A stretch of DNA of 64,000 nucleotides from Octopus sinensis. Its lineage: Eukaryota. Made by a program: the position numbers and the translations under genes. The stretch covers positions 114,142,001-114,206,000 of the forward strand of contig NC_042997.1 in assembly GCF_006345805.1 (NCBI RefSeq), in the 5' to 3' direction. The notes under the pieces were generated by a model. It searched no databases and was not told where the DNA came from. It saw only the letters and a program-made list of their open reading frames with translations. Every line of letters begins with the position of its first letter. Position 1 is the first letter of the stretch. Positions 1 through 64,000 of the stretch are shown piece by piece.

Positions 1-68
1 CTGAGTCATACTTGGTTGTTTGCTTGTAAGTGATGGTTAAGCTTTGTGTGTATGTGTGAGATATCTAT

Positions 69-232
69 AGGTGAGTTGGCAGAATTGCTAGCATTCCAGG
101 TGAAAAGCTTAGCAGTATATCATCTGTCATTACATGTTGAGTTCAAATCCTACCGAGGTCAATTGAGCCTTTCGTCCTTTCAGGGTTTATAAAATATATA
201 CCAGTTGAGCACTGGGGTCGATGTAACTTAAC
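69..232 (+). mobile_element. SINE family A, degenerate copy
   Basis: GGTGAGTTGGCAGAA head, GAGTTCAAATCC B-box, and the core GCCTTTCGTCCTTTCAGGGT...CCAGTTGAGCACTGGGGTCGAT shared with more than 10 copies in the window. Confidence 0.8.
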
Positions 233-434
233 TATCCCATTGTATGAGTATATAAAAAACTGCGTCTAACTGCCTTGTTAAGCCAGTGTGGCAGAGTAGA
301 TTCATCAAACCAGTAAGATCTCAAACTCAGATTCTCAGCCTCCTCATTAGACTGTGGTTTGTGGAGAGAACTTGTTGAGGTCTTCACCCTGCAGTGAACT
401 GAACATAGGCAATTCAATCCAATATATATATATA

Positions 435-940
435 CTAGCAGTATCGCCCGGCGTTGCTCGGGTTTGTAAGGGAAATAACTATATAAGCATTTTTAGAGAG
501 TTACTTCCCTTATAAATTCGGGCTTTCTTAGCCATTTTTGTTTTGGTGTCTTCAAGCCATGAAGTCGTTGTTCTAAAAGAACGCTGGTTTCCTTCACAAC
601 GCATTACGACGTTGATTTCTTTACACTCCCTTCCCCACAGCTTCACGAGGGAAGGAAGGGGGAGAAGCAAACAGGTGCAGGTGTGACCATGGACGCCAAC
701 TCCGCCGCCATCGACACACGATGCATTTTATGCATTAAAATGGAATAAAAAATGATGTTAAATTATTTTTAAAATCGTAGACTCATCGTAGACGCGCGCT
801 AATACCCAGACGGGCTCGATATGAATCACGACTATAAGATACCCGAATTTGGTTAAACTGCACCGCAAAATGTGGGAGGAGTTAGGAATCTAAATCGAAG
901 GGGACAGACACTCACACAACTAGAGTTTTATATATATAGA
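435..940 (-). mobile_element. Non-autonomous Helitron
   Basis: Minus strand starts TCTATATATA and ends CCCGAGCAACGCCGGG(hairpin)CGATACTGCTAG; inserted between A and T with no TSD; homologous copy at 14552-14858. Confidence 0.85.
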
Positions 941-1578
941 TATGCATATGTACATCGATTTTCCACATTTTCTGCTTGTACTGTGAACCTTATCCACTCC
1001 AAGTGATGAGATAATTATTCCAAGTAATCTAATATCATATGTTAGTATGGAAGGTTTGTGCAGTTTGAAATAGTAATTAATAAGTTTCATAAAAAAAAAA
1101 AAAAATGATAAGAGTAAGATTTTAATGTGTTTGAATGTTTCTGAGTTTAGAACAGACCAGTTCGCTATGCTAAAAATGTAAGAAAATAAACAAATTTTTT
1201 TTTTTATTGGAACTGGTCAAAATGAGTTACTGTTTTGGGTATTTATTTAGTTAAGCATGTTTTTGGTATTGAGACAAGATAAATGAGAAGTTGTGCTTGA
1301 AGTTGATGTTGTGTTAATGCAAGAGAGGTTAAAGAATGTCTACCTGCAATGGTTTCTAAGTTGTGTAAGCTGTGATGGCTTGTGGCTGTAAGTTATGCAT
1401 CCATTTGCATATTCATGTAACTTGTCAAAGTTGGTTTTGTGTAGAGAGAAAAGAGAGGTGTAACTTGTGATAGTTGTTGATAATACTACAAACGTCTTAT
1501 GGTTAATAAAGCTGTTAACTCTTGATGTATCATGGCTGAATTTACATAATTTCTCCACTGGCAATGTAATTAATAGGT

Positions 1579-2235
1579 GAAGGTGTATGGCAGGGGTGAG
1601 GAAACCCCCACTCATGGGTGCAATTGCGCCTGCGAGCACATTCTATTGTGCCCATGGGCCAATATACTTGTATGTACAAAATATAACTTATTCAATTATA
1701 AAATTTATACAATATGTATATGCCTATTTTGACATAGGTCACATTTCTACTGCAACTTAAGATGGCTAGACTCGAACAGAAAATTGTCCGGTAATTGCCA
1801 TTTGAATGGAAATTTTGCTTTCACTATAAAACATATATTACTAGGTTTGTACCACCCCCTTGTGACCCAACTACATTAGCATAAGTAATATAAATGTCCT
1901 AAATTCAGTGGCGGTGTTAATGAAGATGTTACGTGTTAATTGAATGTGTTAAACTTATCTTTATTAATGTATATCAAATTATACATAGATACATACAAGA
2001 TTTACACAGATATAAGAATTAGAACTTCTGATCCGCCCAAGGACCATTTTCTTTGGAAATTTTTACCTGCCGCACTAAAATGTTTCCCCACCCCTGATGT
2101 ATGGCCTAATGGTTAGGGTATTGGACTCACAACCACAGGGTCAGGATTTCAATTCCTGGAGTGGGTGATGTGTTGTGTTTTTCAGCAAAACACTTCATTT
2201 CACATTTTTCCAGTCTACTCAGCTGTAAATGACAG
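1579..2235 (+). mobile_element. SINE family G (tRNA head plus CORE-like domain), split by a hAT MITE
   Basis: GAAGGTGTATGG|CCTAATGGTTAGGGTATTGGACTC...TTTCAATTCC...CAGCAAAACACTTCATTTCAC; similar to 2712-3350 and 51925-52230. Confidence 0.7.
1591..2096. mobile_element. hAT-type MITE
   Basis: TIRs CAGGGGTGAGGAAAC / GTTTCCCCACCCCTG; 8-bp TSD GTGTATGG/ATGTATGG. Confidence 0.85.
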
Positions 2236-2711
2236 CCTTTTGTTCTGTTCAGTGGGTAGTAATTACCTTGGCCACTTTCTTGCCATGGAAATTTGGTAAC
2301 TGGCCCTATAAGTCCTTGGACTTCAGGCAGTGGTGTCCAAGGTTTGACAATGATGATGAATGTGATTAGTGATAGTATTAGTCTGTAGAGAAGCTGTATC
2401 CTGGCCAGTAAATTGTGCTTCAGTTATTGGACTGCATTGCTGTTGGTTGCTGCTATAAGGACCAGGTGAAACTGTTGTGGCAGGGCTCTGAGAAACAAAA
2501 ATGTTCTATTGAGGTGGGAGCTGTTTGATGTTGTTAAAAGTGCTGTCGGTTGCTGGTGATGAAAGCCAAATGAGAAGTGACTGACTGAACTTCTCGAAGA
2601 GTCTGTAGAGAAATGAAAGAGAAAATTATTTTGTGGTAGTGTATGTTCGGAACAAGCATTTGTTTTGTGTTAACTTCTTCTATAACTTTTGTTTCTGTAG
2701 TTGTTGTAGAT

Positions 2712-3350
2712 GAAGGTGCATGGCTTTGGTGATTAAGGTGTTGTGCTCACAACTGTAAGGTCATGGTTTTGATTTCTGGACTCGGCGGTGTACTGTATTC
2801 TCGAACAAAAGTTACAGGCATGGCTGTGTGGAAAGAAGCCTACTTTCCAGCCACATGGTTCAGGGTTCATTCCCACTGTGTGGCACTTTGGCCAGATGTC
2901 TTCTACCAAAGCCTTGTGAGTGGATTTTGTAGACAGAAACTGAAAGAAGCCCATTCTATTTGTGTGTGTGTGTTTGTCCTGCATCACCACTTGGCAACAA
3001 GTGTTGGTTTGTTTACATCCCTATAACCTAGTGGTTTAGTAAAAGAAATTGATAGAATAAATATCAGGCTTAAAAAATAAAAAGTACTGGGGTTGATTCG
3101 TTTGACTAAAATTTCTCCAAGGCAGTACCCTAGCATGGCCACAGTCTAATGATTGAAACAAGTAAAAGATAAAAAAGACTTTATTTTATGTTTCTCCAGC
3201 CCATTCATCTGTAAATGAGTCCCAGCAATAGATGGGGAGTTAACCCTTTGAATGACTGGCATCCCATCCAAAGTGTAATGTTGTAATTTTAGTCACTTCT
3301 ATGCCACAGAACCTGTGTCATACTCTGGTCTTATGAACCATAGGGCTCAT
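2712..3350 (+). mobile_element. SINE family G interrupted by SINE family B (about 2816-3176)
   Basis: G head at 2712-2812, then a full B copy, then the G body resumes near 3178. Confidence 0.7.
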
Positions 3351-4381
3351 AACAAATCTATGTAAATGGTAGTAAGAATGATCTAAATCTTTGGTGCCAG
3401 ATCATTCTTGGAAAAAAACTGTGTTCAAAAGATAACAGCTTCAATGGCAGGTCTTTCTTTTTCACAGGAATGACGATGGTGATTGTCACCATCATCACAT
3501 TAGCAAATGTGGTAATATAATCCTGCTGATTCTGTAGTCAATAAATAGCTAGGGTATTGATCAATTCTTAATTAAAACAGCTACAAATAAAATCAGTGGG
3601 TGTGAGACCACATCACTGGTCCACCATGAATATAGTTTTCTCTTTTATCACAAGTGAATCAGTACACAAGCACTTACCTTGTTTCTTGTGTAGAAAATTT
3701 TGATAAATTTGCATCGTGTTTTGTGTTCATTAATAGTTCTAGATAATTAGTATTCTAGTCAGCATACTAAAATATCTCTTTGACTAAAAGCAATTAGAAA
3801 TGACATCTGCACAAAAAATGTTATGTTAGTACCATCATATTTTGTGTAAAAGGAGAAAAAAAAATCTAATCTATTAATAATACTTATGTTGCGAGAAGAA
3901 AACTCTGTGACTAATATTATTTGAATCATATTTTGGCAAGTAGGGGTGACCACTCAAGATGTGTTTTGGTCTTATTAAACCTCCTCATCAAAGCATGGAT
4001 TCCACTGTACTTGCCAGATTATCAATCATAATGAATGGAGCAAAATTACTCAGACATCAATTATATTTTTTCCTAAGTTGACTGTTAAAATATCAGCTTG
4101 TTTGGTAATTAGTAATATTTTAATTGACAACCCTTAATCATTTATGCCCTTATTTGTAATCTTTTGGATGCTTGGGTTAGTTAATTTCTTGTTGGCTTGT
4201 ACTGACGGTTGTATATAAATATATGCTTATGTATTTCAATTATTTGGAGTCAGTCATTAAAGTAACTATAGCATTATTAATTGGTATTTGGAATATGATA
4301 TGTAAAACTGTTGAAACTGGGATTGATCTTTCACCTGTTGAGCTTTAATGTTAGCAATCAATGATGAAAGTTTGGTGGATA

Positions 4382-4585
4382 TTAATCCTTTTCTTACCAT
4401 ATTTCTGTTGAAATACTCTGGCTTTATCTCAGTTAATTTTGAAAATTATGTAGAATTTAGTAAGCTGACTTTGTCATTATTGTGTTGGATGTAAATTAAT
4501 ATGAAACATTTAGATCAGCTTAAAACAAGAAGCTTTTATTATAGAACCAGGGTTGGCACTGGGTGGGCTGTTATCAAAAAGGTTA
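4382..4585 (-). mobile_element. TTAA MITE type 2, degenerate
   Basis: Reverse-complement similarity to 36849-37057 and 52939-53151; decayed TTAA-CCCTTT ends. Confidence 0.6.
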
Positions 4586-4659
4586 TCATCAGGACACCTT
4601 AATATGAGTGGTTGGGAGCAATTTGGTAGTCCTTCGTAGGCTGGTATTTAAGAGGGTTA

Positions 4660-4936
4660 ATAAATTGTGATCGTTACCAGCATTGCCTTTCTGGCACCTG
4701 TGCCGGTGGCATGTGTTAAAGATTTGAGCGAGGTCGTTGCCAGTACCGCCTGACTGGCCCCGTGCCGGTGGCACGTAAAAGCACTCACTACACTCTCAGA
4801 ATGGTTGGCTTTAGGAAGGGCATCCAGCTGTAGAAACTGCCAGATCAGAGTGGAGCCTGGTGCAGCCATCTGGTTCGCCAACCCTCAGTCAATCGTCCAA
4901 CCCATGCTAGCATGGAAAGTGGACGTTAAACGATGA
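4660..4936 (+). mobile_element. RTE LINE 3' tail (family C)
   Basis: GTGCCGGTGGCAC units, AGGAAGGGCATCCAGCTGTAGAAAC, and CCAACCCATGCTAGCATGGAAA..GGACGTTAAACGATGA end. Confidence 0.85.
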
Positions 4937-5479
4937 ATATTTATCATTAAATGAAACTTATTAAAATTGTTACATTACATAGAAAGTTTCTCTTTATACA
5001 GACATGGCAGTATAACTAAGGAGTTTGCTTTATAATCATGTGGTTTCAAGTTCTAACTTAATGCCTGGCACCTTGGGCCATATAGTCTCCTATAGACTTA
5101 GGCTAACCAATGCTTTGTCATTGGAATTGGTAGATGTAAACTATGGGAACCTAGTATTTATGTACATAGGTGTGCTGTTGTTGGCAATTCATGGCTTTGG
5201 CTGTCTCTGGCTTAGTGAAATGGTAACGTAATATTCCTTGTTGACAATACAACCAATTGCTCTGTACTTTCAAAAACCTGTGGAATTAAAAAATTCTTTT
5301 TCAAATAAATTTCGTCCAAATCATGCTAGCATGGGTTTAATGGGGAATGGAAGCAACAAATATTAAACAAATGGTCTGTATACTAAATTGTACAGTCTTT
5401 TAGCTCTCAAATAATACCACAATCCTCTCCCTCTTGATATAGTTAATTTCTTCCTATGATCCCAGTGTTCTGTGTGACA

Positions 5480-5717
5480 TTTCTTCTTCCTATACTGCCC
5501 ACAAGGGGCTACACACAGAGGGGACAAACAAGGATAGACAAACGGATTAAGTTGATTATATTGACCCCAGTGCGTAACTGGTACTTATTTAATCGACTCC
5601 GAAAGGATGAAAGGCAAAGTTGACTTCGGTGGAATTTGAACTCAGAACGTAGCAGCAGATGAAATATCGCTAAGCATTTCGCCCAACATGCTAACGTTTC
5701 TGCCAGTTCGCCGCCTT
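5480..5717 (-). mobile_element. SINE family A, full length
   Basis: Reverse complement of the 21222 and 31852 copies. Confidence 0.9.
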
Positions 5718-6447
5718 ATCAATCTTGAGCCAATATACCATTTGATCTCACTCCTTTTCTCAAGCAGTAGATAAACTTATAAATGAGAAGTGCTGTATAT
5801 ACTGCATAGAATATACTCCACTGAAAGTAAATTAAGTCTTTTTAATAATATTGCTTTTCAGAAATTACATTGTGGCTTTTTTTTTTCTTCATTATTATTA
5901 CCACCATCTTACTCTGATTTTCTCATTCTTTATTCTGTACACCTTTTGACTATTGAAGACATTAGCGACGAGAATCGGCATATATTAACCCTATGCTGTC
6001 TGCTGTCTATTTCTCATTGTTGAGGTTATGTGGTAAAGGTCAGTCAGGTGTGTAGGAGGTGATTGCTGATGTAAACATACAGCTGTTGCATTTCTGCCCA
6101 TTTTCTATTGATTATAGACTTGTCTTTTGAAACAGACGGACAGAGTTTACATGTGACAGCACCAGCACTTGATCTGCATTTAATAAAGGAAGTTGTATCA
6201 GCTTTGAAAGTTACGTAGACTTTCTTAGGAGTGGAGAGAGCATATTATTAAGGTCATGAATGGCGACTAAAGAACTTCGACGAAAACTAGCTGATTGATT
6301 GTCTGAACAATTAATCAAACCATTGATTAGTTAATTGACTAAATAGTTAACCAATTGACAGATTAAAAAAAAAGTAAAGAAGTGGAATAGAACCAGTATG
6401 TGTTTAAAATGGAGTAGTTACGGTGAAGCATTGTGTGATATTATATT

Positions 6448-6679
6448 TATTTCTTTACTACCCACAAGGAGCTAAACACAGGGGACAAACAAGGACGGAC
6501 AAACGGATTAAGTCGATTACATTGACCCCAGTGTGAAACTGGTACTTTATTTATTGACCCCGAAAGGATGAAAGGCAAAGTCGACATCGGCGGAATTTGA
6601 ACTCAGAACGTAACAACAAACAAAATACCGCTAAGCATTTTGCCCGGTGTGCTAACAATTCTACCAGCTCACTGCCTTA
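6448..6679 (-). mobile_element. SINE family A with 17-bp TSD
   Basis: Flanked by TTGTGTGATATTATATT on both sides. Confidence 0.9.
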
Positions 6680-6699
6680 TTGTGTGATATTATATTAAG

Positions 6700-6950
6700 G
6701 AAACTTTGTGGGTAAGGCTGGAAGAACTTGAGATAAGATATAAAGTAAACTACAAAAAGAAAACAAAACAAGAGTTTTTACCTTATATTTCTGCATTTTG
6801 AAGTTATGAAATGTGGACAAGCAACATGTCCACATGTTCTGAAGAAGGGGTCATAACCCTGAAATGTATAAAGTAAAACTCCAACTTTGTTTTGCTTTCT
6901 GTTTGTAGTTGTCTCTTCTTGACTTGTTTCGGCTTTATCCAATAAGTTTC
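6700..6950. repeat. Degenerate fold-back element with HHR-like core (Penelope-like)
   Basis: 6700-6791 is approximately the reverse complement of 6861-6950; CTGAAGA-A-GGGG-tcataa-CCCT-GAAA-TGTA at 6839-6868. Confidence 0.5.
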
Positions 6951-7269
6951 TTCAAAGTATGTGTGCTAATTATTGATGTAACGACCCTCCCAAAATAGAA
7001 CAAAATGTATGATATATATTTGCTCGTACATTTTTATGTCCATTTTTCCATGTCAGCATGGGTTAGATGAATATATTGAGGTATTGTTTTATAGCTAAAT
7101 TCCCTTCCTGTTGCTAACTTTTGTTTTTTCAAGTAAGGAGTTTTTTCCTTTTTCCTTTTTTTTTCCAATAGTCGTCAGAGGTGTGAAGCAAGTGAATGAT
7201 TTGTTGCTAGGTGAAATCATTGTTCAGACTGACTTTTGTAGATTACCAAGTTAAACCTGCACACATGTA

Positions 7270-7560
7270 CACATGCATAAAAACAATGGTTTCTTTCAGT
7301 TGCTATCCACCAAACTCAAGTGTTTGTGTTGGCCAAGGTCACTTTGCCAAGGTATTGTGCTATAGAACTGAATCTATGTGGTTGGGAAGCAGATCACATC
7401 GTTCATCATTTAACGTCCGTTTTCCATGCTAGCATGGGTTGGACGGTTCAACTGGGGTCTGGGAAGCCAGAAGGCTGCACCAGGCTCCAGTCTGATATGG
7501 CAGTGTTTCTACAGCTGGATGCCCTTCCTAACGCCAACCACTCCGTGAGTGTAGTGGGTT
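7270..7560 (-). mobile_element. SINE B fragment (7270-7395) abutting an RTE 3' tail (7395-7560)
   Basis: Direct similarity to families B and C. Confidence 0.8.
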
Positions 7561-7931
7561 TACTAATTCTTCATCCTAGTCTTTTACTTGGTACAGTCAT
7601 TGGACTCCAATAGTGCTGAGATATGACCTTAATTATATACAATCACTGGACTACCCGTGACCTGTTGGATCACTGACAGTTCAGGTTATAAAACATTGAA
7701 GCTGATTCCAACACTGCATTGAAACGAAGATTAATTTTATGATGAGTAAGTTAAATATTTCAATTCATTTATGTCATCATAGGTTTGGTCTACAAGTTCA
7801 TGTTCAAGGTTTCATTGATTATGTAGAGCATCTAATAAAAACAGAACTTCTGGGAAAAGCTTGAACTCCAGTAACAGTATTTATTTATGGCATATGTGCA
7901 CACTTCTACGAAATTGCAAAATGAATTGTTA

Positions 7932-8508
7932 TATTAGAAAACCACTATTCTTAAATCTCACAATGAGCGATATTCAGCAACAGTACTTTGTAGTAAAGAT
8001 TGTTTGCCAACATAACATGGCAGTCCTGGTTTAGGACGAATGTTGCTGTAATTTAGCCCCAGAAGACGACATCTTCAGCTGGCTATACAACACGATCTGT
8101 GTCCTAAACCAGGACTGCTGTATTATGGTGGCAAACAATCTTTACTCCAAAGTACTGTTGCTGAATATCTCTCATTGTGAGATTTAAAGATAGTAATTTT
8201 CTAATTTATAAATCAGTGACTAGTTGTCACTTTGAAAACTATATATTTTGAACAGGAATTTGGCAGTGCCACCTCTAGCCAAACAATTATTCTGTGCTGA
8301 TGAAGGAAAATAACTCAGAAATTGCGATACACAGATATTGTTTTGAGCTGAGTGGGGATGCTAGATTCCCTTGTTCGAAAATATAAGGACAGATCATGTC
8401 GTACAGCCAGCTGGAGACGATGTCTCTTGGGGCTAAATTACAGCAACATTAATCCTAAACCAGGACTGCCATGTTATGTTGGCAAACAATCTTTACTACA
8501 GTATTGTT
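7932..8508. mobile_element. Compound palindromic element with minimal hammerhead (Penelope-like derivative)
   Basis: 7932-8039 inverted vs 8101-8205; 7976-8105 inverted vs 8386-8508; 8241-8385 is a long hairpin with an HHR fold at the apex. Confidence 0.7.
8291..8335 (+). ncRNA. Minimal type I hammerhead ribozyme motif (stem II decayed)
   Basis: TCTGTG-CTGATGA-AGGAAAATAACTCA-GAAA-TTGCGA-TA-CACAGA: 6-bp stem I, intact CUGAUGA and GAAA, quasi-palindromic stem III, AUA site. Confidence 0.7.
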
Positions 8509-9789
8509 ATATAATGTAAACATAAAATTAATGGAAACAATTTTCCCATTTCATGGTTATGTTACTTTCAGAGTATCTTCCCATTATGTGCCATTTTGGC
8601 TATTTATGAAGGTCCCCCCCCCCCCAAAAAAAAATCTGCGTATCTCAGGAATCTGTGGTCTGGTTTATGTGAAACTTGTTTTATTCCATTTGTAGTCACA
8701 TTTCAGGGGTGCCTTACTTTCATAATATTTCCCCCATTATGCGCTGGTTTGGCTGTATTAAATTGCAGACAAGCATGCACACAAGCAAGCAAAGAGTTTT
8801 AGTAGTATATAGATTAAGGCCAATGTCTGGTCTCCATACTGGATCACCCACACACTCACACACACACATGATCATTAGAAATACCTTGTTTACTGTCAGT
8901 TTTCTTTTCCATAAACACTAGTGAATTAGAATAGATTTCTTTAGAGAAATAGTGAGAGTTGAAAGTTTAAAAATAAAACCAAGTCATCAATAGATAGATG
9001 CACATACATCAATATAGCATGGTTAATGAGGTATTTTTAATTGACATACAAAGAGAAAAGGCTTGGCTGATAACCAATGGAAGTCACCTCGAAATGGAAA
9101 TGGGTATTTCGAGATTTTCTTTTGTATAGTTATTTCATCAATCACTGAATTAGTGAGCCTGGTTCAGTTTTGAGAGTGGTCAGCAAATTTAGCCATTGTA
9201 GGAACATTATTATCATCATTTGTTTTCTATGCTGGCATGGGTTGGAATGGTTTGACAAGAAGCTAGCAAGCTAAAGAGCTGCAATTGTCTGTTTAGGTAT
9301 GGTTTCTACCTTCCTAAACTTGGATGCCCTTCCTGGTACCAACCACTTTACAGAGTGTACTGGGTGCTTTTTTGTGTGCTACCAGTACTGACAAACTCTA
9401 AATGTATTCTGGAATATCATATTAACCCTAGGTCAGTCCTGGTACAGCAGACCTGTATTTGGTGTTTTGAACTGTGTTTTTTTCTTCTTCTATTTATGAA
9501 TGATTACATTGTCTTGAAAAAAAAAACATATTGGACAAAGTTTAAATGGAGGATATTTAGCTGTGACTTTTAGCTGATTAAGTAACTGCTTATAGGCTCT
9601 CTTTTTGGGTTATTGGATTTGGAAGTTTTACCAAAGTCTTTTTGTAACTGGTCTTATGTTGAATTATCTAACTAATGGTGTGTGTGGGGGCAATGACACA
9701 ATAAATTATAAAATACATTTCATCAAAAGACGCTTATGTAATTGTTTGACCTGAAATGGGTAATATTTTATAGGATAATTATAATTATA

Positions 9790-10385
9790 GTGATTATTAT
9801 TATTATTTTTTTTTCCTTCTTTCTTCACATTTTTTTCCATTTCTCGCCAAGTGTTTTCTGTACACTTAGGGCAGAGAAGCTCATTGTATGCATTCCCAGA
9901 TTACACATGCAAATTCACAAGTAAAATATGTATTTAAAAAAATTAATAAACAAATAAATTCATGAATGGATGTTGTTTTCACAGTGATAATGCTCTTCTC
10001 AGTACATTAGCCGTTCCAGTTAACATGATTTTTTGCACTTCCTGTAGGGATGGTAAGCCTGGTATCATTTTCAAACAGGTTTCTGTACCTTTTTTATCAT
10101 TCCTAGAGATCCTACAATCACTGGTACTGTAGTCACCTTGAGATGCCACATTTTTTCAATTTCTATTAGCAAGTCTTTATATTTACTGATTTTGTCAAAT
10201 TCTTTCACCGCTATATTGTGATCGCAAGGAATACTTGTCAATTAATAAACACACCTTTTTTGTCTGATCTTTTATAATAATATCCGGTTTATTAGCTTTT
10301 GTAGTTTTGCCGGTATGTATGGGGAAGTCCCAGAGAATCGACACATTCTCTCCCTCAGTCACAGCTTCAGGATGGTGTTTATGTT
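9790..10385 (-). mobile_element. R4/Dong-like non-LTR retrotransposon 3' fragment (restriction-like endonuclease domain, frameshifted)
   Basis: ILWDFPIHTGKTTKANKPDIIIKDQTKKVCLLID / SIPCDHNIAVKEFDKISKYKDLLIEIEKMWHLKVTTVPVIVGSLGMI...TANVLRRALSL* (stop 9979-9981); ends in (TAA)n. Confidence 0.85.
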
Positions 10386-10636
10386 GTTGTTGTTGCTGTT
10401 GCAGCTGCAGCAGCAATAGGCTGCCTTTTTTCCTGTTGTACTTAGTATACTGTGGTATCTACCTGTTCCTGTTTTGAATATAACTGGAGCCTACCCTAAC
10501 TATCCAAGCAACATACTTACTGCTACTGCTGCTGCTACTACTACTACTACTACTACTACTACATATCCTTGAAGCTGTATCCCATTTTATTATCCAAAGA
10601 AATTTTGAGTTATTTGAAAATAGAATGTTGTAGATC

Positions 10637-11225
10637 CGGACATGGCTGTGTGGTTAAGAAGTTTGTTTTGCAAAATGGATGTTAAATGGAAATGATGATG
10701 TGGTTTTAAGTTCAGTTCCAGTTTGCAGATCCTTGAGTGAGTGGTTTCTGTTATAACCCCCAGAACAACCAGAGTCTTGTGAGTGAATTTCGTTGATTGA
10801 AACTTAAAAAGATGCCTGTTGTGTGTGTGTGTGGTAAGGAGCTTGCTCCCCAACTGCATGGTTCCAGGTACAGTCCCCCTGTGTAGCACCACGAGCAAGT
10901 GTCTTCTATTATAGCCCCAGGCCAACCAAAGCTTTGTGAGTGGATTTGGTAGACAAAAACTGAAAGAAGCCTGTCATATATATATATCTATATTTATCTA
11001 TGAGTGTTTGCCTTTGTTTGTTCCCCACCATCACTTGACTTCCAGTGTTGGTGTGTTTACATCCCTGTAACTTAGCACTTTGGCAAAAGTGACAGACAAA
11101 ATAAATGCCAGGCTTTACAAAAAAATTATGTACAGGAGTTAAATCATTCAGCTAAAATTCTTCATGGCAGTGCCCCCAGTATAGCTGCAGTCTAATGACT
11201 GAAACAAGTACAAGATAAAAGATAT
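10637..11225 (+). mobile_element. SINE family B with duplicated 5' half
   Basis: Two successive heads (about 10637 and 10828), internal (TA)n, tail ATGACTGAAACAAGTA. Confidence 0.8.
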
Positions 11226-12251
11226 ATATATATATATATGAATAAATAAATGGAGTTTAACACAGGTGTAAATCAAATATTTTTACTTTCGACACATGTT
11301 TTGAAAATTCCACTGATACTATATATAGTGAATGTGCCTCCTTACATATTGTGCTAATTGCTAGGAAATATCAGTGTCAATCAAACTGTTATTTGTTTGA
11401 ACTCAGACAAAAAAAAGAAAAAAACACCTGGACTAGAGCACAGTATCTCCTTGCTTCAAAACAGGTGAGAGTTGGTGACAGGAAGAGCACTCAGTTGTAG
11501 AAAATCTATTTCTATGAGTTTCATCCGACCCAGACAATCATGGGAAAATGGATGTTAAATGATGTTGGTGATGATCTTTCATTTTACTATCTAGTTGTCT
11601 GAATGTAAAATATGAGTAATTGTGGTAGTTAATAGTGGGAGGATAATAATGGTTTATGGTAGTGGTGATTGTAATGGTGGCCATAGTCATCGCAGTGATA
11701 ATAATGCTGTTCAGACTTATTGGAAAAAGATTTACTTCATTTGCATAGAAAGCAAAACCTCGAAAATAAAAATCCTAATTGCACACTGCATTAGTAGCAG
11801 TTGACCCACCGATAAAGATCAATGAACTGTTGTGAAACCACAGCAGTTGTTATACAAAACCGCACAAACTAGTTTTTCACTTCTGCAAGAATTGTGTATT
11901 GTTGGTGTTGTGCCAAATGTGACTTGGCAGATCTATACAACCTTATGTTGGCATCGAAACGTTTGTTAAAATAATGTCCCTATATCCATTGAATGTCATT
12001 GTATAGGTAAATATTTTAGTGCTGTTTCACTAGATTTCCTCAATAAGTGGATAACTATCCAATTATGATGTGTTAGAATAGTAACTGTGTAATTCCCTTT
12101 ATGTAGCTTTTCCAGCTTGACTGGGTACTTACTGGGATTTAAGCTAATAAATCATCATTTAACGCCCATTTTTCCATGCTTGCATGGGTCAGGCAGAATT
12201 TGTTACCAACCCTTACTTGTTTCTAAGCAAGGTAATATTTCTCCATGGACA

Positions 12252-12470
12252 AGGTGGCGAGCTGGCAGAAACGTTAACATGCCGGGCGAAATGCTTAATG
12301 GTATTTCATCTGTCTGAGTTCAAATTCTGCTGAGGTCAACTTTGCCTTTCATCCTTTCGGGTTCGATTAAATAAGTACCAGTTACGCACTGGGGTCGATG
12401 TAATTGACTTAATCCCTTTACTGTCCTTGTTTGTCTCCTCTGTTTAGCCCCCTGTGGGCAATAAAGACAT
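12252..12470 (+). mobile_element. SINE family A
   Basis: GGTGGCGAGCTGGCAGAAACGTTAAC...GCCCCCTGTGGGCAATAAAG. Confidence 0.9.
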
Positions 12471-12579
12471 TAAAAAAGTTTTTTTTAACTATTTCCCCCA
12501 TGGCTGGATATGTTTTCATGGAAGACTAGAAACAGTGTACCATTGGTCTTGTTAATACAAGGAAGCAGAATTTATATAG

Positions 12580-12952
12580 TCTTTTACTTGTTTCAGCCAT
12601 TTGACTGCAGCCATGCTGGAGCACCATCTATTCATTGTAAGCCTAGTACTTATTCTATTGGTCTCTTTTGATGAATCACTAAGGGGAGATAAACACACCA
12701 ACATCGGTTGTCAAGCAATGGTGGGGAAACACACACACACACACACAAATATATATACATACATATATACACACCCACACACACACACCCACAAGCTTCT
12801 TCCAGTTTCCATATAGCAAATCCACTCACAAAGCTTTGGTTGGCCTGCAGCTATAGTAGAAGACACTTACCCAAGGTGCCATATAGTGGGACTGAACCCA
12901 AACACATGTGATTAGGAAGCAAGCTTCTTACCACACAGCCATGCCTGCGCCT
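12580..12952 (-). mobile_element. SINE family B
   Basis: Reverse complement of 19714-20126, with internal (CA)n. Confidence 0.9.
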
Positions 12953-13169
12953 ATGCTGAGCTTCTTTCAGTTTGTTGAGGGTTTGTAACAGGAAGGGCAT
13001 CCAGCTGTAGGAAATGTCCTAATGAATTCCATCTGATCTGTGTAGGTATGGAAAAGCAGATGTTAAATTACTGCTGACGATGATGATTTATACCTTCATA
13101 TAATAGTGAATTTATTAATCCATCCACTGTATAATGTCTTCCTTAATTTTAGTTCTATTTTCATAAAAC

Positions 13170-13620
13170 AAGTGGCACATAAAAGGCACCATTCATGTGT
13201 GATCGTTACCAGCATCGCCTTACTGGCACTCGAGCCCTGTGCTAGTAGGGTGTTAAGAGCATCATCAGAGCGTGATCGTTGCCAGAGTGGCTATCTGGCC
13301 TCCGTGCCGGTGGCACGTAAAATACACCATTCGAGCGTGATTGTTACCAGCATCGCCTTACTGGCACCTGTGCCGGTGGCATGTGTAAAAGATTCAAGTG
13401 AGGTTGTTGCCAGTACCGCCTGACTGGCCCCGTGCCGGTGGCACGTAAAAGCATCCACTACACTCTCGGAGTGGTTGGCGTTAGGGAGGACATCCAGCTG
13501 TAGAAACTGCCAGATCAAGATTGAAGCCTGGTGCAGCCATCTGGCTCACCAGCCCTCAGTCAAATCGTCCAACCCAGGCTAGTTTGGAAAGCGGACGTTA
13601 AACGATGATGATGATGATGA
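13170..13620 (+). mobile_element. RTE LINE 3' tail (family C) with several internal repeat units
   Basis: Repeated GTGGCAC-TAAAA-CACCATTCGAGCGTGATCGTTACCAG units; (GAT)n tail. Confidence 0.9.
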
Positions 13621-14551
13621 AGTTAAAAAGCAATTATTCACGTGGTGTTCTTCCTTTATAAGTTCTTAGCCCTGAAATCCTTTTGCAATGGGAAGAAATA
13701 TGTTTACATACCATTGAATTTAAAGTAATTTACATAGGTTTCGTAACTTGCATAGGTTTACAATGTTAAAATAATTATCTTAAATTTGTTATAGTTATAT
13801 CGTTAAATAAGGAAATTGCATCTAAATGAAAGTAAATCCAGTCTTGTAATGACACTCAGGATTAAATTGATTGATTTAGATTAAAGGATTTAGTTATTTT
13901 GAGGATTAGGTTTTGTTAACAATCATCTTTTTTCTCGTATATAGTTGCCTGTAGTTTGTATAAAAATACTAGATTAACTAACCTTGTTCAATTAATATAA
14001 TTAACTCTAATCAGTTAAGTAGATGACTGAACAATTCTCCCAGTCATACCAATCTGTGGTTATTCATTAAAACTCTATCATCTTAAGATTGTTTTGCTGA
14101 GGAGGTTTATTAAGACTTGAACATATCTGGAATTATCCCCTTCTCACTCTCCACTGCATTTTAATAAATTCTGATTAATTTAAATTTCAATACCAATCTT
14201 GGGTTATGAATTGGTGAAATTAAGGAATCTTTGTGGTATTTGTTGCAGCTCATTACATTCTGAGCTCAAATCCTACTGTAGACTACTTGGGTGATGGACT
14301 TCATTCATTACCCACTTAAACACCATCACCTGGCATCTTGGGTACCTTTAAAAGAATTTACACTATTGCAAGCATTCACACTAGGCCTCTGGTTTGAGGA
14401 TACCTTCTTCCTTTCATCCCATTAGTTTCAGAAGGCTTGTGAAGGGTCATGAGCACTGCCTGCCTTTCCTCCTGACTAAAAGATGAAAAAATCTGGGCAA
14501 GTAGGTTAGAGTAAAAGAAAGAAAAAAAAGTTTCAAGAGGGTTATTCAATA

Positions 14552-14858
14552 CTAGCAGTATCGCCCAGCGTTGCTCGGGTTTGTAAGGGAAATAACTATA
14601 TAAGCATTTTTAGAGAGTTACTTCCATTATATATCCCGAGCAAAAATCATTAAAAATGCGGAAAAATGATGGTAAATTTTTTTTTAAATCGTAGACTCAT
14701 CGTAGACGCACGCTAATACCTAGAAGGGCTCGATATGAATGACGACTATAAGATACCCACTTTTGGTTAAACTGCACTGCAAAATGTGGGAGTAGTTAGG
14801 AATCTAAATCGGAGGAGACAGAGTCTCACACACACAACTTCAATTTTATATATAAAGA
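14552..14858 (-). mobile_element. Non-autonomous Helitron (short variant of 435-940)
   Basis: 5' TCTTTATATATA, 3' hairpin plus CTAG, A^T target; lacks about 200 bp of internal sequence. Confidence 0.85.
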
Positions 14859-15201
14859 TTTGCAAGGCCCTGGTGAAGTCAAATTAACCTTTTAAGATGA
14901 GTAGGAGAAAGCAGCTCCTTAGTTTGGAGTAGAGACAACAAGAGGAAACATCATGTCAGTAGATTGAAGGTGTGTAGCATGGTTTGTTGGTTGGTCAGAT
15001 TAGATTTTTAATTTTGCTGTGGTTAGAACGTTTGTCTGCAGCACCACCATCCTAAATTGGTGAGCAGTTCCCTGTACTTTGTAAAGAGAGGAATGGTAAC
15101 CGTTCAAAAGAAAAATACGTTTTGGAACACAAAATATAGCTTAATCTTTGAGTTATATATAGTGGTATGAGTGAACAAATTGAACTTAGACCCAGCTTAA
15201 T

Positions 15202-15632
15202 TCAGTGTGTAAACTGAGCATTTAGGGGGAAAAAACTCCCAGAACAAACTGTAAACAGTGAAATCATACTTGTGAACATAAAATTCAATGACTTCTTTGT
15301 GGAAGTTCTTTTCCTGATTGCAACCTGGTTTATGTTTAGATTCAAGTAATTCTTAGATTTTGTCTCAACAAAAGAGAACTGAATCCAGATTCTCACAAGC
15401 GTCTCATTCCAAATGAAAACAGGACACAGTTCTTGGTCATAATCTACGAGTCAGCTCCATATATGTAAAATAATTTGATTTCTTGGTATGCTCAATGAAG
15501 TTTCTTTTAAGAGTTATTTTATTCTGAAAAGCAATTTGAATAAAATATATACTTTCCGTCTTTGTCTCAGCTCTTGAAATTTCATCATATGCCCTCAATG
15601 GGTTTGGACACACCAGTTTGGGAACCCCTACT
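15202..15632 (-). pseudogene. hAT (Charlie/Buster-like) transposase C-terminal remnant with one TIR
   Basis: Frameshifted ESGFSSLL / VETKSKNYLNL..VAIRK and terminal AQFTH* resemble the CESGFS..KTK.RNRL..AQxSH end of hAT dimerisation domains; AGTTTGGGAACCCCTA TIR-like sequence near 15615-15630. Confidence 0.6.
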
Positions 15633-15804
15633 GTAGTGAATTTGTGATGGTATGATTTAGCTTATTCTTGTGAAATCAAGGTTTTGGTTTGTTTATGTCT
15701 GGCTGGAATTGAAGATGTGGTTTCTTATGATCGTAAAAGACTATATGAACTGTATAACATTATTTGGATTATGAGTGATTGTAAATGCAAATCTTTATTA
15801 GATA

Positions 15805-16180
15805 TTGATCACCTTAAATCTGATTGAGAAGGAGCTTCAGGGGCACATGATGTACTACCAAGCTTCTCATGACTGCTCAGAACATTTCATGGCTTGAACA
15901 CAAGACTGGGGAGATTTATGGAAACATTCTACCCGTTTCTACTATTGTTGCTTATTGTAGGGTAGGCTTTGCTGGTTACTGCCACCATGCCAAACACCAG
16001 GCTATATCAGATGTATTTTGGAGATGTCCACAATTTAATAGCGGACATAGACTACTCGAATATATTGGTGTTATCAGTAGACACAGAAAACCTGAATTTT
16101 TGACCCACCAAAGCTTAACGTGAAGGACAGAGATTCCAAGTGCAGTATGGTGAAATGCATTTTGGTTGTGGCCATTTGAA
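15805..16180 (+). mobile_element. RTE-clade (RTE-X-like) LINE ORF C-terminal fragment
   Basis: LLMTAQNISWLEHKTGEIYGNILPVSTIVAYCRVGFAGYCHHAKHQAISDVFW matches the pattern NISW..H.T...IYG.LP.VS.....RL.FAGHC.R. Confidence 0.75.
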
Positions 16181-17003
16181 GAAGAAATCTGAATGCACAT
16201 TTTCTGAAGTTATGAAAATCTAGCAGAGTTTCGAGTTTGTTAGTTGTTGATTTTTTTTTCTTGCTTATTATTGGAAACGAAGCCTTTTGATGTTTCTACA
16301 CTAAACAAAAACAATTATATTTATGAGATGCAAAAAGAATGTCATCATTTAAAATTCTGTAAAACATATTAGTCTCAAGAACAAAGAAAAGTATATATTT
16401 TTGAAGACATTGGTCTTGTTTTCTCTCAACCATCAAAAACAATAGGCTGACAGATTGACCCTATTGATTTTTTTTTTTCTCAAGACAATAACAAAAAAAA
16501 AAAAAAGAAAATTCAATTAAAAGGTTTGTTTTATCTCATTTTCTTTCTTATGTGACTAAGCCATCTATCTTAAGCATATTTCATTTGTATTTTTTAAAGT
16601 TTGATATACATCATCATCATCATCATTATTGTTTAACGGCTGCCTTCCATATATAAAATTTTGTCATTTTTGTAAACAAATATTCTATTCTGCCTGTGTG
16701 CAAATTTAGCGAAAGGCTTTGGTAATAATTTATTTTCCCATTAGTTTTGAAAACACAATTCTAAGCACAATTTGAGGGGCTGTCTGTTTTATTAAGTGGT
16801 AGTAGTAGTAGTAGTAGTAAAACAAGCAAAGGTGGGATCTGCTCTAATGTTTGTTTTATCGAGAGATGTCAATGCCATCTGTTGACAAGTTGTTGAAGAA
16901 TCAATTTTTTTCCTGTTTGTTTTCATTTTCAGAACTCTTTCATGACATTCCTCTGTCAATTTAACTGCCAGAATTCCAAATTTCTCTGATTGTGTGTGCA
17001 TGT

Positions 17004-17048
<45 letters not shown>

Positions 17049-17091
17049 TACACACACACATATGAGGTACTTTCTCAGCAATAGTCAACCT

Positions 17092-17940
17092 TCATCATCA
17101 TCATTTAATGTCTAATTTCCATGCTGGCATAGGTTGGATGGTTTGACTGAGGCCTGGCAAACCAGATGGCTGCACCAGGCTCCAATCTGTTCTGGCAAGG
17201 TTTCTACAGCTGGGTGCCCTTCCTAATTCCAACCACTCTGAGAGTGTAGTGGGTACTTTGTATGTGCCACTGGCATTGATCATGTTTGGATGGTGCTTTT
17301 TACGTGCCACTGGCATAAGAGCCAGTCAAGGGGTACTGGCATCGGCCATGATTGGTTGATGCTTTTTATGTTCCACTGGCACAGGAGCCAGTCAGGGGCA
17401 CTGGCTGCAGCTACAATATTGGTTTTACTTGACTTAACAGGTCTTCTCAAGCATATCATATTACCTGACGCATCAGGGGTATTCTTAACAGGGCTGGACA
17501 TGTGTAGCTGTGATATCACTTTAGTTGCTGGGTCTTATCAATCACAGCATATCTCCAAAGGTCCCAGTCTTCCATTATTGCCTCTGTGAGGCCCAGTGTT
17601 TGAACTCAAGCACAGTATATTGCCCAATGATTGAAGGGTACTCTTCAATGGGCCTGTTATGTGACACTGGCTGAGGCCAATGCCACAGTCTCACTTGGCT
17701 TGCCGGGTCTTCTCAAGCACAACATATCTCCAAAGGTCTTGGTTGCTTGTCATTGCCTCTGTGAGGCTCAATGTTCGAAAGTCATGCTTCACCACCTCAT
17801 CCCAGGTCTTCCTAGGTCTAGCTCTTCCACAGGTTCCATCCACTGTTAGGGTGTGACACTTTTTCACACAGCTGTCCTTGTCCATACGCAACACATGACC
17901 TTACCAGCGCAGTCACATCTCATGCACACCACATCTGATG
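17092..17940 (-). mobile_element. RTE LINE 3' end: ORF C-terminus, 3' UTR and (GAT)n tail (parent of family C)
   Basis: LRW*GHVLRMDKDSCVKKCHTLTVDGTCGRARPRKTWDEVVKHD...QDLWRY is contiguous with the family C tail. Confidence 0.9.
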
Positions 17941-18275
17941 TTTTGGATTACATTATCTAATGTCTCCTTTTAAAAGATGGTAGGTTATAATTTGAAGGCG
18001 ATTTAGCTGCTTTTTCTGGAAGGTTGCATGACTGCTTAGAGATTTGCTCATTGACTTGCAGTATATAGTTGTATAAGGTTCAAAACCAGCGTTCCTCTTT
18101 TGGCCAGTGCTGTGTCATTTAGTAAATATTGATGTCTGGCTCTTGTAGTGGAAATTTTGGATTTGCATTCCTAAAGTAGGGGCTCAGTAAGTTTGTGTCG
18201 TTTCACCTTCATGGAACCATTGATGACTTGTTAATCTCATGTAAATTTTTAAAACATAATTTAGAAGTATAATTA

Positions 18276-18665
18276 TTAAACCTTTAACATTTTGATTGCT
18301 CTGTCAAATGTATTTATTCTTATTGTTGTCAATTAGATAATGCATTATCTTGTAGTTTCAAGACTTTGATTATGTGATTGTTTATTTTTAGAATGATATT
18401 GTAATGTAGGTGTGAGAAGCTGGATCTGGTCAGTTTGAACAGAAAACAGGTAGAATATTTGGGCCAGATTTGGCTGGTTTAACCCTTTAGTAATCACATT
18501 GTTTTGAGTTAGTTATGCATGTTGCAGCTTCAAGGTTTCAATGATGTGAGAGTTTATTTTTGTGAATGACATTGTAGGGTTGGTGTGAGAGGCCAGACCT
18601 GGCCTGTTCTCAACATAAAACAAGTAGAATATTTGGGCTGGATGGTTTAAATGTTAATAGGTTAA
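18276..18665 (+). mobile_element. Two tandem or nested TTAA MITEs, type 1
   Basis: Two successive copies of the ~225-bp element joined at a TTAA near 18479. Confidence 0.8.
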
Positions 18666-19014
18666 AAACAATTTCTGGATTTAAAAATGATAATTCTTCA
18701 TTCGTTTGTGCCATTAAATATAAAGAAAATACTTAAATTGATAAAGAACTATAAAAATCCAGTTATATAACATTAATACAGTTGGAATATTTAATATGAA
18801 ATATATGTTTGGTGAATACTAGTTTACATTGCATCAATATTTGGCTGGGAATTAAACACTTATAGATCCAGTTTGTTAATAATTCAGCACCCTAAATGCT
18901 CAGAATTGTTTCATATGTTTGTTAACCCCTTGTATAGCAACATAGACCCTCCCCCACCTTTCTGGGGCCAATATTAACCACTTTACTGATATCTGTCCTA
19001 AAGTATGTGGTTTC

Positions 19015-19292
19015 ATCATCATCGTTTAACGTCCGTTTTCCATGCTAGCATGGGTTGGACGGTTCGACCGGGGTCTGGGAAGCCAGGAGGCTGCCTGCAC
19101 CAGCTGTAGAAACACTGCCAGCAGTGTTTCTACAGCTGGATGCCCTTCCTAACGCCAACCACTCCGTAAGTGTAGTAGGTGCTTTTTACATGCCACCGGC
19201 ACAGGGGCCAGAGGAGGCTGGCAAACGGCCACGATCAGTTGGTGCTTTTTACGTGTCACCGACACGGATGCCAGTCAGGCGGCGCTGGCATC
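19015..19292 (-). mobile_element. RTE 3' tail (family C)
   Basis: CATCATCATCGTTTAACGTCCG...GGATGCCCTTCCTAACGCCAACC. Confidence 0.9.
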
Positions 19293-19713
19293 ACATAATG
19301 CACACATGTTCTGTTCAGTACAAAATTAAGAGTACACAGCTGCAGTGCTTGTAATTTAGTCTCAGAGAGGGAACTGGTCACTCCAAGTGAGCTTAAGGAT
19401 TTCTCATATGTATTTTGTGTTGAAGGTTTTTCTAAAGATATTGAGAATTATTAATAATTTGTCTGCCCGATTTTATTGCTGTCTCTCTTTGACAGTTGTT
19501 GCTTAGAATCTGTACAAGTGAACCACTGTCTAATTGATTTGTTTGTTTCAATTTTACCAATATTGTTCTCTGTGCTGTTGCAACACGGGCAATTACATTG
19601 TAGAAGTACAGTCCTGTAAGGGATTGTACATCTAATGAGATATGACTGCTCAGCTTTCAATTAATTTTGAAAACAATTAAAAATTTAAGATTTATAAAAA
19701 TAACTTTTCATTA

Positions 19714-20126
19714 GGCACAGGAGTGGTTGTGTGGTAAGTAGCTTGCTAACCAACCACATGGTTCCGGGTTCAGTCCCACTGCGTGGCATCTTGGGCAAGT
19801 GTCTTCTGCTATAGCCCCGGGCTGACCAATACCTTGTGAGTGGATTTGGTAGACGGATACTGAAAGAAGTCTGTCGTATATATGTATATATATATGTATG
19901 TGTGTGTGTATATGTTTGTGTGTCAGTGTTTGTCCCCCTAGCATTGCTTGACAACCGATGCTGGTGTGTTTACGTCCCCGTCACTTAGCGGTTCGGCAAA
20001 AGAGACCGATAGAATAAGTACTGGGCTTACAAAGAATAAGTCCTGGGGTCGATTTGCTCGACTAAAGGCGGTGCTCCAGCATGGCCGCAGTCAAATGACT
20101 GAAACAAGTAAAAGAGAGTAAAGAGT
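19714..20126 (+). mobile_element. SINE family B, full-length young copy
   Basis: A-box-like TGGTTGTGTGG, B-box GGTTCAGTCCC, CTTGGGCAAGTGTCTTCT core, internal TA/TG microsatellite, CpGs retained, flanking CTTTTCATTA direct repeat. Confidence 0.92.
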
Positions 20127-21222
20127 AATCTTTTCATTAATATTTAGCTTGTATTGGAATATAATTTAACAAAAGGTTTTTGTATAAAATTATGATGCAA
20201 GATTTAAATTTAAATAGGTACACTTCAAATTAGGTCATTTGCTTTTCTATATCGAAGAAATTTATAGGTTATCTCTGATGGTTTGGTACTGAAACCAATA
20301 CAGTCAGTTGGCCAGCTGATGTAAGTCAAACAGTAATATTGTAGCAGATTATTAGACATAGCATTTTAATATAATGGGCTATATTGAACATAAAGTTTGC
20401 TTTTATCTGACTATATGTGGACACATTTTGTGATCTGAAGTAGGATGGTTCCCTGCCTCTCTGTCTGTCTGTCTCTCTCTCTCTCACACACACACAGTCT
20501 GGGATATGTGTTTTTGTAAATTGATAAAGAGTACATAAAGAAATGAACCTTTGTGTAAGCTGCCAAAATTGTTTTAACGTTGTGTAAGTAATTCCCACGT
20601 GATTGTTTAGATGGAGAAAATAAAGAACTTGAATAGATTTCGTTTTAAAAAGAAGAAATAAGTCATATGTATGTGTATCTATTTATATATGTATGTATAT
20701 ACATATATACATAAATATGAATGTTTGTGTATATGTATATACATGTGTGTGTATGTGTTTGTAATATGTATGTATGCATATATATATATATTTGTGAATT
20801 ACAGTTTCTACTTTGCCAATTGCTGATCAGATCTTATTGACTTTCTTTCCAATCAATAACTTTATTCTTTCATGGTTTGTTTTATTTTCTCTTCATTGAT
20901 CGTCGTATAAATTCTTTTTAAAATTGATTCTACAAAGTTGCTTTGGCCTAAGAATATATTGTATTCAAATCTAATTATTCAGAAATATTCCGCTATTATT
21001 ATGTGTTTGAAATGTTGAATAAAAACTTATTTAATTATCTGACATTTTTCTAGATAGTGTTTTTACTGAGAATACTTATTGTCATTAGTCTTTGAAATGT
21101 TTTATTTTCTTGTTAATGGAAAGTTAGAATCTTAAAATCTGTATGAGAAAGGCAGGAGATAACCTGGGATTAATCACTGGAAATATTGTTTAGGTAACAG
21201 GGTGACTGAGATGATTGCAACT

Positions 21223-21625
21223 GGCGGTGAGCTGGCAGAAGCATTAGCACGCCGGGCGAAATGCTTAATGGTATTTCGTCTGCCGTTATGTTCTGAGTTC
21301 AAATTCTGCCGAGGTCGACTTTGCCTTTCATCCTTTTGAGGTCGATTAAATAAGTGCCAGTTACGCACTGGGGTCGATATAATTGACTTAATCCATTTGT
21401 ATGTCCTTGTTTGTCCCCTCTGTGTTTAGCCCCTTGTGGGTAGTAAAGAAATAGGTATTTCATCTGCCGCTACGTTCTGAGTTCAAATTCCGCAGAAGTG
21501 ACTTTGCCTTTCATCCTTTCGGGGTTGATAAATTAAGTACCAGTTACGCACTGGGTCGATGTAATCGACTTAATCCATTTGTCTGTCCCCTCTGTGTTTA
21601 GCCCCTTGTGGGTAGTAAAGAAATA
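21223..21625 (+). mobile_element. SINE family A, 1.7-mer within one TSD
   Basis: Full copy plus a headless second copy; GATTGCAACTGGC on both flanks. Confidence 0.9.
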
Positions 21626-21644
21626 GATTGCAACTGGCCTTTTC

Positions 21645-22080
21645 TTCTTTTTTTTACTTGTTGGTTCTGGAGGAAGGGGTGGTGCCCATAGTTTCCACAG
21701 CCTCTGCTTGCATAGCAAAGATTGATGTCACTAATGTTGAACCTTTTATAAGTCAGCAGCTACAAGAAGGACATTCTAGAGGGTTGACATTCTAGGTGGG
21801 AAGAACTAGGTATAGTAATTTGTGTAGTGCCAGTGGCCTTGGCTACAACAAAGGGAATAAAAGCAGGAAGGGTGACCGGGAAGGAACACCTGAGTGGAGG
21901 CAGCATGAATCGACCCAACTCAGGGGAGCAGAGGCTATTACAGTAGTGATACAAAAAGTCAAGAGGGGAGACTGCTGGAGCATGACTCCAGGGACTTTAT
22001 TCCAATCAGTTTGGTGGCACTTTTTTTGGATGTTGTCTTGGATGTCTATGTGAGCAGCACCATACCAGATAACGAGAGCA
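21645..22080 (-). mobile_element. CR1/Zenon-like LINE C-terminal fragment
   Basis: IWYGAAHIDIQDNIQKK and YHYCNSLCSPELGRFMLPP resemble HIW.GA..LD.IQ.K and YRYY.G.CS.EL..L.PP. Confidence 0.6.
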
Positions 22081-23073
22081 ATATCTATAATTATTAATGA
22101 TTGTTGTTTTTTTAACTTCAGATCAGCCCTGATTAAGCAGGTTTATGATCAAGGGTGTTAAAGTCTTAACTGTCTCGTATTTCCCCCATACAGCATGCAT
22201 CCACCACCACATTATCTAACGTGTCTCTCCCTTTTAAGATAGTGAATTTGGTTGCTATTTCTAGCAGGTTGAGTGAATATTGTTGAATCTTAACTTAAAT
22301 AAATGTTGTTTCAAAAGAAATAAAAGTGAAGAATTACTGAAGAATTTGACTAAGTTGAAAGAGTAGAATAAATACCCTTCATTTGACCTTTGAGAATTTT
22401 TGAGATTGTTTTATTTTTCTCTTTCTTTAAAAATTTTTTCAAGGCAAAAATCTACATTTAAAGAGACGAAAGTAACAGCATGTAGGATATTCTATCCTTA
22501 ATGTTAATGGACTGTACTTAACTCAGAAGGATTGGTAAAATGGGTTGGTATGAATTGGAGAAGGGAATGTTTTAGTTAGAGAAGGAAGTTTTTTTTTTAG
22601 TGTGTAAAGAATATTTGATTGAACCTTTTCCTAAAGGAGTCTGGGGAAAGTAGGTTATGGATGTTGCCAAGTGGAAACCACCAGCCGCTTACAAGTGAAG
22701 CTGTAATAGTTTGAATAGAAAATGGTTTGACAAATATTTCAGATATTATAGATTGGAAATTCCTGGGGTGTGAGATGGGAGGAAACGACTAAAAGAATAA
22801 TTATGGAAAACTAAAAAAAATATATATATATATATAAAAAATGACAAAATGAGTATTTGGATGCCTGATCAATCAAGAAATCAACACAAAATTCCATTGA
22901 GGAAAGCATTTAGTGGTAAGTAAGATATATTGTCGAAATATAAAAAAAATGATTGACTAAAGAAACCCCAATAAAATGTCTTGTAAAGCTTAAATATAAA
23001 TTCTGATTGGAAAGTTGCATTAGATGTTATCTAAGGTGTATGAGATGGAAAATAATTATTTAACTGTGATTTT

Positions 23074-23104
<31 letters not shown>

Positions 23105-23183
23105 GGGAGGGAAGGGGGATAGAAAGAGGGTAGTGTAGAAGGTAAATTAGAAATGCTAGCTAAATGCACTAAAAATTAATGCA

Positions 23184-23408
23184 TTAACCTTTTAGCATTC
23201 AGATTAATCTGACAAATGTAATGAATATTTATTCATGTAGTTCTGAATTAATCAGGTATTACTTCATAACTTTGAGATTTATTTTATTTGTTTGGTTTTA
23301 GAATGACATCGTAGTGTATGCTTGAGAGATCAGATCCAATTGGTTTGAACATAAAATAAGGTAGAATATTTGGGCCAGATATGACCAGTTTAAATGCTAA
23401 AGGGCTAA
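23184..23408 (+). mobile_element. TTAA MITE type 1 (piggyBac-like ends)
   Basis: TTAA-CCTTTTAGCATT ... AATGCTAAAGGG-CTAA. Confidence 0.85.
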
Positions 23409-23427
23409 AATAGAATTAATATAAATA

Positions 23428-23995
23428 ATGATGACAAAAGACCGAGACCTTTGGAGATATGCTGTGATTGATAAGACCCGGTAAGTAAAGTGAGATCACA
23501 GCCATAACCCATACCAGTGTCGCATAACCAGCCCACTTTAAAAGTACCCTTGAATCACAGGGCGATAAACTGCACTTGAGAAGACCTATTGGGTCAGGTA
23601 AAATCAAAAGTAAATCAAGATTGAAATGGAAATTGTAGTTGTGGCCGATGCCAGTGTCACAAATGACTGGCTCCCTGTGCCGGTGGTATGTAAAAAGCAC
23701 CATCCAAATGTGATCAGTGCCAGTGCCCCCTGACTGGCTCCTGTACCTGTGGCACATAGAAAGCACCATCCAAACATGGTCGATGCCAGTTCCGCCTGAC
23801 TGGCTCCCATTGCCAGTGGCACATAAAAAGCACCCACTACACTCTCGGAGTGGTTGGTGTTAGGAAGGGCATCCAGCTGTAGAAACCTGCCAAATCAGAC
23901 TGGAACCTGGTGCAGCTTACCAGTTTTCAGTCAAACTGTCCAATCCATGCCAGCATGGAAAATGAACATTAAATAATGATGATGATGATGATGAT
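23428..23995 (+). mobile_element. RTE LINE 3' end (family C, long)
   Basis: Begins with DRDLWRYAVIDKTR* coding remnant, then UTR repeats and (GAT)n. Confidence 0.88.
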
Positions 23996-24006
23996 TTCTT
24001 TATTAA

Positions 24007-24195
24007 GGTAATGAGCTGGCAGAATCATTAGCATGCCAGGCAAAATGCTTTGTGGAATTTCATCCATCTTTATGTTCTGAGTGACTTTGCCTTTCATCCT
24101 TTTGGAGTTGATATGTACCAGTTGAGCACAGGGGCCAAAGTAATTGACTTACCTCCTCATCCGAAATTGCTGGCCTTGTGCCAAAATTTGAATCA
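24007..24195 (+). mobile_element. SINE family A, alternative tail
   Basis: A head and core followed by AATTGCTGGCCTTGTGCCAAAATTTGAA. Confidence 0.75.
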
Positions 24196-26409
24196 ACAAT
24201 TATTTCTTTAATAACCCAGAAAACTCTACTAATATTTTGTGTTTTGGTCTTCAGTATTTTTGCAGATTCCTGCAGAAATATGAAGTCAGGAGTAATCTAT
24301 ATTTTTCATTGTCTTTTAATTTGAGAATTGTGTTTAAAGTTGGCAACAAAATTCACCATTTTATGTAATAACTCAGTTCATATCAGGCTGCATTTTATGT
24401 GTAGTGGTAAAATATTTGTTATTCTGTGAGTAAATATTGTTCCATCAGTGGAGACATTTTGTCTCAGCTCTTTCTTTCTTTCTTGGCTCACTCTTCCATC
24501 TTGTCTACTCACTGCGCCCCCCCCCACCGTCATTCCTTATCAAGATTTATTACATTTTTCTTTGTTTTATGCTCTATTTTCATCCATTTGTATTTTATTT
24601 TTTCCCTACTAAATTCAATTCTTCTCTGCTGTGTTCTCAAAAGTTTTTTTTTTATAATAGTAGTAGTAGTAGTAGTAGTAGTAATAATAATAATCCATTC
24701 TGCTAAAGGCACAAGGCCTAAATTTTTTGGGGGAGGGGACATAATTTATTCCACCCCCCCAAGGATGAAGGGTAAAGCTGACCTCCACGAAATATACCTT
24801 AAACCAAAGATCACCAAAATGTTATCAGACTGACAGAATCAATAGAGTGTCAGATAAAGTACCCTGCAGTAATTTAGTTGTATTCCTTTACACTCCAAGT
24901 TTGAATTCAGCTGAAGCTGGCTGTTAACATCTGATGGCTAAATGGTATCAGATGGTGCAGGGTGGGGGGTGATCTAATGTGTGGCTTTGTGCTTTTGTTA
25001 GAAATGAGTATTTAATTAAATATTATTGTCTGCTTTGGCAGCATTTCTACAGCGCAGTGCCCTTCCTAATGCCAAATACTTTACAACATCTAGTGAGTGT
25101 TTTATTTGTGCCACCATCACAAGGCTGCAAACTGAGGTGATGGTGGAGGTAGTGGTTTTTATACTAGGAGATGACAAGTTAAAGTATGAGGGAAAGGGCC
25201 AGAGCAGAACAGGAGTTTCTTGTTGTAGAGGAGTTATATGCCTTCTCTCATTTTAGAAGAGAGTAGGGGTGCAACTGGGAAGAAATACAAATAGTGGTGA
25301 TGAGGTGGCTGGTTGGACCCTCAAGGTATGAGGTGAGTACAAATGAGTAAGGACAGAGGAACCAAGAGTAGAAATAGGTTGAGGGTGCAAGAGTAGGGGG
25401 GGAAGTAAGAGATGAGGAATGGGTGAGGAGGGGAGAAGTAGGTGAGAACTGTAAAGATTGGGTAGGGTTGAAGGGTGGATAAGGAGTGAGGGCCGACCAG
25501 TGGTGCAGGAGTTGGGGAAGGTAGGGCAGAGCAGGAGATGACTGACTGACTTTAGAAAAAAGGGGGTGAAGAGCTGCAGAATATATATCATTTATATAGG
25601 TGAAGAGCTGCTGTTTATATATCATTTTTCTTGTTTAATATTTCAAGTAATTATAAAAAATAAAATTCTATTTCAAATATTCTAATTGCTGTTTACTGTA
25701 TGACATACTATGTATGTCTTTCTTTTTTTCCTTCACAGACAAAGCACTGATTTTTTTTTCTTCTTTGCATCATTTACATTGCTGAAAAAAAAATTGGATT
25801 TTTAACTGTTTAATCTCTAAGTATAGCGTAATTGAAATTGTTGAAAAATTACCGAAAGTATACACCACTGTTAAGAATGATGATATAAAGAGCTTAATAT
25901 TGATGGCTAGGGACAGGTTAACATGTAATCAATATTGATTAGATAGTAGTCGATATTGATTTATTTTTCATTTAATAGAATCATTCTTAAATACCAAGTT
26001 AAGAAGTATTTTTGTTTTTGTTTTGCTTTGTAAGTTTTCATATATAAATATTAGTGTATAGTGACTGCAGATTGGGAGTTGATACTGAGCAATAAGCAGA
26101 AAAATTGTGTGTTTGCTTGTGATCCAGGACTTAATTCTCAACAGCCGAGTTCATTTTACTTTTAATTACTGCAGAAGGTAACAATTCTTGTAAACAGAAA
26201 CATTAATGACTTGCAGTGGTTTTGTTAGCTTACTTTACTGGGTTCAATTCCCTCTGTAGACTTGGGGAATATAGCAGGAATCACTCAAGTGTATTTCTCT
26301 TTTGGACAACCCAGCAAACATCTCAACTACATAGCTACACCTGCTCCTCTTACAAAATGCAGAGATATAATTGGACCTTTTTAAAAAAAAAGCCTTGATG
26401 AACATAGTA

Positions 26410-26477
26410 GATCAGTATATATATTTTATTATAAATCTTTTCTGATCAGTATATATATTTTATTATAAATCTTTTCT
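26410..26477. repeat. Perfect 34-bp tandem duplication
   Basis: GATCAGTATATATATTTTATTATAAATCTTTTCT x2. Confidence 0.95.
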
Positions 26478-26497
26478 ATGTTGAACAAATCATTTTC

Positions 26498-26995
26498 TCA
26501 GCACCATATGAGTGTGATTGTTGACAGAGCGGCTAACCGGCTTCCATGCCAGTGGCACATAAAAGGGCACCATTCAAGTGTGATTGTTACCAGCGTCGCC
26601 TTACTAGCACTTGTGCCCGTGCTAGTAGGGTGCCAAGAGCACTATCCGAGCGTGATCGTTGCCAGAGCAGCCAACTGGCTGGTGGCACATAAAAGGGCAC
26701 CATTCGAGCGTGATCGTTACCAACGTCGCCTTTCTGGTACCTGTGCCAGTGGCATGTGTAAAAAGATTCGGGCGAGGTCATTGCCAGTACCGCCTGACTG
26801 GCTCCCGTGCCGGTGGCACGTAAAAGACACCCACTACACTCTCGGAGTGGTTGGCATTAGGAAGGGCATCCAGCTGTAGAAATTCTGCCAGATCAGATTG
26901 GAGCCTGGTGCAGCCTTCTGGCTCACCAGTCCTCAGTCAAACCGTCCAACCTATGCTAGCATGGAAAGCAGACGTTAAACGATGATAATGATGAT
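26498..26995 (+). mobile_element. RTE 3' tail (family C) with about 5 internal units
   Basis: Same unit structure as 13170-13620. Confidence 0.9.
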
Positions 26996-28074
26996 CCACG
27001 ACAGGCATTTTCTTGCTCTTAATGTTCCTGCATGTTATTCTTTGTGAGGATCTTGCAAAAGATGGTAGCTGTAGTATAGTAGTTCTTAGCAGATACTTGC
27101 TGGAATATGGAGGGGAACTGTCTCTGTTCACCTCAAAGTACTACATTACCAGCAATTATGTTTAATTATATAATGATAATCTGTCGAACAGTTAAAAATA
27201 TAATGAAAACGCATTTTAAATTTAATTAAAATCTTTTTCACGCAATGTTGTCACTAAAACGATTGTCTTAGTTTATTTAATTCATGAATTATTGGAATAG
27301 CTCATCTGATTTGATGTACTGAACATGCAAGCAAGCACTCATATGTATGCACACGTTCACACACACTTGTATATACACATCTATGCATATGCACACAGAT
27401 GTGCACATGTGTACATACATGTACACATGTACATACATGCATGTGCACACACATATGCAGTGAGAGAGAGAAAGAGAGAGAGAGAGATGTGTTGTTGGTT
27501 TATTAATATTTCTGTCATTAACCCATGCGTGATCATATTTCTAATGAAATGAGTTGTCCATGCGTTTCAATTAATTTTGAAAATAATCACCAAAAGTATG
27601 GCAGGATTTAGTAAATTAACTAACTTTTCCATTACTAAGCTACTGTTTGGAACATAACAAAAAATTGTTAAATAAAATTGGTAATATCTATTTGAATAAT
27701 AGCTGATATAAATGTTGGTTGGTTGCTTGGTTGATTTCTACAGGCATTGTTCACATAATATAGAGAGAGTGAGAGAGTTGACATAAGAAGTGCAGGAAGA
27801 GTGCACATACTAAGCTTGGCAGCAGGCAGTGAGTTAGAGAATACTACATACACACATAGAGTTAAGAGAAAGAATCATAGAGACAGAAGAGGAAAGGGAG
27901 TATATGACAGGGTAGTTACAGGAGAAGTTATACAAACAAGAAATTTGTTTTATTTAATTTTGTTTATGGTAATAAATACTTTTCTTCTCAAAATTAATCT
28001 TACCTATGGCAACAAAAGTATATTTCTAAAGCTACTCCTCATATGATGACGAGTAATGCTTTTGCTTAAATATA

Positions 28075-28443
28075 AGGTGCAGGCATGGATGTGTGGTAAG
28101 AAGTTTGCTTCTCAACCACTTGGTCCAGGGTTCAGTCCCATAGCATGGTGCCTTGGACAAGTGTCTTTTACTAAAGCTTTTGGCTGACCAAAGCCGTGGG
28201 CCAGCCAAAGCCTTGTGAATGGATTTGATAGATGGAAACTGAAAGAAGCCCATCTTGTGTGTGTGTGTGTGTCCCTGATGACTGCTTGACAGCCAGTGTC
28301 AATGTGTTTATGTCTCTGTAACATAGCAGTTCATCAAAAGAGGCTGATAGAATAAGTACTGGGATTGATTGATTCAACAAAAATTCTTCAAGATGATGCC
28401 CCAGTATGGCCGTAGTCTTATAACTGAAACAAGTAAAAGATAA
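28075..28443 (+). mobile_element. SINE family B
   Basis: Head, (TG)n and ACTGAAACAAGTAAAAGA tail. Confidence 0.88.
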
Positions 28444-29372
28444 ATTACGAGTAAATTAAAACTAGTTTGTGCCGTAGTAATAAATGGTTTTAGTGAGGTG
28501 GTTTTAGGCAGGTTGGTATGAAAAGGGTTAAACTTGTATGAGGAGAGTGCTAAGTAAGTAGTATTTAAATGTAACATTGGATATTCTGCTTTGCAGAGTT
28601 TGTTAAATATCCAAGTTTTTTTTTCCTTTCCTTTCTTTTCTATTCTCTTCCTGCCTGTTTTGTAGGAAAAGGAAGTTTATGCATCAAATACTAGTTCAAC
28701 TGGAGATTTACCAAGTCTAAAATTAGCAAACATCTATGTTTTATTTATTCTTACTTTCAGGTTTGTTTGTGTCTTTTTCATTTTACCCTGTAAAAACTTT
28801 ATCCTCCAAAAGCAAGGAATCCAATTAAATTAGGTTGTCGTCTAAGTTGACTAATCTTCATATTGGGAGGGAGAAAAAATGCGTTATCTGTAATAAGGAT
28901 GTTATTTTTTTTTTCCTTGCTTCTTAACATAGAAATGGGTTTGTGTTTCTGTTGAAATATGTAGCATAATCAGAATGAAATAAATCTTACTGCTCTGCTG
29001 TGTTTATCTCTTAACTTTCCTCAAATTTACAGAAATATGAGCTCATCGCTTCTTCTTTCATCTAATACTACAAACCTCATCATTTACTCTAAATATTTTG
29101 TTAATGGTGGCAAGTTGTTTTGTTTATTTCTTTAAAGCATTTTAGACTCTTTTTTTTTTTCATATTTCTAAACCTTTTCCTCGCTAACTTGGGTGGGAAA
29201 ATAATTCATGTGATGCATACAAAACAGTGAGAATCCAAGCAATAATGTATCTATTCATTCTCGATACATTCTGGGAGATTCGAATGTGAATATGTTGATT
29301 GCTGTTAGAGGACACTTCATTCCTTTACATGACCTGTTTTTATAAGACACGTGATTCATTGATGTAAGGGAG

Positions 29373-29421
29373 CTTTGAGACACCATGCTGTTTTGACTTT
29401 GTTCAGTCTCCTCAGTCAAAG
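29373..29421 (-). ncRNA. Type I hammerhead ribozyme motif, G12 mutated
   Basis: Minus strand: CTTTGA-CTGAGGA-GACT-GAACAA-AGTC-aAAA-CAGCATGGTG-TC^TCAAAG. Confidence 0.75.
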
Positions 29422-29709
29422 TTACCCCAGATCAATGAATTTAACTAGATTACTAGTTCCTATTTATAGAAATCAGCAAACATATGATTTGTTGAGGTAT
29501 GCTGATGTCTGCCAAACAGATAATAATTCCTGGGTGCCTGCAGAGCATCAAGAATCCAAATGACAGCATATCTATTCATTCTCGATATGTTCTAGTAGAT
29601 TTGAATAGAATTATACTGATTGCTGTTGTATTTCATCACTGGAGAACACCACCTCACTTTAAATGATGAGTGTTCATGGCACACAGGATTCATTGACCTA
29701 AGGCAACTT

Positions 29710-29750
29710 TGAGACTCTAGTGTTTCGACCTTATTGTGTCTCTTCAGTCA
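29710..29750 (-). ncRNA. Type I hammerhead ribozyme motif, intact core, short stem I
   Basis: Minus strand: TGA-CTGAAGA-GAC-ACAATAAG-GTC-GAAA-CACTAGAG-TC^TCA. Confidence 0.8.
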
Positions 29751-30759
29751 CCCTGGATGAGTTAATCTAAAATCTTGATTTACAGAAATCAACAAACAAA
29801 TGATACATTCGTACAGGAAGTTAACTCATTTAATGTCAGAATAGGTTTTTACAGTAAAAAAAAAAAAAAGGGCTTAAATATAATGAAGTTAACTTTTATT
29901 TATGATGATCGGTATAATGTTTACTTTTTCTGTATAAATTTACTAAAACCATTAAATGGTTAACTACTTTTTGAAGTCTGACGTATCAAAGGTTCCGACA
30001 AGGACAAGCGGAAAATCAGAGCTTGAGACAAGAAGATGCTTTCAACCAATCAGAATTCTGTTTACACAATCAGTTTGATTATCAGCTTTGTTTTTGTTCA
30101 TAATTCTTATCAACAACTTTTCCTGTGATTGTGATTGAGAATACATACAGCAGTATGCTAAACATCGGACATAATCTCTTGTGGACAAACACTTTGAAAT
30201 TTAAGAGCTTTTAATGTGATACCTGCTAAAACAGAAATTGTTTGCATTTAATGAAAATTTAATAAAATCTAATCATAAGTAATTGAAATGATGCTAAATA
30301 CAACTAAATTGAAAACTTTTTTCCCCTGGCCATATCAGCAATTCTGAAAACTTTTGGGTGCGATTTCTACAGTAGAAGCTTTTTTTAACAAATTTTATCC
30401 TGAAAATCACCTGCGTAAATTACACAGGTGTGCAAATTACATGGTTTTTTTTTTACAGTATTTTAAATTGGTTAAAGTACTTGTTGACCTCACTACGTTA
30501 TGTTTGTCTACAGTTCACTGTCATCATCATCATAATTTAATGTCCACTTTTCCATGCTTGTATGGATCAGATGGAATTTGTTAGGGCAGACATTTTATGG
30601 CTGGATGCTCTTCCTGTTTCCAAATGAAGTAATATTTTCTTTTGACCAGACAATTCATGGAAGAAGGAAAACGAACAACTTCATTTGAATGACAATGTTG
30701 CTCATTTGCAACTATCACGTGTTGTCAAGACAATGGTACACACATATGCACCCCTCTCA

Positions 30760-30920
30760 TACACACACGTGTGAAGGGTTTCTTTCAGTTTCCATCCACC
30801 AAATCCACTCGCAAAGCTTTGGTTAGTCTGAGACTATAGAAGATATTTGTCCAAGGTGCAGGACAGTGGGACTGAACCCAGCACCACATGGTTGGAAGCA
30901 ACCACACAGCCATGCCTGTA
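30760..30920 (-). mobile_element. SINE family B 5' half
   Basis: TTCTTTCAGTTTCC...GGGACTGAACCC...ACCACACAGCCATGCCTG. Confidence 0.8.
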
Positions 30921-31851
30921 CCTGTCTAATAATAATAACAACCTTCTTCCCTCCGGATATGTCATCTTTTTTTACTATTATATCATATTTCCAGCCACTT
31001 TACATCACTTGCATTATCAGTTTGTGTTAGTTATGTGCGTACATTTGTCATTTGTTGGTGTTTCTGTATAAATGTGTATTATTTCTCTTGTGTAGCTATT
31101 GAGATTAGAGTTTATCCTCAACAGCTAGTATTCTCATGTGTAAGCAGGTGCTCTGGAACTTTCTATTGATTGTGGACAGTTGCCATTATTTCTGGTCAGT
31201 ATACGAGTGGCAAGAAACTGATGACATTCTACCAATATCATTGGTGATCTCATTGGTTTAGAGCATTGATTTATATTTTGTTACTTTTACTATCAGTTGA
31301 ACTGGTTTCCATAATTGCCTTTATTCATTAGTCTTCCACCTATCAATCCACTCACACCTGTCTGTTTTTATATTATTTGTAAGGTTTACATTTTCCAAGG
31401 TTTTTCATGTAGTTCCTTTTTTTTCTTTTTTCTGTATTTTTCTCTCCATATTTTCCTTTGTCAGTTGTGTCTGTTACAAGCTCATGTTACTAGTTTTTTC
31501 TCTCTGCAAACGTCATCCGTTTTCATTTTCATTCAGATTCCAGTCAAGAGAAGTCATTAAAGATAGTTGTTATTCTATAAAGGTGAGATTTAAATAAAAT
31601 CTATAAATATTGATTTCAAATGCTGATTGTAACCCTTCTAGCTTAACGATCATTTTAACATCTACTTGTCTGTACTTGCATGGGTTGGACATAGTATTTA
31701 ATGAGAAAGATTTTCTATGGCCAGATTAGTCTTTCTCTTGCTAACACTCAACTGTTTCTTAGCAAGGTAATATTTCCCAATGGCCATATATGTTTGGTCA
31801 GTTTGAGGCTCTATTAGAAGACACTTGATCACGGTACCATGAAGTGGGATA

Positions 31852-32083
31852 AGGCGGTGAGCTGGCAGAAGCGTTAGCACGTCGGGCGAAATGCTTAGCG
31901 GTATTTTGTCTGCCGCTACAGTCTGTGTTCAAATTCCGCCGAGGTCAACTTTGCCTTTCATCCTTTTGGGGTCAATTAAATAAGTACCAGTTACACACTG
32001 GGGTTGATGTAATCGACTTAATCCGTTTGTCTGTCCTTGTTTGTCCCCTCTGTGTTTAGCCCCTTGTGGGTAGTAAAGAAATA
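31852..32083 (+). mobile_element. SINE family A nested in a minus-strand SINE B
   Basis: 17-bp TSD GGTACCATGAAGTGGGA duplicated from the B sequence. Confidence 0.92.
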
Positions 32084-32559
32084 GGTACCATGAAGTGGGA
32101 CTGAACCTGGAACCAAGTGGTTGGAAAACAAACTTCTTAACCACACAGCCACACTTGTGCTTACTATAGTTAATTAAATACTAATTAATTACATTCTGTT
32201 TAATTTCTTAAAATTTAAAGATCAGAAATACATACTGTCAGTTCATTTAGAACTTCAGTATCTGCTTTCAATCAATACACCTACGCAATTTTTTTTTCCT
32301 CTAGTCAGTCTTTTTATAACTAAATCTAAAGCAAGAATTTTGAAAGCAAAACAGAAACACGTTGCTTCTGAAATTAAAAGGTCATTAATTTTAGATATGT
32401 TGTTGTATGACATCATGAAAATACTTTTAAATTTGATTAAATATATTAGCTGCACATATCTTTTTAAAATATCAGAATCGAGTTAAGTTGATTAATATAG
32501 CCAAGTTTTTTCTTATGGCAATAGTGTGATAATGGTTGCTTTCGTCTCATGAGAGGATT

Positions 32560-33037
32560 TAAAGTTGCACTGTGTAGCACTTTGTGTGTCTTCTGTTATA
32601 GCTCCGGGCTGAGCAAAGCCTTGTCAGTGGAATTGGTAGACAGAAATTGCAAGAAGCCCGTCATATTATATATTTATATATATAGTTATGATATATTTGT
32701 GTGTGTATGTTTTGTGTCTATTTGTCCCTACCATCATCGCTTGATAACCAATGTTGGTGTGGTTATGTCCTTGTAACTTAGCAGTTCGGCAAAATAGACT
32801 GATAGAATAAGTACTAGGTATACAAAGAATAAGACCTAGGGTTGATTTCTTCGACTAAAAGTATATATATATATATATATATAGGCGTAGGAGTAGCTGT
32901 GTGGTAAGTAGCTTACTTACGAACCACATGATTCAGGGTTCAGTCCCACTGAATGGTACCTTGGCCAAGGTCTTCTACTATATCCGCAGGCCAACCAAAG
33001 CCTTGTGAGTGGATTTGGTAGAACTGAAAGAAGCCCG

Positions 33038-33122
<85 letters not shown>

Positions 33123-33323
33123 TATGTGTGTATGTGTTTGTTCCCCCAACATCGCTTGACAACCAATGCTGGTGTGTTTATGTCCCCGTAACTTAGTGGT
33201 TCAGCAAAAGAGACTGATAGAATAAGTACTAGGCTTACAAAAAATAAGTCCTGGGGTTGATTTGCTCGACTAGAAAGGGCGGTACTCCAGCATGGCCACA
33301 GTCAAATGACTGAAACGAGTAAA

Positions 33324-33327
<4 letters not shown>
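32560..33327 (+). mobile_element. Two adjacent SINE B copies (about 32560-32860 and 32883-33327)
   Basis: Second copy is full length with an internal (TA)n of about 70 bp at 33041-33112. Confidence 0.9.
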
Positions 33328-33366
<39 letters not shown>

Positions 33367-33419
33367 TAAAAAGAATTCCAACCTTGTCTGATTTTCACGT
33401 TTTATTTACAATCTTATAA

Positions 33420-33592
33420 TGATATATTATAAGATAATATATTATAATTGAATAAAATAAAATGAAATAGTAGAATGTTAAATATTCATTCTGATTTATA
33501 TATATAGTTTATATTATATATTATAATATATTATAATATAGTTTATATTATATATATAGTTTATATTATATAGTCTGATTATATATATAGTT
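33420..33592. repeat. AT-rich degenerate minisatellite
   Basis: Repeated TATATAGTTTATATTATA units. Confidence 0.75.
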
Positions 33593-35124
33593 ACTCAGTG
33601 AGAAATCGCTTTTTCTTGCATCAATAATTTTTATACTTCATGAAATTTACTTACATTGAACAAATGAAAGGCTTTTACAGTTCCTAAAAACAGGTCAAAT
33701 CACAGCATAAGGACATACTGGACAACGTAGTCTAAGATATGGTTGCAGGTGGAATGCCTTCAAGGGCTGCTTGTTTATTGATGCCCTAGGGCTAAAGTGT
33801 ATCAACAGCTTAGACTTAGCCATCAACAGTACACTGCTCATAATTTCCTTCAGTTTGTTGGTTGGTCAATTGTTTATTCACTTGGCCCAGGTATGACTCA
33901 TCCAAAGTCTACAGGTGCTTGATATTAACATGATCAGCCTTATATTAAAAACAACTTTTTTGTATGATTATGGATTCTGTATAGACTTTCAGTTTATACC
34001 CCATGTTGCCTGCTACTGGTGCTGCTTCAACTGTTATTTCCACCCAGCAAACAAAAAATTAGGTGTGTCTGTTTGAGATTAGTTTGTACACTTGATTAAT
34101 TGACTAAATATGTCTGTCTTTTTTCTGATAAATTATTGAAACCAGGAAATACAAATGTTTTATCAATGACTTGATTAAAAAAAGAAATAAATGAATGAAT
34201 AAAATCCTGTTTATTGTGTTGCTCTTGAAATTCACTGTCTTTGTTTTTGATTAATTTATTGAATTTAGTAAAATAACTTCTTATTAAATTGGTGTTTGGA
34301 ACCTAAATTAACAAAAAATTTTGATGGAAGGTTTTAATTAGATCACTCGAACCCTTTTCAAACCCATATTTCTGTTCAATTAATTTGAAAATATTGAATT
34401 TTTTAGAATGACTTTGTCATTATCAAGCTCATATTTGAAACCTGATTTAACATGAAAACTTCAGGAAAAAGTTTTGGCAACATTTTACAGCTGGATGCCC
34501 TTCCAAATACCAACCACTCAGCAGAGTGGACTTAGCGCTTTTTACATAGCACAAGCACAGGTGAGGTCAGATTTGGCAAGGTTTATACAGTTGGATGCCC
34601 TTCCAAACACCGACCACTTTACAGTGTGGACTGAGTGCTTTTAAGTGGTACCTGCACTGACAAAGTCACCAATTACTTGCAAGCCAAAAAAACAAAAATA
34701 ACACTTTCAAGAGGGGAGGGCAATTGGAGGAGGTGATCTTGTGTTGGATGTTGAAAGGTTATTGTGTGGCAGAGAGACAGAAACAGGTGTCTTGCTGTAG
34801 ATGTGGTACAAGGTTACCTGGTCGTAGAGAGAGATCAGGAATGAAGACAGAAACAGGTGCGCTACTGCAAAGGAAATATACAATTACCCAACCTGAGGGA
34901 AGTGCAGGAGGAGAGAGAGTTAGTGACAGCAGGATAGAGATGGTGGCAAAATGCTGGGCATACTCACAAGGGACAGGGATCAGAATACAAATGGAATAGT
35001 TGTGTAAAGGATGTGAGAGATATAGATGGTGGCAAGTGCCAGAGGTTCGAATCCCATAATATAAGTGTTATTAGGAATTCGTTATTATGTAAAAGTGTTG
35101 TAAGTCCACAGTCCAATATATATT

Positions 35125-35540
35125 TTCTTTTACTTGTTTCAGTCATTTGACTACAGCCATGCTGGAGCACCGCATTTAGTTGAACAAATTGAACCCAAGA
35201 CTTATTCTTTGTAAGCCTAGTACTTATTCTATTGGTCTCTTTTTGCCGAACCAAGTGATGGGGATGTAAACACACCAGCATCAGTTGTCAAGCAATGGTG
35301 GAGGGACAGAGGCACAAATAACAAATACACACACATATGCATGCACACACACACGATGGGCTTCTTCCGGTTTCTGTCTACCAATCCACTCACAAGGCTT
35401 TGGTTGGCCCGAGGCTATAGTAGAAGATACAAGATACTTGCTCAAGGTGCCATGCAGTGGGACTGAACCTGGAACATTGTGGTTGGGAAGTGAGCTTCTT
35501 ACCTTACAGCTGTTCCTGCGCTTATAAGCCACTCCTGTGC
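35125..35540 (-). mobile_element. SINE family B, full length
   Basis: Reverse complement of 19714-20126. Confidence 0.9.
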
Positions 35541-36069
35541 ATATATATATATATTTCGTTGCTATTATGCAAAAGTGTTGTAAGTCCAAAATGTTGATTT
35601 TTCAGGAAATGAAAATATAGTTTCACCATTCCATAGCACTTTGATAATTTTCATATCTTGGCATCTGAAGCAGCTGGAGATACAATAGTCTGACCAAAAG
35701 AACTAGCTATTGCAAGCACAAATATTGAAAAAAACATTTGGCTAAATTTGAACATACAACAGTTTAACATGATAGCAACGAATTGTATAAATGTATAAAA
35801 ATATTTTGTAGAATTATTACCAATTCATTGCACATAAATTTTAACAAAGTCTTGAATGGAGCCCAGCTGAGAACCACTGATTTACGTTGAGACTTTGATA
35901 GAATGTTCTCTGCAGTAGAAGCTGGACTTCCTCATTGAGAAGTGAACTTCTTAACTACTGAAAGTGTTTCTGCTGTGACCTTGAAACAGAGGTACATTCT
36001 CAGCTTTTAAAGGTCTGTAACAACACTATATCTGTCAGATATAGGTGACTATATAGTAACAAACTTGTT

Positions 36070-36410
36070 ATCATCATCATCATCGTTTAACGTCCGTTTT
36101 CCATGCTAGCATGGGTTGGACAGTTCAACTGGGGTCTGGGAAGCCAGCAGCTGCACCAGGCCCCAGTCTGATCTGGCAGTGTTTCTACAGCTAGATGCCA
36201 TTCCTAACGCCAACCACTCCATGAGTGTAGTGGGTGCTTTTTACGTGCCACCGGCACAGGGGCCAGAGGAGGCTGGTGAACAGCCATGATCGGTTGGTGC
36301 TTTTATGTGTCACCGACACGGACGCCAGTCAGGCAGTGCTGGCACCAAACCACATTCGAACGGTGCTTTTTATGTGTCACCGGCACGGGTATCTTAACTA
36401 CAATTTCCAA
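36070..36410 (-). mobile_element. RTE 3' tail (family C)
   Basis: (CAT)n-CGTTTAACGTCCG... plus internal units. Confidence 0.9.
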
Positions 36411-36848
36411 TTCAACAATAGTTTTTCAGGTAAAGGTAATCACATGATAGGTTTGCTTGTTCATTTAATGTCCGTTTCCAGGCTGGCATGGATGAGATGG
36501 GGACTTCTTTGTGACAATATTTTATAGCCACATGGCGTTCCTCTTGCCAATCCTTACCAGTTTTTGAAGTAAAAGATTTTTTTTATTCCACTAGGTCTTT
36601 GCATGTGCAAACTGATGAACCATGATGTCAATAAGGAATTTAATAAATATTATATTCCTGTTGTTTCATTTCACATATTATCACGCAAAACAGTGGAATG
36701 CTAACAAATACATATGTGATGCACTTCCATGCAGTTTTTGTCTACCAAATTCACTCACAAGACATTGGTTGGTCAGGGGTTTTAGAAGATATTTGCCCCA
36801 AATTCCTCACTGTGGAACTGAATCTGAAACCATATGGTTGCAAACATC

Positions 36849-37057
36849 TTAACCCTTTCGATACCAACCCAGTTGAAACTGCCTCTGGCTCTGTAGTACA
36901 AATGTCTTGTTTTTGTAAGTTCTGAATTAAAATCTTCCACCAGACCTTAGTCACAATTTATGTTCCTAACACTAGCTGAATGATGACTGTTATTTTACTA
37001 AATTAATTGAAAGAAACAGAGAGCATCTCCAAATAAATATGGTAATGAAAGGGTTAA
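36849..37057 (+). mobile_element. TTAA MITE type 2 inserted in SINE B
   Basis: TTAA-CCCTTTCGATACC ... GGTAATGAAAGGG-TTAA; the B sequence continues on both sides. Confidence 0.88.
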
Positions 37058-37511
37058 ACCACACAGCTATGTCTTCACATCAACATAATTATACAAGATA
37101 CATTTAAGCACTGACCACATATGTAGAGATTGGGGTGGACTGGTGAGATTGTTAGTGTTGGGCATGTTGTTGGCTCTTTTGTGGCTCTTAGTCATCTCCT
37201 CCTCATTTAACATCTGCACTGGCATCTGTGCTGGCATGGGTTGAATGATTCGACAGGAGCTTGTAAGCTGGAGAGCCACACCAGGCTCCAGTTATCTGTT
37301 TTGACATGGTTTCTACAGCTCGATGCTTTTCTGAACACCAACCACTTTACAGAGTGCACTGGGTGCTTTTTGCATGGCACCAGCGTGCGTGTGTTTTGCA
37401 ATGACACTGATACCAAGCTGTATTGGTCCAAGTTGGGATCCTTTCCCTTAAATAAACATCAGTGGTGTGAAGGGAAGAGGCATGCATGCATATGCAGCTG
37501 CTAGTCTTCCT

Positions 37512-37738
37512 TTAACCCTTTAGCATTCAGATTACTCTGTCAAATGTAAAGCCTGTTTAATCACATTGTTTTAAAAATAATTGTACAGCATCTTGTAATT
37601 CTGAGATTTTAATGATGTCCGTTTATTTTTAGAATGACTTTGTAGGGTAGGTGTGAGAGGTCTGAGCTGGTTGGTTTGAGCATAAAACAGGAAGACAATT
37701 TTGGCCTGATATGGCCGGTTTAAACACTAAATGGTTAA
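37512..37738 (+). mobile_element. TTAA MITE type 1
   Basis: TTAA-CCCTTTAGCATT ... AACACTAAATGG-TTAA. Confidence 0.85.
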
Positions 37739-38103
37739 AAGGAAAAGTCCAGGCCTGCACATGTGAGCAGTTGCATGGTTCACCTTGACCAGTGGGAGTG
37801 GTGCATTACAAACTAAAAGTGAACTTGATTTGGCTACTTTGGTTCATGTTGTCTTATCAATTAAGTTATGCTGATTATACACAAATTATCTAAATGAATT
37901 ATAATTGTAGCTATTGAATTAAGTTTTGACTGATGTGAATATAATTCAGTTATTGTCATTTCAGTAAGCAATTAAATTTAACTAAAAAAAAAAAGAGAAA
38001 AAATATTCATTTAGAATTTTAAATCAGCCAATAAGTAAAGAAAAAGAATATTGCAAATGAATATCTAATCAATATTAATATTTTAAGTGTTTTACAGTTT
38101 GGC

Positions 38104-38107
<4 letters not shown>

Positions 38108-38152
<45 letters not shown>
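38108..38152. repeat. (TG)n microsatellite
   Basis: Pure dinucleotide run. Confidence 0.98.
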
Positions 38153-38155
<3 letters not shown>

Positions 38156-39231
38156 GGCATTTTAAAAGGCATTCTTTGTATAGTTAAATAGGTTCTAAGT
38201 TGTATTGAAAACTTCTGTACTAAAGTATTTCACTGTTTTGAAACTAAATTTAATAATTGACCCTCTTTTTTTCATTGTAAGGGAGATACTCTAGATATCT
38301 GACATTAGACTGTTTTGGAAATATGCCTGGAGTTGTGATCAAACTGCCAAAGATGGCTTAGCCTCCTCCCTTCACACTTATTCTGCTTTAATTAAAATTC
38401 CAGAGTTGTCTCCCTTGCTTTACTTGACTAGAATTAATCATCAAGATATATTGATATTTTTTTCTCCCCTCTTCAGATGTAATTTTCATGAAGTTTTAAT
38501 TAAAACTTCTGGGAGTTTCTCCATCAAATAATATAAGCTGATAAAATATAGTGTCCACTTCTTTATCTGTGAGTAGTTGTGATATTAGTTGTAATCAAAG
38601 CTGCATTACTCTTTCCAGTCTCAGAGGATGATTAACAAAGGTCATGGCCACTCCTCTTCTTCCTTTGACTAATTTGTATAAAAGAAAGACTTACTAGCAG
38701 ACATTATTACTTCCATTCTCATGCCTAATCAAGTTCTGTTAGTTTTTAATACTTAATTGTTTCTAAAATTCTTTAAATGTGATAAATCCACACTGTGAGT
38801 TAAATAAAAATGTAAACACCTTTCTTTTTTTTTTTTGTATGCTACTGATGCAGGATAGAAAAAGGAGCGAGTCTCTTGATAGACTGTTTCATGGTTTGTT
38901 GACCATTCCTCAGAGAAAACTTACTTTGCTACCCCTCAACTGTAGGGGACCTTGGAGAAAGCCAGCAGATGATTTGTTGATGGAAAAAGGCAACATTACT
39001 GCTTGTAGATCAGGAATTTTTGGATGAGCATGAAACTACTACTATATAATACACACACACATACACAGAGGCTTCTTTCAGTTTCTATCTACCAAATCTA
39101 CACACAAGGTTTGGGCTGTCCTGGATAAGACACTTGACGCTGTGCAGTGGGACTGAACCTGAAACCATATTTCATGGTAGTTAACTACTTAACTACTTCA
39201 CCATGCAGTCATGCCTGTGCCTATATATATA

Positions 39232-39289
<58 letters not shown>

Positions 39290-39290
<1 letters not shown>

Positions 39291-39633
39291 TTGCCAGAGC
39301 GGCTATCTAGCCTCCATGCCAGTAGCACGTAAAAGACACCATTTGAACGTGATCGTTACCAGCGTCGCCTTACTGGCACCTGTGCCGGTGGCATTTGTAA
39401 AAGATTTGAGCGAGGTGTCGTTGCCAGCACTGCCTGACTGGCCCCGTGCCAGTGGCACGTAAAAAGCACCCACTACACTCTCAGAGTGGTTGGCGTTAGG
39501 AAGGGCATACAGCTGTAGAAACTCTGCCAGATCAAGATTGAAGCCTGATGCAGCCATCTGGTTTGCCAGCCCTCAGTCAATCGTCCAACTCATGCTAGCA
39601 TGGAAAGCGGACGTTAAACGATGATGATGATGA
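39290..39633 (+). mobile_element. RTE 3' tail (family C)
   Basis: Very similar to 13278-13620. Confidence 0.9.
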
Positions 39634-40717
39634 TACATGCAGAGAGAGAGAGATAGAGAGTGAATAAATATTACAAATTAAATCTGGTATGAATTATTTC
39701 ATACTTGCCATATCTCTTGTATCTAGTTTCTAGATTTTCTGATAATGACGCCATAGATTTCTAGCTAATTACAAGAAGTGGTTCTTCTTCTGCTTTTATT
39801 ATCTTCTTGGACACATAACACTAGATTAAAAATATTTTTGTTGGATAAAACTGTGTAAGATAAGTAATGCTTGGTTTTGTTCAGAACTCAACTGCATTAG
39901 TTTTAGCCATTTTTTTTTTCATTTCTTCATAATTATAACCAGTCATGCAAACCAATGTCATCTACCAGATTAGTTACTTGAACAATCAATCAATCTGTGA
40001 GTTGAATTTAACATTTTACAGTTGACTGAAGACCTCAAATGATTCTGTTATATTTAGTCTTTGGTTCACTTTCGTGATTACATATCACCAGTTGGTCTGT
40101 TGAAGGTCTTGATACATACATGCATGCATACATGTGTGTGTGTGAGAGAGAAAGAGAGATCATTGTTTTCTTACATCCATTTTTTTTTCTTGATTGCGTC
40201 TGTCAGATAATTTGTTGTGGCAGATATTCTACAAACCAGATACTCTTCCTGTTGCCAACCCTCACCTGATTCCAAGCAAACTAATAGTTTTCCTTGGCCA
40301 GATGTGTTTTGCGTGGAAGATAAGACAACATTGCTTGGATGACAATGATTCTCATTTTACAAACCTCTCATTATGTTAAGACATGCACGTGCACACACAC
40401 ACACACACGTATCTGTCTACCAAATTCACACAAAAACTTTGGCTGACCTGGGGCTATAGTGGAAGACATTTACCCAAGGTGCTGCACAGTGGAACCAAAC
40501 CATATGCCTGTAATTATATATGTAAATTGTGGTTCGTTTTGCTTCCATGCAACCATGAATTGGATGGGAATTGATTTTGAAGCAGGATTTTACAGTTTTT
40601 GAAGTAAGGGAGTTTATATTCAACAGGCCCTCAAAACCACAAAGTGTTTGACTATAATGTCAATATGGAATGTAAACACCATTGCTATTTTGCTTAACCA
40701 ATGACAGGCAAATTATC

Positions 40718-40756
<39 letters not shown>

Positions 40757-41004
40757 GTGAATATCTATGTATATTCCTATACATGACAGCCTTCACTCAA
40801 CAAATTCACTCACAAGGTATTGGTCTGCCAGGGGTGGGGAGGTTAGCAGAAAACATTTGCTTGAAGGTGCCATGCAATGGAATCGAACCCCCCACTACAC
40901 CTTCTGAAACTGTATGGTTGAGAAGCAAACTTCTTGCTGTACGGTTATGCCTGCACCTATGGTATATATTCTGTCTTTTGGCTTGACTTTGCAAAGTGAA
41001 GATT

Positions 41005-41740
41005 TTCAGAGAGAGATCTCCATGTCTGTTACAGGTTTGCTGATGTGCAGTGAGTCTGTTTTAGGACAAACAGCCATGACTACAGAGGCTGCACGAGAAG
41101 GCAGGTTGGTTGTGGTGTCCTTGTTTCTTATTTTACTTCCTTCTTCTCTTGTCTGCAAGGATGGACCTACTGGCATCATCAAAGGATGCCATTGCCTGAT
41201 GGACAGTGGGACGCCAGGTTTCCTGGTCATCATCATAGATCAGTGTTCTCAACAGGGGTCCACATACAATTTTGTTGTCAAAATTTGTACAATAAATTTT
41301 AAAATATTTTAACAGTTTTTTTAACTACAATTCTTAATAATGTATAATTCTAAAAATATAGCAGGGTTTTTAAAACTTCAAATGGGTCCACCCAAGTAGG
41401 AATCAAAGGGGTCCATAGGCAAAAAATGGTTGAGAATCATTATCATAGACTATTAATATCAACAACTTTCCATATATATTGTCTTAGTATTGAAAATGGA
41501 TCACTTTTTTCTGTCCTGAGATGCTGTTGCCATCAGTATTCAATCTCTTCAATTTGTTTCACCGTGTTCACCCCGATTTCTCATACAGTTACCTTGAATT
41601 GAGTGTTTGCCTTGGCAATCATGTTCTTTCCATTCTCTGGACATCCCTAAGGAAGCAGAAGTTTTACTGTACTGAAATCTTTTCAGTGGTGGAGAGCTTT
41701 TTCATCTTTCCTGATGATCTTCAGGACTAGTCTTAGAAGC
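41005..41740 (-). mobile_element. RTE (BovB-like) LINE C-terminal fragment, interrupted by a hAT MITE
   Basis: DVQRMERT*LPRQ then DQETWRPTVHQAMASFDDASRSILADKRRRK*...FSCSLCSHGCLS*NRLTAHQQTC (terminal Zn-finger-like motif). Confidence 0.75.
41241..41441. mobile_element. hAT-type MITE
   Basis: CAGTGTTCTCAAC ... GTTGAGAATCATT; ATCATAGA on both flanks; related to 57548-58060 and 59661-59908. Confidence 0.75.
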
Positions 41741-41949
41741 CTCATCATGAATATGTGTAACTTTTTAATATATATATATAATGTTTAAATAACATTTAAA
41801 CATGATGCTAATTAGAAAGACAATATTTATCACCTGAAACAGTCTGTATTACTATGATTAATACAGCTGTTTCTGATCAACCACCATGGAATTTCCAATC
41901 GCTTTCACTGGCATGTTTGAAGTGTGTGTGTTTGTGTATACATATATAT

Positions 41950-41993
<44 letters not shown>

Positions 41994-42421
41994 ATTATGA
42001 AAAGCTGCGACAACCAAAGTGATAAGATAGTGGTTGCTAGCCTAAAAATTCTCTCACTTAATCTTGATACTGCTACTCACTTTCAACCTGGCTATTTTAT
42101 GATAAATAATGGCTTTTGTACATAATGCAAATCATATTCTTATCTATCAACTCACTAAGTTCAAATCCTCTACTAAATACTGGTGCCAACAGAAGAAACT
42201 TTTTATCCTATAAGGAATCTTGATTTATGTCTTTATTATGAATCTTGAGGTTATTTCATGCTTAACATCTTAACATCGGATTGTTGATATACAAACACCT
42301 TGTAGCCACTGGCACAAACTTGTTTCCTTGTTCTGTTGGGAGTTGTGAGCTGGCAGAATCTTTAGAGTATTTTGAGGAAAAAAATGTACTTTGCAGTATT
42401 TCTTCTGGTTGTTTACATCGT

Positions 42422-42640
42422 TTAACCATTTAGCATTCAGATTTCTCTGTCGAATGTGATGCTTATTTATTCATGTTGATTTGAATGAATCATGCAATAC
42501 CTTGTAGCCTTGAGACTTCATTGATGTGATTGTTTATTCTTTGAATGATATTGAGTAAGAGGCCAGATGTGACCAGTTTGAAGATAAAATAGGTAAGATA
42601 TTTTGGCCGGATATGGTCAGTTTAAATGCTAAAGGGTTAA
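42422..42640 (+). mobile_element. TTAA MITE type 1 inserted in a degenerate SINE A
   Basis: TTAA-CCATTTAGCATT ... AATGCTAAAGGG-TTAA; A head at about 42345-42420 and A core after 42640. Confidence 0.85.
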
Positions 42641-43525
42641 ATTGCACTGAGAACAGCTTTGCTTTTCATACCCATGACTACTGAATTTACCAATTAGGAA
42701 GATTTATGGAAGCTCCAATATTTCTAATGTAATTAATTGTTTTTGCCTTGTAGCTCAAGTTGAATTAAAAGAAACAAAGAAAACCCTATCACTATAATCT
42801 TGAAGGCATCAAAATGATATCCATATCTGTGACTGTAGTGATTTTGTGTGCTAACAATGGTACACCTCCCGTCCAGGAGTTAATGGAACAAGGCCTGTAT
42901 CTAATGTTTAAAGGGATATTGGGATATGAAGAGCAAATCCATCAGTATAACAAGTGTTAATCAGTCTGGCAAAGATAAACGGATTAACCGAATATCCTTC
43001 AACATATCTCCAACCAACTAGAAGCACCACCGCTTGGCTAAGTCCAATGTAGAGTGAGGAATTTCCTCATAACAAGGAGCCATGATGAATTTCTAATAAT
43101 TGCTTTTTTTGTTTTTAAATTACCCTCAAACCCTTATGACATAATATTATTTACTTTGGAGCACCATCATCATCATTACCACCATTATTTTATTTCAACG
43201 TCTCATAGTTTTGTGGCTCCACCCTAATAAACTTGTATATGAGAATGTATAATAGGATCATTTTTCATATTTTTCACAGTCAAGTGATTGATTTTCCTTA
43301 ATGTAATCATGCATAATTTCCACCAGCCATGTTGTCACCACATCACTTAGTGATATGATATTGACTTGGTTTAATTAAAGAAGGATGGCTTGATTGGAAA
43401 ATATGCTTAGTTATTATACTAAATCATTCTTCTTTGCTATAGATTTATAGTCATCATCATCATCATTTAATGTCAGTCTCCCGTGCTGGCATGAGTTGGA
43501 TGTTCTGACAGGAGGCAATGAGTCA

Positions 43526-43803
43526 CAATAGTTTCCAAAGTGGGCGGTATTACCCTCCCACCCCGGAGCAGTGGAAAGTTCCCAGGAGGTGTTGAAGAAA
43601 AGTGGGGCAATAACGAGGTATCAATTCATGTAAAAACAACAAAATATGTATTCGTCTGGTTAAGTTTTATTTGTTAAATATAGTTGCTTTGAATTTGCTA
43701 CAGAAAGAGGTGTATGTTTGCGATGGTTGGTTGGAGTGGGAGCTCTCGGAATGTGGCCTGGGTGTCAAGGGCGTGGCAGCCCGCAAACGTTTGGGAGCCA
43801 CTG
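43526..43803. mobile_element. hAT-type MITE nested in a family C tail (43453-43930, minus)
   Basis: CAATAGTTTCCAAAGT ... ACGTTTGGGAGCCACTG; TSD not clear. Confidence 0.6.
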
Positions 43804-44069
43804 AGCTAGAGCATAGCATTGAACTCCTGTGTCTGTTTTGGCATGGTTCTATGATTGGATACACTTCCATATGCCACTCACTTTGCAGTGTGTACTGGTT
43901 GTTTTTTTTTTTTTTCATACACTGGCATTAGTGAAGCCACCAAATAAAACTTGCACGACAAAAAGATCCCTTAGCTGAGTGAGGTTGTATTAGAGAAGGA
44001 GATTTTATGATAATCTGATGAGACGAAGCTGATTTACAGTGAAACTTCAAAGTTACTGTCAACCTTTTC

Positions 44070-44170
44070 TATGTACAAATGGCGGAGGTAAAGAATACAT
44101 ACACCTGGTTTTTTGCATAACAAAAACCCTAACCATGAGGTGTGCGTATTCTTTACCTTTGCCGTACATA
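44070..44170. mobile_element. ~100-bp fold-back MITE
   Basis: GGCGGAGGTAAAGAATACATACACCT / AGGTGTGCGTATTCTTTACCTTTGCC arms; AACCCTAACC in the spacer. Confidence 0.7.
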
Positions 44171-44187
44171 TATATCTTATACTTTAT

Positions 44188-44653
44188 TTAACCCTTTTGA
44201 TGCCAACCCACCTGTGACAGCCTATGGTTCTATAATACAAACTTCTTGTTTTAGAGAGATCATCTTCATTTAATGTCTGTTTTCCATGCTGTCATAGGTT
44301 AGATTTGTCAGGAGCTGGTAAGCCAGATGACTGCACCAAGCTACACTGTCTGTTTTGGCATGGTTTTTACAGCTGGTTGCCCTTCCTAATGCCAACCACT
44401 TTATAAAGTGGACTCAGTGCTTTTTACATGAGATCTAAATTAAAACCTTTCATAGAAATTTCACATTAATTTATGTTTCAAACAATAAAAGTTATTTTAC
44501 TAAATTCTTCGTTAGTTTTAAAATTATTTCAAACCAATGGAGTGTCTTTCATTAGAAATATTAACAAAAACGATTTGATGTGAATTAAAATCTTGTAAAA
44601 AAAAAAAAAAATTCTTAGTAATTTGTTAGAAAAGTGGTAACAAAAGGGCTTAA
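44188..44653 (+). mobile_element. TTAA MITE type 2 interrupted by a family C tail (about 44262-44430)
   Basis: TTAA-CCCTTTTGATGCC ... GGTAACAAAAGGG; the C insert is flanked by GAGATC-like repeats. Confidence 0.65.
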
Positions 44654-44703
44654 ATATTTTGCACGATCCTTCAATAAATTTTTTTATTGTTTTTATGTAT
44701 AAT

Positions 44704-44706
<3 letters not shown>

Positions 44707-44761
<55 letters not shown>
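44707..44761. repeat. (GA)n microsatellite
   Basis: Pure run. Confidence 0.98.
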
Positions 44762-44763
<2 letters not shown>

Positions 44764-45185
44764 AACGTATAAACTATGCCATATTTTCCGGATGACAAGT
44801 CGACGTAGTTATATAAACATAGAATGTAAACATACAAACATCGTCACTACCTTTCGTGGTCGACCTTCCCTTTTTTTTTGTGGGTGTAAACTTTGATCTG
44901 AAAAATTCAACACGTATTATGTATTACTGGAAGATGTTTATGAGCAACAACATTGATAATGAACATGTCATCAAATTGCTACAGCGGGGTGGGGGGATTT
45001 GATATCGCATACTCGAGTTACGTGTTGCGTATCGTTTGCACGGGGGTGGGGTGATGGTAATAATGCACTAACGTTTGTGGTGGTGGTGGCGGCAGCGGCG
45101 TTGGGAATGATACAGCTGATTTTTATGGTGACTTGACACACGTGACTCTCCTGTTTTTAGTGCTTCTAGGAGTCAACTGAGTCCG

Positions 45186-45291
<106 letters not shown>

Positions 45292-46748
45292 AAAATAGTA
45301 TCAGATTTTAAGAGATCATATCACAGAAGTCGACTTTAGCACCGTTGATCAAAGCTGGATAAACGAATGATTTTTGTCCCTTTTGTTCCGTTTCCAGATA
45401 TTTTCTTTTTATCACTTTTCAAAGAAATAGAAAACAACTTTCACTTTCTACGTGTCCCGTCGCTTCTTAGTCTGCTTTCTCTAACTTACAACTGGATTAC
45501 TCCTTTACAATGTGGATAGCTTCAAACCCACTTGTAAATATTTACATTTGTGAACGATAAACAGCAAAAGCTGGTTATTTACGTAGAAATTGAAACCAGC
45601 AAAATCTCTCGAGGGATGTCTGCTAACAAATGTTGGCTTAACTTTTCAATGTAATAAGCCTACAAATTGGGTTAGTGGGTGTCATTACGCTTGTTGTTGT
45701 TCTTGCTACCACGTTTGTTCTTGCTTTTGTCGTCATCCCATTTGTTAGATTCCATTTTGTCAACCTCATTTTTGTTGTTGTTCTTTTTGTCACTTTGGTG
45801 ACTTAGTTATCGTTGTTGTTGCCTTTGCAATTTTTTATTGCTGTTGTCGTCATCGCTTTTATCATTGCTGGCGTCGTTGGCACCTTTGCTGTCGTCATCG
45901 CGCTTGTTGTTGTCACATTGTTCTTGTCGACAGACATGCAAGAATCAACACGACAAAAACAAAATAAAATAAAAAAAAACCAACAAAAAAAAAAAACGAA
46001 TACACAAACAATTCTGTAACAAACAGACACAATACATTCATTATCGAATACTTTCGTTCTTTAATATTTGCAAAATTTTCTTTAGAAAAAGATAGCTCTG
46101 TGATATAGTTCAAGAAACATATCAAGTTTATGTAATAGTGGGCGGCGATGGTGAGGAGGACTCGAATCAGGTGGAAAAAGAAAAGAAAATCACCAGAAAT
46201 CAATAACTGATTTCATTTTGTTTTTGTTTTGTGGTTTTAAGATATTGAATTCGTGATTTTTCTTTTCATTTTTTCTTTCCACATCCATATAACGTCATTA
46301 TATAAATTGTTTCATTCATTGTGTAACAAGTTATATATTGTCACTTATAAACGACTGGAAATGTTTTTTTTTTCATTTTTCATTTCTGGTATATAAATAC
46401 GTGACTATTTTCTTGTAACTTTTTCCTAGATAAAATCCACCCACCCTTTTCTATGGTATTTCCGTTCACATCGTCTCCCCCACCACTCCCGGTAAATGTG
46501 AAACAATGCTTCGGAGTAAAACGAAAGAAATATTTTCTTTTCTCATATACACACAGCCGTTGTATATTATAACGTTCTGAAGAATTAAGTACTCAATACA
46601 AACGTCGAATGTAGTAGTTTATTTAGCCTGTTATTCTGGAGATTTCACAGCATCAATCGGGACAAAGACATCAAAACGGATCCTTCAAACGGACACTGCC
46701 CAGGCCAAACTAGGGCGTGTGGTAAGCCTACTGTCTCTCTTTCTCTCT

Positions 46749-46749
<1 letters not shown>

Positions 46750-46833
<84 letters not shown>
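46750..46833. repeat. (CA)n microsatellite
   Basis: About 80-bp pure run. Confidence 0.98.
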
Positions 46834-46837
<4 letters not shown>

Positions 46838-47238
46838 TTTAAAAAGGTGGAGTTTTTTCAGCTTATAAAGCTTGAACCACCTTGATCCATTAAATTTTGG
46901 CGTAGATCTCCCAATGGGGGTTCCACTTGATTTAGTGTGCGGTGTTTTTGGCCTTCAGGTTCAAGATATATCTTGCCAACTTATTTGTAAATCTTATATC
47001 TACATTTCAGTTAGTTGCAAAAAGAAAAATTCGACACTTTCAGTTTTGTTTGAAGATGGGCACTCGGTTTTCCAAAAGCTTCCCTCAAGGGAATTCCCCA
47101 ATATCTATTTCCATGATCAATAGAAAGTACACCCAGTCTGTTATACACGTTTCATTCATCTGTCATTATTTTCTTCCTTGAGGTGATCCATTACTGAACT
47201 GCTGACATCAATGTTGTGCCATGACATTTCTTTCTATT

Positions 47239-47614
47239 CAGTTCTATTCAGTTAAGAGATGAATTATTATTTACATTATTTACATTTGACGGATATTTGT
47301 CCTCATCCTGTTTGTTGTTAACACGTTTCGGCTGATATACCCTCCAGCCTTCATCAGGTGTCTTGGGGAAATTTTGAACCCGGGTTCTCATTCCTAAGGT
47401 ATTTTTCAATGTTATTATTATTATTCAGGTCACTGCCTGGAATTGAACTCAGAATCTTGGAGTTAGTAGCCCACGCTCTTAACCACTATGCATATGGCAT
47501 AGTGGTTCAAAATTTCCCCAAGACACCTGATGAAGGCTGGGGTGTATATCAGCCGAAACATGTTAACAACAAACAAGATGAGGAGAACTATCCATCAGAT
47601 GTAAATAATGTACA
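47239..47614. mobile_element. Head-to-head palindrome of a tRNA-headed SINE carrying a hammerhead-like fold
   Basis: 47272-47380 is the reverse complement of 47504-47612; minus-strand tRNA-like head at 47431-47491; CTGATGA-A-GGCTG..CAGCC-GAAAC in both arms; 13-bp flanking repeat ATTTCTTTCTATT. Confidence 0.8.
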
Positions 47615-47707
47615 ATTTCTTTCTATTGTTATTACACATTCCATTCACCCAAAATTGTTCAACACGAAATTCTTGATTTTTTTTCTTTGTTTGAAGATTA
47701 AAGATTT

Positions 47708-47940
47708 AATAATAATAATAATGAAATTATTGTATATAGTGCTCAGGTGCACCTCAACTTGTCAAAAGTGCATGTAAAGCATATGCAGTAATGTACAAAT
47801 GTCTGGAAAGTGAACAGTGTATGAGTCAGATACATGATTGCGTGTGTATGGAGGGGAGAAAATCAGGTGTAGTGTTGGCGAATCTCAGGAAGCATGGAAA
47901 TTTTGAAGGATGCAGTGTTCCGACAATTAACAACTGATGT
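47708..47940 (-). mobile_element. CR1/L2-type LINE extreme 3' end
   Basis: Minus strand SVVNCRNTASFKISMLPEIRQHYT*, short UTR, (ATT)n tail. Confidence 0.55.
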
Positions 47941-48215
47941 CCAACTCCAACTCTCCCATCATCAACATCTTTATCAAGTTTATCATCATTGTGATGTAAT
48001 TTCCATGATATATCTCGGAAATATTTATGTCATGGCATTACAGTTTAAAGCAGTGGTTCTTAAATTTTGTAATATCTGGCCCTAATCCAAAACCTGGATT
48101 CTTTTAGAGGACCCACACCAAAAAAAGTAAAACAAGTCAAAGAAAAATGTATGATATTTATGAGGCCCTGGGAGCTGTGGTTGAGAATTCCCTGTTTATA
48201 ATTAAATAGAACTTA

Positions 48216-48265
48216 CAGTGACCTCACGAGGAAGACTTTAACAAGTCTTCCTCATGAGGTCACTG
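48216..48265. repeat. Near-perfect 23-bp hairpin with 4-nt loop
   Basis: CAGTGACCTCACGAGGAAGACTT-TAAC-AAGTCTTCCTCATGAGGTCACTG; one mismatch. Confidence 0.95.
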
Positions 48266-49364
48266 GGGCCTCCATAATGCATTAATCCTGTCCTACCCCT
48301 GCCAAAATAACTAAATAAGACAATATATTTGTTTTTGGAAATGTTCCTGTTTTTTTTGGTGTTTTGTGTTTTCTTATACAACTACCTCTGATATGACCAT
48401 CCTTATTTCTAATAAAGAATGGAATTTCAATAATGCTTAATTATTATCATTAGAACATTTTCAATAATGAAAGTATTACATACTTTTGTTTTTCATATAT
48501 CAATATTTAATGCCTGCAAAGTACTTGCACCCAGTACACTTTGTAAAGTGTTTGGCATTAGAAAGGGCCCGTACACTTTGTAAAGTTGTTGGCATAAGGA
48601 AAGGGATCCAACTGCAGAAACCTTGACAAAACAGACAATGGAACCTGGTGTGGCTCCTGGCCTTGTCAGCTCGTGTCACCCGCCCCCCCCCCCTCTGCCA
48701 GCATGGAAAACAGACGTTAACTTATGATGATGAATACTTAATATTTATCCTCCTGTTTAATCATGCTTTTGATTGTCATTATCACATTTGTTGATGTTGA
48801 TTTAAATTCATTTTCTTTTCACATTAATTAACATCAGCTGAACATTTTACTCTTGTCGTAATGCCACTTTGAATGCAATTCTTTGAGATGCACTCTATTT
48901 TCATTCAAGCCTTTTGTTGTCAACCATTAATTACATTTATAATTGTAATCATCGGTTAACCAACTATGGTAGTTTTTATTTTCACATGTATTACACATCC
49001 AGTGCCACCCCAAGGCCAAAACAGGTATTCACATCTTCATGTCTCATGGTTTGTGTTTCTCCTACATATCAGCTTTCTTAGCTCACTTAAGACATGTCAA
49101 ACCCACATTATAGATAAATATGTACATGATGATGTACCTCCCAAGCCAAGTAAATCGGTTTCTGTTCATGAAAAAAAAAATGTGACTGCTTGGAAAGCTG
49201 TTTATATGAAAATGCTGCAATTCCTGTCGCCAATTTAAAGATTGTCTTAAAGTTTATGCAAAATCTGTTGCTCTGATTTTAATTAGAAAATTACATGATT
49301 CAAGGCATGGAATCATTTAATGTTAACTTAATAAACATAAACAATGTTTTAATAATAATTATTA

Positions 49365-49720
49365 TTATTACCTCTGCCTTTGCTAAAGCGGAGGTATTGT
49401 TTTCAGTTATGTTTGTTTGTTTGTGAACCTGCTGGATGGATTTGGATGAAACTTTCAGGGATGTTTGGCCTTGTGACTGGCATGAACTGATTAGATTTTA
49501 GGATCAATCTGGTTCTGGACAAGGATTTTGGATTGTTTTTCCGTTTTTGTTTTTTATACTTAATTTTTGAGAGCGGTCAGGTTCATTTTTAGTATTTTCG
49601 TTTGTGAGAACAGTCGAGTGTATTTCAGATATTCCCATTTTAAAAATCATCTCCGGTTAATCGTTGAGAGGACTTTGGTGTTCTCCTGCTGGAGGTTTGC
49701 ACTCTCTGAGTGCTCTTATT
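49365..49720 (+). mobile_element. Helentron-associated non-autonomous element (HINE/DINE-1-like)
   Basis: TTATTACCTCTGC..GCGGAGGTA subterminal inverted repeat, (GTTT)n, 3' GGAGGT plus GCACTC-TCT-GAGTGC hairpin, T-rich ends. Confidence 0.75.
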
Positions 49721-49726
49721 ATTGTT

Positions 49727-50252
49727 AAGGGTTTGAACTGGCAGAATGATTAGCAAGTTGGACAACTTGCTTGGTGGCATTTCTTCAGGCTCTTTACGTT
49801 TTGAGTTCAAATTCCACCAAGATTGACTTTGCCTTTTCTCCTTTTGGGGTCAGTAAAAAAAAAGTACCAGTACCAGTTGAATACTGGGGTTGATGTAATT
49901 GACTTACCCCCTACCTTAAGCAAAAATTTGAGAGAATTATTAGTGCGGTTGTGTGGTCAGAAATTTGCTTGCCAACCACATGGTTCTGGGTTCAGTCCCA
50001 TAGCAAAGCATCTTTGGCAAGTGCCTTCTACTGTAGCCCCAAGCCAATTTAGTGAATGGTAAGTGAAAGCAGCCTTGTGTGTGTGTGTGATTTGATTACC
50101 TCCAAGTACCTCAGTGGGTCAGCAGAAGACACCTGAAGAATATGTACCAGGCATTAAAAAAATAGGTGGCAGGGTGGTTTATTTGACTAAACTCTTCAAA
50201 TTGGTGCCCTGGCATGGCTGCTGTCCAATGACTGAAACAAGTAAAAGATAGT
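49727..50252 (+). mobile_element. Degenerate SINE A (49727-49915) followed by degenerate SINE B (49945-50252)
   Basis: Family motifs are recognisable. Confidence 0.75.
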
Positions 50253-51547
50253 TATATACATTGTAACTGAATTCTTCCAGTTGCTGCATATTGATAAATA
50301 ATTTAATTTTCAGAGTAAGCAGAGCAGATCAGTTAATAATATTATTTGAATTTGAGTAAATATCTCTCTTAATCAATGCATTCATAATTATTTAATTTCA
50401 GATTGTGAGAAATATTTAATATGCAATTATAATTGTGCTACATTTAAATATCTATACACACACGCACGCACACACCTACCTACCTACCTACCTACCTAAA
50501 AACTAATTTGGGGAGGGAGAAAAACAATACAAAGCAATTTCCCAAAGACTAATTATATATTGTTATCGTTAGTGTTAGTAATAACTTCAGTAGATTTGGC
50601 AGATAGCTAATTATAGAGTTGGCAAGCTACTACAGCAGCAGTAAGCTAGAAGTCTGCTGAGTTGATAGTGCAGGTCATTGTGGGAGATAATCTGTCCAGA
50701 ATGCTGACAGTATCCTGTCACTAACCTAACATTGTGACTGTTGTCAAACCCTCCTCAAACTATCCTGCCTGAGACCACCACTGGCTCTGTGATATAAACT
50801 TCCTGTTTCCACCCTTTTGTTTCTGACCTGTTTCTATGCACTTCCTATTTTAAAACTTTTCCATTTGTAATTTCATGTTAACCCTCATGTTGTCATATTT
50901 CCATTGCAACACACTATTTCCATTCTTCTCTGACTGAGCTCATCTCTTGAGCCCTTTGTTTTTATCCCCAATGTCTTAGAGGACTTCTGAGTAGTCTCTT
51001 CTGATATCACTCATCAACTGCAAGGCTCCACCTGTTGTCTGTAAGCCTTGCAACATGTCCGGTCAGAGAGAGAGATAGAGCAAGACAAGGTAAGAAACAT
51101 GTTGGAAGCCACATGTAGAGCACTCCCTCCTGCTGGTGCCGCACATAGAGTACTCTGTGCTCTCTATAAAGTGGTTAGTGTTAGAAAGGGCATCTGGCCA
51201 TAGAAACCATGCCAAAATAGGCAATTGGAGCCTGGTGCTGCCCTCCAGCTTGCTAGCACCTGTCAAACTACCCAACCCATGCCAGCATGGAAAACCGGTG
51301 TTAAGTGATGATGATGAAATGAAAGGTAAGAATGTTTAGTCACCATGGCAGTAACAAAAATGGCTTTGCATTGGGAACAACCTGACCCGAGAAAACCCCA
51401 AATGCTTGGCACCAAAATGACATCAACTATGTCCTGGATGACAAACGATGCCTGTTGTAGGATGTCTCAGTTGGTTTGTCACACTATTTGACACTGGCAG
51501 CAGCCATAAAATGTGATGAAATAAATATAGATGACTGCATGGCAGTC

Positions 51548-51670
51548 AATATGAGACCTTCATTGGCTTTGTGACAAATGATTCAGTGAAATATAAGACC
51601 TTCATTGGTTTGTGATGAATGATTTAGTGAAATATGAGACTGTCAGTGCTTTGTGATTTACTGGAATATT
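51548..51670. repeat. ~41-bp minisatellite, about 3 units
   Basis: AATATGAGACCTTCATTGGCTTTGTGACAAATGATTCAGTGA and diverged copies. Confidence 0.85.
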
Positions 51671-51924
51671 AAAACATCTCACTAAGAATATAATACAATG
51701 TGTACAAAGGATGGGAGCTGTTATTGGGAGGAATTTCATGTCAGTTTTTCTTCTATGGGTTCTGTCCAATCCATTGTAATCACTCTGATTGTTGCCACTA
51801 CACCCACATAATGTGAGTGTCCAAAAATGTTTTTATTGGAAAAGTTTGAGATTTTAGCTTATTTTTGTCTTGAGTGGTTTATTTCTTCCATCACCAGGTG
51901 CTTCATTAGCACCAAGGAAAAATA

Positions 51925-52230
51925 CTGGCACTCCGTCAACTACGAGGATGAGTGTTTCAGTTGATTGGTTCAACAGAACAGCCTGCTTGTGAATTTGAAG
52001 TGTAAGTGGCTGAGCACCCCACGGACACGCTTACCCTTAACATAGTTTTCAAGGAAATTCAGTGTGACACAGAATATGACAAGGTTGGCCCTTACAGGTA
52101 CGACTCATTTTTGCCAGCTGAGTTCACTGGAGCAATGTGAAATAAAGTGTCTTGCTGAAGGACAGAATACACCACTGGGAATCATACGTGACCTTAGAAT
52201 CTGAGCTGAATACGTTAACCATTAAACCAC
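51925..52230 (-). mobile_element. SINE family G, near full length
   Basis: ACTCATTTTTGCCAGCTGAGTTCACTGGAGCAATGTGAAATAAAGTGTCTTGCT CORE-like block; its 3' part is also at 58253-58390. Confidence 0.75.
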
Positions 52231-52374
52231 CCACCCACCCACCCACCCTCTTTATTAACACACACACACACACACACACATCTTAATGGCTGTGCAACCA
52301 TGTAATTTTGGGTTCAATTCTATTGTACAACACTTTAGGCAAATGTCTTCTATAGTCCAAGGCTGACCAAGGCT

Positions 52375-52680
52375 GTGCTGGTGATACATTAAAAGCACCA
52401 TCCGAATGTGACAGATGCCAGCGCCGCCTGACTGGCATCCATGTCGGTGACATGTAAGAGCACCGTTTTCCAGCCTCCACTGGCCCCTGTGCCGGTGGCA
52501 CGTAAAAAGCACCCACTACACTCACGGAGTGGTTGGCGTTAGGAAGGGCATCCAGCTGTAGAAACACTGCTGGATCAGACTGGTGTCTGGTGCAGCCTCC
52601 TGGCTTCCCAGACCCCAGTCAAACCGTCCAGCCCATGCTAGCATGGAAAACGGACGTTAAGCGATGATGATGATGATGAT
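52375..52680 (+). mobile_element. RTE 3' tail (family C)
   Basis: Family motifs and (GAT)n. Confidence 0.9.
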
Positions 52681-52938
52681 TAGTGTGTTCATGTCATGTC
52701 TTGATATTGCACATAGATTGTAAATAGGTGTCATCAAAGTACAAGCAGTGTTATTCATTTGCAATCTTCTGGAAACCGCGTCCAACCATTGTGCAGTTTC
52801 TGTTAGAAGGACTTGGGTAAATATTAACTTATATGGAAATGGGTAGGGTTGGTACCAGGAAAAGTATCCCACTATCAAAATCCTCCCTCAACAAATTTCC
52901 TCTGAATTGTGTGAATATTAAACTAATGACGTACAATA

Positions 52939-53151
52939 TTAACCCTTTCGTTATCAACCGGCTCTGGCTCTGTAGTACAAATGTCTTGTTTTCATAAGTT
53001 CTGAATTAAAATCTTCCACCAAACCTTAGTCACAATTTAATGTTCCTAACACTACCTTAATGATAACTAAGTTATTTTACTAAATTTTTTGTTATATTTA
53101 AAGTAATTGAAAGAAACACATAGCAACTCAAAATAGTCACGAAAGGGTTAA
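52939..53151 (+). mobile_element. TTAA MITE type 2
   Basis: TTAA-CCCTTTCGT ... ACGAAAGGG-TTAA. Confidence 0.88.
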
Positions 53152-53546
53152 TGTATTACATCAGCTTTTCCATGCTTGCATTAGTTGGATGGGATTCATT
53201 GAGGCTGATTTTCTATGGTCAACTGCCCTTCCAATTACCAACCTTTGCCTGTGAGGTAATATTTCTGTATTACCAAACATGATTTCACAGAATATTAGAA
53301 ATGGTGGCAGCTTCTTCATGATTGAAATGCTCATTTTACATCTATCACACAATGCCAAGAGAAAGAAATGCATACAACTTATGCACCCCCACACATACAT
53401 AGTTATACAACAGGCTTCTTTCAGTTTCTGTCTACCTAATCTACTTATAAAGCTTGGGTTGGGCAGGGGCTAGACTAGAAGACATTTGCTTACAATGTCA
53501 CACTGGGGCTGAACACAAAAATCATGGGGTTGGGAAATGAACTTCT

Positions 53547-53750
53547 CTTCTACTCTAGGCACAAGGCCTGAAATTTTGGGGGAGGGGGCCAGTCGATTAC
53601 ATCAACCCCAGTATGCAACTGGTAATTTATCGATCCCAAAAGGATGGAAGGCAAAGTCGACTTGGGTGGAATCTGAACTCAGAATGTAAAGACAGACGAA
53701 ATACTGCTAAGCATTTCACCCGGCGTGCTACCATTTCTGCCAGCTCGCTG
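53547..53750 (-). mobile_element. SINE A (alternative tail) nested in SINE B
   Basis: 17-bp TSD TTGGGAAATGAACTTCT. Confidence 0.88.
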
Positions 53751-54019
53751 TCTTGGGAAATGAACTTCTTAAACCACACACATTATCATCATTTAACATC
53801 TCTTTTTCCATACTGGCAATCATTGAACACATACACATGAGAGAGAGAGAGCGAGAGATGCTTCAGATAGAGATCAGAAATGTTTTCTTGCAGATCTTTC
53901 CACTCAAAATGTTAAAAGATGATTTTGAGAAATTTGAAAAAATTATTCTGCCAATCTTAGAAATATCGATTGTGTTTTTGCTTTTTTTTAAAGAATATCT
54001 TAGCAAATATTTCTTTTGT

Positions 54020-54060
54020 TAAATTGTTTATTTTTTCTCTTTTTGTCATTGCAGGTAAGA
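54020..54060 (+). other. Juxtaposed 3' and 5' splice consensus (candidate recursive splice site)
   Basis: TTTATTTTTTCTCTTTTTGTCATTGCAG|GTAAGA, junction 54054/54055. Confidence 0.5.
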
Positions 54061-56154
54061 TGATAAACATTACTGCTGCTGCTGCTACTGCTGCCTCTGT
54101 TGATGCTCCTCTAAGGTTATTATACCAATAATATACTTACTGTTTTACTTGGTCTGTCTGGTTAATGGTGATAATTGTTTGACACAATAGGCTGTGTGTG
54201 CCTCTGTTGTCTTTCACTTATCCGACCCACCAAAACTCGGTGTCACTGTTGTTTGCATTTAAATAACTCTTAAATGTAACTTGAAACAACAATGAAAAGA
54301 AGATTGTTCGATTGGGAATTGTAGTAATTCTCTGCCTTATAAATCTAGATAATGTGTTTGTGTATACACGTGTGGATGTAGATGTATGTATTCAGGTATA
54401 TACAATTGTATGTATGTGTGTACATGTATGTAGATGTATATGTGCATGTATGCAGTGTATAGGTGTGTGCACATGCATGCGTATCCATTTATGGGCTTAT
54501 TATGAATGTAGGTACAGGCATGGCCTGGTGGTTAAAAGGGTCTGTTGCAATAATGCACGTTATCTTGGAGCGTCTTTTACTATAGCCTGGTTGGAAAAGT
54601 ATTTTCGATGTGTCTGGAGTCCTGTAATAATGTATCCACCCAAGTAAAAGCATAGTGACATGAGGTTCTTTACCCCCAAAACCCTTATTCAAGCAAGTAA
54701 TTAAGTCCCCTCATGTTGAACTGGTAACCATGTTAATTGGTAGCCGTGGCAGCATGACCAACGGTTTGAAACATAGGCAATGCTACAACATTGTCAATGT
54801 TGTATTTGGGACTTTGTTTTGGCTAAACCAGTGGTTCTCAGTTGGGGTCCTGTATAACCCTGTGCTGTTAAAAATGATGTGCATTAAACTGGTTCTTAAC
54901 CATTTTTTTTACTTATGGTTATAGTTTTACTTTGGTTATAGTTTTACTCCAGTGGACCCCCATAGCCAGTTGGATGTTTAAAAATTAGCTTTATAGGTAT
55001 TTCCTTCAAAATTCCTATTTTGTTTTCAACTCATTCACTTGTGTAGGCATGCAATAACATCCTCTGAGACAACATGGTTGCACCGTGCAATCTTCATACC
55101 TACTGGGTCCTCTCAAACCATTCAACCTATGCCAGCAAGGAATATGGATGTTAAATAAGAATTGAACTCTAGTTATGGATTGTTTTTACTGGGAGGTTTA
55201 CCTTCTACTTTTTCATACTTGTATTCCAGCTAAATTACATGTTTGGTGTCTGTGGCAGAGTTTGAAATTGGTGGAATGAACCATAAATCTATCAATCTAA
55301 CCATTTAGTCACTGTGTTTGTCTTTTAAGGTTCCAAACCATTTAAAAAAAATTTCTTCTTTGTGTTCTTTTTCTTTTTCGAATTGGGCAACTATATTTAT
55401 TTATCTCTTCCAGGAAGTAACTGAAGAACATTTTGGTGGTACATTTATTTGCGACTCCTATCTATTTATCATTAAAAAAAATAAATAAAAATAAAATAAA
55501 ATAGTAATCACTTGTTTTTAATGGTATCTTGTGTAACATGTGTCTCCTCTGGCAGGGAGAAAGAACTCTGCTTTTCCCTAACATCAATACACAAAAGATT
55601 TGGCAGTGATTAATGTTTTTAAATATTTAACAAGTAAATGTAGCTTAATGAGGGAGGGAAAGTTGAGAAGAGACTGGTAATGGATGTAGGCAAGGGGGAA
55701 AAAAATGAATAGCAAAATGTGATGGAGTGGGGAACTATAGACTGGTTGGTTATTATAAAAACCAACATGTGCGTAAAATACTCTTAAAAATCTCTAAATA
55801 GAATGAATCTAAGAATCACATCTACAACACCAAATAGTGTGTAACTTTATCTAAATGGTTTTGGTTGGCTTTTCTCTCTCTCCCTCTCTCTTTCTCCTAC
55901 CATCATTATCAATTATTATTAATCTGTATACTTATTAATAACCACAAGACTATGTAATATTGATCACCTTTGACTACGAACAAGGTGATTTCTTACAGAG
56001 AAGCATAGTTGTGATACAACCGTGATTTATTTTACCGATATCTAGAGTTATGGAAGCCACAGTTGGTTCTGCTAGGATTTGATCAGAAGAGGACAAGGTC
56101 AAATACTTAAATATATTTATTTGATGAATGTGTGGTTAATAAGTTTCCTTCATA

Positions 56155-56408
56155 TCATCATCATCATTGTTGTTTAACATCTGCTTTCTATGCTAGCATG
56201 GGTTGGACGGTTTGACTGAGGACTGGTGAGCCAGAAGGCTGCACCAGGCTCTAATCTGATCTGGCAGTGTTCTTACAGCTGGATGCCCTACCTAACACCA
56301 ACCACTTCGAGAATATAGTGGATACTTTTTTTACGTGCCACTGGCTTGGGGGCCAGTCAGGCAGTACTGGCATTGACTATGCTTGAATGGTGCTTTTTAT
56401 GTGCCACC
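56155..56408 (-). mobile_element. RTE 3' tail (family C) splitting a SINE B head
   Basis: B head at about 56128-56152 resumes near 56410. Confidence 0.85.
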
Positions 56409-57547
56409 GTTTTAGCTTTCAGTCTCACTGTACAGCACCTTGGGCTAGTCTCTTCTACTATAGCTCTGGGCTGACCAAAGCCTTGTGAGTTGATGTGGTA
56501 GATGGAAAAAATTTGCCTCACTGAATTCTAGCTGACTTGTGCAAGCATGGAAAAGCATCTGCTAAAGATATTTAGTACAGTGTACCATTAGTATTTCTAT
56601 ATGGTCCATGTCTTATCTTTCTGCAAGTCATTAATGTATGTTTAATAGAAAAGCCTCTATTATTTCAGTAACCTTCATCATCACCATTTAGCATCCATTT
56701 TCTATGCTACCATGGGTTTGACAGTTTGATTTGAGCTGGCAAGCCAGAGGGCTGCACCTGACTCCAGTCTTCTGTTTTGGCATGGTTTCTACAGCTGGAT
56801 ACCCTTCCGAAAAAACAACAAGTACACTTCGCAGAATGTGCTTTTTTTATGTGGTGCCAGCAGGGGTGCTTTTTGCATGGTGCCAGTATGTAAAAAGCAC
56901 CCATGTCTGGTGTCATGTAAAAAGGCTTTGTTCCATTTAAAATATACTGCGGAATTCCAACCATGTTTCGTGGTTTGCTACCTCAACAGTCCCTTTATAG
57001 GATCCAGTGGCTAAAGACATCAGGAAGAGCCATGCCCAGTTTCGGCCCCTACTCCTCTACCATTTTCAGCGTGGCGTCCCCCTACCTTCAGAAGTGTCTT
57101 CAGCTTTGGTGTTGAGTGCATTTCTTGTTTCTCCTGTTCCCTGGCCTCTTCGATGCAGTGCCAATGAGTGTCAGCAGGCAACTGACCATCCTGCCAAATT
57201 TCCCTTAAATACTCGCCTATAGGCTCCAGCAGCCAGCACCAGCTAGTTGTCATGTGACACTGTCTAAACTTTAACTGACCAATGGAGAGGAAGGGCATGT
57301 AATCTTAGCCTGTGCCTTCCCTAAACCTACCTTCCAACAGTGTCGTGTTAATTTCTGTTCCAGCAGCCAGAGCTGACCAGCTTTTTGGTGGTACAAGCCT
57401 TTGTGTGTTCTTCATTAAGCTTGGCTGTCACTTGCACGTGATCTGGTGGCAAGTACACTATTGCTAAATATTTTAAAGTGCCAGTGTAGTTGTGTGCAGT
57501 TGTCTCACCTTTGATCCAATGGAACATTGAGGGTGTTATATCTAGAG

Positions 57548-58060
57548 CAGTTGTTCTCATCTAGGGTCCATATAGATCCTCGGGCCATATAAAAGTTTTG
57601 GGGCGAAATGCTTTGAGGTATTTCGTCTGCCACTATGTTCTGAGTTCAAATTCTGCTGAGGCCGACTTTGCCTTTCATCCTTTCGGGGTTGATAAATTAA
57701 GTACCTGTTGCATACTGGGGTCAATCTAACCGACTGGCCCCCTCCCCCAAAATTTCAGGCCTTGTGCCTAGAGTAGAAAAGAATAGTATTTTGAGAGCCC
57801 CTGAAAAAATTTTGCTTTAGAAGTATGTATTGGTACATATTGCAAGAAACAGCCGGGTTTCTTTCTCTAACATTTTACATAGTTCAACCTACACAAGTCA
57901 AAGTGTGGAAAATAAAATAGAGATTTTGAAGGAAGTTTCTATACAACTAGTTTTTAAACATCGACTGTCTATGAGGTGGAGGTGGATGGGTAGAGGGGGT
58001 CCACCAGAATACAACAATAATTAGAGGGGTCCATAGATAAGAAATAATTGAGAACCACTG
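57548..58060. mobile_element. hAT (Charlie-like) MITE with nested SINE A (57601-57785)
   Basis: CAGTTGTTCTCA ... TGAGAACCACTG; perfect 8-bp TSD ATCTAGAG. Confidence 0.9.
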
Positions 58061-58477
58061 ATCTAGAGGAAGAGAGAGCTGCACCAATGCTTTGCTGGTT
58101 CTTATTTTCAGCTGAGTAGGGCTGAAGGGCAGTGTGAAGTGGTGTGTTTTGTTCAGGAGGCAATGCACCACCTGGTCTAGGATTTAAACTCTTATGATCT
58201 TATGGCTGTGAGCCCAACTCCTTAACCACTGGGCCATGCATCTTCTTCATTTACTGGCACTATGTCAGTTATGATGACAAGGGTTCTAGTTGCCCTGATC
58301 AATGCAACAGCCTCCTCATGAAATTAATGTGCAAGTGGCTGAGCACTACACAGATAGGTGTACCCTTAACATAGTTCTCAGGGAGAGTGCAGCACCACTT
58401 GACAATGCACCTTCACACGGAGAGAGAGAGAGAGAGAGAGATATGAAATAACTTAAGATATATGAAATAACTTTTAA

Positions 58478-58707
58478 GGTGGCGAGCTGGCAGAATCGTT
58501 AGCACGCCAGGCGAAATGCGTAGCCGTATTTCGTCTGTTGTTATGTTCCGAGTTCAAATTCCGCCTAAGTCAACTTTGCCTTTCATCCTTTCGGGGTCGA
58601 TAAATTAAGTACCAGTTATGCACTGGGGTCAATGTAATCAACTTAATCCCTTTGTCTGACCTTGTTTGTCCCCTCTGTGTTTAGCCCCTTGTGGGTAGTA
58701 AAGAAAT
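58478..58707 (+). mobile_element. SINE family A with 16-bp TSD
   Basis: ATATATGAAATAACTT on both flanks. Confidence 0.92.
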
Positions 58708-59660
58708 ATATATGAAATAACTTATTTCTAACATTGCAATTTAAAGATAAAGCTATAAATAGTAGTGTATGGGAATGTTGGATAAAAACCCATTGAATGA
58801 TAAAAAAGTAGGGTTTTTTTTTAAACCCAATATCCAATATGCTATTATTTATAGCTTTAACTACTTTGAGTTGCACTATTAAAAATAAGCTACTTCCTTC
58901 CATCAAAATTCCATGTTAATTTTATATTTCATATACCAGCTTTAATAATGACAGATATTTTACTAAATTCTACATTATTTTCTGAAACAAAGGCAGCATA
59001 TTTCAACAGAGATGTGATGACTAAAGGGTGAAACTTGCTTAAATTCTTTGTATTGCATTGTATCTCTGTTCAGTTTTGATTTATGAATATGAATTATTGA
59101 GAGAGAGAGAGAGAGAGAGAGAGAGGGATGTGTGTGTGTGTGTGTATTTATAGCTAGCTCTGATTCACATGCAAGAATGTGTGTGTGTGATCAAAGTGGT
59201 AAAAAGTCTGGCGAATATAAGGAACAATAATTAGTATATATCAGTTACTAGAATACTGTTATTAGTAGCTTGTTTTAATTCTAGTATTGCTGTAGTTCTA
59301 TTTTGTCTGCTGAACTTTTAGACTCAGCCAAAGCTATTAACGATTTTCTCTTTTCGTTTTTTTTTGTTAATGTTTCTACCACTGTTCATGATTACCCATC
59401 AATTATTTACTTAGCCAACGGGCCTAATTACTTTCAGCTGGCAAATAGGTTTTTTATTCTTCAATAAATCCCATTCCTTGACCAAATAAACCGAAATGTA
59501 CATCATCATCACACTACCATCATCACGATCACCATGATGATAATGATGATGACCTCCTCCCCATCATCATGTCAACCACCCCCATCATCATCATCGTCGT
59601 CGTCATTACCACCATTATTGTCATCTTGATATCAACTAACACCACCACCACCATCATGAT

Positions 59661-59908
59661 CAGTGGTTCTCAACCATTTCTTGCCTGCGAACCCCCTTGA
59701 TTCCTATTTTACTCAACTGGACCCCCATAGCCATTTGAGGTTTAAAAGAAAATCCTATTTATATAATTAAATGTTATTAGGGATTGTATGGAAAATTGTT
59801 AAAATATTTTGTGCATTTTAGAAGTCTAACCAATTTATTGCACAAGAATTTTAACAAATTCTTATGTGTACCACTAAGGGTTGTGTGGACCCCAATTGAG
59901 AACCACTG
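59661..59908. mobile_element. hAT-type MITE in a (CAT/CAC)n tract
   Basis: CAGTGGTTCTCAA ... TTGAGAACCACTG; TSD ATCATGAT/GTCATGAT. Confidence 0.9.
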
Positions 59909-61134
59909 GTCATGATCATCATGTTGATGCCAACCACCACCACTACCACCATTGTTATCATCACCAGCTTATGTTTTTCTGCACTGATGTGGGTTGGATA
60001 GATTGTCAGTCTGCATCGTCTTGCACATTCACAGCAGCTGATAAAATTGGTTGAATTTGATGGTGTGCATTGTGCATGTCCTACAGAGTGTGGAATGGAT
60101 ATATTTTATCAAACGATTAGCATATCCTAGAGTGTATGTTTCAAGTGAGAAGAGCTAAACAACCCACTCCCCTATTATCCCCTGTCAGTTCTTATTTTGA
60201 GTTACTACCTGTTTAGACCTGTAGCTCAAGATGTAATTTTCAGGGGTTACATCGCGATCATGCTTTCTATTTTGTCAAGTTTTCCATGGTCGGATGCCCT
60301 TGCTTTCATCAACCACTTTATGCAGTGTGCTAGATGTAATTTGTTATGCTGCCAGCCCAGGAAAGACTGTCTTATCTTAAGATTTCTTGTGGTAAGAATG
60401 GATTCAAGTCAATGAGTAACGACCAACTACACTGCTGTCTGGATAATATCGTCTGTAGAAGGGATACCATAACGAATGCTTTGTATCAATGCTGGAGTTC
60501 TGCTGTGGTACAGGGAACCTCACATCAGAGACTCCTCCCCCATGCATTCCAGGAAGCCACCGTTTATGCCCTCTCGTGCACTGTTAACAATGTCCGACAA
60601 GGGAGATAACTCCCTATTTATAAAACCTTTACCGCATCTCAGAATATCATACATGTGAGGAGGAGGAAAGTTTCCTTTAGAAATATCTATGTAGCCATCT
60701 GTCTTTCTAGCCATGTATCTATCCATTCATCTATCCATCTCTCTTAATGTTGTTTCTCTGTACACACACACACATATATGTATTTAGATAACCTTTTAAA
60801 CTTTGATATATAATGGCAACGTTAATTCAAGGGTCCCTTTTGTGTGTGTGTGAATGTTGAAGCTTGTGGGAGCAAAAGAGAAATTACAGGAAGAAACATC
60901 CAACTCATGCCTGAACCCTGACATTAGTAACACACAAACAAACCCACTAAACTAATTCACATGCTGCCAAAACTAAATCACATGTCCAGTTTCCACTTCA
61001 TTCTACTAACTTTCAAACGCCCTTAAGCACCACAGCTAGCTCTTTTCCTTCTCCACGGAAGCCAATACTCCAAACAATATGGAGTAGTTACACCTGCAAT
61101 TTGAAACCAGTTTATCTGGAAATTTGGAAAGCTA

Positions 61135-61536
61135 ATGAGAACCTATACCAGTGTCGCATGACCAGCCCACTTAAAAGTACCTTGGATTGTAGGGCGACAT
61201 GCCATACTTGAGGAGACCTATTGAATGAAATACACAACATCAATATCAAAATCAAATCAAATAGAAATTGTAGTTGTGACCCCCATGCCAGTAGCACATA
61301 AAAAGCACCATCCAAACCTGGCTGATACCAGTGCTGCTATGACTGGCTTATGTGCCAGTGGCACCTAAAAAACACCCACTGCACTCTCGGAATGGTTGGT
61401 GTTAGTAAGGGCATCTAGCTGTAGAAATATTGCCAGATCAGATTGGTACCTGGTGCAGCCTCCTGGCTTCCCAGACCCCAGTTGAACCGTCCAACCCATC
61501 CCAGTGTGGAAAACGGATGTTAAATGATGATGATGG
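61135..61536 (+). mobile_element. RTE 3' UTR (family C, long)
   Basis: Collinear with 23505-23995. Confidence 0.85.
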
Positions 61537-61988
61537 CAGTTGAGGTGGTAAGTCATGGGTTTTTAAGCTTGCAACTGGATTCAGTATGTCCTTTACAGTT
61601 ACATGGATTTAATGACAGGAGGGCAATGATTCGTGAATTGGAGATGGAAGCAGAGAATACTTAATCAAAGATATGGCAAACACCTGCGAGAGGAAGACCA
61701 AAGCTAAGTGCAAAGAACACATGCTCAGTAATTGATGCTACATGGTTAGTGGTTGCAGCTGCATTTAATTTGGTGGCTGCATGGATATTGGGTGATGGTG
61801 GTGGTGGTGGGAGCATAATGTAGTGCATTTCAAAAGAACACAAAACATTTCCTAGTTGTTTCAATGCTTCTTCCTTGCTTTCCTTGAAGGATAGATTCTG
61901 TTGGAAGATGCCAAAATTGTGATCTCCTGTCAACAGCTAATGAAAGGAGTGCTACCCTGCACTGAAGGCTGGTATGAAGTATTTACAT

Positions 61989-62100
61989 ATCAGAGCAGCT
62001 GCTACAGAATGCTGCCTGTGTACAAGTGGTCCATTTCTGTTATCATCAGAACAGTTGCTACAGAATGTGGTCTGTGTACAAGTGGTCCATTTCTGTTATC
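61989..62100. repeat. 56-bp tandem duplication
   Basis: ATCAGA(G/A)CAG(C/T)TGCTACAGAATG...TGTGTACAAGTGGTCCATTTCTGTTATC x2. Confidence 0.9.
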
Positions 62101-63221
62101 GTCTGTGACCGACCAATCCTATATCACAGCTACTTCTAAGCAACAATAAGTTATTGTACTTCCAGATATTGACGAGAGAACTTTTTAATTTGGCTTTAAG
62201 TACTATCTTTTGCTGTTGTTGTAATAATCTTTGCTTTAAGAAATCCACTTTCAAATATGTTTTCAGCTTATTAATGTTATTTTCATTAATTGCTTTCTAG
62301 ACCATTAGACCATCTTTTAAAACTTTAAACTCTAATTTAGAACAATGGCGCCAAAATTATTTGGATCTCGATTAATTCCTCTCTCCTCCCCTATTTCTAT
62401 TCTATTAATTAAAAACCAGCCTCATGAATAGCAGTCTGAACTACACTCTGGAAGATAACAACTCAAATAAAATTCAATTGAGTAACAATTAATTTCACAA
62501 TCTATTCCAAATGCTATTAATCACCTAATAATCCCACCCCACCCCACTTCTTTAAGATGAAGAAAATCACTCATTTAGATGATGTCCATTTAGGGTCATA
62601 CAATTCTTCGTCAAGTAATTATTTATAAAACTGTGACCTTCCTCAACTCCAATAGTTTGGGCTGGACAGAACCATTATTTTCAGTCATGTTGCTTCCAGT
62701 TTGTCTGTCTGCCTGTTGGATATTTCAGTGGCATATTGGTAATGAAACACCAGTGGTAATAATTAATCAATTTTTACTCCATGAATTCATTAATTTTTAT
62801 GTCTGTTTTTCTGTGCTAGCTTGGACTAGATGAAGAAGATATTGTTTTAGCGGCATTGTTTTATGTCCTCCTTATTGCTAGCCCTTACCTGTTTTTTTTT
62901 CAACCACTTTCCCAATTGCAAAGATGGCAAATAATTTGTTGTCAGGAGAATGAACAACTTTGTTGCTTGTTGCTCAGATTTTGGGAGGTGAGTAAATGTG
63001 TAAACACACATGCATGCATGTGGTAGGCTTCTTTCAGTTTCTCTCTACCAAATGCACTAACAAGGCTTTGGTCAGCTAAGGACTGTAGAAGACATATGCT
63101 GAAGGTGTTGTGCAGTGATTGAACACGAAGTCATGTGGCTGGAAAGTGAACTTGACTATGCAGTTATGCCTGTACTCCTCTGCCTTCTCCTCTCTCTCTC
63201 ATATATACTTATGTACATATA

Positions 63222-63612
63222 TCTATATATGTAAAGCTGAAGTTGTCTGTGCATGGTAGGTTTGGTAGCCTTCAACTAACACTATCTCCTCCGAGACCCT
63301 GCGGTGTAAGTTGACCAAAATTGAGAGTATGATAGAAGAAGGCTTGCTCTTCATTCCGTAGAAGATAAAATTCAAATCGGACCATGTTAAGACCAAAAAT
63401 TATTTACATCAAAAAGGTGCTTTTTTTTCAATGAAATGCCCTAGTTTTTACGATTTTCTAACTGCTGTGTCGCCATTTTTTGGTGTATTTCAACCAGAAA
63501 AATGTTCACTTTAAGAGAATAACAAGCTACTTAATGCAAATTTTTTACTTTTCAAAAATTCCAATTCTAAAGGATCGAAACAAACCCGAGTAATGCCGGG
63601 CGATACTGCTAG
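63222..63612 (+). mobile_element. Non-autonomous Helitron, second subfamily
   Basis: A|TCTATATATGTAAA ... CAAACCCGAGTAATGCCGGGCGATACTGCTAG|T. Confidence 0.85.
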
Positions 63613-63795
<183 letters not shown>

Positions 63796-64000
63796 AAAGT
63801 GGTTGGCATTAGGGAGGGCATTCAGCTGTTGAAACCATGCCAAAGCAGACAATTGGGGTTTGGTGCAGCTCCTGTCAAACCGTCCAACCCATACCAGCAT
63901 GAACAACAGACATTACATGATGATGATGATATAAACTAGTTGAGTCAGTTATGCTCAGGTACTGGAGTTCAGGTCTTCAGGAGGTTGGAGAACCAGCCAA

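Follow-up and report, generated by a model that had tools for sequence, protein, structure and literature searches.

A probable dead copy of a non-LTR retrozyme: a non-coding tandem repeat with two damaged type I hammerhead motifs 334 nt apart

Introduction

Metazoan non-LTR retrozymes are described by Cervera and de la Pena (2020; PMC7229834) as elements of 150-450 bp with low GC, and their examples include units of 350-390 bp in mussel, 330/350 bp in axolotl and 220-240 bp in coral. Further features of the class are a strongly self-paired monomer, expression as linear and circular monomer RNA, and the lack of a primer-binding site and a polypurine tract. For the coral, mussel and axolotl elements, the same account gives a pathway in which a multimeric transcript is cut, a host ligase closes the products and a reverse transcriptase, probably Penelope-like, copies them (PMC7229834). 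The canonical animal type of hammerhead has a helix I of 6 bp, a helix II of about 4 bp and a short helix III with a palindromic loop (PMC4209133), and hammerheads of this type with a short palindromic helix III are reported to work best as dimers (PMC4209133; PMC6155905). More recently, retrozymes have been tied to the pseudo-LTRs (pLTRs) of Penelope elements by Li, Clavereau and Pollet, who describe short monomer and dimer copies, most of them inactive, with an average unit of about 310-340 bp in several taxa (Li et al., 2026; bioRxiv 10.64898/2026.07.22.740005). There is no mollusc among the 35 species that they list (bioRxiv 10.64898/2026.07.22.740005).

Here, we analyse a 609-nt repeat on the minus strand of a 64,000-nt stretch of DNA (the window), and consider it likely that this is a member, now dead, of a family of non-LTR retrozymes, that is, of Penelope-dependent repeats. 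The class, the mechanism and decayed dimers have all been described already; the locus extends the known range of retrozymes by one animal lineage, probably the cephalopods. The literature surveyed, outside subscription papers, yielded no account of a retrozyme from a cephalopod. Moreover, the words hammerhead, ribozyme and retrozyme occur nowhere in the main text of the repeat annotation of Octopus vulgaris (PMC13282606), so that such repeats may sit there among the 'unknown' or Penelope-labelled families.

Results

The repeat and its hammerhead motifs

Self-BLAST and alignment delimit a non-coding head-to-tail repeat that runs from 29805 to 29197 on the minus strand, with the following parts, given in the direction of that strand:

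29197..29805, minus strand: whole element (self-BLAST, alignment; contig depth rises over 29157-29805 against the single-copy flank)
29713..29805, minus strand: partial unit of 93 nt at the upstream end, which terminates with the upstream hammerhead (alignment)
29748..29766, minus strand: 5' arm of the upstream stem I, damaged, with a 6-nt gap near 29751/29750 and 3 bp left beside the core
29713..29747, minus strand: upstream hammerhead core, predicted cut at 29713/29712 (descriptor; weak Rfam HH9 match at 29710-29750)
29379..29712, minus strand: cut-to-cut monomer, 334 nt, 37% GC, predicted to be 65% paired as a circle
29688..29712, minus strand: 5' end of the monomer, which is the stem I 3' arm; 25/25 pairing with 29440-29416
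29490..29518, minus strand: segment that occurs once and links the body to the next unit; 5' side of a predicted hairpin; spanned by paralogous contigs
29416..29440, minus strand: 5' arm of the downstream stem I, full length; with its own 3' arm it pairs over 6 bp and then meets a 3x3 internal loop (22/25)
29379..29415, minus strand: downstream hammerhead core with A at G12 (29394, CpG context), predicted cut at 29379/29378
29197..29378, minus strand: downstream partial unit, 182 nt, with its own stem I 3' arm at 29378-29354 and a 13-nt gap near 29307
29806..30300, no strand assigned: adjoining unrelated repeat of higher copy number, which ends at 29805, the upstream edge of the element, and continues past 30300 (depth and loose ends at 29805 in 3/4 runs)

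The earlier note had taken 29200..29805 for a tandem dimer. The repeat itself holds, as the two units agree in 203/274 aligned columns (74%), but it amounts to about 1.8 units, one whole monomer between the two partial ones, and not to two whole units. The unit starts are spaced 321 and 334 nt apart, a difference accounted for by the 13-nt gap, and in the alignment the units differ by 42 transitions, 13 of them of CpG type, and by 29 transversions. Six stop-free frames of 45-66 aa overlap the element and have no Pfam match. Tandem Repeats Finder (TRF), at settings other than those of Li et al. (2026), listed no array at the element, and neither BLAST nor a two-unit profile found further copies elsewhere in the window.

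Each unit carries a type I hammerhead motif at the homologous position. That two such motifs lie on the minus strand with cut sites 334 nt apart, at 29713/29712 and 29379/29378, had been proposed from the letters alone, and all of these coordinates are right. The upstream motif consists of CUGAAGA (29747-29741), a 3-bp stem II (GAC/GUC, 29740-29727) with an 8-nt loop, GAAA (29726-29723), a 2-bp stem III with a near-palindromic loop, and GUC with C17 at 29713. The downstream motif consists of CUGAGGA (29415-29409), a stem II of 3-4 bp (29408-29395), AAAA (29394-29391), a 3-bp stem III with a near-palindromic loop, and GUC with C17 at 29379. Neither has an extra base between A9 and G10.1, as judged by the descriptor and by comparison of geometry. 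Of the core positions checked, 12/12 are kept upstream and 11/12 downstream. Both lesions that had been suspected are present: G12 of the downstream core is an A at 29394, in a CpG context, and the 5' arm of the upstream stem I has lost 6 nt, which leaves 3 bp beside the core.

A relaxed hammerhead descriptor matches these two motifs and nothing else on either strand of the window. A single match of this kind would mean little, because 1.17 are expected per simulated window, and the weight lies with the pair: two matches on the same strand 150-500 nt apart occurred in 0/60 simulated windows. The search of Rfam that had been suggested as a check did not bear the motifs out. There were 0 matches at the gathering score in the window; up to E 10, nine matches fell within 28800-30200, among them one hammerhead, Hammerhead_HH9, at the upstream motif (13.9 bits, E 5.9), and no hammerhead match was found at the downstream motif. 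The plus strand of the element holds no hammerhead, and no other ribozyme family was matched up to E 10.

The earlier statement that stems are kept while loops differ is right for stems II and III, which are invariant, but the ribozyme stems show no compensatory changes, and the core region, at 26/35 identical positions, is no more alike than the entire repeat (203/274). Likewise, the stem I 3' arm (21/25 kept) is not significantly better preserved than the body (110/156; p = 0.23). Among 31 predicted pairs of the body, five show two-sided changes between the two sequences, and the clearest of these pairs is a CA/UG swap, which CpG decay alone can yield. A small hairpin before stem I was considered as a case of covariation with the paralogs and dropped, as its register differs.

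A long stem I helix and the predicted RNA fold

The junction formed by the two ends of the monomer had been described as a 9-bp stem I. This is correct as far as it goes but understated, as positions 29440-29416 and 29712-29688 pair at 25/25 positions on the minus strand (21 Watson-Crick and 4 G-U pairs) in an unbroken helix whose ends directly abut the core and the cut site. On the plus strand the four G-U positions are mismatches, and because the helix is unbroken on the minus strand alone, the latter is likely to be the RNA strand. Two of the G-U pairs recur when the same 5' arm is paired with the downstream unit's own 3' arm, where 22/25 positions pair and the 3x3 internal loop lies 6 bp from the core. 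In sampled folds of the linear precursor, the inner pairs of the 25-bp helix reach probabilities of 0.99-1.0 and its ends 0.63 and 0.37, and a circle is therefore not required for the helix to form.

The monomer folds with z-scores of -6.5 (linear) and -5.4 (circular) on the minus strand against -2.9 and -2.8 on the plus strand, values to be read in a window rich in hairpins, where 4/50 random 334-nt stretches reach -6.5 or lower. The hammerhead folds themselves come at a cost, and neither is predicted to be populated. Enforcing them raises the energy above the minimum by 16.5 kcal/mol for the upstream motif, 10.1 kcal/mol for the downstream motif and 23.3 kcal/mol for both, while for the upstream motif in a nascent transcript, before the competing arm is made, the figure is 13.1 kcal/mol; the pair probabilities of the upstream stems are at most 0.03. 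Self-pairing of the stem III segment is computed at -11.6 kcal/mol downstream and -3.6 kcal/mol upstream.

Predicted inactivity of the locus

G12 acts as the general base of the hammerhead, and the change G12A slows the full-length ribozyme about 10^5-10^6-fold (PMC2553840). The earlier suspicion of an inactive locus can be sharpened, since our model of the two folding registers predicts at most one of the two cuts in either. In the monomeric register, the site at 29713 would rely on the core with 3 bp of stem I and the site at 29379 on the G12A core.

Assignments in the double-hammerhead register follow from the general properties of that fold. The 25-bp helix is predicted to set the G12A core on the site at 29713, and the intact core would need the broken arm to act on 29379. 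Because two cuts are needed and at most one slow cut is available, the locus is predicted to release no 334-nt monomer, and any circle made from it would be expected to carry the G12A core.

Related copies and a possible sibling locus

Contigs from 4 of the 24 listed sequencing runs were aligned to 28800-30300 at 80% likeness. In DNA run X1 the summed contig depth is 36.4 over the flank and 326-4577 in the bins of 29157-29768; in DNA run X11, from a second organism, the corresponding values are 18.3 and 111-1796, although summed contig depth is not a copy number. The expectation that other genomic copies exist is borne out by 50-65 differing contigs at the best sites listed in each of the two DNA runs. 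Among the 40 of 172 variants listed, X1 and X11 have 62 and 65 differing contigs at 29263, 52 and 50 at 29496, and 13 and 13 at 29405 in the downstream core. Overall, tens to about a hundred related copies are seen. At these sites each contig has about 1-2 times the single-copy depth (49-83 in X1), and this near-single-copy depth and the like counts in two organisms suggest that the family is old and dispersed. Among contigs within 80% likeness, none had the high depth of a collapsed young array. These copies and the canonical animal type I geometry of the motifs both support the reading of the locus as a fossil retrozyme copy, as first suggested.

Paralogous contigs also bear on the form of the unit. 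Two of them (X11 records 13 and 14) join the body to the start of the next unit and a third (X11 record 10) is continuous from the stem I arm across the core and on into the body; the unit thus closes on itself in other copies too. Joints that go back by 307-322 were considered as tandem arrays elsewhere and rejected, because the same joint arises when a paralog fits first one unit and then its neighbour. A pattern of the body had 0 matches in genome and viral contigs, and a hammerhead pattern had 0 matches in viral contigs. Three stretches in metagenome contigs (L001:1501-1544, L002:1501-1548 and L003:1501-1544) hold single well-formed hammerhead-like motifs, which we set aside as unrelated: they lie in no tandem repeat, their likeness is confined to the core and a profile search gave 0 matches.

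The insertion has an ortholog in the second organism, where X11 record 9 extends across the downstream edge by 51 nt, with further contigs in records 12 and 15. The part of the ortholog that holds the downstream ribozyme differs at 4/174 positions and the flank at 11/449 (p = 1.0, at low power). Beside the ortholog, X11 record 11, at a depth of 25.1, has 26 differences over 29318-29749, and X1 has two contigs with identical ends at 29486-29655, with 0 and 9 differences and depths of 48.9 and 40.8. These contigs suggest one probable further locus in the two organisms, about 94-95% alike over 29307-29749, with an allele as the alternative. This sibling candidate includes both cores, and its likeness ends just at the damage in the upstream stem I arm.

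Should the sibling prove to be a second locus, the age of the insertion would not by itself account for the 26% by which the units differ, and the unlike units would have been copied as a block, or duplicated or converted at the DNA level. The divergence between the units (Jukes-Cantor, JC) is 0.32, or 0.16 per unit; given the sibling locus, the latter would set no more than an upper bound on age, with the split from the second organism as the lower bound. An expansion of Penelope elements in Octopus has been reported at a divergence of 0.2 (PMC13282606), near the 0.16 per unit seen here.

It is at this point that the leading rival has to be weighed, namely that a hammerhead-bearing repeat, at first a solitary copy or part of a Penelope end, was amplified and put in tandem by local duplication, unequal crossover or conversion of DNA, and that circular RNA played no part. 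Local tandem amplification of pLTR-derived units is discussed by Li et al., in whose test 1/9 predicted dimers were cleaved (bioRxiv 10.64898/2026.07.22.740005); a DNA copy would also explain the roughly 95% alike sibling that spans both cores (X1 records 2 and 3; X11 record 11), and none of the 15 joints listed is that of a circle. However, dozens of dispersed and separately diverged copies with unique flanks fit retroposition better, and the terminal helix is compatible with RNA, through its G-U pairs, on one strand only. We therefore regard tandem formation at the DNA level as improbable, and a retrozyme copy remains the preferred reading.

Surroundings of the element and RNA data

The repeat that adjoins the element is cut off at 29805, and its continuation is absent on the element's other side; the upstream edge may thus be a deletion or an insertion junction. 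No target-site duplication was found at the ends of the element, of which the upstream one lies against this truncated repeat and may differ from the original. The adjoining repeat extends to about 30440, with a summed depth of up to 93,000 in X1. Where its copies break off, the loose ends are similar to 30421-30440 in reverse complement, a hint of terminal inverted repeats.

Other structures in the window deserve mention in their own right. Nested long inverted repeats (helices of 49, 24 and 22 bp) make up a palindromic, MITE-like element at 7969-8501, and more hairpins or inverted repeats of 20-23 bp lie at 44079-44165, 48216-48265, 59653-59916 and 58714-58896. Related tandem units of 63-66 nt occur within a frequent SINE-like repeat at 13295-13450, 17268-17405 and 23664-23834, and the SINE-like repeats suggest that the host is probably an octopus. 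A weak match to a minimal-hammerhead descriptor at 6839-6870 (plus strand), with a 2-bp stem I, is probably due to chance, with 0.14 expected per simulated window. Finally, the inverted 109-bp arms at 47272-47380 and 47504-47612 are 92.7% alike, and each holds a Penelope-type minimal hammerhead-like core, with CUGAUGA at 47527 (plus strand) and 47357 (minus strand), an extra base after A9, a stem II of 5-6 bp and GAAAC. Stem I and the cleavage triplet cannot be placed jointly in this pair, and both cores look defective; the pair is similar to those described on opposite strands at Penelope ends and has no similarity to the element at 29197-29805.

The presence of this pair in the window is one reason to ask whether the element itself is a pseudo-LTR remnant of an autonomous Penelope-like element (PLE), in partial tandem and with its ORF lost. 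PLEs bear type I hammerheads in their tandem ends (PMC4209133; PMC11167929), and in Xenopus retrozymes are placed as sisters to pLTRs (bioRxiv 10.64898/2026.07.22.740005). Against this, the motifs are spaced 334 nt apart and not about 3 kb, they are free of the marks of the minimal type (an extra base after A9 and a helix II of 7-8 bp), the element has no similarity to the 47.3-47.6 kb pair, and the paralogs link the body back to the hammerhead arm and not into an ORF. Moreover, the Pfam-scanned frames include no reverse transcriptase or endonuclease: nothing scored above the cut-off, reverse transcriptase and GIY-YIG included, in 133/133 frames of at least 45 aa between 21.8 and 37.0 kb (three sub-threshold matches), nor in 121 further frames of at least 70 aa (three sub-threshold matches in two simple-sequence frames), low-complexity frames being excluded from both sets. 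A Penelope remnant is hence a doubtful explanation, and an old retrozyme copy accounts better for the locus.

None of the listed runs is recorded as RNA, and two of the four aligned are guessed to be so. In run X15, a 227-nt contig at a depth of 3.6 is identical to 29522-29748 and bridges the upstream cut site with 36 nt on its short side, and it may be DNA; the bins of 29310-29411 have no cover in this run. In run X18, likewise from contigs, the ratio of the family's depth to that of the neighbouring repeat resembles the ratio in the DNA run X11. No end-to-start joint of a circle is present among the 15 joints listed, which come from contigs and include these two runs.

The complete upstream core and the X15 contig could be taken to suggest a working ribozyme retained by the host for processing an intron or a non-coding transcript. 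Yet the contig bridges the very site that such a ribozyme would cut, at low depth and possibly as DNA, the ortholog is no better kept than its flank, and the fold is disfavoured both by its enforced cost and by its low pair probabilities, all of which makes retention by the host very unlikely. Chance motif matches in an old duplication rich in inverted repeats are scarcely credible. In their favour, the relaxed descriptor finds about one match per simulated window, 16 non-simple helices of at least 20 bp are listed for the two strands of the window, and Rfam lends no support at the gathering score. Against them, two in-register matches that keep 23/24 core positions lie flush with a 25-bp helix here, and 0/60 simulations gave such a pair.

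Discussion

The most probable history of the locus thus follows the known retrozyme pathway. The minus strand would have been transcribed as a multimeric RNA, and transcripts of intact members would have been cut once per unit into monomers of about 334 nt, probably in the double-hammerhead register given the short, near-palindromic stems III. A host ligase would then have closed the monomers into circles, and a Penelope-like reverse transcriptase would have copied the circles back into DNA as tandem copies. A bolder version holds that there is an undescribed, probably octopus family with intact, expressed members, in which the long unbroken stem I holds the two ends of each monomer together and so restricts cutting to the double-hammerhead register, and in which two unlike neighbouring units were mobilised as a block, as the roughly 95% alike sibling across both cores would suggest; this we put forward as a speculation, unlikely as things stand.

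As the copy described here is predicted to be dead, its value lies in its use as a probe for intact relatives. If there are such relatives and they produce circles, the proposed partnership between Penelope elements and retrozymes could be tested in an invertebrate.

Comparison with known systems

Two kinds of described system can be set apart at once. An autonomous Penelope-like element would have an ORF with reverse transcriptase and GIY-YIG domains between the motifs, which is absent here, and unlike viroid-like RNAs with ribozymes in both polarities, the element has no ribozyme on the opposite strand. The hammerheads of Rfam clan CL00010 (Hammerhead_HH9, RF02275, and others) share its core consensus, and Hammerhead_HH9 aligns weakly with the upstream motif, at 13.9 bits where the gathering score is 52.

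The minimal hammerheads of PLE pLTRs, as described, are alike in their type I topology, palindromic stem III region and tandem arrangement (PMC4209133; PMC11167929). The motifs of the element differ in lacking an extra base after A9, in a helix II of 3-4 bp and in having a helix III, of which the minimal type has little or none, so that its geometry fits the canonical animal type of PMC4209133 and not the minimal type of Penelope. The Penelope-derived retrozymes of Li et al. (2026) come closer, with short dimer-type copies, a unit near the 334 nt found here and inactivity, which for our element is a prediction. What Li et al. call an 'active' retrozyme has two consecutive complete hammerheads in a repeat detected by TRF, whereas here the downstream motif carries G12A and the upstream one a gap in stem I.

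The metazoan non-LTR retrozymes are the nearest likeness, judged by their described features. Both motifs here are damaged and the units are 74% alike, the ends of the monomer pair in an unbroken 25-bp helix, and the related copies seen number tens to about a hundred and not thousands; in these respects the element stands apart. A target-site duplication of more than 4 bp, of which the element shows none, is an optional feature of retrozymes (PMC7229834). What it shares with them are non-coding units, each a few hundred bp long and arranged in tandem, low GC and a multi-copy family (PMC7229834), and each unit has a single type I hammerhead, on the same strand in both, with a short near-palindromic helix III. 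Its monomer is predicted to be self-paired, but to a degree that 4/50 random stretches of the window also reach; and its size of 334 nt and GC of 37% fall within the published range of the class (PMC7229834).
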